From Acutalibacteraceae bacterium (GTDB lineage: Bacteria > Bacillota > Clostridia > Oscillospirales > Acutalibacteraceae), in contig JAZSGK010000023.1 in the NCBI GenBank assembly GCA_045532695.1, forward strand, positions 1 to 46,974: a DNA stretch of 46,974 nucleotides, written 5' to 3'. The first letter of the stretch is position 1, and every line of letters starts with the position of its first letter. The notes below the pieces were generated by a model. The model was not told the origin of the DNA. It ran no database searches and saw nothing but the letters and a program-made list of their open reading frames with translations. This document shows positions 1 to 46,974 of the stretch, in pieces. The position numbers were made by a program, and so were the translations under genes.

Positions 1-891
1 GCAGTTGAGCTCGATAAAATCAAGGTCATTGAGCTTTTCATCTTCAAGCTCTTCGAGTACATTGATAACATTCTCTATACCGTCTGCAGCAAGATATCTT
101 TCCTTGAGAAGTCCTGCCGCCTCACCGCCGCTGCTTGCCCAACCGACACCTATAATACCCGAATCGTTAAGGCTTTCAATCTCCTCAGAAGTCAGCTTAT
201 CCATAGTCTGCACTAAAACGGGATATATATCCTTTATGGCAATAGCTCCGTTTATGCCGTAGTTTTCGTGGCACAAGGGATTGCTTATCGCTGTTCTTTT
301 CGCCGGGCAGGGACTTATAAAGAATACGCCGATTTCCTCATCGGTATAGTTGGTCTTCTTCTTCGCCTGAATTCTTGCAATTTTTGCCGCAAGGTCAATT
401 GGTGCACAGGTAGGAAGCAGATTGCCCAAAAGGTTAGGGAATCTTGTTCTTACGAGTCTTACAACAGCAGGACATGCAGAGGATATAACGGGCTTTCTGA
501 GCTCTCCGCTTTCGAACATTTCTCTTGTTGCCGAGCTTAAAAGCTCCGCACCCTTTGACACCTCAACAACATCGTCGAATCCCATTTTCTTAAGGCCTGT
601 CAGCACATAGTCAACATTTTCAAGATTGTTGAACTGACCGTAAAGGGCCGGTGCAGGAAGTGCAATTCTGTATTTATAGTTAATCAGCTCATTGAAGCTT
701 TCGCTTACTGCATATTTAGCGTGATGAGGGCAGACTCTGATACATTCACCGCAGTCAATACATCTGTCCGATATGATATATGCTTTTTTGTTTCTTACTC
801 TTATTGCCTCTGTGGGGCAACGCTTAATACAGTTGGTACAGCCCTGACATTTATCAGCATCAAGGCGCACCGAATGAAATACTATAGCCAT
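1..891 (-). CDS. [FeFe]-hydrogenase-like protein, N-terminal 297 codons (3' end lies outside the window); putative sensory type
   Basis: Not in the ORF track because it runs off the window edge. Hand translation from ATG 891 (RBS GGTGGAGAA at 892-900) gives MAIVFHSVRLDADKCQGCTNCIKRCPTEAIRV..DRCIDCGECIRVCPHH, which contains two CxxCxxCxxxCP ferredoxin motifs. These are followed by ISSACPAVV and FISPCPAKR, resembling the H-cluster L1/L2 motifs. The frame is open through position 1. Confidence 0.8.
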   Translation of the reverse strand, partial: MAIVFHSVRLDADKCQGCTNCIKRCPTEAIRVRNKKAYIISDRCIDCGECIRVCPHHAKYAVSESFNELINYKYRIALPAPALYGQFNNLENVDYVLTGLKKMGFDDVVEVSKGAELLSSATREMFESGELRKPVISSACPAVVRLVRTRFPNLLGNLLPTCAPIDLAAKIARIQAKKKTNYTDEEIGVFFISPCPAKRTAISNPLCHENYGINGAIAIKDIYPVLVQTMDKLTSEEIESLNDSGIIGVGWASSGGEAAGLLKERYLAADGIENVINVLEELEDEKLNDLDFIELNC

Positions 892-923
892 TTCTCCACC
901 TTCTTTCTTCGAGGATAGCTATA

Positions 924-1346
924 TCAGATGTTTACCTTCAATATTAATTTTGTACCTACACCTACCTGAGTTTCAATTCTGAAATCGTCGGTGTACTTTT
1001 TGATGTTGGGCAGACCCATACCTGCACCGAAGCCGAGAGAGCGTATGTTGTCAGGAGCTGTTGAATATCCCTCTTTCATAGCAAGTTCTACGTTTTCGAT
1101 ACCCGGACCATGGTCTTCAAGCACCATATTTATATCGTTTTCCGTTATTTCTACATCTATTTCTCCGCCGCCTGCATGAATTACCATATTAATTTCACCT
1201 TCATACATGGCAATGGCAACATTCCTGATAGCCTCAGGTGATACTCCAAGCTGTTTGAGAGTACGCTTTACATCACTTGAAGCAGCGCCTGCTCTTGTAA
1301 AATCTGTACCCGAAACATCGTAATGAAGTTTAATGCTGTCACTCAT
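924..1346 (-). CDS. HATPase_c-type ATP-binding protein (anti-sigma-factor/serine kinase-like)
   Basis: 140-aa ORF with an EDHGPGI..G-box-like LGFGAGMGLPN signature of GHKL ATPases. Its ATG overlaps the stop of the upstream DRTGG gene (ATGA at 1346). Confidence 0.8.
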   Translation of the reverse strand: MSDSIKLHYDVSGTDFTRAGAASSDVKRTLKQLGVSPEAIRNVAIAMYEGEINMVIHAGGGEIDVEITENDINMVLEDHGPGIENVELAMKEGYSTAPDNIRSLGFGAGMGLPNIKKYTDDFRIETQVGVGTKLILKVNI

Positions 1347-1696
1347 TATTTCCCGCTGCCTCCTCTCAGTCCCGCTGAGTAAAGCTTACCGCAAGCGGTG
1401 AACATTTCAAGGTCGGTGCAAAGCATAACCATATCTCTGTCTTCGGCCATTTCAATCATTTCAAGATTGGGACGCTTGCCTCTTACAAAAACTATGCAGT
1501 GCATATCCATCATTTCGGCAGTACGTACTACCTGCGGGTTTACAAGGCCCGTAAGAAGCACAGCCTGCTCTTTTACAAAAGCGAGCACATCGCTCATCAT
1601 ATCGCTGCCGCAAGCGGCAACTACAGGAGTTTCAAGAAGGTCGGTTCTGCAGATGATTTCAGCACCGAGAATTTCTTTAATGTCATTAACGTTCAT
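1346..1696 (-). CDS. DRTGG domain protein
   Basis: The ORF track start at 1708 is TTG. ATG 1696 is preceded by GGAGGA. The sequence VLLTGLVNPQVVRTAEMM..CIVFVRGK resembles DRTGG-domain proteins found in hydrogenase-associated operons. Confidence 0.75.
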   Translation of the reverse strand: MNVNDIKEILGAEIICRTDLLETPVVAACGSDMMSDVLAFVKEQAVLLTGLVNPQVVRTAEMMDMHCIVFVRGKRPNLEMIEMAEDRDMVMLCTDLEMFTACGKLYSAGLRGGSGK

Positions 1697-1768
1697 ATTG
1701 TCCTCCAAAATATAATTTCAATTTTTATACATAAAGCGGACATTACAATGCCCGCTCACTTTACAAAA

Positions 1769-2353
1769 TTATTTATCTTCAACCTCTTTGATGTCGGCTT
1801 TTTCGATTTCTTTTTCAATTATATCAACTGCTATATTCCATACAGTTTTACCTGCAAGCACAAAGCTGTCTTTATTCTTTACCGAACACAGCATAGCAAA
1901 GGCTTCGCCGATGTTTGCAGAAATATCTCCGCCCTTCTGTATGGCAAGATAGTAAAAAGTGAATGCAGCGCCGTTTGCTATGTTGCTGTAAAAGCCGGGC
2001 ATATCCTTTTCCATCACATCATACATAGAAGCAATTGCCGTTGTAGAAAGAAGCTCTGTAGGAAGCTCGATCTGAAGAAGAGTCTCACAGGCGAAAACAA
2101 GAAGAACTCTTATCTGATAAAGAATATCCTGAACAAAGAATTTGGGCGAAAGATGATCCTTAAGATTTACAAAGATACCGTCTCCGTCACCTGTCGGTGC
2201 TATAGTTGCAAGAACTGCACCGAGTTTTCTTGCCTTATCGATATTTCCGTTGGCTCTCTGACGCATAACCGCATCAAAATTGCCCGAAAACTCCGAGGCG
2301 TTCTTATTCATTTCTTTTTTACTGACATAAATTCTTACATCGTTTTCACTCAT
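1769..2353 (-). CDS. hypothetical protein (operon member, no recognisable domain)
   Basis: ORF 1769..2368. The ATG at 2353 has GGAG 9 nt upstream, while ATG 2368 has no RBS, so the start is uncertain by 15 nt. Same strand as the PHP and DRTGG genes and tightly packed with them. Confidence 0.6.
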   Translation of the reverse strand: MSENDVRIYVSKKEMNKNASEFSGNFDAVMRQRANGNIDKARKLGAVLATIAPTGDGDGIFVNLKDHLSPKFFVQDILYQIRVLLVFACETLLQIELPTELLSTTAIASMYDVMEKDMPGFYSNIANGAAFTFYYLAIQKGGDISANIGEAFAMLCSVKNKDSFVLAGKTVWNIAVDIIEKEIEKADIKEVEDK

Positions 2354-2373
2354 AAGGTATAACTCCATTTATC

Positions 2374-3249
2374 TTATTTTGCTTCAGCCGTAGCAGCCTG
2401 TCTCTTGAGCTTTCTGCGTTTTTTCGCTTTGTAGGAAAGAAGCTGAGCCACATTTGCTTCATCAGGGCCGTACTCACCGAGCTTTACAGGGTACGCATTG
2501 TATGCGCCGTGGAAATCACTGCCGCCTGTCATAAGAAGGTCATGCTTCTTTGCTGTAGCAATAAGCATTTCCTGCTGCTCAGGATTGTTTTCCGGGTGCC
2601 ACACCTCTACGCCGTCAAGGCCTAAAGGAATAAGCTCTTCTAAAAGCTCAAAATTATTATAGAAGCCCGGATGCGCAAGCACGGCAATACCGCCTGCCTC
2701 GTGGATAGCTTCGATAATTTCTGCAGGCTCAGGATATTTAACGCCCATAAGTATATTCATTCTTGACTCTTTTGTGAAAAGTCTGTTATACAAATCACCG
2801 AAGATGGTTGTTGTATATCCGCACTCCATAAGTGCCTGCATAATATGCTGTTTATATATATTTGTTGAGCCTGTCGCACATTTCATAATAAGCTCAGGGG
2901 TAACAGGGAATTTACTTGCAACCTTCGCTACCATAATTCTTGCAGCTCTTTTTCTCTTTTCGGAATTGCTCTTGCAAAGGCCCTCAAGTCTTTCCGGCTT
3001 ATCCGGAAGATAGCAAAGTATATGTGCCTTTGAGCCTCTCTTACTGTCTGTAGCTGAAAATTCAACAGCAGGTATCACTGTTATACCGTGTCTTTCACCT
3101 ATGATTGTTGCTCTTACTGTGCCAGCAAGACAGTCATGGTCAGTGATTGCAAGAGTAGTAACACCGCTGTTTTTGGCAAGAATAATGATATCATCGATAC
3201 CCAAGGTACCGTCTGAAAGTTTCGTGTGACAATGTAAATCTGCTTTCAA
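2374..3249 (-). CDS. PHP-domain metal-dependent phosphoesterase
   Basis: The N-terminus (M)KADLHCHTKLSDG..AITDHD is the PHP His motif, and GGSDFHG lies near the C-terminus. TTG start at 3249 is preceded by GGGGAG. Confidence 0.85.
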   Translation of the reverse strand: MKADLHCHTKLSDGTLGIDDIIILAKNSGVTTLAITDHDCLAGTVRATIIGERHGITVIPAVEFSATDSKRGSKAHILCYLPDKPERLEGLCKSNSEKRKRAARIMVAKVASKFPVTPELIMKCATGSTNIYKQHIMQALMECGYTTTIFGDLYNRLFTKESRMNILMGVKYPEPAEIIEAIHEAGGIAVLAHPGFYNNFELLEELIPLGLDGVEVWHPENNPEQQEMLIATAKKHDLLMTGGSDFHGAYNAYPVKLGEYGPDEANVAQLLSYKAKKRRKLKRQAATAEAK

Positions 3250-3360
3250 AATAACTCCCCATTCCTTTGTTTTATTAACCTTTTACAGGTAAAATTCTTT
3301 GTCAGGTTTTGCTTTTACCCTAAAAAAGGTTAAAGTACCGCAATGTTAAAATCATATATT

Positions 3361-3389
3361 ATTATACTCTGATTTTTCAGGTTTTTCAA
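3361..3389 (-). promoter_or_regulatory. sigmaA-type promoter for the PHP/DRTGG/HATPase/hydrogenase-like operon
   Basis: Minus strand reads TTGAAA (3384-3389), a 17-nt spacer, then TATAAT (3361-3366). Confidence 0.45.
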
Positions 3390-3445
3390 GGGAATTTTTC
3401 GCAAATATTGCAGATTTTTTCAAAGTTTTTTCAGCACTTTAAACA

Positions 3446-4162
3446 TTACCACTGTGAATTGTCACTTAAAATTCTCAATAAAACATTTACAAGAAGCTCT
3501 GTAAGGCAGGCTTCCTGTCTGTTATTCATCTCTCTGTAATCCTCGACAGAAGCGTCATCGGCATCGTCGCTTATCTTACGAAGAGACAGCATAGGCACAC
3601 CGCACTTGTCGCACACACCTGCAATCGCCGCTGTTTCCATATCGAAGGACTCGATACCGAAAGTGTCTCTGTAAAGCTCCTTCTTAACCTTATCTGTAAG
3701 GAATATGTCTCCTGTACCCGCCTTAGCCTTGATTATACCCTCACTCATAAGAGCATAGGACATAAGCTTTTCATCGGCGGAGTAAATATATTTCTGTCCG
3801 TCAGCTTTGACACCCAAAGGCTTTCCGATAGCTGTAAGGTCATAGTCACACTCTACATAAGTTTCTACCGCAATCATATCTTCTCTTCTGAGCTTCTGCA
3901 CTGCACCTGAAAGGCCAGCATTGAGAATAATATCAGCCTTATCCTCACCTATTAAAAACGCTGTTGCCGAAGCGGCGTTGACTTTACCGATACCGCATCT
4001 GACACCGATAATTTCAAGAGTTCTTTCGCCCTCGGTAATTGTAAGACTGCAGGAATCATTACCTCGTCTTGTGCTTTCAGCACAGCCTTTCTCCTTTGCC
4101 CATTGTAAAAAAGGTCCGTATTCCATAGTATCCGCAAAAAGTATGCCTACTGTTTTTTTCAT
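3446..4162 (-). CDS. MTA/SAH nucleosidase family protein (Pfs/MtnN-like, PNP_UDP_1 fold)
   Basis: CGIGKVNAASATAFLI..ADIILNAGLSGAV parallels SGIGKVAAA..DVIINTGSAGG of E. coli Pfs. Start set to ATG 4162 (MKKTVGIL), which has AAAGGA upstream. Confidence 0.75.
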   Translation of the reverse strand: MKKTVGILFADTMEYGPFLQWAKEKGCAESTRRGNDSCSLTITEGERTLEIIGVRCGIGKVNAASATAFLIGEDKADIILNAGLSGAVQKLRREDMIAVETYVECDYDLTAIGKPLGVKADGQKYIYSADEKLMSYALMSEGIIKAKAGTGDIFLTDKVKKELYRDTFGIESFDMETAAIAGVCDKCGVPMLSLRKISDDADDASVEDYREMNNRQEACLTELLVNVLLRILSDNSQW

Positions 4163-4249
4163 AATTAAAATCCTTTCTGTGTAATTTCTTTTATTTTTTC
4201 TTCTTATGAGAAACAAAAAAACTTTTATCTCTCAACAACCTTGTTTTTA

Positions 4250-4279
4250 ATTATATCCTATTGAATCCCTCAATGTCAA
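4250..4279 (-). promoter_or_regulatory. sigmaA-type promoter upstream of the nucleosidase gene
   Basis: Minus strand reads TTGACA (4274-4279), an 18-nt spacer, then TATAAT (4250-4255). Confidence 0.45.
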
Positions 4280-4412
4280 TGTCGGCCTTTAAGCATAAAA
4301 TAAAAATGTGAGCGAAATTTCGCTTTACTGCAAAAGGCAACCGGTGGGTCAGACTTTTTCTCAATAGCTCCCCCCTTGAACAGCCGGTTTATATCCTTTG
4401 CAGTTACTATAC

Positions 4413-4440
4413 CGAAGCTGCATATTATTGCAGCTTCGGA
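4413..4440. other. perfect 11-bp stem hairpin (CCGAAGCTGCA tattat TGCAGCTTCGG)
   Basis: Read directly from the sequence. It lies in a 430-nt intergenic region next to further nested complementarity (see findings). Confidence 0.7.
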
Positions 4441-4594
4441 AGAAGCCTGTCTTCTTTTGTGAAATGTATGTGTTAACAGATTAAATAAAAAATAAAAATT
4501 TCCTAAACCTGCTTAAAATTGCCTTAAAACTGTTGCATATTACTTTATTTTTTGGTATAATTCCCTTACCAAATAACAAAGGAGGAAAAAAGCT

Positions 4595-4912
4595 ATGAAA
4601 AAGATTTTAAGCGTAGTTTTAGTTCTTGTTCTTATGATGTCGGTTGCCCTCGTTGCTTCAGCAACAGACGGTGCATTAGGAAACGCAGGCACAGAGGCTG
4701 TATTCCCCGAAGCACCTGAAATGCCTTCAATCGATACTATCTTCAATGCTGTATCTGATTTCCTTAAGCTCGAAGCTTTTGCACCTTACATTTCAGGTTT
4801 CCATGAAGCTCTCGGCGGTTTCTACATACAGCTTGACTTATGGCTCAGAGCACTCGGCGTTGTTCTCAACGGTGCTATCGGTGGACTCCTGAACAGCGGT
4901 ATTTTCGGTTAA
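4595..4912 (+). CDS. small secreted protein, Gly-rich hydrophobic C-terminus
   Basis: AAGGAGG RBS 8 nt upstream of the ATG. Sec-type signal peptide MKKILSVVLVLVLMMSVALVASA. A strong terminator follows. Confidence 0.7.
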   Translation: MKKILSVVLVLVLMMSVALVASATDGALGNAGTEAVFPEAPEMPSIDTIFNAVSDFLKLEAFAPYISGFHEALGGFYIQLDLWLRALGVVLNGAIGGLLNSGIFG

Positions 4913-4933
4913 TATTACATACTGCAAATCTTA

Positions 4934-4967
4934 TTCGCTAATACCCAGTGTATTAGCGAATTTTTTT
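4934..4967 (+). terminator. intrinsic terminator
   Basis: 11-bp stem TTCGCTAATAC/GTATTAGCGAA with a 5-nt loop, followed by T7. Confidence 0.8.
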
Positions 4968-4992
4968 GAGCACTAACCAAAGAGGGGATTCT

Positions 4993-6381
4993 ATGAAATT
5001 TAAAGAAACTATAAAAATATCTTCACCTTATTTTAAGAGAATGGTCTTCATCGCCATTCCCATAATGATACAAAACGGTATAACTAATTTTGTCAGTATG
5101 CTGGATAACATTATGGTCGGCAGAGTCGGAACATTACAGATGACGGGTGTTTCCATAGTCAATCAGCTCATTTTCGTTTTCGGCCTTTGCATATTCGGCG
5201 CAATGTCCGGTGCCGGTATTTTCACAGCTCAGTTTTACGGCAAAAAAGACAAAGACGGCATCCGTTCAACCCTGCAGTATAAACTGGCAGCCAGTCTCCT
5301 TCTTGCAGTGGCGGGCACAGTGATATTTACCCTTGCAGGTGAAACGCTGATTTCCTTCTACCTTCAGGGCGAGGGTTCTCCCGAAGATGTTGCTGCTGTT
5401 ATGAATTACAGCAAAAGCTATCTCAGGATAATGATTGTCGGCACAGTGCCCTTTGCACTTTCTCAGGCTTATGCAAGCACCATGAGAGAAACAAGCGACA
5501 GACTCACTCCCATGGTCGCAACTGTATCCGCAGTATTGGTCAATCTCATATTCAATTACCTTCTTATTTTCGGTAAGTTCGGTTTTCCCGAGCTCGGAGT
5601 TGACGGTGCAGCTATAGCAACAACTCTTTCGAGATTTGTCGAGCTCGGAATACTCGTAATAAGAGCCCACACCAACAAAAAGAAATACAACTTCATTCCC
5701 GGACTTTTCACAAAATTCACTATCACAAAAGCCCAGGTATGGAAAATCACTCTTGTCACCATTCCTCTTCTTCTCAACGAAACTCTCTGGGCTGCAGGTA
5801 TAGCTGTTCTTAACCAGTGTTATTCCATAAGAGGTCTTGATGTTGTTGCGGCAATCAATATTGTCTCCACTCTCAGCAATGTTTTCAACGTAGCCTTTAT
5901 AGCTTTCGGTCACGCTACAGGCATAATTCTCAGTCAGATGCTCGGAGCAAACGAAAAGAAACAGGCAAAATTTGCCGCCCCCAAGCTTTTTGCTTTTTCG
6001 TTCTTTACGGTTATACTCATTTCTTTATTTATGATGGTTGTTGCACAGTTTTTCCCGAAAATATACAACACTGACGATACCGTAAGAAACATTGCTACAT
6101 CTCTGATAACTGTCGCAGCGATTTTTATGCCTGTGCAAGCAGGCACCAACGCCGGATATTTCACCCTTCGCTCCGGCGGAAAGACTCTTATAACTTTTCT
6201 CTTCGACTGTGGATTCGTGTGGATAATAAATATTCCTCTGGCTTTTGTTCTCAGCCGTTTTACCGATATGGGAATCATTTACCTTTACGCTTGTGTTCTC
6301 AGCACCGACGTAGTCAAATGTATTCTCAGCTTCATACTTGTTAAAAAGGGCGTCTGGCTGAACAATGTTGTCGATGATTGA
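4993..6381 (+). CDS. MATE family efflux transporter
   Basis: 12-TM-like protein with the typical MATE N-terminus (FKRMVFIAIPIMIQNGITNFVSMLDNIMVGRVG). The track start 4966 is TTG. ATG 4993 follows AGAGGGGA. Confidence 0.9.
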   Translation: MKFKETIKISSPYFKRMVFIAIPIMIQNGITNFVSMLDNIMVGRVGTLQMTGVSIVNQLIFVFGLCIFGAMSGAGIFTAQFYGKKDKDGIRSTLQYKLAASLLLAVAGTVIFTLAGETLISFYLQGEGSPEDVAAVMNYSKSYLRIMIVGTVPFALSQAYASTMRETSDRLTPMVATVSAVLVNLIFNYLLIFGKFGFPELGVDGAAIATTLSRFVELGILVIRAHTNKKKYNFIPGLFTKFTITKAQVWKITLVTIPLLLNETLWAAGIAVLNQCYSIRGLDVVAAINIVSTLSNVFNVAFIAFGHATGIILSQMLGANEKKQAKFAAPKLFAFSFFTVILISLFMMVVAQFFPKIYNTDDTVRNIATSLITVAAIFMPVQAGTNAGYFTLRSGGKTLITFLFDCGFVWIINIPLAFVLSRFTDMGIIYLYACVLSTDVVKCILSFILVKKGVWLNNVVDD

Positions 6382-6447
6382 CAGCACTTGAAAAGCACTG
6401 CGATTTATGATATAATCCTTTCATAACTATTTAGGAGAAATAATAAA

Positions 6448-6822
6448 ATGAAGATACAGCAATCCGCAGAAAATTATCTCGAAACCATATTGATGCTTTC
6501 TCAGAAAAGCGGCAGTGTACGCTCAATAGATATTGCAAATGAATTAGGATTTTCAAAACCCAGCGTAAGCATCGCTATGAAAAATCTCCGTGAAAACGGC
6601 TATATAGATGTTATGGGTGACGGCAGCATCGTTCTTCTGCCTCCCGGAAAGGAAATAGCCGAAAGACTTTATATGAGACATACGGTACTAACAGAGTGCT
6701 TTACTCTTTTGGGCGTATCAAAAGAAACCGCTACAGAGGACGCCTGCAAAATCGAACACATACTTTCCGAAGAAAGCTTTAACGCTATAAAAAATCATTT
6801 AAGCAAATTCAGAGACAAATAA
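6448..6822 (+). CDS. DtxR/MntR-family metal-dependent transcriptional regulator (short form)
   Basis: SAENYLETILML..SIDIANELGFSKPSVSIAMKNLRENGYI is the DtxR-type wHTH. AGGAG RBS. Confidence 0.85.
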   Translation: MKIQQSAENYLETILMLSQKSGSVRSIDIANELGFSKPSVSIAMKNLRENGYIDVMGDGSIVLLPPGKEIAERLYMRHTVLTECFTLLGVSKETATEDACKIEHILSEESFNAIKNHLSKFRDK

Positions 6823-6825
6823 TAA

Positions 6826-6862
6826 CAGCTGTACCGATTATAGTCGGTACAGCTGATTTTTT
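6826..6862. terminator. bidirectional intrinsic terminator between convergent genes
   Basis: 12-bp stem CAGCTGTACCGA/TCGGTACAGCTG followed by a T-run. Confidence 0.8.
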
Positions 6863-6870
6863 ATCATATA

Positions 6871-8289
6871 TCAGTTTTCACCTTTGAGCTGTTTAGCAAG
6901 CTTCTTGCCGTGCTCTCTCATTTCGAGCACGAAATCTCCCTTAGGCTCATAGAACATACCTCGCTTTGACATAAAGCGGTATTCACCCTCTTTTAAGAGC
7001 ATAATCACAAAGCCGCCTATTATTGCGCAGCCGATTATAATCGCAAAGAGCGGCAGTCTGCAGGTAAGCCAATCACCCGAACGAAGAGGAAGAGTGAAGC
7101 TCATATAGATTTCGCCTCTTTGGAAAAGCTCAGCAAAGGTATATGATACGTTCCCGTATGTATAGTTTCCTGTTGCGTACACAGGAAGCGAGCCGTCGGT
7201 ATAAGCAGTATTGACAATACCGAAAAGTGCTGTCAGCACTCCGCCTACAGCTGAGCCCGCCATAAGCCCGGGAATTACCGTAAAGGGACTTCTGCAGGCA
7301 AGGGGCATCGAGAATGCCGTTGTAAGCTTGATGTTTTCAAAAATCGCATTGATGGGACCTGAGGTTGCGAAGTTCATATCGTCGGTATCGGTCTTACCTT
7401 TTTTGAATATCTTGCAAAGAAGAATACCGAAGAATGATGTCCAGCCTGTTGCAATGAAGCAGACGCTGTAAATTGTAATAAGCTGAGCATTACCTGTTGT
7501 AAGATAAGCTGTTGTTGCTACGGAGAATGCCGCAAGAGATACGGGACCGATAAGGTCAAAACCCACCATAAGACCCATAACAAGAGCTGCAAGGACAACA
7601 TTATTTTCCGCCATAGCAGTAAGTGTGTTACCGAGAGACTCAGCAATAGCCGCAAAGGGAAGCTGTATACCGTACTTGACAATCATAAAGGTAGTTGCCG
7701 CCGATGCTACGGGGATAATAAGAATCATAACAATAAGGTCAACACCTTCGATAATTTCAAGACCTTTAACAGTATCGGGAACAGCTTTTATTTTTCTGAG
7801 AAGCTTATCAATCTTGCTGCCGATTACAGGCTTCAGATCTGACCAGCCTGCATAGAGAAGCTTTATGAGAAGTGCAAGCATTACCGCCATAATAAGATAT
7901 CCCATATAACCTATGGAAGTTGCTTTCTCATAGTTTTCGGGAGTTGCGAAGAAGCACACATATGTGTTTACAGCATCCGGGGGAGCCGAGGTAAAGTGAG
8001 CAAAATAAAGTGACAGTGCCAATGCAGGTGCAACACCCGGGAGGCCTGCTATAAGATAAGACACCAGCACGGCTAACACTACAAAGAAGAAGTCCGTTGC
8101 CCAGAAAAGTATAAACCAGAGTGTCGGTTCATTTTCTGCTCCTGTCCAGCCTAAAATGTGATAGGACTGAACGATGTTCTGCACAAAGAAGAAAAAGCCT
8201 GCACCGAGAGCACCAAAAAGCTGAACTATAAATATAATCGATGTGGCACGGTAGATTTTCTCTTTTGTGTCCAAATAAAGTTTTTTCAT
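6871..8289 (-). CDS. PTS EIIC-like (fructose-type) integral membrane protein, orphan
   Basis: Polytopic membrane protein. The C-terminal segment PFTVIPGLMAGSAVGGVLTALFG resembles the EIIC-Fru region that follows GITEGAIPF. Start set to ATG 8289 (MKKLYLD), which has AAGGAGAGAG upstream. The function call is tentative. Confidence 0.6.
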   Translation of the reverse strand: MKKLYLDTKEKIYRATSIIFIVQLFGALGAGFFFFVQNIVQSYHILGWTGAENEPTLWFILFWATDFFFVVLAVLVSYLIAGLPGVAPALALSLYFAHFTSAPPDAVNTYVCFFATPENYEKATSIGYMGYLIMAVMLALLIKLLYAGWSDLKPVIGSKIDKLLRKIKAVPDTVKGLEIIEGVDLIVMILIIPVASAATTFMIVKYGIQLPFAAIAESLGNTLTAMAENNVVLAALVMGLMVGFDLIGPVSLAAFSVATTAYLTTGNAQLITIYSVCFIATGWTSFFGILLCKIFKKGKTDTDDMNFATSGPINAIFENIKLTTAFSMPLACRSPFTVIPGLMAGSAVGGVLTALFGIVNTAYTDGSLPVYATGNYTYGNVSYTFAELFQRGEIYMSFTLPLRSGDWLTCRLPLFAIIIGCAIIGGFVIMLLKEGEYRFMSKRGMFYEPKGDFVLEMREHGKKLAKQLKGEN

Positions 8290-8426
8290 ATTCTCTCTCC
8301 TTTTTAAGACAAATTTTTCCTTTTGTCTGTTATTCACATTATAATACCAAAAGTGCATACAAGTCAATGAACTATAAGTAAAGAAGCAGGCGTAAGGTGT
8401 ATATTTCACCAAAGCCTGCTATAATT

Positions 8427-10922
8427 TTATTTCAGCTTGTACCCTGCCGCGGAAATCGCCTTTTTGATTTCTTTCATATCGGGCTCACCGTTCAGGCTTA
8501 ACTTTACTGTTCCGTTTTTGTAATCGGGAACTGCACACTCTATTTCACCGAAAGCTTCAAGACAATCCCTGACTCTCTTTTCACAATGCTCACACATCAT
8601 TCCGTCAACTCTGATAAGCATTTCGTTTTCATCTACAGATACCCCTTTTTCAGCAGTAACAGTTTTCATTTTGCTTCTGATTTTTCTGTCATGCCTGTCT
8701 GAGCGGATATTCACGAGGTTCAGTCTCAGCGCATTTGTAACAACGCAGAAGCTTGAAAGACTCATGGCCGCAGCGCCGAACATGGGATTGAGAGTCCAGC
8801 CGAATACCGGTATCCACACACCTGCCGCAAGAGGTATACCGAGAGCATTATAGAAAAATGCCCAGAAAAGATTCTGCTTTATGGTTTTAAGAGTGCTTCT
8901 GCTGAGTCTGAGAAGGGCCGGCACGTCACTGAGCCTGCTTTTCATAAGAACTATGTCGCCTGCATCTATTGCTATATCCGTACCTGCGCCTATAGCTACC
9001 CCGATATCTGCTCTTGTCAGTGCAGGAGCGTCGTTGATGCCGTCACCCACCATTGCTACCCTGCCTTTTTTCTGAAGTTTCTGAATAACCCTTTCCTTAC
9101 CGTCAGGAAGCACGCCTGCAATAACCTCATCTACCCCCGCCTGTTTGCCTATAACTTTTGCGGTATTTTCATTGTCGCCTGTGAGCATTACAACGTGTAT
9201 TCCCATATTCTTAAGCTCACTTATTGCCTTTGCACTGTCTCCCTTTATTACATCCGCAGCAAAAATCACTCCCGAAAGTTCTTTATCCTTTGCAAAAAGC
9301 AACGGTGTTTTTCCTTCAAGAGAAAGCTTGGTTATTTTATTCTTTATTTCTTCAGACACACAGCAGACACTCTCGATATAGCTGAGATTTCCCCCGGAGA
9401 TTTTTTCGCCGCCTATTACTCCCTCAAGACCTTTACCCGGTATCACTTCGAAGCTTTCAGCTTTTTCCGAAAGCACATTTTTACTTTCAGCGTATTTCAC
9501 CACAGCTTTAGCAAGAGGGTGCTCACTTGTTTTTTCCAGTGAATATGCATATCTCAGAAGCTCTTCTTCGTCTTTGGCATTAGCGCATAATATATCTGTT
9601 ATCTCGGGCTCGCCCTTTGTAATGGTACCCGTTTTATCGAGAACAACTATCTGTATCTTTCCTGATTTTTCAATAGCCTCGGCAGTTTTGAAAAGGATAC
9701 CGTTTTTTGCACCCATTCCGCTTGACACCATAATTGCAACAGGAGTTGCAAGCCCCAAAGCACACGGACAGCTTATAACAAGAACCGATATGGCTCTTGC
9801 CAGGATAAATTCCGTCTCCTGACCTGCAAAAAACCACACTATCGCTGTTATAACAGCAATAATTATAACAACCGGCACAAAGATGCCTGATACCTTGTCG
9901 GCAACTTTTGCAATAGGTGCCTTAGTTGCCGCAGCATCGCTTACCATTTTAATAATCTGAGAAATGGCTGTGTCCTCTCCTACTGCTGTAGCTTCGCATT
10001 TAAGAACACCCGAGTGATTTACCGTAGAAGCCGAAACCCTGTCACCCTTTTGCTTGTCGACAGGGATACTCTCTCCCGTAAGAGCCGACTCGTCAACTGC
10101 ACTGTGCCCTTCCAGCACTATCGCATCGACAGGGATACTTTCTCCCGGGTACACGGCAAATATATCACCCTTTTTCACCTCGTCAGCTGATATGATTTTT
10201 TCCTCACCGTCAACAATAAGCCTTGCTGTCTTGGGTCTTAAATTCATCAGAGACTTAAGCGCATCGGTAGTCCTTCCTTTGCTTTTTGCTTCAAGGGTTT
10301 TACCGACGGTTATAAGAGTGAGAATCATAGCCGCCGATTCAAAATAGAATTCGTGCACAAGATGCGCGCCTTCACCCTTTGTCATAGCAAAAAGTACATA
10401 TACACTCCATATAAAAGATGCTCCGCTTCCCATTGCAACAAGAGTATCCATATTAGGAGCCCTGTTGAGCACACCTTTTATTCCGCTTATAAAGAACTTT
10501 TTGTTGATTATCATTACACAGATACAAAGCAGCATCTGCACAAGACCTATTGCTATATAGTTTCCTTCAAAAAATATCGGCAAAGGCAGACCAAGCATAC
10601 TGTGTCCCATTGAAAAATACATCAGTACAATAAGAAACACAGCCGACCATATAAGCCTCTTTATCAGTAAAGGTGTTTCTTTATCTCTGAGACTATCCTC
10701 TTTCTCTTCTTTTTTGCTGTCACTGCCTTTTGCAGCCGCACCATATCCGGCTTTTACAACTGCATCGATAACAGTCTTTTCATCTGCTGTACCTTCGACG
10801 CCCATAGTCCCCGTCAGAAGATTGACCGAGCAGCTGTCTACACCCTCAAGGGCACTTACCGCTTTTTCCACCCTTGCACTGCAGGCGGCACAGGACATTC
10901 CCGTAACTTTATACTGTTTCAT
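8427..10922 (-). CDS. copA: copper-translocating P1B-type ATPase with N- and C-terminal HMA domains
   Basis: N-terminal GMSCAACSARVE, the SCPCALGLATP (CPC), DKTGTIT, SEHPLA and GDGINDAPAL motifs, and a C-terminal GMMCEHCEKRV HMA domain. Confidence 0.95.
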   Translation of the reverse strand: MKQYKVTGMSCAACSARVEKAVSALEGVDSCSVNLLTGTMGVEGTADEKTVIDAVVKAGYGAAAKGSDSKKEEKEDSLRDKETPLLIKRLIWSAVFLIVLMYFSMGHSMLGLPLPIFFEGNYIAIGLVQMLLCICVMIINKKFFISGIKGVLNRAPNMDTLVAMGSGASFIWSVYVLFAMTKGEGAHLVHEFYFESAAMILTLITVGKTLEAKSKGRTTDALKSLMNLRPKTARLIVDGEEKIISADEVKKGDIFAVYPGESIPVDAIVLEGHSAVDESALTGESIPVDKQKGDRVSASTVNHSGVLKCEATAVGEDTAISQIIKMVSDAAATKAPIAKVADKVSGIFVPVVIIIAVITAIVWFFAGQETEFILARAISVLVISCPCALGLATPVAIMVSSGMGAKNGILFKTAEAIEKSGKIQIVVLDKTGTITKGEPEITDILCANAKDEEELLRYAYSLEKTSEHPLAKAVVKYAESKNVLSEKAESFEVIPGKGLEGVIGGEKISGGNLSYIESVCCVSEEIKNKITKLSLEGKTPLLFAKDKELSGVIFAADVIKGDSAKAISELKNMGIHVVMLTGDNENTAKVIGKQAGVDEVIAGVLPDGKERVIQKLQKKGRVAMVGDGINDAPALTRADIGVAIGAGTDIAIDAGDIVLMKSRLSDVPALLRLSRSTLKTIKQNLFWAFFYNALGIPLAAGVWIPVFGWTLNPMFGAAAMSLSSFCVVTNALRLNLVNIRSDRHDRKIRSKMKTVTAEKGVSVDENEMLIRVDGMMCEHCEKRVRDCLEAFGEIECAVPDYKNGTVKLSLNGEPDMKEIKKAISAAGYKLK

Positions 10923-10925
10923 TTT

Positions 10926-11222
10926 TCACCTCATAAGTTTCTGAATAAGAGCAGTCAGTTCATCAATAGTTTCGTCTTTACCCTGCTTAATATCCTGAGC
11001 TACGCAGGTTTTTATATGCGTAGCCAAAAGTTCTTTGTTGAAGCTGTTGAGTGCCGCAGATACCGCTGCCGTCTGAACAATAATATCAGCACAGTAGGCA
11101 TCTTTTTCGAGCATACCCTTAATTCCTCTTATCTGTCCTTCTATTCTGCTGAGTCTGTTGGTGAGAGCCTTTATTTCCTCTTCACTTCTCTCTTTTGTTT
11201 CGTGACAGTATTTACATGACAT
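10926..11222 (-). CDS. csoR: CsoR-family copper-sensing repressor
   Basis: RLSRIEGQIRGIKGMLE..YCADIIVQ..A is the CsoR/RcnR signature. It lies directly upstream of copA, and its stop is 3 nt from the copA ATG. Confidence 0.9.
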   Translation of the reverse strand: MSCKYCHETKERSEEEIKALTNRLSRIEGQIRGIKGMLEKDAYCADIIVQTAAVSAALNSFNKELLATHIKTCVAQDIKQGKDETIDELTALIQKLMR

Positions 11223-11245
11223 ATTATCGCCTCCTACAGATTATT

Positions 11246-11266
11246 ATATACCCCTGAGGGGTATAT
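11246..11266. promoter_or_regulatory. candidate CsoR operator
   Basis: ATATACCCC-TGA-GGGGTATAT has perfect 9-bp inverted arms and lies 24 nt upstream of the csoR ATG. The G/C-tract palindrome matches the known CsoR operator style. Confidence 0.6.
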
Positions 11267-11274
11267 GTCAAGAT

Positions 11275-11307
11275 ATAAAAACCGCTCTGTGAAAAAAATC
11301 ACAGAGC
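11275..11307 (-). terminator. intrinsic terminator of the 356-aa gene
   Basis: 9-bp stem GCTCTGTGA/TCACAGAGC with an A6 loop, followed on the minus strand by GGTTTTTAT. Confidence 0.7.
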
Positions 11308-11324
11308 AGTCTGTTTATAAAACT

Positions 11325-12395
11325 TTATGCAAGCATACTGAGCCAATCAAGATTGATATAGCTGTATCCCTTGGGAATTTCAAAGTATGAGTCAGGCACA
11401 TCTGTTGTAAGCTGAGCAAAATATGTCGAATCAACATGACCGTCAGAATAAACATTGTCCCTTCTTACAAGACGTTCACCGTCAAAATAGTAGTTGACAG
11501 TTGTTCCGTCAACAGTGCTGTTATAGCTTTCGAGAATGAGCTTTTCACCGTTGATTTCAACTTCGGAAACTGTTATCTCTCCGATATCATCTTCGCCCAT
11601 CTGCTCCATCATAGCTCCGATATCCATCTCTTCACCCATCATATCTTCGGGCATCTTGCAATATTTTTTCCAATCGTTAAAGATTAGATATAATGTATCC
11701 TTGCCTTTGAGATAGAGCATACTGCAGTTCATTGAACTACCCTCAAGGTCCATAGCCATTTCAACATACATATTACCGTTTTTAATTGCCATTGTAACAG
11801 GCTGATCACCCATACTTTCATCGTTTGTGGTGATTTTCATAAGATATGTACCGCTCTTGAACACCTGCAGATATTTCTCAATTCTGTAAGCCTTGAGATT
11901 ACTGTTTTCCTTACCGTCTTCCTTGGGCTTTGTAGTTGTTACATCCTCGTTACTGTTACCGGGAACGCTCGGCTTCACAGTAGTTGTTGAATTTTCCTGT
12001 CCTTCATTTCTGCCAGTTGTTGTAGGATAAGTTGTAGACACTTCGCCCTGGAATTTATCTATATCGTTGGTAACATCCACATGGGTACCTGTATAGTTGG
12101 TAGGTACGTCGCCTAAAGCCACCTCACCGTTGATATCACCTACAGTGCTGCCGACAGTTGTACCGTCATATTCTGCAGCGTAACGGTTACCGGCTTTATC
12201 AGTAACAACAACATAGGTTTCTCCCTCTTTGTCAGCTACCATTGTATAGGTCATACCTTCAACATCCGTCACATAACCGCTGTTTTCATCAGTTGCCTTA
12301 TCGGGATCATAGGTAAAGTAACGGACAGCTGTAGCAATACCTGCAACCAGAAGTACGAGTACGCAAATAAAAATTCTTTGCAGTATTTTTTTCAT
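11325..12395 (-). CDS. membrane-anchored extracellular protein, function unknown
   Basis: N-terminal TM/signal anchor ICVLVLLVAGIATAV, a Thr/Glu-rich linker and a globular C-terminal part. GGAG RBS. Confidence 0.8.
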   Translation of the reverse strand: MKKILQRIFICVLVLLVAGIATAVRYFTYDPDKATDENSGYVTDVEGMTYTMVADKEGETYVVVTDKAGNRYAAEYDGTTVGSTVGDINGEVALGDVPTNYTGTHVDVTNDIDKFQGEVSTTYPTTTGRNEGQENSTTTVKPSVPGNSNEDVTTTKPKEDGKENSNLKAYRIEKYLQVFKSGTYLMKITTNDESMGDQPVTMAIKNGNMYVEMAMDLEGSSMNCSMLYLKGKDTLYLIFNDWKKYCKMPEDMMGEEMDIGAMMEQMGEDDIGEITVSEVEINGEKLILESYNSTVDGTTVNYYFDGERLVRRDNVYSDGHVDSTYFAQLTTDVPDSYFEIPKGYSYINLDWLSMLA

Positions 12396-12531
12396 ATAAA
12401 GAGACTCCTTGTAATACTCTGTATTTTTATATATAAAGATTACAGATTTTAGTTGTAAAAATCAAGTATTTCCCTGTAAAACTTATGTTAATGAAGTTAT
12501 ACGGGCTTGTCTTTGCAGTGTAAACTAAATG

Positions 12532-13353
12532 TTACGAAAGAAGTTTATCAATTACACTCTGGATAGGATCTGTGTCAGCGAGCTCGATAGCACCCTTATC
12601 TGCAAGTGCCGGGGTTCTTGTATCTATAGGCAGCTTGGCTAAAACGGGTACACCGAACTTAGCAGCAACCTCTTCAGTTTTGCTTTCGCCGAAAATATTA
12701 TGCTTCTTACCGCAGTCGGGGCACTCGAAATAGCTCATATTCTCAACAAGACCCACAACAGGGATATTCATCATTTCAGCCATATTCATAGCCTTGCTTA
12801 CAATAAGACCAACGAGATCCTGAGGTGTAGTAACAACAATAATGCCGTCTACCTTAAGACTCTGGAAAACTGTAAGGGGTACATCGCCTGTTCCGGGAGG
12901 CATATCAACAAACATATAGTCAACATCGCCCCAGGCAACATCTGTGAAGAACTGCTGGATTACGCCGCTGATAACGGGACCTCTCCAAACAACGGGAGCG
13001 TCCTGAGAGGGAAGAAGAAGATTGACGGACATAACTCTTGTGCCACCTCTTGATTCTCTCGGGAACATAACAATATTGTTGGTTTCAACCTGACCGTCGA
13101 TGCCGAACATCTTGGGGATTGAAGGACCTGTAACGTCCGCATCCAGAACAGCAGTCTGCTTGCCACGAAGCTGCATAGCAGTTGCAAGAAGAGAAGTAAC
13201 GGAAGATTTACCTACACCGCCCTTACCGCTGACAACAGCATAGATTTTTTTGATATCACTGTATTCATTCTGTTTGAGGTGAAGATCCTTTTCCTTATCC
13301 TTGCAACCTGAAGCTGATGAACATGATGAGCAGTTACCTGAACATTCACTCAT
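12532..13353 (-). CDS. Mrp/NBP35 (ApbC) family Fe-S cluster carrier ATPase
   Basis: Deviant Walker A SGKGGVGKS, a CPDCGK motif and a Cys-rich N-terminus. The track start 13362 is GTG. I prefer ATG 13353. Confidence 0.9.
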   Translation of the reverse strand: MSECSGNCSSCSSASGCKDKEKDLHLKQNEYSDIKKIYAVVSGKGGVGKSSVTSLLATAMQLRGKQTAVLDADVTGPSIPKMFGIDGQVETNNIVMFPRESRGGTRVMSVNLLLPSQDAPVVWRGPVISGVIQQFFTDVAWGDVDYMFVDMPPGTGDVPLTVFQSLKVDGIIVVTTPQDLVGLIVSKAMNMAEMMNIPVVGLVENMSYFECPDCGKKHNIFGESKTEEVAAKFGVPVLAKLPIDTRTPALADKGAIELADTDPIQSVIDKLLS

Positions 13354-13527
13354 ATATAACACTACCTTTCGAAAAATTATGAATGAGGAATTATAAATTA
13401 TGAATTACCCTTTCAGTAATACACAATTAAAATTCGGACTAAACTATATAATAATACAATTTTACCCGATTGTCAAACATTTAACCGCAATTATTTCCGT
13501 ACCCTGCCGAATAAGTGAGTTTTAATG

Positions 13528-13556
13528 TTGACTTTGAGACAAATCGGTGGTAAAAT
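13528..13556 (+). promoter_or_regulatory. sigmaA-type promoter for the tRNA gene
   Basis: TTGACT (13528-13533), a 17-nt spacer, then TAAAAT (13551-13556), about 28 nt upstream of the tRNA 5' end. Confidence 0.5.
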
Positions 13557-13584
13557 ACATCTGTTCACCGAAAGCAGAATAAAC

Positions 13585-13659
13585 GCCTCCATAGTTAAAT
13601 GGATATAATAAACCCCTCCTAAGGGTTAGTTACAGGTTCGATTCCTGTTGGGGGTGCCA
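13585..13659 (+). tRNA. tRNA-Arg (anticodon CCT), CCA encoded
   Basis: Hand-folded cloverleaf: acceptor GCCTCCA/TGGGGGT (two G-U pairs), D-arm GTTA-AATGGATA-TAAT, anticodon arm AACCC-CTCCTAA-GGGTT, 4-nt variable loop, T-arm ACAGG-TTCGATT-CCTGT, discriminator G and CCA. Confidence 0.8.
13616..13659 (+). repeat. 44-nt direct repeat copy 1 (tRNA anticodon loop to CCA; attL-like)
   Basis: CTCCTAAGGGTTAGTTACAGGTTCGATTCCTGTTGGGGGTGCCA is identical to 15764-15807. Confidence 0.9.
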
Positions 13660-13684
13660 GATGCGGCGAGACAAGCTCGCCTAA

Positions 13685-13778
13685 AAGAATAAAGAATAAA
13701 CAAGAAATAAAAATGTTTCCGTTTTCGGTGCCGCTTCTGTATTATTCTTTATTCTTTATTATTTTTTCTTTATTCTTT
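13685..13778. repeat. 15-bp perfect inverted repeat plus a third direct copy
   Basis: AAGAATAAAGAATAA (13685-13699) is the reverse complement of TTATTCTTTATTCTT (13742-13756). TTCTTTATTCTTT recurs at 13766-13778. Confidence 0.85.
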
Positions 13779-13796
13779 AAAAAGGAAAATAACGAT

Positions 13797-14153
13797 ATGC
13801 AGAAAGATAATCCCTTATTAGATAAATCCTTGTTATTCGCCGCAAGAATAGTAAAACTCAATAGATACCTTACCAAAGAGAAAAAAGAAACAGTTATCGC
13901 TAAGCAGATTATCCGCAGTGCGACATCAATAGGTGCAAATGCCAACGAAGCGATTTACGGTCAGAGCAAGGCTGATTTTATAGCAAAGCTGCAGATTTCT
14001 CTGAAAGAAACCGCTGAAACAGAATATTGGTTAAGACTTTTGATTTTATCTGAATACATAACCGATAAGGAAGGTAATTCTTTGCTGGATGACTGCCTTG
14101 AAATTAAAAGAATACTCATTTCTACACTGAAAACTGCAAAAGAAAACAATTAA
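13797..14153 (+). CDS. four-helix-bundle protein (23S rRNA intervening-sequence protein family)
   Basis: SATSIGANANEA..DFI.KLQISLKETAETEYWLRLL is the family signature. ATG 13797 follows AAGGAAA. The track start 13713 adds an implausible hydrophobic extension. Confidence 0.85.
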   Translation: MQKDNPLLDKSLLFAARIVKLNRYLTKEKKETVIAKQIIRSATSIGANANEAIYGQSKADFIAKLQISLKETAETEYWLRLLILSEYITDKEGNSLLDDCLEIKRILISTLKTAKENN

Positions 14154-14159
14154 AAAAAA

Positions 14160-14200
14160 CCGAAAAAGCCTTGATTTTACAAGGAGTTTCGGCTTTTTTG
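14160..14200 (+). terminator. intrinsic terminator after the four-helix-bundle gene
   Basis: Interrupted stem CCGAAA..CCTTG/CAAGG..TTTCGG followed by CTTTTTTG. Confidence 0.6.
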
Positions 14201-14280
14201 ATTTTTTGGGTGCGTTGCTTTGCTCAAAAAATCAAACTAATTAAAATCCTTTTTCTCTTTGGCTTTTCAGTAAATTTTTT

Positions 14281-14370
14281 TCTGCTAATGGAAATTAGCA
14301 GATTTTTTGATTTTTTGCTAATGAAAATCCCGTTCTGCTAATATTCGATTTTGGAACTTTGCTTGCTAAT
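14281..14370. repeat. cluster of five TGCTAAT motifs (one inverted, forming a 9-bp hairpin at 14281-14302)
   Basis: TGCTAAT at 14283, 14316, 14336 and 14364, with ATTAGCA at 14294. Confidence 0.85.
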
Positions 14371-14470
14371 GAAGTTGATACTCTAAAGTTGAATGAAAAT
14401 ATTTCAATGCGGAATAATGGCGTATTTTATGTTTAGATAACTGAGACTTGATTATGTTCTTATAAAAAAC

Positions 14471-14499
14471 TTGACAATAGAAGATTGATGTGATATATT
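14471..14499 (+). promoter_or_regulatory. strong sigmaA-type promoter with extended -10
   Basis: TTGACA (14471-14476), a 17-nt spacer ending in TG-A, then TATATT (14494-14499). Confidence 0.55.
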
Positions 14500-14657
14500 T
14501 ACGAAAAATACAGTAGAGAGGTAAACTGATTTGAACGCATATCTTTCAAACAAAACAGAAATGTATATGCTTTGGCTTGCACCATATAATGGATGCAGGT
14601 CTATACCTCTATATTCATTTTCGGATACGTAACTGTATTTTTATAACGATATGATTA

Positions 14658-14702
14658 TAACGGTGTAGGCTTATTGTATTAGCTTACACCGTTAATTTTT
14701 TT
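14658..14702 (+). terminator. leader terminator (attenuator) immediately upstream of the methyltransferase RBS
   Basis: 13-bp stem AACGGTGTAGGCT/AGCTTACACCGTT (one G-U) with a 9-nt loop, then AATTTTTTT. AGGAGG follows at 14707 and the ATG at 14720. Confidence 0.7.
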
Positions 14703-14719
14703 ATTCAGGAGGAGTTTCT

Positions 14720-15538
14720 ATGAAACTATTATCAGAAGAATTCAAGAAAAAAGTAACAACAGAAAACAGTGTTATTGGGTTTTACAATAACTACGACGAA
14801 GAAGGCAGACTGATGCGCAAAAGCCGAATGCCAGAATTTCTTACTACAATGAAATATATTGAAAAGTATCTTACACCGGGTGCAAAAATAATTGAAATAG
14901 GTGCAGGTACAGGCAGATATTCTCTTACACTTGCGGAAATGGGTTATGATGTTACTGCGGTTGAGCTTGTTCCGCACAACATTGAAATAATGAAAAAAAA
15001 GGTAAAAGCTAATCACAATATCAAGATTTTTGAAGGCAATGCCTGCGATATGTCTGTATTTGAAAGTGATTCTTATGATATTGTGTTGCTGTTAGGTCCT
15101 ATGTATCATCTTTTTACTGATGAAGACAAGCATAAGGCTCTTGGCGAAGCAATAAGATTAGCAAAAACAGACGGTGTAATCTACGCTTCTTACTGTAATA
15201 ATGACACCTCAATTTATAAGTTCTTTTTTAAAAATATTGTGCTTGATTATTTAGAAAAAGGTCTTATAAAAGATAACTATCATACAGTTTCAGCACCAGA
15301 GGAAATATTTGAACTGTACCGTAAAGCTGATATTGATAGACTTATGAAAAGTCATAATGTTACAAGACTTCATTTTGTTGGTGTTGACATGTTGTCATAT
15401 ATTTGCGATGACAGACTTGATCTTTTAAGCAACCGTGAATTTGAGGAATATATGAAATTTCTCTCTAATCTTTGTGAGCGTGAGGATTGTGTTGGTTTAT
15501 CTATACATATGCTTGATGTGTTTAAGAAGAATAGTTAG
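14720..15538 (+). CDS. class I SAM-dependent methyltransferase
   Basis: Motif I IIEIGAGTGRYSLTLAEMGYDVTAVE, and post-I/II motifs DIVLLLGPMYHL. AGGAGG RBS. Confidence 0.9.
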   Translation: MKLLSEEFKKKVTTENSVIGFYNNYDEEGRLMRKSRMPEFLTTMKYIEKYLTPGAKIIEIGAGTGRYSLTLAEMGYDVTAVELVPHNIEIMKKKVKANHNIKIFEGNACDMSVFESDSYDIVLLLGPMYHLFTDEDKHKALGEAIRLAKTDGVIYASYCNNDTSIYKFFFKNIVLDYLEKGLIKDNYHTVSAPEEIFELYRKADIDRLMKSHNVTRLHFVGVDMLSYICDDRLDLLSNREFEEYMKFLSNLCEREDCVGLSIHMLDVFKKNS

Positions 15539-15601
15539 AGATTCCTCTTTTTATGTTATGACAGAATTAACTCAACAGTATTTGCCTGCATGTCGCTCAC
15601 T

Positions 15602-15641
15602 TGCTAATATTCTGCTAATTTTCATTAACAAAACTGCTAAA
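15602..15641 (+). repeat. second cluster of TGCTAA(T/A) motifs
   Basis: TGCTAAT at 15602 and 15613, and TGCTAAA at 15635, between the methyltransferase stop and the distal tRNA repeat. Confidence 0.8.
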
Positions 15642-15763
15642 TATCAGAGAAAACTTAGAGTGACCCGGTTAACACCACAACACCCGCTAACCCCAGTAAA
15701 ATAAGGGATTCTGAGGTGTTTTGAGTGACGAAAAGTGAACAAAACAACACCCCTTGGGGCAAA

Positions 15764-15807
15764 CTCCTAAGGGTTAGTTACAGGTTCGATTCCTGTTGGG
15801 GGTGCCA
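15764..15807 (+). repeat. 44-nt direct repeat copy 2 (partial tRNA-Arg 3' half; attR-like)
   Basis: Identical to 13616-13659. The upstream sequence does not complete a tRNA. Confidence 0.9.
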
Positions 15808-15846
15808 AAAAATCCCGTTCGTGTCAGCGAATGGGATTTTTACTTT
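15808..15846 (+). terminator. terminator following the distal tRNA 3'-half copy
   Basis: Stem AAATCCC(GTTCG)/(CGAAT)GGGATTT followed by a T-run. Confidence 0.6.
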
Positions 15847-16035
15847 TTACTTTTTCACTATTACCTTTTCCCCCCTTGTATTTTCACCCGGGATTATTTG
15901 AAAGTAAGAAGTAATAGGTAAGAGAGAATAGGTGTATTATTAGCTTCACTGTAGTATACATCAAAAAATAATGTTAAACTTTATGTAAGATCAGACACAT
16001 AAAATCGGTTTATATAGGTGAGAGGAGGTTTTCAG

Positions 16036-16596
16036 ATGGAAGATAAACAGATAATAAAGCTTTTATTTATGAGAGCTGAAGAAGCACTTCGAATTTTGCG
16101 GGAGCGTTACGGCAACACCTTATACAGAATCGCAATTAATATTCTCGGTAATCATCACGACGCAGAAGAGACAACAAACGATACATATCTTGCCGTTTGG
16201 AATGCAATACCGCCTAAAGAACCCGATCCTTTGGCTCCTTATGTATATCGTACCGGAAGAAATATTGCTCTGAAACGCTTGGAGTATCTTTCAGCCGAAA
16301 AACGAAACAGCAGATATGATTTGTCTTTAGATGAGCTTGCACCCTATTTGCCCGACGACAGTATCGAGCATATCCTCAACACTCGGGATATCGCCGACTC
16401 TATAAATAAGCTTTTAGAAAAAGAGACTGCTATTAACAGATATATTTTCATCCGTCGGTATTGGTACGGAGATTCAGTTGAGGATATAGCAAAAGAAGTC
16501 AATATGAAAAGCGGTGCCGTTTCGGTACGGTTAAACCGTATCAGAACAAAATTAAAAAAACATCTTATTAAGGAGGGTTATTACTATGAAGCGTAA
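16036..16596 (+). CDS. ECF-type sigma-70 family RNA polymerase sigma factor
   Basis: Region 2 (DAEETTNDTYLAVW) and region 4 HTH (SVEDIAKEVNMKSGAVSVRLNRIRTKLKK). ATG 16036 follows GAGGAGG. The track start 16018 is GTG. Confidence 0.9.
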   Translation: MEDKQIIKLLFMRAEEALRILRERYGNTLYRIAINILGNHHDAEETTNDTYLAVWNAIPPKEPDPLAPYVYRTGRNIALKRLEYLSAEKRNSRYDLSLDELAPYLPDDSIEHILNTRDIADSINKLLEKETAINRYIFIRRYWYGDSVEDIAKEVNMKSGAVSVRLNRIRTKLKKHLIKEGYYYEA

Positions 16597-18022
16597 GCAC
16601 GTATTGGAAGTTTTGGATAAAATAGACGACAGATTCATCACGGAAGCTGAAAAAGCTCCGAAGGAAATGAAAAAAAGGCCATATTGGATAGGCGCAGTTG
16701 CCGCTGTTTTGGCGGTAGTAATTTGTATCAGCTCTTTTCTCAATACACCTATAATTACAGCAAATGCCATTGCTCTTCCGGAAGATGCACGAATTATGGA
16801 GCGTCCGGACCTTGATGACTACGAAGACAGAGAAAACTATATGACTGATGTTGAAATATGGAGTTCGGTATTAGAGAATAGAAGAACTATAAGAGAAAAT
16901 GTTGCTTCTTCTTTGTCGCAGTTTTTTACAAAAGCATCAGCTGAATTTCTTTCTTCAGAGAACAATGAAAACGCCTTATGGTCACCTATAAATGCATATA
17001 TCGGACTCTCTATGCTTGCTGAAATAACCGACGGTGACAGCCGTAAGGAAATTTTAGATTTATTTGGCGTAAGGGATATTGAAACACTCAGAAGTCAAGT
17101 CAGTGCAGTATGGGAATCTGTTTATGAGGATGACGGAAATGAAATATCCACATTAGCTAATTCTCTTTGGCTTGAAGGCGGACTTAATTACAATCAGGAT
17201 ACTATGAATAACCTTGCATATCACTATTATGCTTCTGTGTATCAGACTGACCTTGGCAGTGATAGTGCAAACAAGTCAATAGGTAATTGGCTTAATAAAA
17301 ACACAGGCGGCTTATTAAAAGACTGTACAGACAAAATCGACTTATCTCCCGATACTGTCCTGGCTCTCTATTCAACACTCTTCTTCCAAGCTAAATGGAG
17401 CAACGAGTTTGACGGTAAAAATAATACTGACAGTGTTTTCCACGGTGTTAACGGAGACAACAATGTCACTTATATGAACAAAAAGCTCTGTCAGATGTAT
17501 TATTATTGGAATGATGATTACAGTGCAGTAGCATTAAGTCTTAAAAACGGATGCACAATGTGGTTTATTCTTCCCGACGAAGGAATGACAACTGCTGATG
17601 TGTTAAATGGCGGCGCTTACGGAAAAATGATTTCTTCGGGTGACGGTGAAGAAGGTTGGCAAAATAAAAAGTATATGAAGGTCAATCTGTCTGTACCGAA
17701 ATTTGATGTTTCTTCCACAATAAATTTAAAAGATGGACTCGGCAGAATGGGAGTAAAAAAAGTATTTGATATGGAAAGCTCTGATTTTACAGCAATCACC
17801 TCAGATATTCCCGTGTATATATCAGCCGTTAATCAGTCTGCAAGAGTTGAAATCGATGAAAAAGGTGTAAAAGCGGCAACATATATAGAACTTCCCGGCG
17901 CAGGTGCAGCACAGCCACCTGAAGAAATAATAGATTTTGTACTCGACAGACCATTTGTATTTGTGATTTCCAAAGGCAATTTGCCTCTGTTTACAGGTGT
18001 AGTGAATAATATACAATATTAG
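16586..18022 (+). CDS. membrane-anchored serpin (anti-sigma-like N-terminus plus TM plus serpin domain)
   Basis: AGGAGGG RBS. The ATG overlaps the sigma gene by 11 nt. TM segment YWIGAVAAVLAVVICISSFL. Serpin body begins NALWSPINAYIGLSMLAEITDG. The C-terminus IDEKGVKAATYIELPGAGAAQPPEE..DRPFVFVI..PLFTGVVNN parallels alpha-1-antitrypsin [41 protein letters not shown]. Confidence 0.9.
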   Translation: MKRKHVLEVLDKIDDRFITEAEKAPKEMKKRPYWIGAVAAVLAVVICISSFLNTPIITANAIALPEDARIMERPDLDDYEDRENYMTDVEIWSSVLENRRTIRENVASSLSQFFTKASAEFLSSENNENALWSPINAYIGLSMLAEITDGDSRKEILDLFGVRDIETLRSQVSAVWESVYEDDGNEISTLANSLWLEGGLNYNQDTMNNLAYHYYASVYQTDLGSDSANKSIGNWLNKNTGGLLKDCTDKIDLSPDTVLALYSTLFFQAKWSNEFDGKNNTDSVFHGVNGDNNVTYMNKKLCQMYYYWNDDYSAVALSLKNGCTMWFILPDEGMTTADVLNGGAYGKMISSGDGEEGWQNKKYMKVNLSVPKFDVSSTINLKDGLGRMGVKKVFDMESSDFTAITSDIPVYISAVNQSARVEIDEKGVKAATYIELPGAGAAQPPEEIIDFVLDRPFVFVISKGNLPLFTGVVNNIQY

Positions 18023-18031
18023 TAAAACCGA

Positions 18032-18075
18032 ATATGCACCCCAGAAGCCAGACGCTTTCAGGGTGCATATCATTT
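18032..18075. terminator. hairpin between convergent genes
   Basis: 10-bp stem ATATGCACCC/GGGTGCATAT with a 19-nt loop and T-rich sequence downstream. Confidence 0.55.
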
Positions 18076-18095
18076 TACAGATTGCTATAATTATA

Positions 18096-19559
18096 TTATC
18101 CGAAGAACTCTGCAACCAGCTCATCTGTATCCTTAAGATTTATCCTCTTTGAGCAGATGTATGTTCTGAGTGTGCCGTCATCGAGCTTTTCATCAGGGCT
18201 GAACTTGCCGTAGCCGCAGGTGACTATGGTATCGTCAGGCAGTACAACATTGCCGCTGTAGCCTGTGTCTGAGCCTGCGTAGTATTCGGGCTCTGTCTGA
18301 TCGTCAAAATAGATGTGGGCAACTTTGATTCTGTAGTCGCCTTCTGTGCCGTTTTTGAGATCTTCATAAGTACCGACCCAGGCAACAAGACCCGCGCTTA
18401 TCCAGCCTCTTGTTCTGTCTGTTGCAGTTTCCGCATTTGCTCTCGCCTTGGCGCCTCTCTCAATCGAGCGGAATGTGATAAAGAGTCTGCCGTCTGAGGT
18501 GTACTCTGCCTTGTGTCTTTCACCGTTGAGCGCCGCAGGAGCCTCTACAGGCTTGCTCCAGGTTTTACCCTCGTCAGTCGAGAATGAAATCAGCGAATTG
18601 ATTTTCTTGGTGTTGCTTCTTGTTATAAGACAAAGCTCGTCACCCTGTCCCTTATCCGATCTTATAACTTCAACCTCGCACATATTTGAGCTCTTCTCAA
18701 TCTCCCTGTGCTCGGCAAAGTACTTTTCGGGCTTGCTCCACTGCATATTGCCATTTTCATCAAAAGTGAGAATTGTCTTATAGTTATAGAAATCCGCATC
18801 GTGGAAAAGTCCCATCCACTTATCTGTAAACTCACCGTTTTCCTTGAGTCTTGTAAGGCTCGACATGGCCACTATAGGCACTACGGGAGTGTCGCTCTTA
18901 AGATCGTAGAATCTTTTGAACTCTGTCCATGTTTTGCCCTCGTCTTCAGATACAGAGCATTCAAATCCGCCTACTGTGGTGCTGTTGGGCCATCTGGGGT
19001 TAGCAGAAATCAGAATGAGCTTATCGGGGGTACCGTCAGAGAATTCAAGGCGGTAAATTGTCGGTGTTTCCTGAGAATTCACCCAGCTTTCGGGAGTGTT
19101 TTCTACTGTTTCACTCCAAGTGACACCGCCGTCTGTGCTGATTTTATTGAGTACCGCGCCCTTACCGTGACCGGCAGGGTACACAGTAAGAATGTTGCCG
19201 TTTCTGAGAAGCACGCTGTCGGGATGAGCCATATAGTCTTTAGAATTGTCTACTGTGGAAAGATTGTAGAGATATTCATATTTGCTGCCTTTCAGCTCGT
19301 CGGGCATAGTGCTCAGATCAAGCTCCGGTATGGTATAATCGCCTCCCGTGAATTTATTCGGTATAAACAGACTTGCAAAATCCGAGAAAAACTTTTTAAT
19401 CTTAGCAAAGATATCCTTAAAGAAATCCCCTATCTTGTCAAAAAAGCTTACACTTTCCGTCTGTGCTTCTGCGCTGTCAGCAGCGAATGCTACAGATGCG
19501 CAAGGCATAAGAAGCGCCGCACACAGAATAAGCACAATTATTTTTTTCAATGTTTTCAT
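18096..19559 (-). CDS. secreted BNR/Asp-box repeat protein (sialidase/GH33-like)
   Basis: Signal peptide. Asp-boxes STDGGVTWSE, SEDEGKTWTE and STDEGKTWSK. GGAGG RBS. Confidence 0.85.
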   Translation of the reverse strand: MKTLKKIIVLILCAALLMPCASVAFAADSAEAQTESVSFFDKIGDFFKDIFAKIKKFFSDFASLFIPNKFTGGDYTIPELDLSTMPDELKGSKYEYLYNLSTVDNSKDYMAHPDSVLLRNGNILTVYPAGHGKGAVLNKISTDGGVTWSETVENTPESWVNSQETPTIYRLEFSDGTPDKLILISANPRWPNSTTVGGFECSVSEDEGKTWTEFKRFYDLKSDTPVVPIVAMSSLTRLKENGEFTDKWMGLFHDADFYNYKTILTFDENGNMQWSKPEKYFAEHREIEKSSNMCEVEVIRSDKGQGDELCLITRSNTKKINSLISFSTDEGKTWSKPVEAPAALNGERHKAEYTSDGRLFITFRSIERGAKARANAETATDRTRGWISAGLVAWVGTYEDLKNGTEGDYRIKVAHIYFDDQTEPEYYAGSDTGYSGNVVLPDDTIVTCGYGKFSPDEKLDDGTLRTYICSKRINLKDTDELVAEFFG

Positions 19560-19675
19560 ATTGAAACCTCCTTTGTATTTTAACTTGATTATACCATATT
19601 ATCAGTTGTGAGACAAGATGTTAATAAATAAACAAATCCCGACTTACACTCAATAAGCCGGGAAGAGTTTTTAAC

Positions 19676-21130
19676 TTAGTGTATGAAAAGTGAAAGGACA
19701 ACAAGAATCGCTGAGCCGAATACGGGAATAAGAATTGAACCGATTGACCAGGTCTTGAGGCTTGTCTTGATATCCATACCGGAGAAGTTTGTAACAACGT
19801 GGAAGTATGAGTCGTTAAGATAGCTGGGGCACATTGTTGTAAGGCAAAGAGCCATAGCAGCTATATAGGGGTTAATACCGAGAGTTGACATCATAGGAGC
19901 GATAATAGCTGAGCCTGTGATCATTGCTGTGGTACCTGAACCCTGAGGGAATCTCATAATAACACCGATGATAATAGGAATAAGGATAGCGGGTACGCCT
20001 GCATCAACAATCCAGTTTGCCATAATGCCTGCTGCACCTGTTGCATTGATAACTGCGCCGAGAGCACCGCCTGCTGCTGTGATAAATACGATGGGGCCTG
20101 CATCACGGCAAGCTTCCTGCATCATATTAACGCAGGTCTTCTTGTCATATGTACGGCAAAGAAGGAATGCACCCATACAAAGTGAAACGAAAAGAGCGAT
20201 TACAGGCTGACCGAGGAATGTAACAACACTTGCGAGAGTTGTACCTGCAAGAGAATCGATCTGACCGACGAGTGTATTTGCAAAGATAAGAGCGATGGGC
20301 ACAAGAAGCGTTGCGAATGAAAGAAATGCGCTGGGAAGCTTCTCTGAAGCAAGAAGATCAGCAAAATCACTAGTTGTAAGCTGTTCGTTGCTTTCATGCT
20401 TTGCGTGGATCTTGTCAAGAACCTTGAGCTGTTCCTCAGTGTATTTGCTTCTGTCGATTTCATAAGGCACTACAAGATTGGGATATTTCTTGCCGAAATA
20501 TCTGAAAAGGAATACTGAGAAAATGAACAGAGGCACTGAGAAAGCAACGCCGAAGAGAATAAAGAGACCCAAGTCTATTATGCTGCCGTTTTCAGTGAAT
20601 GTGGATACAACTGCAAGAGGGCCGGGTGTGGGTGGTACAAGGAAGTGGGTTATGTAAAGACCCATACCGAGGATACCGCCAAGGCCAACCATTGACTTCT
20701 TAGTAAGACGTGAGAATTCCTTTGCAAGGGAAGAAAGAATAACGAAGCCTGAGTCGCAGAATACGGGAATTGAAACAACAAAACCGGTAAGTCCGAGAAC
20801 AACATCGCAGTTCTTTACACCGACGAGCTTGAGAATTGTAAGAGCCATGCGCTTTGCAGCGCCGCTCTTTTCAAGGAATATACCCATTATACAGCCAAAG
20901 CCGATAACTACACCTATAGATGCCATTGTGTTACCGAAGCCTTTTGTTACTGTGCTTACACAGCCTGTGAGCGTCTCAACAACTGCGCCTTCAGGGCCGA
21001 AGGGCATTGCCAGAACAGCAATGATAATAGCAGAAATAATGAGTGAGGGGAATGCGTGCATTTTTGTGAAGATGATAAGCAGCATCATAACAACGATACC
21101 GATTGCCATCGCCAATACGGGGTGAAGCAT
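19676..21130 (-). CDS. GntP-family (gluconate/organic acid:H+) permease
   Basis: Polytopic 484-aa protein with GntP-like architecture and sequence character. GGAGGA RBS. Confidence 0.85.
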   Translation of the reverse strand: MLHPVLAMAIGIVVMMLLIIFTKMHAFPSLIISAIIIAVLAMPFGPEGAVVETLTGCVSTVTKGFGNTMASIGVVIGFGCIMGIFLEKSGAAKRMALTILKLVGVKNCDVVLGLTGFVVSIPVFCDSGFVILSSLAKEFSRLTKKSMVGLGGILGMGLYITHFLVPPTPGPLAVVSTFTENGSIIDLGLFILFGVAFSVPLFIFSVFLFRYFGKKYPNLVVPYEIDRSKYTEEQLKVLDKIHAKHESNEQLTTSDFADLLASEKLPSAFLSFATLLVPIALIFANTLVGQIDSLAGTTLASVVTFLGQPVIALFVSLCMGAFLLCRTYDKKTCVNMMQEACRDAGPIVFITAAGGALGAVINATGAAGIMANWIVDAGVPAILIPIIIGVIMRFPQGSGTTAMITGSAIIAPMMSTLGINPYIAAMALCLTTMCPSYLNDSYFHVVTNFSGMDIKTSLKTWSIGSILIPVFGSAILVVLSLFIH

Positions 21131-21168
21131 AAAAGTTTCCTCCTGTGTTTTTTATTAAACTTTGTTTT

Positions 21169-21198
21169 AATATACATTAAAATGTCACTGTTTGTCAA
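21169..21198 (-). promoter_or_regulatory. sigmaA-type promoter for the GntP permease gene
   Basis: Minus strand reads TTGACA (21193-21198), an 18-nt spacer, then TATATT (21169-21174). Confidence 0.4.
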
Positions 21199-21275
21199 CC
21201 TTCAAGCTGAAAAAATATTCCATTTCAGCAAAACAACAATAAAATTTAATTAAGTTGCATATTATATGTAACATT

Positions 21276-22292
21276 TTAATTCGCAATAGCCTTTATAATA
21301 TCAAGGAAAGCTTCCTTGAAAATTTCAATAATACCGTGGAGTATATCAAGAAGAGTTCGTTTTTCTTTTTTTACTTCCTCTCCTCTGCTCTGGCATGAAA
21401 GCCAGTAAATGAGACCCTGAGGATATGTAAGAGTAACACTCTTGCCGTTTCCGTCTTTAATTTTCATATCCTTCTGAGCCATATTGTCATCCATAAACAA
21501 ATCGTGACAGGCTGCATCCCAGGTATTGTGTATATCATTTTTTCCGTCTGCGGTCTTAATGGAGTAATCCGAATTATAAATTGTATCGAAGGTAGATATT
21601 CTGCAGTTTTCTTTGCAGTTTGATATTCTCATCAGATACTGCCAGTTTGCATTTACCGTAATTGGGTTGAGACTTGCATAGTCATCATTCTTGCACCAGA
21701 AAAACCATACAGGCGTGTCGATAAGATTGTTGAGATCCGCATTTGTCGGAGCATAGACAGGCGAAAGCGGGAATATAGCTGCAAAATATGTGGGATATGC
21801 CATAGCCATTCTCAGAACCATTTTTCCGCCCATTGAATATCCGCCGATATAAATTTTATTTACATCAATATTGTCGTGATGCTTTTTGATAAAATCGTCT
21901 ATGGTCTTTTTAAGATTATTTGTGGTACCCTCCCAGGCGACAGAAAGAAGTCCTGAGGTAGGATAGCGAGGAAGAAGCAGATATGCTCCGCCCGTACCGT
22001 CAAATCTGCTCTGGTATTCTTCACTCGACCAGAGGGCAATATTACAGTTATCAAGCTGATGTCCCGGATAGTCACCCGAGGAATTACCGTGAAGCCAGAC
22101 CACAAGCGGATACTTTGTATCATCGTTATTGCCCACAGGAGAATAATACACATAATCGAGGACAGATTCTCCGTCCGCGAACTGAGCCCTCAGAGCGTCC
22201 ATGCCCTGTTTTTCACTTACTGCAGAAGCACTGATGAAGAGGCTCGACAGCAAAATCAGAAAGGCAATAAAGACCGCTGTTATTTTTTTCAT
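21276..22292 (-). CDS. secreted alpha/beta-hydrolase fold esterase
   Basis: Signal peptide, YPLVVWLHGNSSG and the nucleophile elbow GGYSMGG. Confidence 0.8.
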   Translation of the reverse strand: MKKITAVFIAFLILLSSLFISASAVSEKQGMDALRAQFADGESVLDYVYYSPVGNNDDTKYPLVVWLHGNSSGDYPGHQLDNCNIALWSSEEYQSRFDGTGGAYLLLPRYPTSGLLSVAWEGTTNNLKKTIDDFIKKHHDNIDVNKIYIGGYSMGGKMVLRMAMAYPTYFAAIFPLSPVYAPTNADLNNLIDTPVWFFWCKNDDYASLNPITVNANWQYLMRISNCKENCRISTFDTIYNSDYSIKTADGKNDIHNTWDAACHDLFMDDNMAQKDMKIKDGNGKSVTLTYPQGLIYWLSCQSRGEEVKKEKRTLLDILHGIIEIFKEAFLDIIKAIAN

Positions 22293-22331
22293 GATTATAC
22301 ACCTTCTTTTTCTCTGATATCTGTGTAATTA

Positions 22332-23774
22332 TTACTTCTTAACCCATGTTGAGGGTGAGAAGGTAAGTATTAAGGGGAATATTTCAAGTCTTCCCAAAAG
22401 CATCGCAAATGAAAGTACAATCTTTGAGAAGGATGAATACATATCGTAATTCGATGCAGGACCTGCCACACCAAAAGCAGGACCGATATTATTAAAACAA
22501 GATGCTGCTGCAGATATATTTGTCTCTAAATCAAGAGCATCAAAACCAAGTATAAATACTACCACACAGAAAAATATAACATAAATGGTAAGATACGATC
22601 CGATAGAGCTGAGTGTTGTTTCATCTACTCTTTTACCCTCGAAACGTACCGTTGCGACTGCTCTTGGATGAAGCAGTCTCTGTAACTCTCGCTTAAGTTT
22701 TTTTACAAGAAGTACGACTCTTGAAACCTTTAAACCGCCTGCAGTTGAACCTGCACAGCTGCCGATAAACATGAGCAGCAACAACACGGTCTTCGAAAAA
22801 ACAGGCCATTGATTAAAATCTGCCGTTGCATAACCCGTTGTAGTAACAATAGATGCAGTTTGAAAAAATGCTTGCCTTATGCTTTCAGAAACACTCCCGT
22901 AAAGAGGCCTTATATTGACTGTTATTGCCGCACCTACAAACAAGAACATAAGAATATAGACCCACAGTTCTTCACTTCTAAGAGCATTTTTAATGCGTTT
23001 GGTCAAAATCATATAATATATATTGAAGTTGACTCCAAAAACAATCATAAACACCGTTATCACCCATTGAAGATATGGTGAATATGAAGCTATACTGTCC
23101 GCTTTTACTCCGAAGCCACCGGTACCTGCAGTACCCACAGCGTGAATAATACTTTCAAACAAAGGCATACCGCCTGCAAGAAGCAGTATCATTTCAATAA
23201 AAGTCAATGCTATATAAATGATGTAAAGTATTCTTGCTGTCTGTTTCATTCGCGGAACAATTTTGCCCACAACAGGGCCCGGTGCTTCAGCTCTTAAAAT
23301 ATGAATTGTTCTGTCTGACACAGTGGGTATTATCGCCATAACAAATACAAGCACACCCATACCGCCAACCCAATGAGTGAAGCTGCGCCAGAAAAGAAGT
23401 CCTTTGCTCATAACTTCAACATCATTGAGAATAGAGGCACCAGTTGTTGTAAAGCCGCTGACAGTTTCAAAGAATGCATCAATATACGAGGGTATTTCAC
23501 CGCTTATATAAAACGGCAAAGCACCTATAACCGAAAGTGCTAACCAAGCAAGAGATACAATAACAAAACCTTCTTTTGCGTAAATAACCTTACTGCCGGG
23601 CTTGAATATCAATGTAAGCGCAAAGCCTGCTGCAAGAGCTATACCAATAGAAATAAGAAAATCTACCGCACAATTTTCCTTATATATGAGAGATGTTATC
23701 AGTGGCAGTATCATAAGTGCCGCTTCGATTTTAATTACGGTACCTACTACATATAAAACCATTCTTCTGTTCAT
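22332..23774 (-). CDS. trkH: TrkH/KtrB-family potassium uptake membrane subunit
   Basis: Repeated selectivity-filter-like TTTG/TAGTGG/TTTGY/STAGG motifs. Adjacent to trkA, whose stop is 5 nt upstream. Confidence 0.9.
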   Translation of the reverse strand: MNRRMVLYVVGTVIKIEAALMILPLITSLIYKENCAVDFLISIGIALAAGFALTLIFKPGSKVIYAKEGFVIVSLAWLALSVIGALPFYISGEIPSYIDAFFETVSGFTTTGASILNDVEVMSKGLLFWRSFTHWVGGMGVLVFVMAIIPTVSDRTIHILRAEAPGPVVGKIVPRMKQTARILYIIYIALTFIEMILLLAGGMPLFESIIHAVGTAGTGGFGVKADSIASYSPYLQWVITVFMIVFGVNFNIYYMILTKRIKNALRSEELWVYILMFLFVGAAITVNIRPLYGSVSESIRQAFFQTASIVTTTGYATADFNQWPVFSKTVLLLLMFIGSCAGSTAGGLKVSRVVLLVKKLKRELQRLLHPRAVATVRFEGKRVDETTLSSIGSYLTIYVIFFCVVVFILGFDALDLETNISAAASCFNNIGPAFGVAGPASNYDMYSSFSKIVLSFAMLLGRLEIFPLILTFSPSTWVKK

Positions 23775-23778
23775 AAAC

Positions 23779-25143
23779 TCACCTCAAAATATCAGAGAGC
23801 TGAGCTATACGTGACCTTGCAGAAAGAATGATAACTCTGTCTCCCTGCATGATACAGTCATCACCTGATGGGATAATTGTCTTTCTGTTTGCACGTGTGA
23901 TTCCTGCAATAAGAATTCCCGACTTGATTTTCATTTCCTTTACAGGCACACCGATAAGGCTTGAATTTTCTTTCACCTTAAACTCCAGTGCCTCAACCTT
24001 ACCGTCCATAATTCTGTAAAGAGTCTCTATGCTGCTGCTGTCCAATGAGCTTTCCAGAGCTCTTGTATATCTGAGAATAATATCCGAGGTAATTGACTTG
24101 GTTGATACGATACAGTCAAGGCCGAGCTTTTCAGCCATCTTCGCCATTTCGTCGCGGTTTACCTTTGAAATGACCTTGGGCACATTCTGATTGGAAGCAA
24201 AAATTGAAATCAGTATATTTTCTTCATCCATACCCGTAAGGGCAACAAAAGCGTCAAGAGAGCGAAGCCCCTCCTCAAGAAGAAGCTCCTGCTGTGAGCC
24301 GTCGCCGTTGATAAGAACAGCCTTAGGAATTACGTCTGAAAGCTCTTCACAGCGTTCGGTATCCTTTTCAATGATTTTAACTTCGTTACCCGAAGAAAGA
24401 AGCATTTTTGAAAGATAATAAGCAGTCTTGCTTCCGCCGAGCATCATTACACTTCTCGCCTGCTTGTTTATTATGCCAAGACCCTTGAGGATTTTCTGCA
24501 TATCTGAAGGCGTTGCTGCAAGGGATATGATATCGCCTTCGCCAAGCTCGAAGTTACCGTCAGGAATAATAAGTTCTCCGTCACGCAGCACAGCACCTAT
24601 AAGAAACTCTTCCTTTTGTTTTTCACGGAGCTTACTGAGCTTTTTACCGCAAAGAGGTGATGTATCCTTCAGCTTCATCATGATAATTTCAAGGCTTCTC
24701 TTGGCAAAATACTCAACCTTGAAAGCTGAGGGAATTTTAAGTATATTGTAGAGCTCCTGTGCAACAAGAAGCTCCGGATTTACAGACATAGACAGGTCCA
24801 GCTGCTGACGCATAAACCCGAGTGAGCGATCGTTGTATTCAGGGTTTCTGATTCGCGCTACAGTATGCTTTGCACCCATCTTTTTTGCAAGGAAGCAGGA
24901 AAGCATATTCATTTCGTCAGAGTCTGTAAAGGCAATATAAAGCTCAGCTTTATCCACACCTGATTCTTCGAGGGTTTCGCAGTCGGCACAGTTGCCGCAC
25001 ACACCCATAACGTCATATATATTTGTTACATCTGTGATTATATCATGGTTCTTGTCTATTACGGTAACATTATGTCCTTCTTTAACCAGAGTCGCAGTTA
25101 CCGCTAATCCTATTTTACCTATACCAGCTATTACAATATCCAT
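23779..25143 (-). CDS. trkA: TrkA potassium uptake peripheral subunit (two RCK_N/RCK_C repeats)
   Basis: N-terminal Rossmann fold MDIVIAGIGKIGLAV, a second GGSKTAYYL, and 454 aa. AGGAG RBS. Confidence 0.9.
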   Translation of the reverse strand: MDIVIAGIGKIGLAVTATLVKEGHNVTVIDKNHDIITDVTNIYDVMGVCGNCADCETLEESGVDKAELYIAFTDSDEMNMLSCFLAKKMGAKHTVARIRNPEYNDRSLGFMRQQLDLSMSVNPELLVAQELYNILKIPSAFKVEYFAKRSLEIIMMKLKDTSPLCGKKLSKLREKQKEEFLIGAVLRDGELIIPDGNFELGEGDIISLAATPSDMQKILKGLGIINKQARSVMMLGGSKTAYYLSKMLLSSGNEVKIIEKDTERCEELSDVIPKAVLINGDGSQQELLLEEGLRSLDAFVALTGMDEENILISIFASNQNVPKVISKVNRDEMAKMAEKLGLDCIVSTKSITSDIILRYTRALESSLDSSSIETLYRIMDGKVEALEFKVKENSSLIGVPVKEMKIKSGILIAGITRANRKTIIPSGDDCIMQGDRVIILSARSRIAQLSDILR

Positions 25144-25249
25144 AATAATCTCCTGAAAAAAACAGTTAATTTTTTATCATTGTATCACAAGTCTCCGGAA
25201 GTATCAAGTAAATTATTTTTTCCTTTTTCTTTTCATATAAACATCACGT

Positions 25250-25284
25250 CTTCAAAAGAAAAAAGCGGAGTCCGCAGACTCCGC
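25250..25284 (-). terminator. intrinsic terminator of the 35-aa peptide gene
   Basis: 8-bp GC-rich stem GCGGAGTC/GACTCCGC with a 4-nt loop, followed on the minus strand by TTTTTTCTTTT. Confidence 0.75.
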
Positions 25285-25305
25285 CTTTAAATGCTTTTTC
25301 TTAAC

Positions 25306-25413
25306 TTATTCAGCTGCTTCTTCGTCCTTAGCAGGGATTAAACTCTTGATGAAGTCAAGAACGATCTTAACGATAGCTTCGATCTTAGCAAATACTTCGC
25401 TTACGATATCCAT
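25306..25413 (-). CDS. 35-aa amphipathic peptide (MDIVSEVFAKIEAIVKIVLDFIKSLIPAKDEEAAE)
   Basis: Below the ORF-track size cut-off. GGAGGTG RBS 6 nt upstream of ATG 25413, with its own promoter and its own terminator. Confidence 0.55.
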   Translation of the reverse strand: MDIVSEVFAKIEAIVKIVLDFIKSLIPAKDEEAAE

Positions 25414-25445
25414 TGTCGCACCTCCTTTAATAATCCTGTATCATT

Positions 25446-25474
25446 ATCATAACAAAAATTTTCCTAAAAGTCAA
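25446..25474 (-). promoter_or_regulatory. sigmaA-type promoter of the 35-aa peptide gene
   Basis: Minus strand reads TTGACT (25469-25474), a 17-nt spacer, then TATGAT (25446-25451). Confidence 0.5.
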
Positions 25475-25520
25475 CATTGATTACCCGGTGCTAACAATTT
25501 TAATATTTATACAACATTTA

Positions 25521-27269
25521 TCAGAAATTTATGCTGTATTTTTCTGCATATTTCTCATAAAGAGTATTGTATTCGCTGTTGGGATCGGTTTTTACCTTCT
25601 TAAGATACTTATGAATATCCATTTCGCTGTGTGCCATTTCAATAACAAGACCTGCTATATTCGAGCAGTGGTCGGATACTCTTTCAAGGTTTGTAAGAAG
25701 GTCGCCGAGAATAAAGCCAAGCTCAATGGTACATCTGCCTTCCTGAAGACGTCTGATATGCTTGCTCTTCATCGTATCTCTCAGGTCGTCAACTACCTGC
25801 TCAAGAGGCTCAACCTTATACGCTGACTCAAGGTCGTTTTCAGCGAAGCTCTTATATGCAAGCTTTACGATCTCACTGATTGCATCTGCGAGCACCATAA
25901 TTTCTTTCTTAGCCTTATCAGAGAAGGAAAGCTTCTTATCATAGATTTCTTCTGCTGAACTGAGAACATTTACAGCGTGGTCGGAAATTCTTTCAAAGTC
26001 GCTGATAATATGAAGTAGCTTTGTTGTTTCGGCAGCATCTTCATCCGAAAGCTCAAGAGCCGATATTTTGACAAGATACGAGCCGAGCTTATCTTCGTAT
26101 TTGTCGGCTTTCTTCTCAGCCTTGATAATTTCTTCGCCAACTTCATCCTTATATTCAGAAAGCATTGCGAGAGATTTTTCAATAGCCGATACGGATATCT
26201 CTGCCATAGTCTTGGTTACATCACTGCAACGGTCAACTGCAACTGCAGGAGTGGCAAAAAGTCTTTCGTCGAGAATTTCGTAATGCTCTTTATCCTCTGT
26301 ATCCTTGATGGTCTTGACAGCAATCTTTTCAAGAACACCCGGCATGGGAGCCCACAGAAGCACACAGAACAGCTTATATGCAGTATTGACAACAGCAATT
26401 CCGACCTCGTTGGCTGTGTTATCAAAGAAATCAAATTTGAAAACAGCATTTGCTCCGTAGAAAAGAGCAAGAGCCGCAATTGTACCGAAAATATTAAAAT
26501 AGAGATGCACAAGAGTTGCGCGCTTTGCATTTTTGTTGGCACCGATTGATGAAAGTACGGCAGTGATACAGGTACCTATAGCCATACCCATTACAAGAGG
26601 TATTGCCGCACCGAAGGTAACAACGCCGGTTGCTGAAATAGCCTGAAGGATACCTACAGAAGCAGATGAGGACTGGATAATAGCCGTAAGGACTGCACCT
26701 GCAAGAACACCGAGAACGGGATTAGAGAAAAGTGTGAGAATATTTGTGAATTCAGGAACTTCCTTAAGACCTGCAACAGCATCGGACATAGCCGACATAC
26801 CTGTCATAAGAACTGCAAAGCCTAAAAGAATAGCCGCTGTATCCTTGCTCTTGTTCTTTTTTGAGAACATAAGAAGGTATATACCGATAAAAGCGAGAAC
26901 AGGAACAAATGAATCCGGCTTAAACAGATCCATAATTCCGCCACCCTTGATGGCTGTCAGCGAAAGAATCCAGCCGGTGATGGTGGTACCGACGTTTGCA
27001 CCCATAATCGGGCCTACAGCCTGATGAAGAGTCATAAGTCCTGAGTTAACAAAACCGACAACCATAACCGTTGTTGCCGATGACGACTGAATGACAGATG
27101 TTACAACAAGACCAAGTAAAAATCCTTTGAAGGGATTATCCGTCATTCTTCCCAGAATAGTCTTAAGCTGTCCTCCCGCTTTCTTTTCAAGAGCGTTGCC
27201 CATAGTCTGCATTCCGTAAAGGAAAAGGGCAAGACCTCCCACAAGGGATAATGCGTCAAAAATATCCAT
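25521..27269 (-). CDS. Na/Pi cotransporter family protein with C-terminal PhoU-like repeats
   Basis: N-terminal GMQTMG..QSSSATTVM and a second QSSSASVGI repeat. The C-terminal half carries ERISDHA and ERVSDHC PhoU motifs. Confidence 0.9.
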   Translation of the reverse strand: MDIFDALSLVGGLALFLYGMQTMGNALEKKAGGQLKTILGRMTDNPFKGFLLGLVVTSVIQSSSATTVMVVGFVNSGLMTLHQAVGPIMGANVGTTITGWILSLTAIKGGGIMDLFKPDSFVPVLAFIGIYLLMFSKKNKSKDTAAILLGFAVLMTGMSAMSDAVAGLKEVPEFTNILTLFSNPVLGVLAGAVLTAIIQSSSASVGILQAISATGVVTFGAAIPLVMGMAIGTCITAVLSSIGANKNAKRATLVHLYFNIFGTIAALALFYGANAVFKFDFFDNTANEVGIAVVNTAYKLFCVLLWAPMPGVLEKIAVKTIKDTEDKEHYEILDERLFATPAVAVDRCSDVTKTMAEISVSAIEKSLAMLSEYKDEVGEEIIKAEKKADKYEDKLGSYLVKISALELSDEDAAETTKLLHIISDFERISDHAVNVLSSAEEIYDKKLSFSDKAKKEIMVLADAISEIVKLAYKSFAENDLESAYKVEPLEQVVDDLRDTMKSKHIRRLQEGRCTIELGFILGDLLTNLERVSDHCSNIAGLVIEMAHSEMDIHKYLKKVKTDPNSEYNTLYEKYAEKYSINF

Positions 27270-27457
27270 ATTTTACCTCTCTGATATCTCAATTAAATCT
27301 TTCGACTCACAGTTATAATAACAATTTTTTCCTCTTAAGGCAAGAGTTTTCGACAATATTATTTATAAACAACAGTCAATTTTATTTTTTCCTTTACAAA
27401 ATAGATTTATTATAAAAAATAAAGACTACCGAATTAATTCCGATAGCCTCTTTATCA

Positions 27458-27817
27458 TTATAAGCTTGTAAGCTGATAATCTTCAATATCCTGCTGTAAA
27501 AGCGAAACCTTATTTGTGCCCTGTCTGATTTCACCGTTAAGCACAGCTATATCATTATCAAGAGCATACTTCACAGCCGCAAAAAGCACCTTTTCAAGTG
27601 CGCTTCTGACGTCGCTGTTTACGGGATAAGCCTCATCCTTGAATGTACCTGCAGCGGTTTTTCTGCTGGGCATTCCCATATAAAAGTCTCCCTCTTCTTT
27701 AAGCAGCACCTTAATATCGCTTACTGCAAACATACCGTCAAAAGTAATTGTACATTTTGCAACAAGTCTGTTGGTAGGTGCTTCAATTTTTCTCACTCTG
27801 AATGATGTGATCAGCAT
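27458..27817 (-). CDS. spoVG: SpoVG-family protein (divergent, C-terminally extended)
   Basis: VRKIEA..LVAKCTITFDGMFAVSDIKVL..FYMGMPSRKT..GTFKDEAYPVNSDVR parallels the SpoVG consensus VRK...KA.VSITFD..FVVHDIKV..F.AMPSRKT.DGEFKDIAHPI. Confidence 0.8.
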   Translation of the reverse strand: MLITSFRVRKIEAPTNRLVAKCTITFDGMFAVSDIKVLLKEEGDFYMGMPSRKTAAGTFKDEAYPVNSDVRSALEKVLFAAVKYALDNDIAVLNGEIRQGTNKVSLLQQDIEDYQLTSL

Positions 27818-27969
27818 TTTTTCTCTCCTCCGTTTTTACCTGCCCTCGTCGGCCTCAATATCTGTAGTAGGACAATTATAGCATTAAAAAACGCAGGTTT
27901 CAAGTATTTTATTAAGAATTATTAAAAAAGTTTATGATATATTCAAGCTCCGCAAATTTGTTATTTCAA

Positions 27970-27998
27970 TTGACAATATTCTATTGTTGTTATAAAAT
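27970..27998 (+). promoter_or_regulatory. sigmaA-type promoter for the SGNH hydrolase gene
   Basis: TTGACA (27970-27975), a 17-nt spacer, then TAAAAT (27993-27998). Confidence 0.4.
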
Positions 27999-28029
27999 CA
28001 ATTATAGAAACAGTAAGAGGTGATTTTCA

Positions 28030-29238
28030 ATGTCTGAACACAAATCAAATAAAAAATGGGTTGGTACATGGAGCACCAGTGCTGCTAAAGCCGGCATACA
28101 TATTCCTCCTTTTATCCATCTCAACAACGGACTTCTCTATTCCACCGCACGTACAGTCATACGCCCCACCCTCGGCGGCAACAGTATACGTCTGAATATT
28201 TCAAACAGATATAATCATAAGCCTCTTTGCATAAGCGAAACCACTGTCGCCAATTTTGTAAAGGGCAAGGCTGATACTGATGAACCTATTTCCGTTACCT
28301 TCGGCGGCAAAAAAGAGGTTACACTCGCTCCCGGTGAAGAGATACTGTCCGACACCGTTGATTTCAAAGTGGACGCTCTCAAAAAAATAGCCGTAAGCTT
28401 TTATGTAAAGCATGCTGTTATGCGTACAAAGGGGCTTTACGGAAGCGACACTTATCTCAGCCCCGGTAACCGCACACACAAGAAAAATTTCTGTCCATGG
28501 TTCCACCTGATTCTTAAAACCGATATAGCTGTTTTCCAGACTTTACCGTTCCTTACCCGTGTAGATGTGCTGGCTGACGAAGACTGCTATGCTATTGTAG
28601 TTGCAGGCGACTCCACTATGACAAATGAGAAGCCTTATTACCTTGCCGAGAGACTTCAGAAAATGGGCATACACAATGTGGCTGTGCTTCAGCAGGCACT
28701 TAACGGAAACCGGGTTCTCGATGACGGTAAGGGCGTAATAGGAAATCTTTACGGAGAAAGCCTTCTCAACCGCTTTGATAAGGATATACTCGCCTGCCCC
28801 GGAATAAAAAAGATTATACTCAAAGAAGGCGTCAACGACCTCCTCCATCCCCGTGCACTTACTACAAGAGCATATACTGATATGACAACAGCACAGGATA
28901 TCATCGATGGTCTGCAGAAGGTTATTGACAAATCTCATAAAAGCGGCCTGAAAATATATCTGTCAAAATTCACTCCGTTCAAAGGCTTCGGCGAGCTGAT
29001 TTTCGGCATCAGAGAATTCGATTGGTCAATGGAATCTCAGAGTGTATGTGACGATGTGAACACCTGGATGGACACCTGCAATGCCGACGGTATTATAACC
29101 GCCGATTTCCTCTGTGACGAAAATGACCCCTATGCGCTTAAAACGGAATATACCAAGGACTTTATTCACTATAATCACGCTGCGCAGAAAATCTTTGTTG
29201 AAAATATAGACGAGGATATACTTACACAGTCTCCCTGA
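28030..29238 (+). CDS. SGNH/GDSL-family hydrolase with N-terminal beta-rich domain
   Basis: Block I VVAGDSTM, block III GVND, and block V DFIHYN (DxxH). Confidence 0.85.
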   Translation: MSEHKSNKKWVGTWSTSAAKAGIHIPPFIHLNNGLLYSTARTVIRPTLGGNSIRLNISNRYNHKPLCISETTVANFVKGKADTDEPISVTFGGKKEVTLAPGEEILSDTVDFKVDALKKIAVSFYVKHAVMRTKGLYGSDTYLSPGNRTHKKNFCPWFHLILKTDIAVFQTLPFLTRVDVLADEDCYAIVVAGDSTMTNEKPYYLAERLQKMGIHNVAVLQQALNGNRVLDDGKGVIGNLYGESLLNRFDKDILACPGIKKIILKEGVNDLLHPRALTTRAYTDMTTAQDIIDGLQKVIDKSHKSGLKIYLSKFTPFKGFGELIFGIREFDWSMESQSVCDDVNTWMDTCNADGIITADFLCDENDPYALKTEYTKDFIHYNHAAQKIFVENIDEDILTQSP

Positions 29239-29261
29239 CGCCCTTTCAATCTGTAAACAAG

Positions 29262-29295
29262 AAAAAAGCTACTGCACCAGGCAGTAGCTTTTATT
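29262..29295. terminator. bidirectional terminator between convergent genes
   Basis: 11-bp stem AAAGCTACTGC/GCAGTAGCTTT flanked by an A-run and a T-run. Confidence 0.75.
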
Positions 29296-29309
29296 ATAAT
29301 ATCTGAGAA

Positions 29310-30947
29310 TTAATAGTGTGCTGCACCGCATTCGCAGTACTGATTTGTACCCATAAGGCTCCATATCCACTTAAGGATAACGCCGATGAAATACATAATA
29401 CCTGTACCGTTACAAGCGATACATGTGCAAAGGTCCTCTGCCTCTAAGATTGCAGTACATCTGTCACAGATCATATCACCGTCATCGTCTGCATGACCGA
29501 GAGGTTCAAGAGAGAAGATGAATGTGTTAAGGTTATCGATTGACATAAGCTCATTCTTTTCGTTGATAGCAAATGTTGCCTTACAACGTGAACATTCAAC
29601 CTTACCTATTGTACCGTACTGCTTACATGTAGGAGCCTTATATTTTTCGATAGGATTGTTAAGATCACAGTCATGACCGAGCTTGTCAATCTTCTGTGAT
29701 TCGGTTAAGATAGTTCTGCTACCCTCTGCGTTTTTACAATCATCATATGCACAACTAATTTCATCGGTCCAACCGTCTGCTGTACATGTTGCTTCCTTAG
29801 CTTCTTTTGTTACCTTGGGTGAATGTCCACGGGGATTTCCATATCTAAATGCATTTGCAACAATGCCAGCATTAATATCCTCTTCCGACATTTCACCTAC
29901 GATATAAATGTGAAGACTAGAATTCATAAAATCACCATTTGGAATTACAACAGCATCGTTACCGCACATTTTGCAGCTCTTTGAATAAAGTGCCGCTGTG
30001 CTGCAACTTACAGGAATAAGGCGATGCTTTTCTAAATCTTTTTGATCTACAAAATTGATATACTCATGATCTGCAAAGTTGCCGAATTCATAAGTCTCAT
30101 CTTCGTCAATACCCTTAGCTGAAGTTTCACATTCATAACAAACCTTATAGAATACTGCAAGTGTTGTACAGGTTCTCTCTGTTTTAAGGTCATCTTTTCC
30201 AGGCTCTTTAGGAGTGATGAGATTAGCATGCTCAACAAACATATGAGGAAGTGTATCGCCTTCATATACATACTCGGAAGCGTTTTCTTCGTCCTTGGCA
30301 TTTGCATTACAGTATGCACAGTCATAGTAGTACTTCATCTTCTTTGTACATGTGCCTTCCTGAGCAACATGAGCCTTATCCTTGATTTCTTCTGTGAAGC
30401 TGTGGCCCTTTGCTGAGCCTTCGTCAACTACAGTTGTTTCTTCGTCGCAGCCGTCAACTGTACATTCAACAACCTTTGTGCCGTCTTCTGTGCAGGTAGC
30501 ATCATCTTTAGATGTGCCTTCGCTCCATACATGGTCGCCTTTTTCTGTGCCTTCGAATGTTGCTTCAAATTCTGTGTCCTTTGAAGAAGCTCCGCAGACC
30601 GCACAGCTCTTATAATATGTCTTTTCTGTCTGGCAGTCGCCTTCTGTAGCTATATACTTATCTTCTGCAGCTTCTTCAGTGAATTTGTGGGCAGGTGTTT
30701 CGCCATAACCTGTTTTGCAAAAATCGCAAACAGCCTGCTGTCCGCAAGTAGCTTCACCGCCTGAACAATTTTCAAATTCCATTACATCAGTACATTTTGA
30801 GCATTCACGTATATGCTTATCGTTTTTGTAATAGCTATATACATACTCGTGTTCACAAGTTGCATCACTTGCCAAACCACTGAAGGGTACTACAGTAATA
30901 ACCATAAGCACTGCAAGAACAAGTGATAAAGTCTTTTTGAAATTCAT
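29310..30947 (-). CDS. Cys-rich repeat cell-surface protein with C-terminal membrane anchor
   Basis: Signal peptide. At least four H-x(n)-C..YYKSC..CG type modules. C-terminal hydrophobic segment GIMYFIGVILKWIWSLMG. GGAGG RBS. Confidence 0.8.
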   Translation of the reverse strand: MNFKKTLSLVLAVLMVITVVPFSGLASDATCEHEYVYSYYKNDKHIRECSKCTDVMEFENCSGGEATCGQQAVCDFCKTGYGETPAHKFTEEAAEDKYIATEGDCQTEKTYYKSCAVCGASSKDTEFEATFEGTEKGDHVWSEGTSKDDATCTEDGTKVVECTVDGCDEETTVVDEGSAKGHSFTEEIKDKAHVAQEGTCTKKMKYYYDCAYCNANAKDEENASEYVYEGDTLPHMFVEHANLITPKEPGKDDLKTERTCTTLAVFYKVCYECETSAKGIDEDETYEFGNFADHEYINFVDQKDLEKHRLIPVSCSTAALYSKSCKMCGNDAVVIPNGDFMNSSLHIYIVGEMSEEDINAGIVANAFRYGNPRGHSPKVTKEAKEATCTADGWTDEISCAYDDCKNAEGSRTILTESQKIDKLGHDCDLNNPIEKYKAPTCKQYGTIGKVECSRCKATFAINEKNELMSIDNLNTFIFSLEPLGHADDDGDMICDRCTAILEAEDLCTCIACNGTGIMYFIGVILKWIWSLMGTNQYCECGAAHY

Positions 30948-31183
30948 TTTTCTTACCTCCGTTTATAAATTCTTCAAATTTAGAGACAGATAAAATATAC
31001 CATTTTATCCATCATAAGTCAATAGATTAATTTTATTATTAATAAACAAAACCGGCAAATCAAAGAAAATTTTAAAAGATAAAAACAAACTGTAAATAAG
31101 GTCTTCACAAAAAGAACACACAGCCCTTCCTGTGTTAAAAACTTTGAGGAAAAGCTGTGCAAAATGTTGAAAATTCTTGCATT

Positions 31184-32428
31184 TTAATCTAATTTATAAT
31201 CGAGCTTAAACTGCTCACCGCAGCCGTAGTTTTCATAAACATAGTCGATATCCTTATCGCCTCTGCCGGAAAGAGAAACAAGAATAGATCCTGTGGGATG
31301 TTCCTTGGCATATCTTATTGCATAAGCAACAGCATGTGAGCTTTCGATAGCGGGAATGATGCCCTCATATCTTGAAAGAAGAAAGAATGCTTCCATAGCT
31401 TCTTCATCACTTACTGTCTCATAGTGTACTCTGCCGCTGTCACGAAGGAATGCGTGCTCGGGACCTACACCGGGATAGTCAAGACCGCTTGCAACAGAGT
31501 AAACGGGAAGTGGCTCACCCTTTTCATCCTGAAGCAGGTAGCTTTCGAAGCCGTGAAGCTTACCCTTTGTACCGTATGCCATAGTAGCAGCGTGATCGCC
31601 GATCTTATGGCCCCTGCCCAGAGGCTCAATACCGTAAATTTCAACGGGATCCGCAAGGAAAGGTGTGAACATACCGATTGAGTTTGAGCCGCCGCCTACG
31701 CATGCACAGACTGCATCGGGCATAATACCTGTCATCTCGAGGAACTGATCTCTTGCTTCATAGCCGATAACAGTCTGGAAGTCTCTTACCATCTTCGGGA
31801 AGGGATGAGGGCCGAGAGCAGAGCCGATACAGTAAATAGCATGGTCGTACTCTTTAAGATATGCATCAAAAGCAGCGTCAACAGCCTCCTTGAGAGTCTT
31901 GAGACCGTGGGTTACGGGGATAACATTTGCGCCGAGCATTTTCATACGGATAACATTGGGGTGCTGCTTTGCAATATCAACCTCACCCATATAAACGTCA
32001 CATTCCATACCGAAATAGGCGGCCGCAGTTGCAATTGCAACACCGTGCTGACCCGCGCCTGTTTCAGCAATAAGCTTTGTCTTGCCCATATATTTTGCAA
32101 GCAAGCCTTCTCCCATACAGTGATTGAGCTTGTGGGCACCTGTGTGGTTAAGGTCCTCTCTCTTGAGATAAATCTGACAGCTGCCGAAAAGCTTTGAAAG
32201 TCTTTCGCAGTGATATACAGGAGTAGGTCTGCCCTGGAATTCTTTTCTTATCCTGCGAAGCTCATTGATAAATTGAGCCGAATGGCAGATTGCTTCATAT
32301 GCATCGTCTGCCTCTTTGAATGCAGGCTCCAATTCGGGAGGTAAAAATGCTCCGCCGAATTCACCGAAATAGCCGTCTTTTGTGGGGTATTCCTTCAGAT
32401 AGTTTTCAAAATCTCTATACTTATTCAT
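31184..32428 (-). CDS. trpB: tryptophan synthase beta-chain family PLP enzyme, stand-alone
   Basis: [22 protein letters not shown] (PLP lysine), [26 protein letters not shown] and LSGRGDKD. No trpA is adjacent. Confidence 0.9.
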
Positions 32429-32580
32429 AATGCTACAGTCTCCTTTATATAATGAAATGATAATATAACGCTATTCAATTTACGCTTCGCCATCGGAAAC
32501 CCGAGTAATACATAAATAACACTTCTTTCTGAAAAAATAAGAACCTTTCACGCTTTGCGTTCAGGAAACTTGTCGTAAAA

Positions 32581-32815
32581 CAATAAAAACCTGCTCCAGA
32601 AAGGAACAGGATAAACTGCAAGCCACCTTAATGGTTATCACGCACCAACATGCGCTCTCATCATAACGGTTAGAGTTTCCGTCGGCGCCTACTTGACTGT
32701 TTCGGGCCGCCCTCACAAGTCCATTCACCTATCAATCCGCTATCGCTTTCCACCTTCTGCGACTCTCTGTAAACTTCAGCGACAGGATACTACTCTTGCT
32801 CATCGGTTTAAGTAT
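32581..32815 (-). promoter_or_regulatory. T-box leader, Trp specifier (UGG)
   Basis: The minus strand shows a GA/K-turn CGATGAGCAAGAGTA, AGAGAG, distal GGTGGAAAGCG, specifier loop GAA-TGG-A (TGG at 32721-32723) and F-box-like CCGTTA. The T-box core is TTAAGGTGGCTTGC (UGGC pairs with a GCCA tRNA end). Terminator CCTGTTCC/GGAGCAGG plus a T-run lies at 32581-32610. Confidence 0.8.
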
Positions 32816-32827
32816 TAACTTGCTACC

Positions 32828-32856
32828 ATTTTAAAGCATAGAAGCAGATTTGTCAA
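32828..32856 (-). promoter_or_regulatory. sigmaA-type promoter of the T-box/trpB unit
   Basis: Minus strand reads TTGACA (32851-32856), a 17-nt spacer, then TAAAAT (32828-32833). Confidence 0.55.
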
Positions 32857-33035
32857 TAGAATATATTAATTTTCTTGCATAAATCTTTTGTAATTTTTAT
32901 TGGCTACTTTCGACAAAATACACCCCGGACAACTGTGCTATATCCCGAAAATTCTTTCAATGTTTTAACTATTATTTATTTTATAGTTGTTTTGTGCTAA
33001 GATACTGAACGATATATAAAGAGGAGCTCAGGACT

Positions 33036-33764
33036 ATGAACAAGATGAGAAACTTTATCCGATCAGAAATAACACACCTTAAAAACGATGTGACTAAATT
33101 CGAATATGCCACCTGGTGGATACTCCGTATTCTGATGGTATGCGGCATTATCTATAAATATAAAGAGCTGGGTCCGGCATACAGTCCCACAGTGCTGAAT
33201 CTTGTGCTGAATCTCTTTACAAGCTTTGCCGTTACCCTCATAAGGCTTATCCTCGTGCCAAAGCGCATAATCTGCAGACTCCCCTACCGTGTGCAGACAT
33301 ATCTCAACGTACTTGTCTTTTTCGCATCCTTCTGCGGACACGCCATAGGTGCAATCGGAAAGGTACGCGACTGGGATAAGCTTATGCATCTTCTCACCGG
33401 TGCTCTGTTTGTATTCATAGGCAACGAACTTGTGAAAATGTTTATGAAAGAAGGCGACAGAATTTCGCCTATGCTGAGATCTTTCACAGCCTTCGGATTT
33501 TCAAATGTTGCTATAGTTGTCTGGGAAATATTCGAATTCTTTGTCGACTACTATTGGCCCGGCTCAACCAATCAGGGCTATAACTGTCGCCTTGATCCGG
33601 AATCCGTATTTGTGAAGATATTCGGTCTCGGCGCACAAAACGAATATCAATGGGCCGTTGCGGATACCTGTATTGATATAACCTATGCTTTTATTACAAG
33701 TGTAATTGCTGCTGTTATATTACTTAAAATTCTCCAAAAAAAATATAATAAACATAATACCTGA
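33036..33764 (+). CDS. integral membrane protein, function unknown
   Basis: 242 aa with about 6 hydrophobic segments. GAGGAG RBS. Confidence 0.75.
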   Translation: MNKMRNFIRSEITHLKNDVTKFEYATWWILRILMVCGIIYKYKELGPAYSPTVLNLVLNLFTSFAVTLIRLILVPKRIICRLPYRVQTYLNVLVFFASFCGHAIGAIGKVRDWDKLMHLLTGALFVFIGNELVKMFMKEGDRISPMLRSFTAFGFSNVAIVVWEIFEFFVDYYWPGSTNQGYNCRLDPESVFVKIFGLGAQNEYQWAVADTCIDITYAFITSVIAAVILLKILQKKYNKHNT

Positions 33765-33880
33765 GGGAGCTGAAACAGTTTCCTCATTTTTGTTGCAATT
33801 ATAGTCTTACATAAATCGTTTGTTGACATTACATTTAATAAATGTTAAAATATTAAAAAATATAAAAGGTGGTAATTTCT

Positions 33881-35557
33881 TTGAAGAAGATCATTTCATT
33901 AGTTCTTACTCTCGTTATGCTCTTTACTGTTATTGCACCCTCATCTTCAGTGTTTGCAGCAAACGAGCGCACTCCAATTATTTATATCCGCGGTAACGGT
34001 GAAAAACTTTATTATCCTGACGGAACAAAGCTTAACGCAACTCTTGAAGACCTTTTCGCCGACGACAATAACGAAGGTGAATTAACTAAGGATGTTATCG
34101 TTGAAACAGCTGTAAATATTCTTATTCCCTTCATAACCGAAGGTATGCTTTTTGACAAATGGGACAACTACGGCAAAGCCATTTATGATGAGCTTTCTCC
34201 TTTATTCCCTGATTCCGGTCTCGACGAAAACGGAAATCCCCAAAAAGGTACAGGTGTCTCTCCCGAGGCTCTTGCAAATTCCGAAGCCAACTCAAAGAGC
34301 ATTTGGGCCTACAACGCAGGACAGGACTATAACTTCTGCTATGACTGGAGACTTTCTCCATATGATCATGTTGACAGACTTCATGAGTATGTACAGAATG
34401 TTCTTCATGCAACCGGACAGAAACAGGTGAGTATCTACGCAAGATGCTTCGGTGGCAGCTTACTAAACGCCTATCTTGAAAAATACGGTCATCTCAAACA
34501 GGTAAAGAATGTAATGTACAGCGATGTTCTTTCCAATGAAACAACTGTAATCAGCAAAGCTTTCAGCGGTCAGGTTGAATTTGATGCAGCGCTTATTGAA
34601 AGATATGCAGGTCAGCTTGATTACTGCGGCAGATACAATCTAGGCATCGGATTTGCATTTGGAGATCTTCTTTATGAAATCGTGATTAAATCCATGTCTT
34701 TCTTCAATCAGGTAGGAGCAACCGACGGGGTACTTGACGGTGTTGAAAATCTTTATGAAAAGCTCTACAAAGCGCTTGTTCCTGCACTGTGCCATGCAAC
34801 GGGTATTGCAACACAGGTTAACCATTGGACATGTGTTGCCGAAGAAGATATGGAGGATGCTCTCAATCTTATCTTCGGCGAAGAAGGTTCGGAGCTTCGC
34901 ATAAAATACGCCGGACTCATAAACAAGATTCAGTATTACAGAAGCCATGTTTCAAAAAATCTCATCGGTTTTTATGATAACGCCAAAGCTAACGGTATCC
35001 ATATCGGTTTCTTCGGCAAATACGGCTTTCTGAATGCTCCTTTCACTGTAGATGCGGATCTTCTCAGCGATTCTCTTGTAAGTCTTAAGCACGCAGCACT
35101 TGGTGCTACCTGTGCCACTATCGGACACACTCTTTCCGAAGACTATATTTCGCAGCGAGTCAAAGAAGGTAAAGGTAAATACATTTCTCCGGACAAACAG
35201 GTAGACCTTTCAACGGCCTATTCCCCCGAAACAACCTGGATCTGCAAAAATGCGCATCACAATATATTCTCAGAAACAAAACATATCCTGAAAGCCTTCC
35301 TCAACGGAACCAATGTCACTGTAAACACACCGGGAATGGCTGATCAGTTCCTTGTATACGACACCGAAACCAACACGCTTTCAACAATGACAGAAGATAA
35401 CAGTGCGGAGTTTGATTGGATTCAGAGTGCAGTTGACGAGCCTACCAAAGAAACTATTTCAATTTCAATCATAAGATGGTTTACAATGCTCTTTAAGGTT
35501 ATTGGCATGCTTCTCAGAGGAGAAATCAGCTTCGGAGAAGCTAAAGAAATGTTTTAA
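33881..35557 (+). CDS. secreted LCAT/lipase-like alpha/beta hydrolase with Cys at the nucleophile position
   Basis: Signal peptide. A YDWRLSP motif followed by VSIYARCFGGS where LCAT-type lipases have GHSMGG. C-terminal hydrophobic tail. Start set to TTG 33881, 8 nt after AAAGGTGG (the track uses GTG 33869). Confidence 0.7.
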   Translation: MKKIISLVLTLVMLFTVIAPSSSVFAANERTPIIYIRGNGEKLYYPDGTKLNATLEDLFADDNNEGELTKDVIVETAVNILIPFITEGMLFDKWDNYGKAIYDELSPLFPDSGLDENGNPQKGTGVSPEALANSEANSKSIWAYNAGQDYNFCYDWRLSPYDHVDRLHEYVQNVLHATGQKQVSIYARCFGGSLLNAYLEKYGHLKQVKNVMYSDVLSNETTVISKAFSGQVEFDAALIERYAGQLDYCGRYNLGIGFAFGDLLYEIVIKSMSFFNQVGATDGVLDGVENLYEKLYKALVPALCHATGIATQVNHWTCVAEEDMEDALNLIFGEEGSELRIKYAGLINKIQYYRSHVSKNLIGFYDNAKANGIHIGFFGKYGFLNAPFTVDADLLSDSLVSLKHAALGATCATIGHTLSEDYISQRVKEGKGKYISPDKQVDLSTAYSPETTWICKNAHHNIFSETKHILKAFLNGTNVTVNTPGMADQFLVYDTETNTLSTMTEDNSAEFDWIQSAVDEPTKETISISIIRWFTMLFKVIGMLLRGEISFGEAKEMF

Positions 35558-35579
35558 TTAAATCACGGTATAAAAATTA

Positions 35580-35612
35580 CTGCCTCGGTTTAAAGCCGAG
35601 GCAGATTTTATT
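35580..35612. terminator. bidirectional terminator between convergent genes
   Basis: 9-bp stem CTGCCTCGG/CCGAGGCAG with T-rich sequence downstream. Confidence 0.75.
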
Positions 35613-36141
35613 TATCATTGAAATTCGATTTATTTATCAGTGCTACAAGAAGCGGTACTAAAACTATCTGTAATATTATGCCGGGTATCGCATTTGTAAC
35701 ACCGCCTGCCCAGAAAGCAGCCATTCCGAATGCAGATGCATCAAGTCCTGTGCATATAAATCTCACCGCACCCCATACAAGACGTCCCGATATCATAGCT
35801 ATGAGAAGTGCGGGATATATGTATCCTCTTTTTTTAGGGAATATACGGTACATAAGGCCCGACACAAAGCCGTAGGTTGCAAGCTCAAAAGCCATTGCTA
35901 TCCCCTTAGGAAACAGCGGAGGCATTCCCACAGTAACCGCACGGAGAAGCGGCGCAATGAAGCCTGCAACTGCTCCCCACGGTGAGCCGCATACAAAGCC
36001 GCAAAGAAGTATCGGTATATGCATCGGTGCAAGCATTGCTCCTATCTGCTGTATCTGTCCTGTAAGAAAAGGAAGAACATATGCAAGAGCTAAAAACACC
36101 GCCGACAATGTTAGTTTTTTTATGTTTGTCTGTTTATTCAT
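35608..36141 (-). CDS. ECF-transporter S (substrate-capture) component, substrate unknown
   Basis: 177 aa, 5-6 TM, with the typical KKLTLSAVFLALAYVLPFL..HIPILLCGF..GPWGA pattern of ECF_trnsprt-family S components. Confidence 0.75.
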   Translation of the reverse strand: MNKQTNIKKLTLSAVFLALAYVLPFLTGQIQQIGAMLAPMHIPILLCGFVCGSPWGAVAGFIAPLLRAVTVGMPPLFPKGIAMAFELATYGFVSGLMYRIFPKKRGYIYPALLIAMISGRLVWGAVRFICTGLDASAFGMAAFWAGGVTNAIPGIILQIVLVPLLVALINKSNFNDK

Positions 36142-36168
36142 AGAGTAACCTTCCTGTCATCAGTGGCT

Positions 36169-37203
36169 TTATACCGGCACTACCTCACCGGGCTTATCAA
36201 GACTGAAGCTGTATTTTTTGCTGTAGTCCATACCTGCACACATAAGCATAGTCTTTTCATTGCAGTTATAAACGCTGCTCCAGAGAGTGATAACCTGATG
36301 CTTCAGGGTCTTGTGCTGATAGTTGAGTGTCACCTCGGAAAGAAGCTTCATTGCAGCGTCTTCTGTAATTATACCGCCGGTTTCAGCAAGTGTTTTTTCG
36401 ATTTTTTCATATCTGTCATAGCCTCTGCCGTCATGATTGTCTCCGCCGGGTGTAAGGAAGAAGTTTGTAAGCATAAGATTGTCTTCCTCTTTTTTCTGAC
36501 GGATAACATTCATTTTATTATCCACATATTCAATTATTGCGCTGTTACCTTCAGCATCAGCTAACTGATAGTGGTAGTTGATAAAGAGAGAGTCATGCAT
36601 ATCGTAGGAACCAAAAAGATCAATGGCCTCATCAACAGTTGCACACTTATCAAGCACAGCACGGAGAGCAACAGTAGTAATAATCGGCTTTTTGCCGGTA
36701 TTCTGCTTTGTGGCCTTCGACTTTATCTCGAGTATACCGCAGGCAAGACCCTTTTCATTTATACCGTCCATTGAGGTATAAGGAGCACCCATAACACGAA
36801 GAGGCTTCTTGGCATTCTTGAGAGGCATATACTTTGTACCGTGAAGGAAGAAGGTAGTATCAACCACACTCATACTGCGGTATCCCTTTTCGGGTTTACT
36901 CCAGAGTACAAGACAGGGAGCTTCTTTATAGTCAAAGTTTCTGCCGAAAATATAGTTTCCCTCAGGTGTTTTGGCATTAAATGTCGAGCAGGCAAAGCCG
37001 TCGTGGTTGGGATTGACTGTAAGGGCAGGCATTTTAACTTCTTTCTGTAAAAATCTGACTGCATCCATAATGGTGCCGCAGCCCTTTTCGAGAAGGGCGT
37101 CAAGTCCGTAAGAGCTTTTATATTCCATAGTCCAGATGTTGTCATCAACCTGCTTAAGGGTTGCGAGAGTATCTTCCATCTGTTTCTTTGCCGAATTATT
37201 CAT
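36169..37203 (-). CDS. choloylglycine hydrolase (CBAH/Ntn) family linear amide C-N hydrolase with N-terminal propeptide
   Basis: ACSTFNAKTPEGNYIFGRNFDY parallels the BSH/PVA N-terminus CTGLA..DG..LFGRNMD. Start set to ATG 37203, which has AAAGGAGAGA upstream. Confidence 0.8.
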   Translation of the reverse strand: MNNSAKKQMEDTLATLKQVDDNIWTMEYKSSYGLDALLEKGCGTIMDAVRFLQKEVKMPALTVNPNHDGFACSTFNAKTPEGNYIFGRNFDYKEAPCLVLWSKPEKGYRSMSVVDTTFFLHGTKYMPLKNAKKPLRVMGAPYTSMDGINEKGLACGILEIKSKATKQNTGKKPIITTVALRAVLDKCATVDEAIDLFGSYDMHDSLFINYHYQLADAEGNSAIIEYVDNKMNVIRQKKEEDNLMLTNFFLTPGGDNHDGRGYDRYEKIEKTLAETGGIITEDAAMKLLSEVTLNYQHKTLKHQVITLWSSVYNCNEKTMLMCAGMDYSKKYSFSLDKPGEVVPV

Positions 37204-37261
37204 TTTTCTCTCCTTTGATTTTTTCATTTAAAGTAGTATAGCATATATTATAATCAATATC

Positions 37262-37296
37262 AATAATAAATCAAGCAGCCGCATAAGCGACTGCTT
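37262..37296 (-). terminator. intrinsic terminator of the His-rich peptide gene
   Basis: Stem AAGCAG(C)CGC/GCG(A)CTGCTT with a 4-nt loop and a T-rich tail on the minus strand. Confidence 0.65.
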
Positions 37297-37314
37297 AAAT
37301 CATCTGCGTCAATA

Positions 37315-37503
37315 TCAGTGCTCACCGTAGTGAGTTTCACCGTCTGCATGAGTATGATAGTCTGTTACAACCTCATCATAGTGAGTGGAGCCGTCTTCAT
37401 GTACATGATAGCCGGGATTTGTCGGCGAGGTCCTGCTGAGGATAACAGCTATAATCGCTAAGATAATAACAACAACAGCAACGGGAATAAATATCTTTTT
37501 CAT
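37315..37503 (-). CDS. 62-aa membrane-anchored His-rich protein
   Basis: ATG 37503 follows AAAAGGAG. TM segment IFIPVAVVVIILAIIAVIL, then the duplicated motif HVHEDGSTHY / HTHADGETHY. Confidence 0.65.
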   Translation of the reverse strand: MKKIFIPVAVVVIILAIIAVILSRTSPTNPGYHVHEDGSTHYDEVVTDYHTHADGETHYGEH

Positions 37504-37584
37504 AACTATATGCTCCTTTTCTTTTTGTCGGTGATATTTTATCATTACGAAGCTGATTTGTCAATTAAAAATCTTTCCTATGTC

Positions 37585-38190
37585 TCAGGCAACTGTACTC
37601 TCCGTCTTATTTTCCGCTTTTACTACCGGGGTAAAATTCACAACAAACAAGAAAATTTCGATAAGTGCAAGAGGTATCATTTCCATCAGTGCGCTCTTGC
37701 CTACAGTGGCAAATATAACTAAGAATGTGCCTAAAATTGCAAATACACAAACGGTAAGAATACCGAAGCTCTTATGCTTTTTGCGGTTTATGATAAAATA
37801 CAGAGCAATAGATGCAACAGTAAATGCAATAAAAAAACCTGTTGCTACCCAGTGAGCAATACGCTTGGGATTCCATGAGTCGATGCTGTGTCCGAGAGTC
37901 AGAGCAACTACAGCCATACCCACAACACCGAGAATTCCGAGAATGTCATAGAGCTTTCCTCTGAAGCCGAACTTGTTATACATATACTGTGAATTAATAA
38001 AGATGCCGCCGGAGGTAAGAATGCCCCAGGCCCAGAAATAGAGCTTTCTGTCCTCGCAAAGAAGAGACAGTGTGCCAAGCTCTGATGCAGGATTATTACC
38101 CCAGAAGAATGGCAGTGCAAGTCCGTAGACAAAGGCGCAAATTAAAAAGCCTATGCACAAAGGCTTTGAAAAGATTTTTTCCGTTTTCAT
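37585..38190 (-). CDS. integral membrane protein, function unknown
   Basis: 201 aa with about 6 TM segments. GAGAGGA RBS. Confidence 0.8.
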   Translation of the reverse strand: MKTEKIFSKPLCIGFLICAFVYGLALPFFWGNNPASELGTLSLLCEDRKLYFWAWGILTSGGIFINSQYMYNKFGFRGKLYDILGILGVVGMAVVALTLGHSIDSWNPKRIAHWVATGFFIAFTVASIALYFIINRKKHKSFGILTVCVFAILGTFLVIFATVGKSALMEMIPLALIEIFLFVVNFTPVVKAENKTESTVA

Positions 38191-38285
38191 TTTTGATCCT
38201 CTCTTTTTTTACATTTTAGGCTATTATATCACATTATTAAAGATTATTAATGCCGGTTGAGAAATATAACGGTTTTATATAAAAA

Positions 38286-38310
38286 CAGCGCACCTTTTAC
38301 AGGTACGCTG
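38286..38310 (-). terminator. intrinsic terminator (minus strand)
   Basis: Stem CAGCG.ACCT/AGGT.CGCTG followed on the minus strand by TTTTTATATAAAA. Confidence 0.6.
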
Positions 38311-38425
38311 AAAAAAGAAATTTTTTGCTGTGTCTGACGAACGAGGTGCGTGTCTGTTCAACACTTACCGGAGAGGGATTCTGTCATTTGTTGCCTACAG
38401 CACTGCGGATATTTTTAAGAGCTGT

Positions 38426-38686
38426 TTAAAGCTTATTCTTTTCAAGGTTTACCTCGCTTTCGTTATCAAAAGACGCACACTCAAAAAGAATTACATCGGT
38501 AACTATATCAAAGTCTTCGGCATAAAGACTTTCCGCCGACTGAACATAGTCACCTCACACATATGCCGTAACTCTGAAGTTTTCAGCCCTGTTGCCGATG
38601 TTTTCTCCGCCGATACCAAGAATTCCCGCCAGAAAAGTGATACATGCAGTAAAAAATGCAATTACTCTTTCAATAAATGCTATCAT
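38426..38686 (-). pseudogene. small gene interrupted by an in-frame TGA (43-aa TM peptide, or an 86-codon disrupted/recoded gene)
   Basis: AAAAGGAGA RBS and ATG 38686 give MIAFIERVIAFFTACITFLAGILGIGGENIGNRAENFRVTAYV. TGA follows at 38555-38557. The same frame stays open for 42 more codons (GDYVQSAESLYAEDFDIVTDVILFECASFDNESEVNLEKNKL) to TAA 38426-38428. Confidence 0.4.
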
Positions 38687-38734
38687 ATTGTCTCCTTTTA
38701 CTTAAGTATACAGAAATAAATTTTCTACGCTTTT

Positions 38735-40123
38735 TCAATTCAGCGGCACTGTTACGTTATCATCATCAAGTCCTGCATTATAAAGCAGCGGTCCGATAAC
38801 ATCAGGCAAAGTATATCCACCGAGGAATTTGCTTGCTTCCACACCGAAAACCGAAAGAAGCTTTTCTATTTTTCTGAAACTGCCCATTGTAATTTTGTAT
38901 TCTACGGTTTCGGGTGAATAAGGTGCGTTACCGCGGTAAAGGTTAGCGACAAGCTCCATAATCAGGTCAACAAATTTTCTGTCTTTTTTATCCGCAAAGT
39001 CATTTTCTTTAAGGTTATGATATTTCTTTGAAAACTTTGCAACCTTACTGTAGGTGAGGCCGTTGAGCTTTCTGCCAAGATACATAACAACTTTAGGATG
39101 CTTAAGAATCAGATCCTTCGGCATAGAAATGCCGCCTTCTGTATTGGCAAAAGCTTCAACATCGTGTTCCATATTGTACGGTATTTTCTCAATGATACCG
39201 AGAAAGCCGTTTCTTGCATATTCGGTGAAGGAGGCACCCAGATCAGGGAGGTCGATATCTATTGTGCGTATATCCGCAGTGCCTTTTTCGGTATCAATTG
39301 TAATCTTTCTCATTTTGGGCGGGAAGCCTGAAAGCGATGAGGTCTGCACACTGTAGATTTTATTGCCATTATAGCTTACAAATTCTCCCATATACTGAAT
39401 ATGTGTGTGACCGCTGAAGAAAAGTCGTACTCCCATATCAGCAAGCTCTTTAATTCTCTTTTCACCGTCTGCAAAGGTGTGTCCCTTGCCCATTATTTTG
39501 TAAGCGGGTGAAGGAGTAACTATAGGGCGGTGAGTACTGCAGATAACGGTTGCACCCTTTTCTTTTGCTTTTTCAGTATGTGCCTTTACCCACGCCATCA
39601 GCTCATCTGAGAAAACAGGTCCCTCATCTGTAGAGTCATATCCCATAGCAATATAGTAAAGTCCCGGAAGGATTTCGGCAATAAATGTAGTATCGTCACC
39701 TCCGTATACGTCGAAGGCCTTGTCTCTGCCGAAGGGATAGTATATCCTTTTTACTTCGTCTTCGGGCAGGTGCTCTGCAGGGACCTTCTCACCCTTTTCA
39801 TTGAAACTGTAAATATAAAAGGGCGGATAGTCATGAATATCCGGATAAGCAAAGGGTCTGCCGCCTTTTTCCGTAAATTCCTGCAGGATATCTCTTACCT
39901 CCTCATGGCTGTATGCTTCACCGTGATTTGTAAGGTCGCCTGTAATAATAGCCGTGCTTGTTTCCGGATCGTTTTCAACAATTTCCAAAGCCTTTTTAAG
40001 TGCTTCTTCGCTTTTCAGGATACATATCTGTGTGCTCGGCTGAGGAAATGTGCGCCAGTCGCACTTAAAGTTCCTTTTGCTGTAATAATGTACGTCAGTG
40101 ATATGATAAAAATTATAAATCAT
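38735..40123 (-). CDS. calcineurin-like metallophosphoesterase
   Basis: HITDVHY, GDLTNHGE and GHTHIQ motifs. ATG 40123 follows GGAGG. The track start 40138 contains that RBS. Confidence 0.85.
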   Translation of the reverse strand: MIYNFYHITDVHYYSKRNFKCDWRTFPQPSTQICILKSEEALKKALEIVENDPETSTAIITGDLTNHGEAYSHEEVRDILQEFTEKGGRPFAYPDIHDYPPFYIYSFNEKGEKVPAEHLPEDEVKRIYYPFGRDKAFDVYGGDDTTFIAEILPGLYYIAMGYDSTDEGPVFSDELMAWVKAHTEKAKEKGATVICSTHRPIVTPSPAYKIMGKGHTFADGEKRIKELADMGVRLFFSGHTHIQYMGEFVSYNGNKIYSVQTSSLSGFPPKMRKITIDTEKGTADIRTIDIDLPDLGASFTEYARNGFLGIIEKIPYNMEHDVEAFANTEGGISMPKDLILKHPKVVMYLGRKLNGLTYSKVAKFSKKYHNLKENDFADKKDRKFVDLIMELVANLYRGNAPYSPETVEYKITMGSFRKIEKLLSVFGVEASKFLGGYTLPDVIGPLLYNAGLDDDNVTVPLN

Positions 40124-40219
40124 GGCTTTATCCTCCAATCTGTCCTGATAATTATATCATAACAGCCGGTATCAAACAACAAAAATTTACAAATTCGTTG
40201 TGTTATTTTACCAAATCGC

Positions 40220-40248
40220 TTGAAAAAGAAAAATAAAAATGTTAAAAT
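40220..40248 (+). promoter_or_regulatory. sigmaA-type promoter for the GPH transporter gene
   Basis: TTGAAA (40220-40225), a 17-nt spacer, then TAAAAT (40243-40248). The ORF-track TTG start is this -35 box. Confidence 0.5.
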
Positions 40249-40273
40249 TAAACAAATATTTATTGGAGATGAT

Positions 40274-41809
40274 ATGATGTTTAAGAAAAAAACAACTTCA
40301 CCTGCCGAAATACCCCAGGGCGGACTCTCTCACGGCGAAGTCAAATACATATCGAAATTCGAATATTTCTGTGTTATGCTTTCAAGAATAGGCGGTATGT
40401 TCGGCACTACTCTTACAGGTACTCTTGCAGCTGCTTTCCTTCACGAGCTTTACTTCGGTCCTGCCGGTGTCGATTCAGAGGGAATTGCAAGCATTCTTGC
40501 TGTTCAGACTACAATTACAACAATCTTAGGTATAGCAATGGGTGCTGTTTCAGGCATTATTATCCAGAAAACAAGAACCCGTTGGGGCAGATACCGTCAT
40601 TGGTATATCATTTGTCTTATTCCCATATTTGCTCTTACTGCTTTATACTTCTATGTTCCTCAGGGATGGACTGTTCAGCAGATGACTCTTTTCCGTTACG
40701 GCATAGCTTGCTGTCAGACCATATTCAACGCATTCAACAACGCAGGCCAGAATATCGTTCAGGTTATTTCACCCAACCCCAAGGAAAAGAAAACCGTTGC
40801 AACTATCTGGCAGTTATCTTATTATATCGGTTACGGCGGAGCATATATTGCAACCTTCGTTTACGGTATCTTCAGCGACGATAAGAATAAGATGTATATG
40901 ACACTTGCTCTTGTTGCTGCTTCAATCACTGCTTTCGGTAACCTTATGTGCGCTCTCTTCTGTAAAGAAAGAATCGAGCTTCCCAAAAAAGAAAAAGTCA
41001 AGGTTTCAAAGGCACTTCTTAATCTCTTCAAATACAGAAACTACCGTGCATTCCAGTATATGCAGTGGGTTAATAACTTTGCTATGCTCGGTAAAATGTC
41101 AACCTATCTTGCTGCAATCACAGTCGGCTCATCAAAGAACCTTCTTCTTACACTTCCTACCGCTGTGGGTACTGTTGTAGGTAACCTTATCTGCACAAAG
41201 CTTTCCAAGAAGCACGAACCCACAAAGCTGCTTAAATTCTGCGGTATCTATTCACCGGTTGCAGCTTGTGTACTTTTCGGCATCTGCTTTGTTGAAGCAA
41301 AAATGGGCATCAGATTCTTTGAAGGCTGGAACAGTATATTCTTCTATGTATTCTATTTCGTTTTCGGTATCGGTATCGGTATTCAGGAGCTTTCAAAATC
41401 CCACTTCGACGTTGAATTCTATGACTATCTTGAATGGCAGACCGGTGAAAGAATGGAAGCTGTTCAGGGTATCATTCCCGGTTGGATAAACTCAGGCTGC
41501 AACTATCTCAAGGAACTTGCAATCCCCTATATGATTGCCTGGGCAGGTTATATGTCTTCAGTTGAAGGCGACCTTGTTAAAACAATGCAGGCTCAGCCTA
41601 CATATCTTGACACCTGTCTTAAGATTCTCGCATTCCTTATCTTCGGCTACACCCTTGCGAATATCCTAAAGGCTCTTATTCTTAAATTCTTCTATGATAT
41701 TGAAGGTGAAAAGAAAGAGCAGATGTACCGTGATCTTGAAGCAATCAGAGAAGAACGCCACAAGGAAAACGAAAGTCTCAGCCAGGCTAAAGAAGCTCTT
41801 GGTGAATAA
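40274..41809 (+). CDS. GPH-family (glycoside-pentoside-hexuronide:cation symporter-like) MFS transporter
   Basis: 12-TM protein with a MelB/GPH-like layout and a charged C-terminal tail. ATG 40274 follows GGAG. Confidence 0.8.
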   Translation: MMFKKKTTSPAEIPQGGLSHGEVKYISKFEYFCVMLSRIGGMFGTTLTGTLAAAFLHELYFGPAGVDSEGIASILAVQTTITTILGIAMGAVSGIIIQKTRTRWGRYRHWYIICLIPIFALTALYFYVPQGWTVQQMTLFRYGIACCQTIFNAFNNAGQNIVQVISPNPKEKKTVATIWQLSYYIGYGGAYIATFVYGIFSDDKNKMYMTLALVAASITAFGNLMCALFCKERIELPKKEKVKVSKALLNLFKYRNYRAFQYMQWVNNFAMLGKMSTYLAAITVGSSKNLLLTLPTAVGTVVGNLICTKLSKKHEPTKLLKFCGIYSPVAACVLFGICFVEAKMGIRFFEGWNSIFFYVFYFVFGIGIGIQELSKSHFDVEFYDYLEWQTGERMEAVQGIIPGWINSGCNYLKELAIPYMIAWAGYMSSVEGDLVKTMQAQPTYLDTCLKILAFLIFGYTLANILKALILKFFYDIEGEKKEQMYRDLEAIREERHKENESLSQAKEALGE

Positions 41810-41838
41810 CTACAAGGACCGGAACTAAAATAAAAAGC

Positions 41839-41876
41839 GAAGCCTCCTTGCGTTTGCAGGGAGGCTTTCTGTTTTC
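41839..41876 (+). terminator. hairpin/partial terminator between the transporter and phosphodiesterase genes
   Basis: Stem GAAGCCTCC/GGAGGCTTT around TTGCGTTTGCAG, followed by CTGTTTT. Confidence 0.55.
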
Positions 41877-41897
41877 AGCAGAAAGTGAGGAATATAA

Positions 41898-42812
41898 ATG
41901 TTCAGGAAGTATTCTCATATAATTGTCATCGGTGTTGACGGTGCCGGTGCCTGGTTCAAGGATGCGGACACTCCTTTTTTCGATAAAATATTCAAAGACG
42001 GCGCGGTAACATACGGAGCGCTTTCTTCAAAGCCGACAATAAGTGCGGAGTGCTGGGGTTCAATGCTTATAGGTGTAGGTCCCGAAATACATAAGCTGAC
42101 TAATAACAAGGTTTCGGTTTTACCCTATCCCCTTTTCTCAAAAAATCCCACTGTCTTCCGCCGTATAAGAAAAGCTTATCCTGAAGCAGAGCTCGGCTCC
42201 TACTGCGACTGGAACCCTATCAACAAAGGCATTGTTGAAAAAGCTATCGGCGTTAACAAGCAAACAGCAAAAGACAAAGAACTGACACCTCTTATATGTG
42301 ACTATATCAAAGAAAAGAAACCCGATTTTTTCTTCGTTCATTTTGACAGCGTTGACGGTGCAGGTCACGGCAACGGCTACGGCACACAGGAACATCTGAA
42401 CGCTATAAATAAAGTTGACGCTCTTATCGGAGATGTATACTCTGCTATTAAAGATGCCGCTATCCTCGAAGATACTCTCTTTATGGTTATCGCAGACCAC
42501 GGCGGTACCAACAACGGTGACGGCAAGGGCACTCACGGCGGCTGGACAGATGAAGAAAAATATGTGACCTTCGCCGCAATAGGCAAAGATGTAATCAGCG
42601 GCGAAATCAAGGAAATGAATATCCGTGACCTTGCAGCTATTATTCTTTATGCTATGGGCATCGATCTGCCCGACTTCAATGAAAATGGCTGGACTGCACA
42701 GCTTCCCCTTGGACTGTTCAAGGACTACGAAGGCATATACCGTGACATTTCACATCTTACAGGTGCAGCACCGAGAATATCAAAAGAGCATCATAAATCT
42801 GAGCTTGTGTGA
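41898..42812 (+). CDS. alkaline-phosphatase-superfamily phosphodiesterase/nucleotide pyrophosphatase-like enzyme (cytoplasmic)
   Basis: IVIGVDGAG, HFDSVDGAGHGNGYG and VIADHGG metal-ligand motifs. No signal peptide. Confidence 0.85.
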   Translation: MFRKYSHIIVIGVDGAGAWFKDADTPFFDKIFKDGAVTYGALSSKPTISAECWGSMLIGVGPEIHKLTNNKVSVLPYPLFSKNPTVFRRIRKAYPEAELGSYCDWNPINKGIVEKAIGVNKQTAKDKELTPLICDYIKEKKPDFFFVHFDSVDGAGHGNGYGTQEHLNAINKVDALIGDVYSAIKDAAILEDTLFMVIADHGGTNNGDGKGTHGGWTDEEKYVTFAAIGKDVISGEIKEMNIRDLAAIILYAMGIDLPDFNENGWTAQLPLGLFKDYEGIYRDISHLTGAAPRISKEHHKSELV

Positions 42813-42822
42813 GGTATAGAGT

Positions 42823-43764
42823 ATGAATTTTATAAAGGTTACTGATAACAAAAATGTTTTTGCAGACGGTATCCACGATGATACGAAAGCTCTGCAAGAG
42901 TGTATAGATAAAGTAAAAGACGGAGGTACGGTGTATTTTCCCGACGGTACCTATCTTGTTTCCGCATCACTGATTTTCTATTCAAATCAGATTTTCAAGC
43001 TCTCTGACAATGCCGTTATTTTAAGAAGCAAGGAAAGCAAGCCCATAACAAGATATCTGTTAGCTTCCTATTCTGAGCCTGAGTGGAGTGGCTATGGGGG
43101 CACTCATGACGTCATTATCACAGGCGGTATCTTTGACGGCAATGCAGATATAACTGAAAAATCAACTCTTGTCAATACGGTACACTGCCGTAATATCAAA
43201 ATAGAGTCTTGTCGTTTCCGCCACTGCTCAATGTGGCATATGATTGAGATTAATTCAACTGAAAATGCTATAATACATAACTGTATTTTTGACGGCCCTA
43301 CATATACTGTTGTACCTGAAAATCTCCTTAATGAGCAGATACAGCTTGACCTTGCCCGTGACGGATCCTACGGTCCTGTATATAACTGTGACGGCACACT
43401 TATAGATTTCTGCAAGGACGATACTGTCTGCCGTAACATTGTAATCACAAACAACATTTTCAAATGTGCAGGCTTCCCGGCTATCGGTCATCACGGTGAC
43501 TGTGAGCATCATAACATTTTAATCGAAAACAATATTTTTGACGGTACATCAGGTCGTTACGGCAACAGCAGAGGATATATAATCTTCAGACCAATGGTTT
43601 ATGATGTTGAAATAAAAAACAACTGTTTCATTTCAGCCGAAGCTGCAGATATTCCGAACTACGGAATCATATTTGAAAATCCGGACAAAAGCAAGCTCCA
43701 GACAGAAAGCAACCTTTTCACAGGTAAAATTGACAGAGAGTTAACTATCGGTGCAGGTGAGTGA
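42823..43764 (+). CDS. right-handed beta-helix (pectate-lyase-3 / GH28-like fold) protein, cytoplasmic
   Basis: N-terminus DGIHDDTKALQECIDKVKDGGTVYFPDGTYLV is typical of Pectate_lyase_3. Repeated I.I.NN.F turns. No signal peptide. Confidence 0.8.
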   Translation: MNFIKVTDNKNVFADGIHDDTKALQECIDKVKDGGTVYFPDGTYLVSASLIFYSNQIFKLSDNAVILRSKESKPITRYLLASYSEPEWSGYGGTHDVIITGGIFDGNADITEKSTLVNTVHCRNIKIESCRFRHCSMWHMIEINSTENAIIHNCIFDGPTYTVVPENLLNEQIQLDLARDGSYGPVYNCDGTLIDFCKDDTVCRNIVITNNIFKCAGFPAIGHHGDCEHHNILIENNIFDGTSGRYGNSRGYIIFRPMVYDVEIKNNCFISAEAADIPNYGIIFENPDKSKLQTESNLFTGKIDRELTIGAGE

Positions 43765-43765
43765 G

Positions 43766-44995
43766 ATGATGAATTCCCTGAGTAACAAAAAAGCTAATTT
43801 TCTTATCTTTCTGTGCTGGGCGGCGTATACTGTCGCTTATGTCGGAAGGCTGAACTATAACGCCTCAATGGTGGAAATTCTTTCTCAGCTCGATATAAGC
43901 AAGGAAGCAGCCGGCAGTGTAAGCTCATTTTTCTTCTTTGCTTACGGTGCAGGCCAACTTGTAAACGGTCTGCTTTCAAAAAAATATAACACCAGGTATT
44001 CAGTCGCAATAGCTCTGGCAGCCTCCTGTGTTATCAACTTCACAATGACCTTGTGTCAGGGAATAGATACAATGAAATACCTGTGGTTTTTCAACGGTGT
44101 TTTTCAATCTGTTCTCTGGTCGTCGCTTATCAAGACCTTATCGGATAATCTTGCAGACAGCAAGCTGTCAAAAGCCGTTGTGGTTATGAGCACAACAGTT
44201 GCATCAGGTACATTTGCATCTTACGGACTGGCTGCACTTTTCTCATATCTGGGACTCGGTTGGACAACGATTTTTTATGTTGCATCGGTACTGGTCGGAG
44301 CTGTAGCGGTATTGTGGTTCATCGGCATGAGTACTCTCAGAAAAGCAAAGAAAGAAAAAGAAGCTGAAGAAGTAAAGACAAGAGGCAAACTATCCTTCAC
44401 CCCTGTATTTATAATAAGCGTTGCCGTTATACTCATATCAGCAATAACCAACGGCTTCATAAAAGACGGTATTACTACCTGGGTGCCTTCGATACTCAAA
44501 GAAGAGTTCGGCGTATCCTCATCTCTTTCAATTATCGTTACCCTTATTCTTCCCGTGCTGTCAATTTTCGGTACAACCATTGTAAATGCACTTCATAAAA
44601 AGCAAAAAGACGAAAATGCTCTTAACGGGATTTTCTATTTCATCACAATAGTTTTCACCGTACTTATAATACTGACTCTCAATCTCAGATCAGTTCCCCT
44701 CACCCTTGTCCTTTTCGGTGCAATTGCCTGCCTTATGTCGGCAGTAAACAATGTGATAACCAGTATTGTACCTCTTTATTCCAGAGATAAAATCGATTCG
44801 GGATTCACAGCCGGACTTCTGAACACTTTCTGCTATGTGGGAAGCACTCTTGCGACTTCATTTCTGGGAAGAATCGCAGACACGAAGGGCTGGAATGATG
44901 TATTCATCTGCATTCTTATTTTCACTACAGTATCATTCGTTGTCTGTCTGATTTCAGCAGTGTTAAATAAATTCGCCGGGTCAAAAGCACATTAA
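43766..44995 (+). CDS. MFS transporter, organophosphate:Pi antiporter (GlpT/UhpC)-like
   Basis: WAAYTVAYVGRLNYNASM and FFFFAYGAGQLVNGLLS are typical of the OPA subfamily. ATG 43766 lies 2 nt after the upstream stop. The track start 43751 is GTG. Confidence 0.8.
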   Translation: MMNSLSNKKANFLIFLCWAAYTVAYVGRLNYNASMVEILSQLDISKEAAGSVSSFFFFAYGAGQLVNGLLSKKYNTRYSVAIALAASCVINFTMTLCQGIDTMKYLWFFNGVFQSVLWSSLIKTLSDNLADSKLSKAVVVMSTTVASGTFASYGLAALFSYLGLGWTTIFYVASVLVGAVAVLWFIGMSTLRKAKKEKEAEEVKTRGKLSFTPVFIISVAVILISAITNGFIKDGITTWVPSILKEEFGVSSSLSIIVTLILPVLSIFGTTIVNALHKKQKDENALNGIFYFITIVFTVLIILTLNLRSVPLTLVLFGAIACLMSAVNNVITSIVPLYSRDKIDSGFTAGLLNTFCYVGSTLATSFLGRIADTKGWNDVFICILIFTTVSFVVCLISAVLNKFAGSKAH

Positions 44996-45026
44996 TGAAA
45001 TATTTCAGTCGCACTGTAAACAAATT

Positions 45027-45057
45027 CCCCGCTGTAAAAACAGTGGGGATAATTTTA
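45027..45057. terminator. intrinsic terminator after the MFS gene
   Basis: Stem CCCCGCTG/CAGTGGGG with an A-rich loop, then ATAATTTTA. Confidence 0.7.
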
Positions 45058-45220
45058 TGCCTTCTTTCGATAACGTATCATCGAAATAATAATAGATATA
45101 ATTGCAATAAGCGATCCGATGGCAGGCCCGTAGGCGCGGGAAATATAATTATATATCAGCCAGAATGGCGCACTGCAAAGTCCGTGAGCTTCAGTTTAGT
45201 TTCTTATTAAACATAAAAAT

Positions 45221-45260
45221 GACCTCCTTGTATTTGGTAATACCATTTTACAAGGAGGTC
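45221..45260. terminator. 12-bp perfect hairpin, probable bidirectional terminator closing the AT-rich cassette
   Basis: GACCTCCTTGTA, a 16-nt loop, then TACAAGGAGGTC. It is followed by ATTTTTATGTTT on the minus strand and TGTGTTTTG on the plus strand. Confidence 0.6.
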
Positions 45261-45330
45261 TGTGTTTTGTCGAATGTGCGGAATTGTAAGCAATACAAAA
45301 AGATATTTAATCTTATACATTAAATCCCTT

Positions 45331-45513
45331 TTATCTTGCGTAATAAAAAACAGAATCGTCTATGTTTTTCTTCTCAAAACTTTGAATTGCTTCATTATAT
45401 TGAGCTGCTATTTCTTCAATACTTAATTTTTCATCATTCATTATGCCTATAATGTTAAATAAATCTATAGCTTCTAAAGTGCATTCATCATTTTTGATAT
45501 TTAATGAAGTCAT
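45331..45513 (-). CDS. 60-aa acidic hypothetical protein (partner of the SDH_sah protease)
   Basis: GGGAGG RBS. It starts 12 nt after the protease stop and has the same very low GC content. Confidence 0.7.
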   Translation of the reverse strand: MTSLNIKNDECTLEAIDLFNIIGIMNDEKLSIEEIAAQYNEAIQSFEKKNIDDSVFYYAR

Positions 45514-45525
45514 TTTAAAACCTCC

Positions 45526-46410
45526 CTAGTTTATTTTATGATTTTTAATAAATTTTATTGATTTATGATTCTCTATTATTTTTGCACAATTTGAAGAAGC
45601 AGCAGATATTTGATAACAATGATATAAAGATAATACAGCTTCTTGCAATTTTTGATCTTCCTCTAAAGCAGATATAACCAATGAGGTGTTCTGTTTAAGA
45701 TCATCAATTGATAGGCGTGTATTATGCTGTAAGTGGAAATTATAATCAGCTAGATATTCGACCGTTTTATCAACTTCAGCTTCATCGATCCCATTTAACA
45801 TTGTTCTCATTAACCATTTTTTTACATTCTTTTTAGATACAATAATGGCATTATTACATATTCCAAATAAAGTTGGTGGATATTTATTTAATGTTATTTG
45901 CCAATATGTAATATTTTTTCCGTTAGAAATATCTGCCTTTGCTTGTTTGAGCAAGTTTACAAATTCATGTGCTGGCATACCACTTATTTGAGGATCAATA
46001 GGACCTAAGTTAGAATGCTTACCCATAACGATTTCTTTGGCAGAACAGGCAATCATAGTTCCTGCAGACATCGCAGTGTGTGGAACAATAACTCTTATAT
46101 CTCCATTGAAATAGCTATATAAATAATCTACGATTGATTGTGTTGCAGCTGAATCTCCTCCAGGGGTATGTAAAATTAAATCTAAACCTTTACTTTTATC
46201 CAAACCATATAAGGAATTCATAAAACCATTTCTATCATCATCGTCAATATTGAAAGGAGCCTGAACTCCGGGCTTTTGTTGCCAACACGAAAAATAAACA
46301 ATACAATTTCGACCTGTATGTTCAACAAGTTGTTCAAAAAAAGATTTTTTTTGATTTTCAAGTGCATTATTTGTTTGCACACTATCAAATATTTCGTTCC
46401 AACTAGGCAT
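45526..46410 (-). CDS. SDH_sah family (serine dehydrogenase proteinase, ClpP/S49 fold) serine protease
   Basis: LDLILHTPGGDSAATQSIVDYL..VIVPHTAMSAGTMIACSA..GPIDPQ is the ClpP/SppA-fold core as seen in PF01972-type proteins. ATG 46410 lies 6 nt after GGAGG. The track start 46416 is TTG. Confidence 0.85.
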   Translation of the reverse strand: MPSWNEIFDSVQTNNALENQKKSFFEQLVEHTGRNCIVYFSCWQQKPGVQAPFNIDDDDRNGFMNSLYGLDKSKGLDLILHTPGGDSAATQSIVDYLYSYFNGDIRVIVPHTAMSAGTMIACSAKEIVMGKHSNLGPIDPQISGMPAHEFVNLLKQAKADISNGKNITYWQITLNKYPPTLFGICNNAIIVSKKNVKKWLMRTMLNGIDEAEVDKTVEYLADYNFHLQHNTRLSIDDLKQNTSLVISALEEDQKLQEAVLSLYHCYQISAASSNCAKIIENHKSIKFIKNHKIN

Positions 46411-46449
46411 AAACAACCTCCAAATTAAATAACTAATGTTTAGATATTT

Positions 46450-46478
46450 ATTTTATCACTTTCTGCACAAAAAATCAA
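46450..46478 (-). promoter_or_regulatory. sigmaA-type promoter of the protease cassette
   Basis: Minus strand reads TTGATT (46473-46478), a 17-nt spacer, then TAAAAT (46450-46455). Confidence 0.5.
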
Positions 46479-46529
46479 TGCTTATATTATATATGCCACT
46501 CTTGTTAAAACCATAACCCGTCCATGCAA

Positions 46530-46561
46530 AACTCCCTCTGTCATTTCTGACAAAGGGAGTT
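46530..46561. terminator. hairpin at the right border of the AT-rich cassette
   Basis: Stem AACTCCCT(C)TGTCA/TGACA(A)AGGGAGTT with a 4-nt loop and short T-runs on both strands. Confidence 0.5.
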
Positions 46562-46736
46562 CGTTTTAAATATAGAGTTTTACTTCAATATCTCGCCAGC
46601 CTCTTACACGCTTTGTTGGGGAGATGGAATAGACATATTCCTGTGCATCCTCAATCGTGAGAGTGAATTTAGCGAATTGAGTGTAACTTATTTCCTGCCA
46701 TCGGCAATAGCAGCCTGTGGTGCGGTTATTGCCTAA

Positions 46737-46770
46737 CAAACAAAATCCCCACCGATTTTACTCGGTGGGG
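46737..46770 (-). terminator. ppdK intrinsic terminator
   Basis: 9-bp stem CCCCACCGA/TCGGTGGGG followed on the minus strand by ATTTTGTTTG. Confidence 0.75.
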
Positions 46771-46790
46771 CAAATTCATTTATAGATGAA

Positions 46791-46974
46791 TTATTTATTT
46801 GCAATAGCTGCCTGAGCTGCTGCAAGACGAGCGATGGGCACACGGAAGGGTGAGCATGATACATAGTCGAGGCCAATCTTGTGGCAGAATTCAACTGATG
46901 TGGGGTCACCGCCGTGCTCACCGCAGATACCGCAGTGAAGCTTGCTGTTTACGGGCTTACCAAGCTTGATGGAC
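46791..46974 (-). CDS. ppdK: pyruvate, phosphate dikinase, C-terminal 60 codons (5' part outside the window)
   Basis: Hand translation gives [60 protein letters not shown]. This matches the conserved PPDK C-terminus (..[44 protein letters not shown]..). Confidence 0.85.

Follow-up and report, generated by a model that had tools for sequence, protein, structure and literature searches.

A serpin ectodomain on a putative anti-sigma factor: a candidate protease-sensing ECF sigma/anti-sigma pair of gut Clostridia

Analyzing a window of 46,974 nucleotides from an Acutalibacteraceae bacterium (GenBank assembly GCA_045532695.1, contig JAZSGK010000023.1, positions 1 to 46,974 of the forward strand), we found an ECF sigma factor gene that overlaps the gene of a single-pass membrane protein bearing a serpin ectodomain. 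We consider it highly probable that the two products form a cognate sigma/anti-sigma pair with the serpin as its ectodomain. The complete chain, in which the pair is autoregulated, the serpin acts as a protease sensor and the sigma factor is released by signal peptidase and a site-2 protease, is a reading on which we are evenly divided. The layout suggests a previously undescribed bacterial way to sense host proteases. The features of the locus are presented in Table 1.

Table 1. Features of the sigma-serpin locus, in window coordinates.
Feature	Position	Strand	Evidence
Terminator-like hairpin	15808..15841	+	Consensus terminator scan: 15 pairs, then T-run
Candidate autoregulated ECF-type promoter	15984..16016	+	Conserved motif upstream of sigma gene
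RBS of sigma gene, GAGAGGAGG	16020..16028	+	Direct sequence reading; conserved in upstream alignment
ECF (group 4) sigma factor, 186 aa	16036..16596	+	Pfam, TIGR02937
RBS of serpin gene, AGGAGGG	16571..16577	+	Direct sequence reading
Single-pass membrane protein, 478 aa, putative anti-sigma factor with serpin ectodomain	16586..18022	+	ORF, Pfam, conserved coupling
Cytoplasmic N-terminal module and basic stretch, proposed sigma-binding segment	16586..16681	+	Orthologue conservation, AlphaFold, module HMM
Transmembrane helix, residues 33-53	16682..16744	+	Hydropathy, AlphaFold, positive-inside rule
A-x-A motif Ala59-Asn60-Ala61 (then Ile62), candidate signal-peptidase (site-1) site	16760..16768	+	Enrichment, paralogue
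Ordered N-terminal serpin extension, residues 62-111, continuous with helix A	16769..16918	+	AlphaFold, Foldseek
Serpin domain, residues 112-475	16919..18010	+	PF00079, PDB matches, Foldseek
Hinge and reactive-centre loop, P17 Glu425 to P1' Ala442	17858..17911	+	Residue counting, family alignment, model
Strong hairpin, probable operon terminator	18032..18070	+	Fold energy vs shuffles

The sigma ORF runs from an ATG at 16036 to a TAA at 16594-16596. A first-pass annotation of the same DNA had called this gene an ECF-type sigma factor and proposed an hmmscan search of both proteins; PF00079, Sigma70_r2 and Sigma70_r4_2 were all matched. For the sigma protein, we obtained Pfam matches to Sigma70_r2 (3.3e-10), Sigma70_r4_2 (1.3e-6) and Sigma70_ECF (8e-5), and a score of 65.6 bits against TIGR02937 sigma70-ECF (cut-off 42.9). 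The protein has the sigma-2 and sigma-4 regions only, and its domains and size are those of ECF group 4 (about 180-200 aa); its nearest solved relatives in the PDB are SigE, SigW and SigL. As is characteristic of ECF genes, a gene for a putative co-transcribed regulator lies directly downstream. Here the two ORFs overlap by 11 nt (16586-16596), and the AGGAGGG RBS of the serpin gene sits within the 3' end of the sigma gene, 8 nt upstream of the ATG at 16586; the first-pass annotation had read the same overlap and RBS.

The hairpin preceding the locus closes the upstream transcription unit, so that the sigma-serpin pair forms a separate unit. The candidate promoter consists of a -35-like TGTAAG (15984-15989), a 16-nt spacer and a -10-like CGGT (16006-16009) followed by TTATATA. 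In an alignment of 32 non-redundant upstream regions, TGTAAGA kept a constant position, about -52 relative to the start of the sigma gene; in other lineages we read TGTAAC, TGCAAC or TGTGAC, followed after N16 by CGGT or CGTC. A loose regular expression for the motif matched 31 of 75 upstream regions, compared with 0.86 expected from shuffles. The TGTAAG-N16-CGGT of the window deviates from the ECF autoregulatory type, which has AAC in the -35 and CGT in the -10 element. Judging by this conserved motif, the sigma factor may drive its own operon (positive autoregulation). When further copies were sought in order to define a regulon, the window held none besides this one, and Rfam and tRNA scans detected no structured leader upstream of the sigma gene near the operon. 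Directly 3' of the serpin stop codon, between convergent genes, the second hairpin folds at -21.3 kcal/mol (z-score -6.5), a value equalled in none of 200 shuffles; it is probably the terminator of a two-gene operon. Among the ten nearest neighbours scanned in the window, we observed no gene for a protease, a signal peptidase or a site-2 protease. The neighbouring genes were also considered as functional partners and rejected, being unrelated and not syntenic elsewhere.

The second protein begins with a module of 24 residues, modelled by AlphaFold as two short helices (3-11 and 15-21), and a basic stretch at residues 25-32. Its consensus is M-K-x-E-K-L-x-x-A-x-x-x-I-D-D-x-x-I-x-E-A, and among orthologues its mean column identity (0.86) is like that of the serpin domain (0.88). 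The cytoplasmic segment comprises about 31 residues in the window protein, with a family median of 36. The transmembrane helix has a hydropathy score of 2.5 and corresponds to an AlphaFold helix at 34-53; the K/R-rich segment on its N-terminal side indicates an N-in/C-out orientation according to the positive-inside rule. The short cytoplasmic N-terminus and single helix that had been proposed from the letters alone were thus recovered, the strings quoted for them being residues 8-23 and 33-52. From its conservation and position, the module would keep the sigma factor inactive at the membrane.

Beyond the helix, an A-x-A motif within 30 residues was present in 44 of 54 non-redundant serpin partners, compared with 12 of 54 in a control window, and it lies 8-11 residues past the hydrophobic core. 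At the equivalent spot, where its classical signal peptide ends, a secreted paralogue (L067) has ANA followed by LAVAEYPEM. By this resemblance, signal peptidase may cut the window protein at Ala59-Asn60-Ala61. In the AlphaFold model, the motif falls within a strand (60-63) and the extension that follows is ordered, with a pLDDT of 87-97 for residues 61-100 and a helix spanning 82-122.

The ectodomain is a complete serpin, in line with the extracytoplasmic domain of about 370 aa announced by the first-pass annotation. PF00079 was matched over model positions 5-369 of 370 (E 4.2e-65), PDB serpins matched the protein at up to E 1.7e-35, and the AlphaFold model (pLDDT 85.6) resembled native serpins with a Foldseek probability of 1.00; the full-length match and the fold place the protein in the serpin superfamily. 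The best structural match was native tengpin (2PEE, Foldseek E 7.6e-31), and miropin was a mid-ranking match only.

Counting 17 residues from the hinge Glu425 gives Ala441-Ala442 as P1-P1' (codons 17906-17911). The first-pass annotation had reached the same Ala-Ala through an alignment to alpha-1-antitrypsin that it described as gap-free; this alignment held through the hinge and loop to PPE, after which HMMER opened a 4-residue gap opposite EIID. The hinge reads E-K-G-V-K-A-A-T-Y. Across 73 non-redundant members, P17 Glu and P15 Gly were invariant, P12 was Ala in 70 and P11 in 69, P10 was Ala, Ser, Thr or Val, and P1 was Ala, Ser or Gly in 67. The residues at P14 (Val/Cys) and P9 (Tyr/Phe) are atypical of a textbook hinge, yet they point to compatible strand sides. 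The inhibitory-class consensus and the canonical P17-to-P1 length of 17 residues are both present, and the loop had a pLDDT below 50 in the model, as expected of an exposed loop. At the shutter and breach positions equivalent to Ser53, Ser56 and His334 of alpha-1-antitrypsin, we found Ser133, which is invariant in the family; Asn136, which is Asn throughout the family; and Gln417, which is Gln in the window clade and His in most of the wider family (consensus HAARV). From P4 to P5', the sequence G-A-G-x-A-x-P-P-E shows fair conservation. We also considered a hypervariable reactive loop and rejected it: the loop exceeds its flanks in variability only moderately, it is not the segment that varies most, and we therefore make no claim of diversifying selection. 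Overall, the sequences of all 73 members fit an inhibitory-type hinge, as had been suggested for the window protein.

The serpin in the position of an anti-sigma factor is a systematic arrangement; the first-pass annotation had recommended a neighbourhood search in Clostridia. Of 80 genome loci from gut Clostridia, 73 have a serpin gene that starts inside the end of a preceding ECF sigma gene, with an overlap of 4-20 nt. An overlap in this range was observed for 78 of the 79 sampled sigma-serpin pairs, most often of 4 nt (33 pairs), 11 nt (26) or 8 nt (13). The coupled pair occurs in Acutalibacteraceae, Oscillospiraceae, Lachnospiraceae, Ruminococcus and Faecousia, and also in two strains in culture, Pseudoflavonifractor phocaeensis An507 and Hominifimenecus sp. 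rT4P-3; one Faecousia MAG has two such pairs (L020 and L083). The flanking genes are not syntenic between loci; since the pair was seen in 79 sampled loci with differing flanks, its coupling is far beyond chance. The layout is common to hundreds of related species.

The N-terminal module follows the sigma gene rather than the serpin. It was detected on 131 of the 150 closest serpin representatives (50% clusters), using an HMM built from serpin N-termini alone. Eight complete serpins in the sampled loci have no sigma gene; these lack the module and begin with a signal peptide or lipobox instead, and many close relatives of the window serpin are plain lipoproteins or secreted serpins. In metagenomes, the gene immediately following a sigma gene of the same clade encodes a protein matched by the same HMM in 71 of 76 cases, nearly all with a 4-nt overlap. 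Serpins make up only 5 of these 76 partners; Beta_propel and DUF3160 are among the remaining ectodomains. What is linked to the sigma factor is therefore the module, and the serpin is just one of the many ectodomains exchanged behind it. More distant ECF sigma factors in the sampled loci have zf-HC2-like partners.

We then compared the module with known anti-sigma families. Pfam and NCBIfam scans gave no match to a curated anti-sigma family, returning only a sub-threshold DUF4179 hit and spurious hits of transmembrane type. Class I anti-sigma domains are cytoplasmic, span about 80-90 residues and consist of four helices. A domain of this class (zf-HC2, RsrA or RskA-like) was rejected on the absence of a Pfam or NCBIfam match and on the cytoplasmic segment of about 31 residues. 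DUF4179 (PF13786) scored 16.4 bits over residues 29-89 (E 0.013), below the gathering score of 30.1, and such weak hits were seen in just 11 of 40 family members, so that we make no claim of membership of this type. Non-serpin partners with the same N-terminal module scored 27, 23.3 and 19 bits against DUF4179, and about 30 of 120 homologues of one such partner carry a precomputed PF13786 tag. The short segment resembles, in general terms, class II factors of the CnrY and NepR type, whose sigma-binding segments are very short and helical. No similarity to them in sequence or profile was seen, and CnrY-type factors are proteobacterial and act with a separate sensor protein. The analysis defines a large putative Clostridia anti-sigma family outside the scanned Pfam and NCBIfam models, with a minimal N-terminal module of about 22 residues and many uncharacterised sensor domains.

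The first-pass annotation had suggested that a protease acting on the serpin could release the sigma factor; a more specific route is proposed here because of the conserved juxtamembrane A-x-A, the tengpin-like extension and the precedent of RsiV. An extracellular serine protease would attack the reactive-centre loop. With a small P1 (Ala, Ser or Gly), this enzyme may resemble elastase or subtilisin, and its probable source is the host gut or a competitor. The loop would insert into sheet A (the S-to-R transition), giving a state that, as in tengpin, would be incompatible with docking of the N-terminal extension. Undocking of the extension would in turn free the juxtamembrane strand with Ala59-Asn60-Ala61, and signal peptidase would cut there (site 1), as in RsiV and RsiP. 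A site-2 protease and cytoplasmic proteases would clear the remaining stub. The freed sigma factor would transcribe its own operon from 15984-16016 and so raise the amount of serpin displayed on the membrane, making the serpin a protease-induced protease inhibitor. The loop would be cut some 380 residues away from the membrane, and the link to the juxtamembrane strand is proposed by analogy with tengpin and from the predicted model. More generally, in a reading slightly less likely than not, the irreversible spring-loaded transition of a serpin would have become a transmembrane switch, the receptor would detect protease activity by being consumed, and panels with different loops would monitor and neutralise host or competitor proteases.

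The serpin could instead be a cargo or effector that does not sense protease, the module, transmembrane helix and A-x-A together acting as a long signal-anchor cut constitutively or upon envelope or secretion stress. A soluble serpin would be released, a site-2 protease would clear the stub, and the sigma factor would report serpin export or the state of the envelope; with constitutive cutting, the product would be no more than a secreted serpin whose pro-region is unusual. We judge this account unlikely, while recognizing what speaks for it: the distance of the A-x-A from the hydrophobic core is typical signal-peptidase geometry, the homologous spot of the secreted paralogue ends a signal peptide, the lipoprotein and secreted relatives indicate that the ectodomain can act as a free inhibitor, and the module serves many unrelated ectodomains. 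However, constitutive cutting would make an anti-sigma factor pointless, yet the tightly overlapping pair is conserved across families. The motif also sits in a strand of an extension modelled as ordered, where it would offer no free c-region, and a site of like kind in RsiV is masked until ligand binding (PMC6066255).

The remaining alternatives concern the serpin fold and the N-terminus. A serpin that senses a non-protease ligand, in the manner of the non-inhibitory hormone-carrying or chaperone serpins, or an ectodomain of which any proteolysis, in place of the suicide-substrate mechanism, triggers degradation, appears improbable. P14 Val, the aromatic P9 and the Asn and Gln at two shutter positions do depart from the canonical inhibitory pattern, and the conservation from P4 to P5' is not what a hypervariable loop would show. 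By contrast, P17 Glu, P15 Gly and the Ala-rich P12-P10, a signature needed for loop insertion, are kept in all 73 members, with a canonical P17-P1 length; the predicted model is a native-state serpin with its loop exposed; and the bacterial serpins tengpin and siropins proved, when tested, to be inhibitors (PMC1905895, PMC5127057). Mere co-transcription, with serpin expression driven by the sigma factor, an N-terminus that does no more than anchor the protein, and some other control of sigma activity, seems very improbable to us. The brevity of the cytoplasmic segment and its lack of a detectable curated anti-sigma domain would suit a plain anchor, but such an anchor needs no conserved 22-residue two-helix motif, let alone one shared by sigma-clade partners irrespective of their ectodomain (71 of 76) and missing from every serpin without a sigma gene. 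In addition, overlaps of 4-11 nt imply stoichiometric co-translation, typical of sigma/anti-sigma pairs, and the genes beside the pair include no conserved one that could encode another regulator.

Much of bacterial sensing runs through ECF sigma/anti-sigma pairs, and for most anti-sigma ectodomains we know of no ligand. How a serpin works is understood very well, and the class of its ligand can be predicted; the sensor hypothesis therefore lends itself to direct testing, a particular protease being expected to switch on a particular promoter. If it is true, each trapped protease molecule liberates one sigma factor and the response makes good the consumed receptor-inhibitor, which would add covalent, activity-based, single-use detection to bacterial signal transduction. 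Gut Clostridia would hold panels of one-shot receptors with differing reactive loops, as the two pairs of the Faecousia MAG would exemplify. No bacterial signalling receptor has so far been based on a suicide-substrate inhibitor and no prokaryotic serpin has had a signalling role, so that the pair would be the first in both respects and would give a regulatory role to a group of proteins whose biology is poorly understood. It would also account for the way in which abundant members of the gut Clostridia (Acutalibacteraceae, Oscillospiraceae, Lachnospiraceae, Ruminococcus) withstand elastase-type proteases of the host, a topic tied to inflammatory bowel disease by work on siropins and the Bifidobacterium serpin. 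The pair may find application as a compact protease biosensor in synthetic biology. The first-pass annotation knew of no characterised pair of this kind, and our full-text searches concur: no description of a serpin-ectodomain sigma/anti-sigma pair was found in the searchable literature, and serpins are unmentioned in the main text of the ECF re-classification paper.

Among known systems, SigV-RsiV (Bacillus subtilis, Clostridioides difficile, Enterococcus faecalis; ECF30) shares with the window pair a sigma gene followed by the gene of a single-pass protein, an anti-sigma factor in RsiV and a putative one here. Both proteins have the same topology and a short cytoplasmic N-terminus, which binds sigma in RsiV and is proposed to do so in the window protein. 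The RsiV ectodomain directly recognises a host enzyme, after which signal peptidase performs site-1 cleavage, at a site in DUF4179 just beyond the membrane that becomes accessible only once the ligand has bound, and RasP acts next (PMC4183432, PMC6066255); the SigV output protects against the very enzyme that is recognised. The window protein has a conserved A-x-A after the transmembrane helix, a candidate site of this kind, and weak DUF4179 similarity. In contrast, RsiV binds lysozyme non-covalently via a DUF3298-type domain, whereas a serpin would trap its ligand covalently and irreversibly, and the N-terminal module is not recognisably RsiV-like by the profiles that were run. In SigP-RsiP (Bacillus thuringiensis), an extracellular cue likewise leads to site-1 cleavage of the anti-sigma factor by signal peptidase (PMC8844934), but the cue is a beta-lactam sensed via penicillin-binding proteins and the ectodomain is another one, without a serpin.

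Tengpin (Caldanaerobacter/Thermoanaerobacter tengcongensis; PDB 2PEE, 2PEF) is, like the window protein, a Firmicutes serpin with an N-terminal extension. Docked on the body of the serpin, this extension keeps the metastable native state stable, and its docking is incompatible with the loop-inserted state; after the S-to-R transition, strand s1A replaces the N-terminus (PMC1905895). Its N-terminal region has just 56 residues, a sigma-binding module or sigma partner has not been reported for it, and the two extensions do not align in sequence, the alignment beginning at query residue 123. The gut commensals Bifidobacterium breve UCC2003 and B. longum have a serpin under SerRK, a dedicated self-regulating system through which proteases reportedly lead to serpin production (Alvarez-Martin et al., 2012, PMC3457475, cited in PMC8201313), a logic like the one proposed for the window pair. 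SerRK is a separate histidine kinase and response regulator, whereas the window serpin is fused to the signalling protein. Finally, host-associated anaerobes of the gut and mouth have inhibitory serpins that are free or lipoproteins, namely the siropins of Eubacterium siraeum and the miropin of Tannerella forsythia. These are reported to be cytoplasmic, to be secreted or to carry a lipid anchor, and no signalling role is reported for them. Siropins inhibit elastase-type host proteases (PMC5127057), and the small P1 of the window serpin fits inhibition of this type.

Reading of the sequence placed the sigma ORF from the ATG at 16036 to the TAA at 16594-16596, as in the first-pass annotation, with GAGAGGAGG preceding its start. 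The 11-nt overlap was also confirmed, the ATG of the second gene (16586) falling within the sigma gene, as was the ribosome-binding site of the serpin gene, AGGAGGG at 16571-16577. Domain searches established the identity of both products. The first protein matched Sigma70_r2, Sigma70_r4_2 and Sigma70_ECF and scored above the TIGR02937 sigma70-ECF cut-off, in agreement with its initial assignment as an ECF sigma factor; its nearest solved relatives are SigE, SigW and SigL. The second protein, initially called a serpin, matched the whole Pfam serpin model over residues 112-475 (E 4.2e-65), with conserpin, alpha-1-antitrypsin and tengpin as PDB matches. NCBIfam release 20 gives no family for this clear serpin (16586-18019), and its relatives are named 'serpin family protein' or 'hypothetical protein' in the source annotations. 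As presented in the table, one hairpin ends the upstream unit and another follows the serpin stop codon; therefore, the sigma-serpin pair is a self-contained two-gene unit. The product of the convergent neighbour (18096-19559, minus strand) is a BNR/sialidase-like protein, secreted and bearing a signal peptide; this gene was not kept beside the pair in the other loci compared. Further upstream lie a tRNA-Arg(CCT) gene (13585-13659) and, after it, the coding sequence (13713-14153) of a 23S rRNA-intervening-sequence (four-helix-bundle) protein.

Features of the sigma-serpin unit (window positions) and of the serpin protein (residues)
Feature	Position	Description
Terminator-like hairpin	15808-15841	Ends the upstream unit
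Candidate promoter motif	15984-16016	TGTAAGAT-N-AAAATCGGT-TTATATAGG in the window
Strong hairpin	18032-18070	After the serpin stop codon; -21.3 kcal/mol, z -6.5
Two short N-terminal helices	residues 3-11, 15-21	AlphaFold, modest confidence
Basic linker	before the TM helix	Disordered in the AlphaFold model
TM helix	residues 34-53	AlphaFold
Short strand	residues 60-63	AlphaFold
Extension leading into long helix	helix at residues 82-122	AlphaFold, extension at high confidence
Reactive loop		Exposed, low confidence (AlphaFold)

The neighbourhood seen in the window recurs widely. Close homologues of the serpin (76-88% identical) form more than 120 clusters in gut MAGs, and the sigma homologues divide into orthologues and a further group at 60-65% identity; three contigs spanning both groups retain the 11-nt overlap amid wholly different flanking genes. 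An exhaustive HMMER search, run on the representatives of 50%-identity clusters, gave 30,686 serpins. Among the 150 best (36-60% identical), the majority have lengths of 450-500 aa and an alignment that begins at residue 1. The N-terminal module, the short cytoplasmic segment preceding the TM helix, was found in 131 of these 150, the remainder carrying mostly a lipobox or signal peptide, with a few N-terminally truncated or unclassified. When each GTDB species was represented by one genome, scanning yielded at least 576 related serpin loci. The best 80 were analysed: an upstream ECF sigma gene is overlapped in 73, six carry a signal-peptide or lipoprotein serpin without a sigma gene and one ends at a contig edge. 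Across 79 coupled pairs sampled, overlaps of 4 nt (n = 33), 8 nt (n = 13) and 11 nt (n = 26) were observed. Coupled pairs occur in Acutalibacteraceae (the closest relatives of the window), Oscillospiraceae, Faecousia, Lachnospiraceae and Ruminococcus. Two cultured strains have them too, Pseudoflavonifractor phocaeensis An507 and Hominifimenecus sp. rT4P-3, the latter in a complete genome (NZ_CP167068.1). These results establish that the coupling is conserved: the arrangement is a family rather than an accident.

Some of the sampled loci (L-numbers) show further variation. In L077 (3917-5416 and 5644-7380), L039 (4001-5443 and 6210-7466, minus strand) and L060 (208-1233 and 2162-3571), the sigma-coupled serpin adjoins a second serpin that carries a lipobox or signal peptide; one of these is lengthened at its N-terminus by an additional domain of ~180 aa. 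Sensor and free-inhibitor serpins may thus occur side by side at some loci. One Faecousia MAG holds two sigma-serpin pairs, L020 (JAZNPV010000160.1) and L083 (JAZNPV010000130.1), whose reactive loops differ (FPGAT-S-PAPPE in one, LPEAG-A-APPPE in the other), a difference that hints at several specificities inside one cell. Long module-TM-serpin variants were also found among the cluster representatives, P0373 (820 aa), P0385 (657 aa), P0304 (599 aa) and P0313 (606 aa), with spacers of acidic low-complexity sequence, a C-terminal extension, or an additional domain that separates TM helix and serpin.

ECF promoters generally carry AAC in the -35 element and CGT in the -10 element, and we observed a motif likened to this pattern at a fixed distance, about -52 from the sigma start, common to divergent loci with unrelated flanks. 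It reads TGTAAC, TGCAAC or TGTGAC, then N16 and CGGT or CGTC, in the other lineages. Of 75 non-redundant upstream regions, 31 matched a loose regular expression, where shuffled sequences predict 0.86, and a motif search found no second site anywhere in the 47-kb window. The conservation of this candidate promoter motif and its uniqueness in the window make positive autoregulation likely, with the serpin as a main predicted output. A TATAGGTGA(A/G)AGG element lies 3' of the -10 region (16010-16028 in the window), is conserved across lineages and also stands upstream of sigma in L053, L057, L070, L078, L038 and L039. It fuses with the ribosome-binding site in the window clade; in other clades it is apart from it and partly palindromic (GAAAGG.CCTTTC, GAAGAGCTCTTC). 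Its conservation suggests a 5'-leader or start-site element.

The alignment of the serpin C-terminus to alpha-1-antitrypsin, initially described as gap-free, contains a 4-residue insertion after PPE, and the P1-P1' assignment derived from it was retained: a count of 17 residues starting at the hinge Glu425 leads to Ala441-Ala442 (codons 17906-17911). We tallied loop positions over 73 non-redundant sigma-coupled serpins. P17 Glu and P15 Gly did not vary, P14 was Val or Cys, P12-P10 were Ala-Ala-(Ala/Ser/Thr) and P9 was Tyr or Phe; the counted P1 was Ala in 26, Ser in 26 and Gly in 15, then followed by A-x-P-P-(E/D). The invariant Glu and Gly and the Ala-rich stretch establish the inhibitory-type hinge that had been proposed, and the overall pattern fits a loop-inserting inhibitory serpin that would be directed at elastase- or subtilisin-type enzymes. 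P14, P9 and two shutter positions (Asn136, Gln417) are non-canonical.

The N-terminal module has the consensus M-K-x-E-K-L-x-x-A-x-x-x-I-D-D-x-x-I-x-E-A, then a basic stretch. Among orthologues, its mean column identity (0.86) was close to that of the serpin domain (0.88), with 0.72 for the extracellular linker. Among the ORFs of the sampled loci, a module HMM trained solely on serpin N-termini matched two that are not serpins and that lie immediately 3' of the two paralogous sigmas closest to the serpin-linked ones; zf-HC2-type partners belong to more distant ECF sigmas of the same loci. In a metagenome scan queried with an alignment headed by one paralogous sigma, the HMM matched 71 of the 76 proteins encoded directly downstream, only 5 of which were serpins. 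Nearly all 76 overlap the sigma gene by 4 nt; they range from 168 to 759 aa, and among their ectodomains are Beta_propel, DUF3160 and near-threshold DUF4179 (the last with or without DUF5643), several having no Pfam match. Therefore, the module goes with the sigma clade, for which it is specific, and the ectodomains swap. From this distribution, the module appears to behave like a cognate anti-sigma domain.

In L026, a sigma-serpin pair (3451-5422) directly precedes a paralogous sigma gene with its module protein, whose ectodomain is not a serpin (5536-6854): the signalling cassette is duplicated in tandem, its sensor exchanged. Of the non-serpin partners in the metagenome sample, the most frequent has a conserved ectodomain of ~520-560 aa with the motif FMSYAGPVFPL (L088 3055-4638, L091, L095, L107, L114, L118, L127, L133 and many others). 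It has no Pfam or NCBIfam match and represents a putative, uncharacterised sensor family on the same module.

No curated Pfam or NCBIfam model matched the N-terminal segment, and a class I anti-sigma domain was rejected, the cytoplasmic segment being too short (31 residues; family median 36). The only recurrent curated-model signal here was DUF4179, below threshold, across the TM helix and its juxtamembrane flank (16.4 bits in the window; weak in 11 of 40 members). With the cut-off at 30.1, non-serpin module partners reached 27, 23.3 and 19 bits, and the top two span nearly the full model; for one such partner, a stored PF13786 tag is attached to about 30 among 120 homologues. In RsiV, a lysozyme-binding anti-sigma factor, DUF4179 houses the point at which signal peptidase makes the site-1 cut and shields it until lysozyme has bound (PMC6066255). 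We take the similarity as a lead, a possible pointer to mechanism and not to family membership.

The single TM segment of the first-pass annotation was recovered as a strongly hydrophobic stretch (residues 33-52) after a Lys/Arg-rich one, an order that points to an N-in, C-out topology. The AlphaFold model of the serpin protein (pLDDT 85.6, pTM 0.81) had native tengpin as its top PDB match. In tengpin, an N-terminal extension covers a hydrophobic patch and keeps the native state, and the s1A strand takes its place after the S-to-R transition (PMC1905895). Directly outside the membrane, the window protein has Ala59-Asn60-Ala61. Such an A-x-A is conserved: 44 of 54 non-redundant serpin partners have one no more than 30 residues from the TM helix, compared with 12 of 54 control windows. 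In the secreted paralogue of L067, which has no sigma gene, the homologous ANA, then LAVAEYPEM, is the end of a classical signal peptide.

We propose that the module sequesters sigma and that a target protease would cut the reactive loop and become trapped. Loop insertion would dislodge the docked juxtamembrane strand, signal peptidase would cleave after Ala61, and a site-2 protease with cytoplasmic proteases would release sigma; the freed sigma would transcribe the operon, renewing the serpin supply. The main rival holds that A-x-A is cleaved constitutively or by general stress, the serpin being an effector only. A serpin acting as a non-inhibitory sensor is less likely, given the hinge, although the non-canonical loop and shutter positions speak for it. 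Also less likely is that the two genes are merely co-transcribed: the short overlaps point to stoichiometric co-translation, as is usual for sigma/anti-sigma pairs, and the module follows the sigma clade with or without a serpin.

In openly searchable full text, no serpin anti-sigma protein was described, and the reviews on gut and prokaryotic serpins that were checked mention no sigma link. The pair is widespread, and the hypothesis is immediately testable in cultured strains. SigV-RsiV is the closest system in function, likewise a Firmicutes ECF pair, in which the anti-sigma ectodomain binds a host enzyme, site-1 is cut by signal peptidase and the output opposes that enzyme; these last three features are proposals for the sigma-serpin pair. 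Bifidobacteria reportedly have a protease-inducible serpin under a two-component system, a similar logic. Unlike in both these systems, the serpin itself would here be the receptor.
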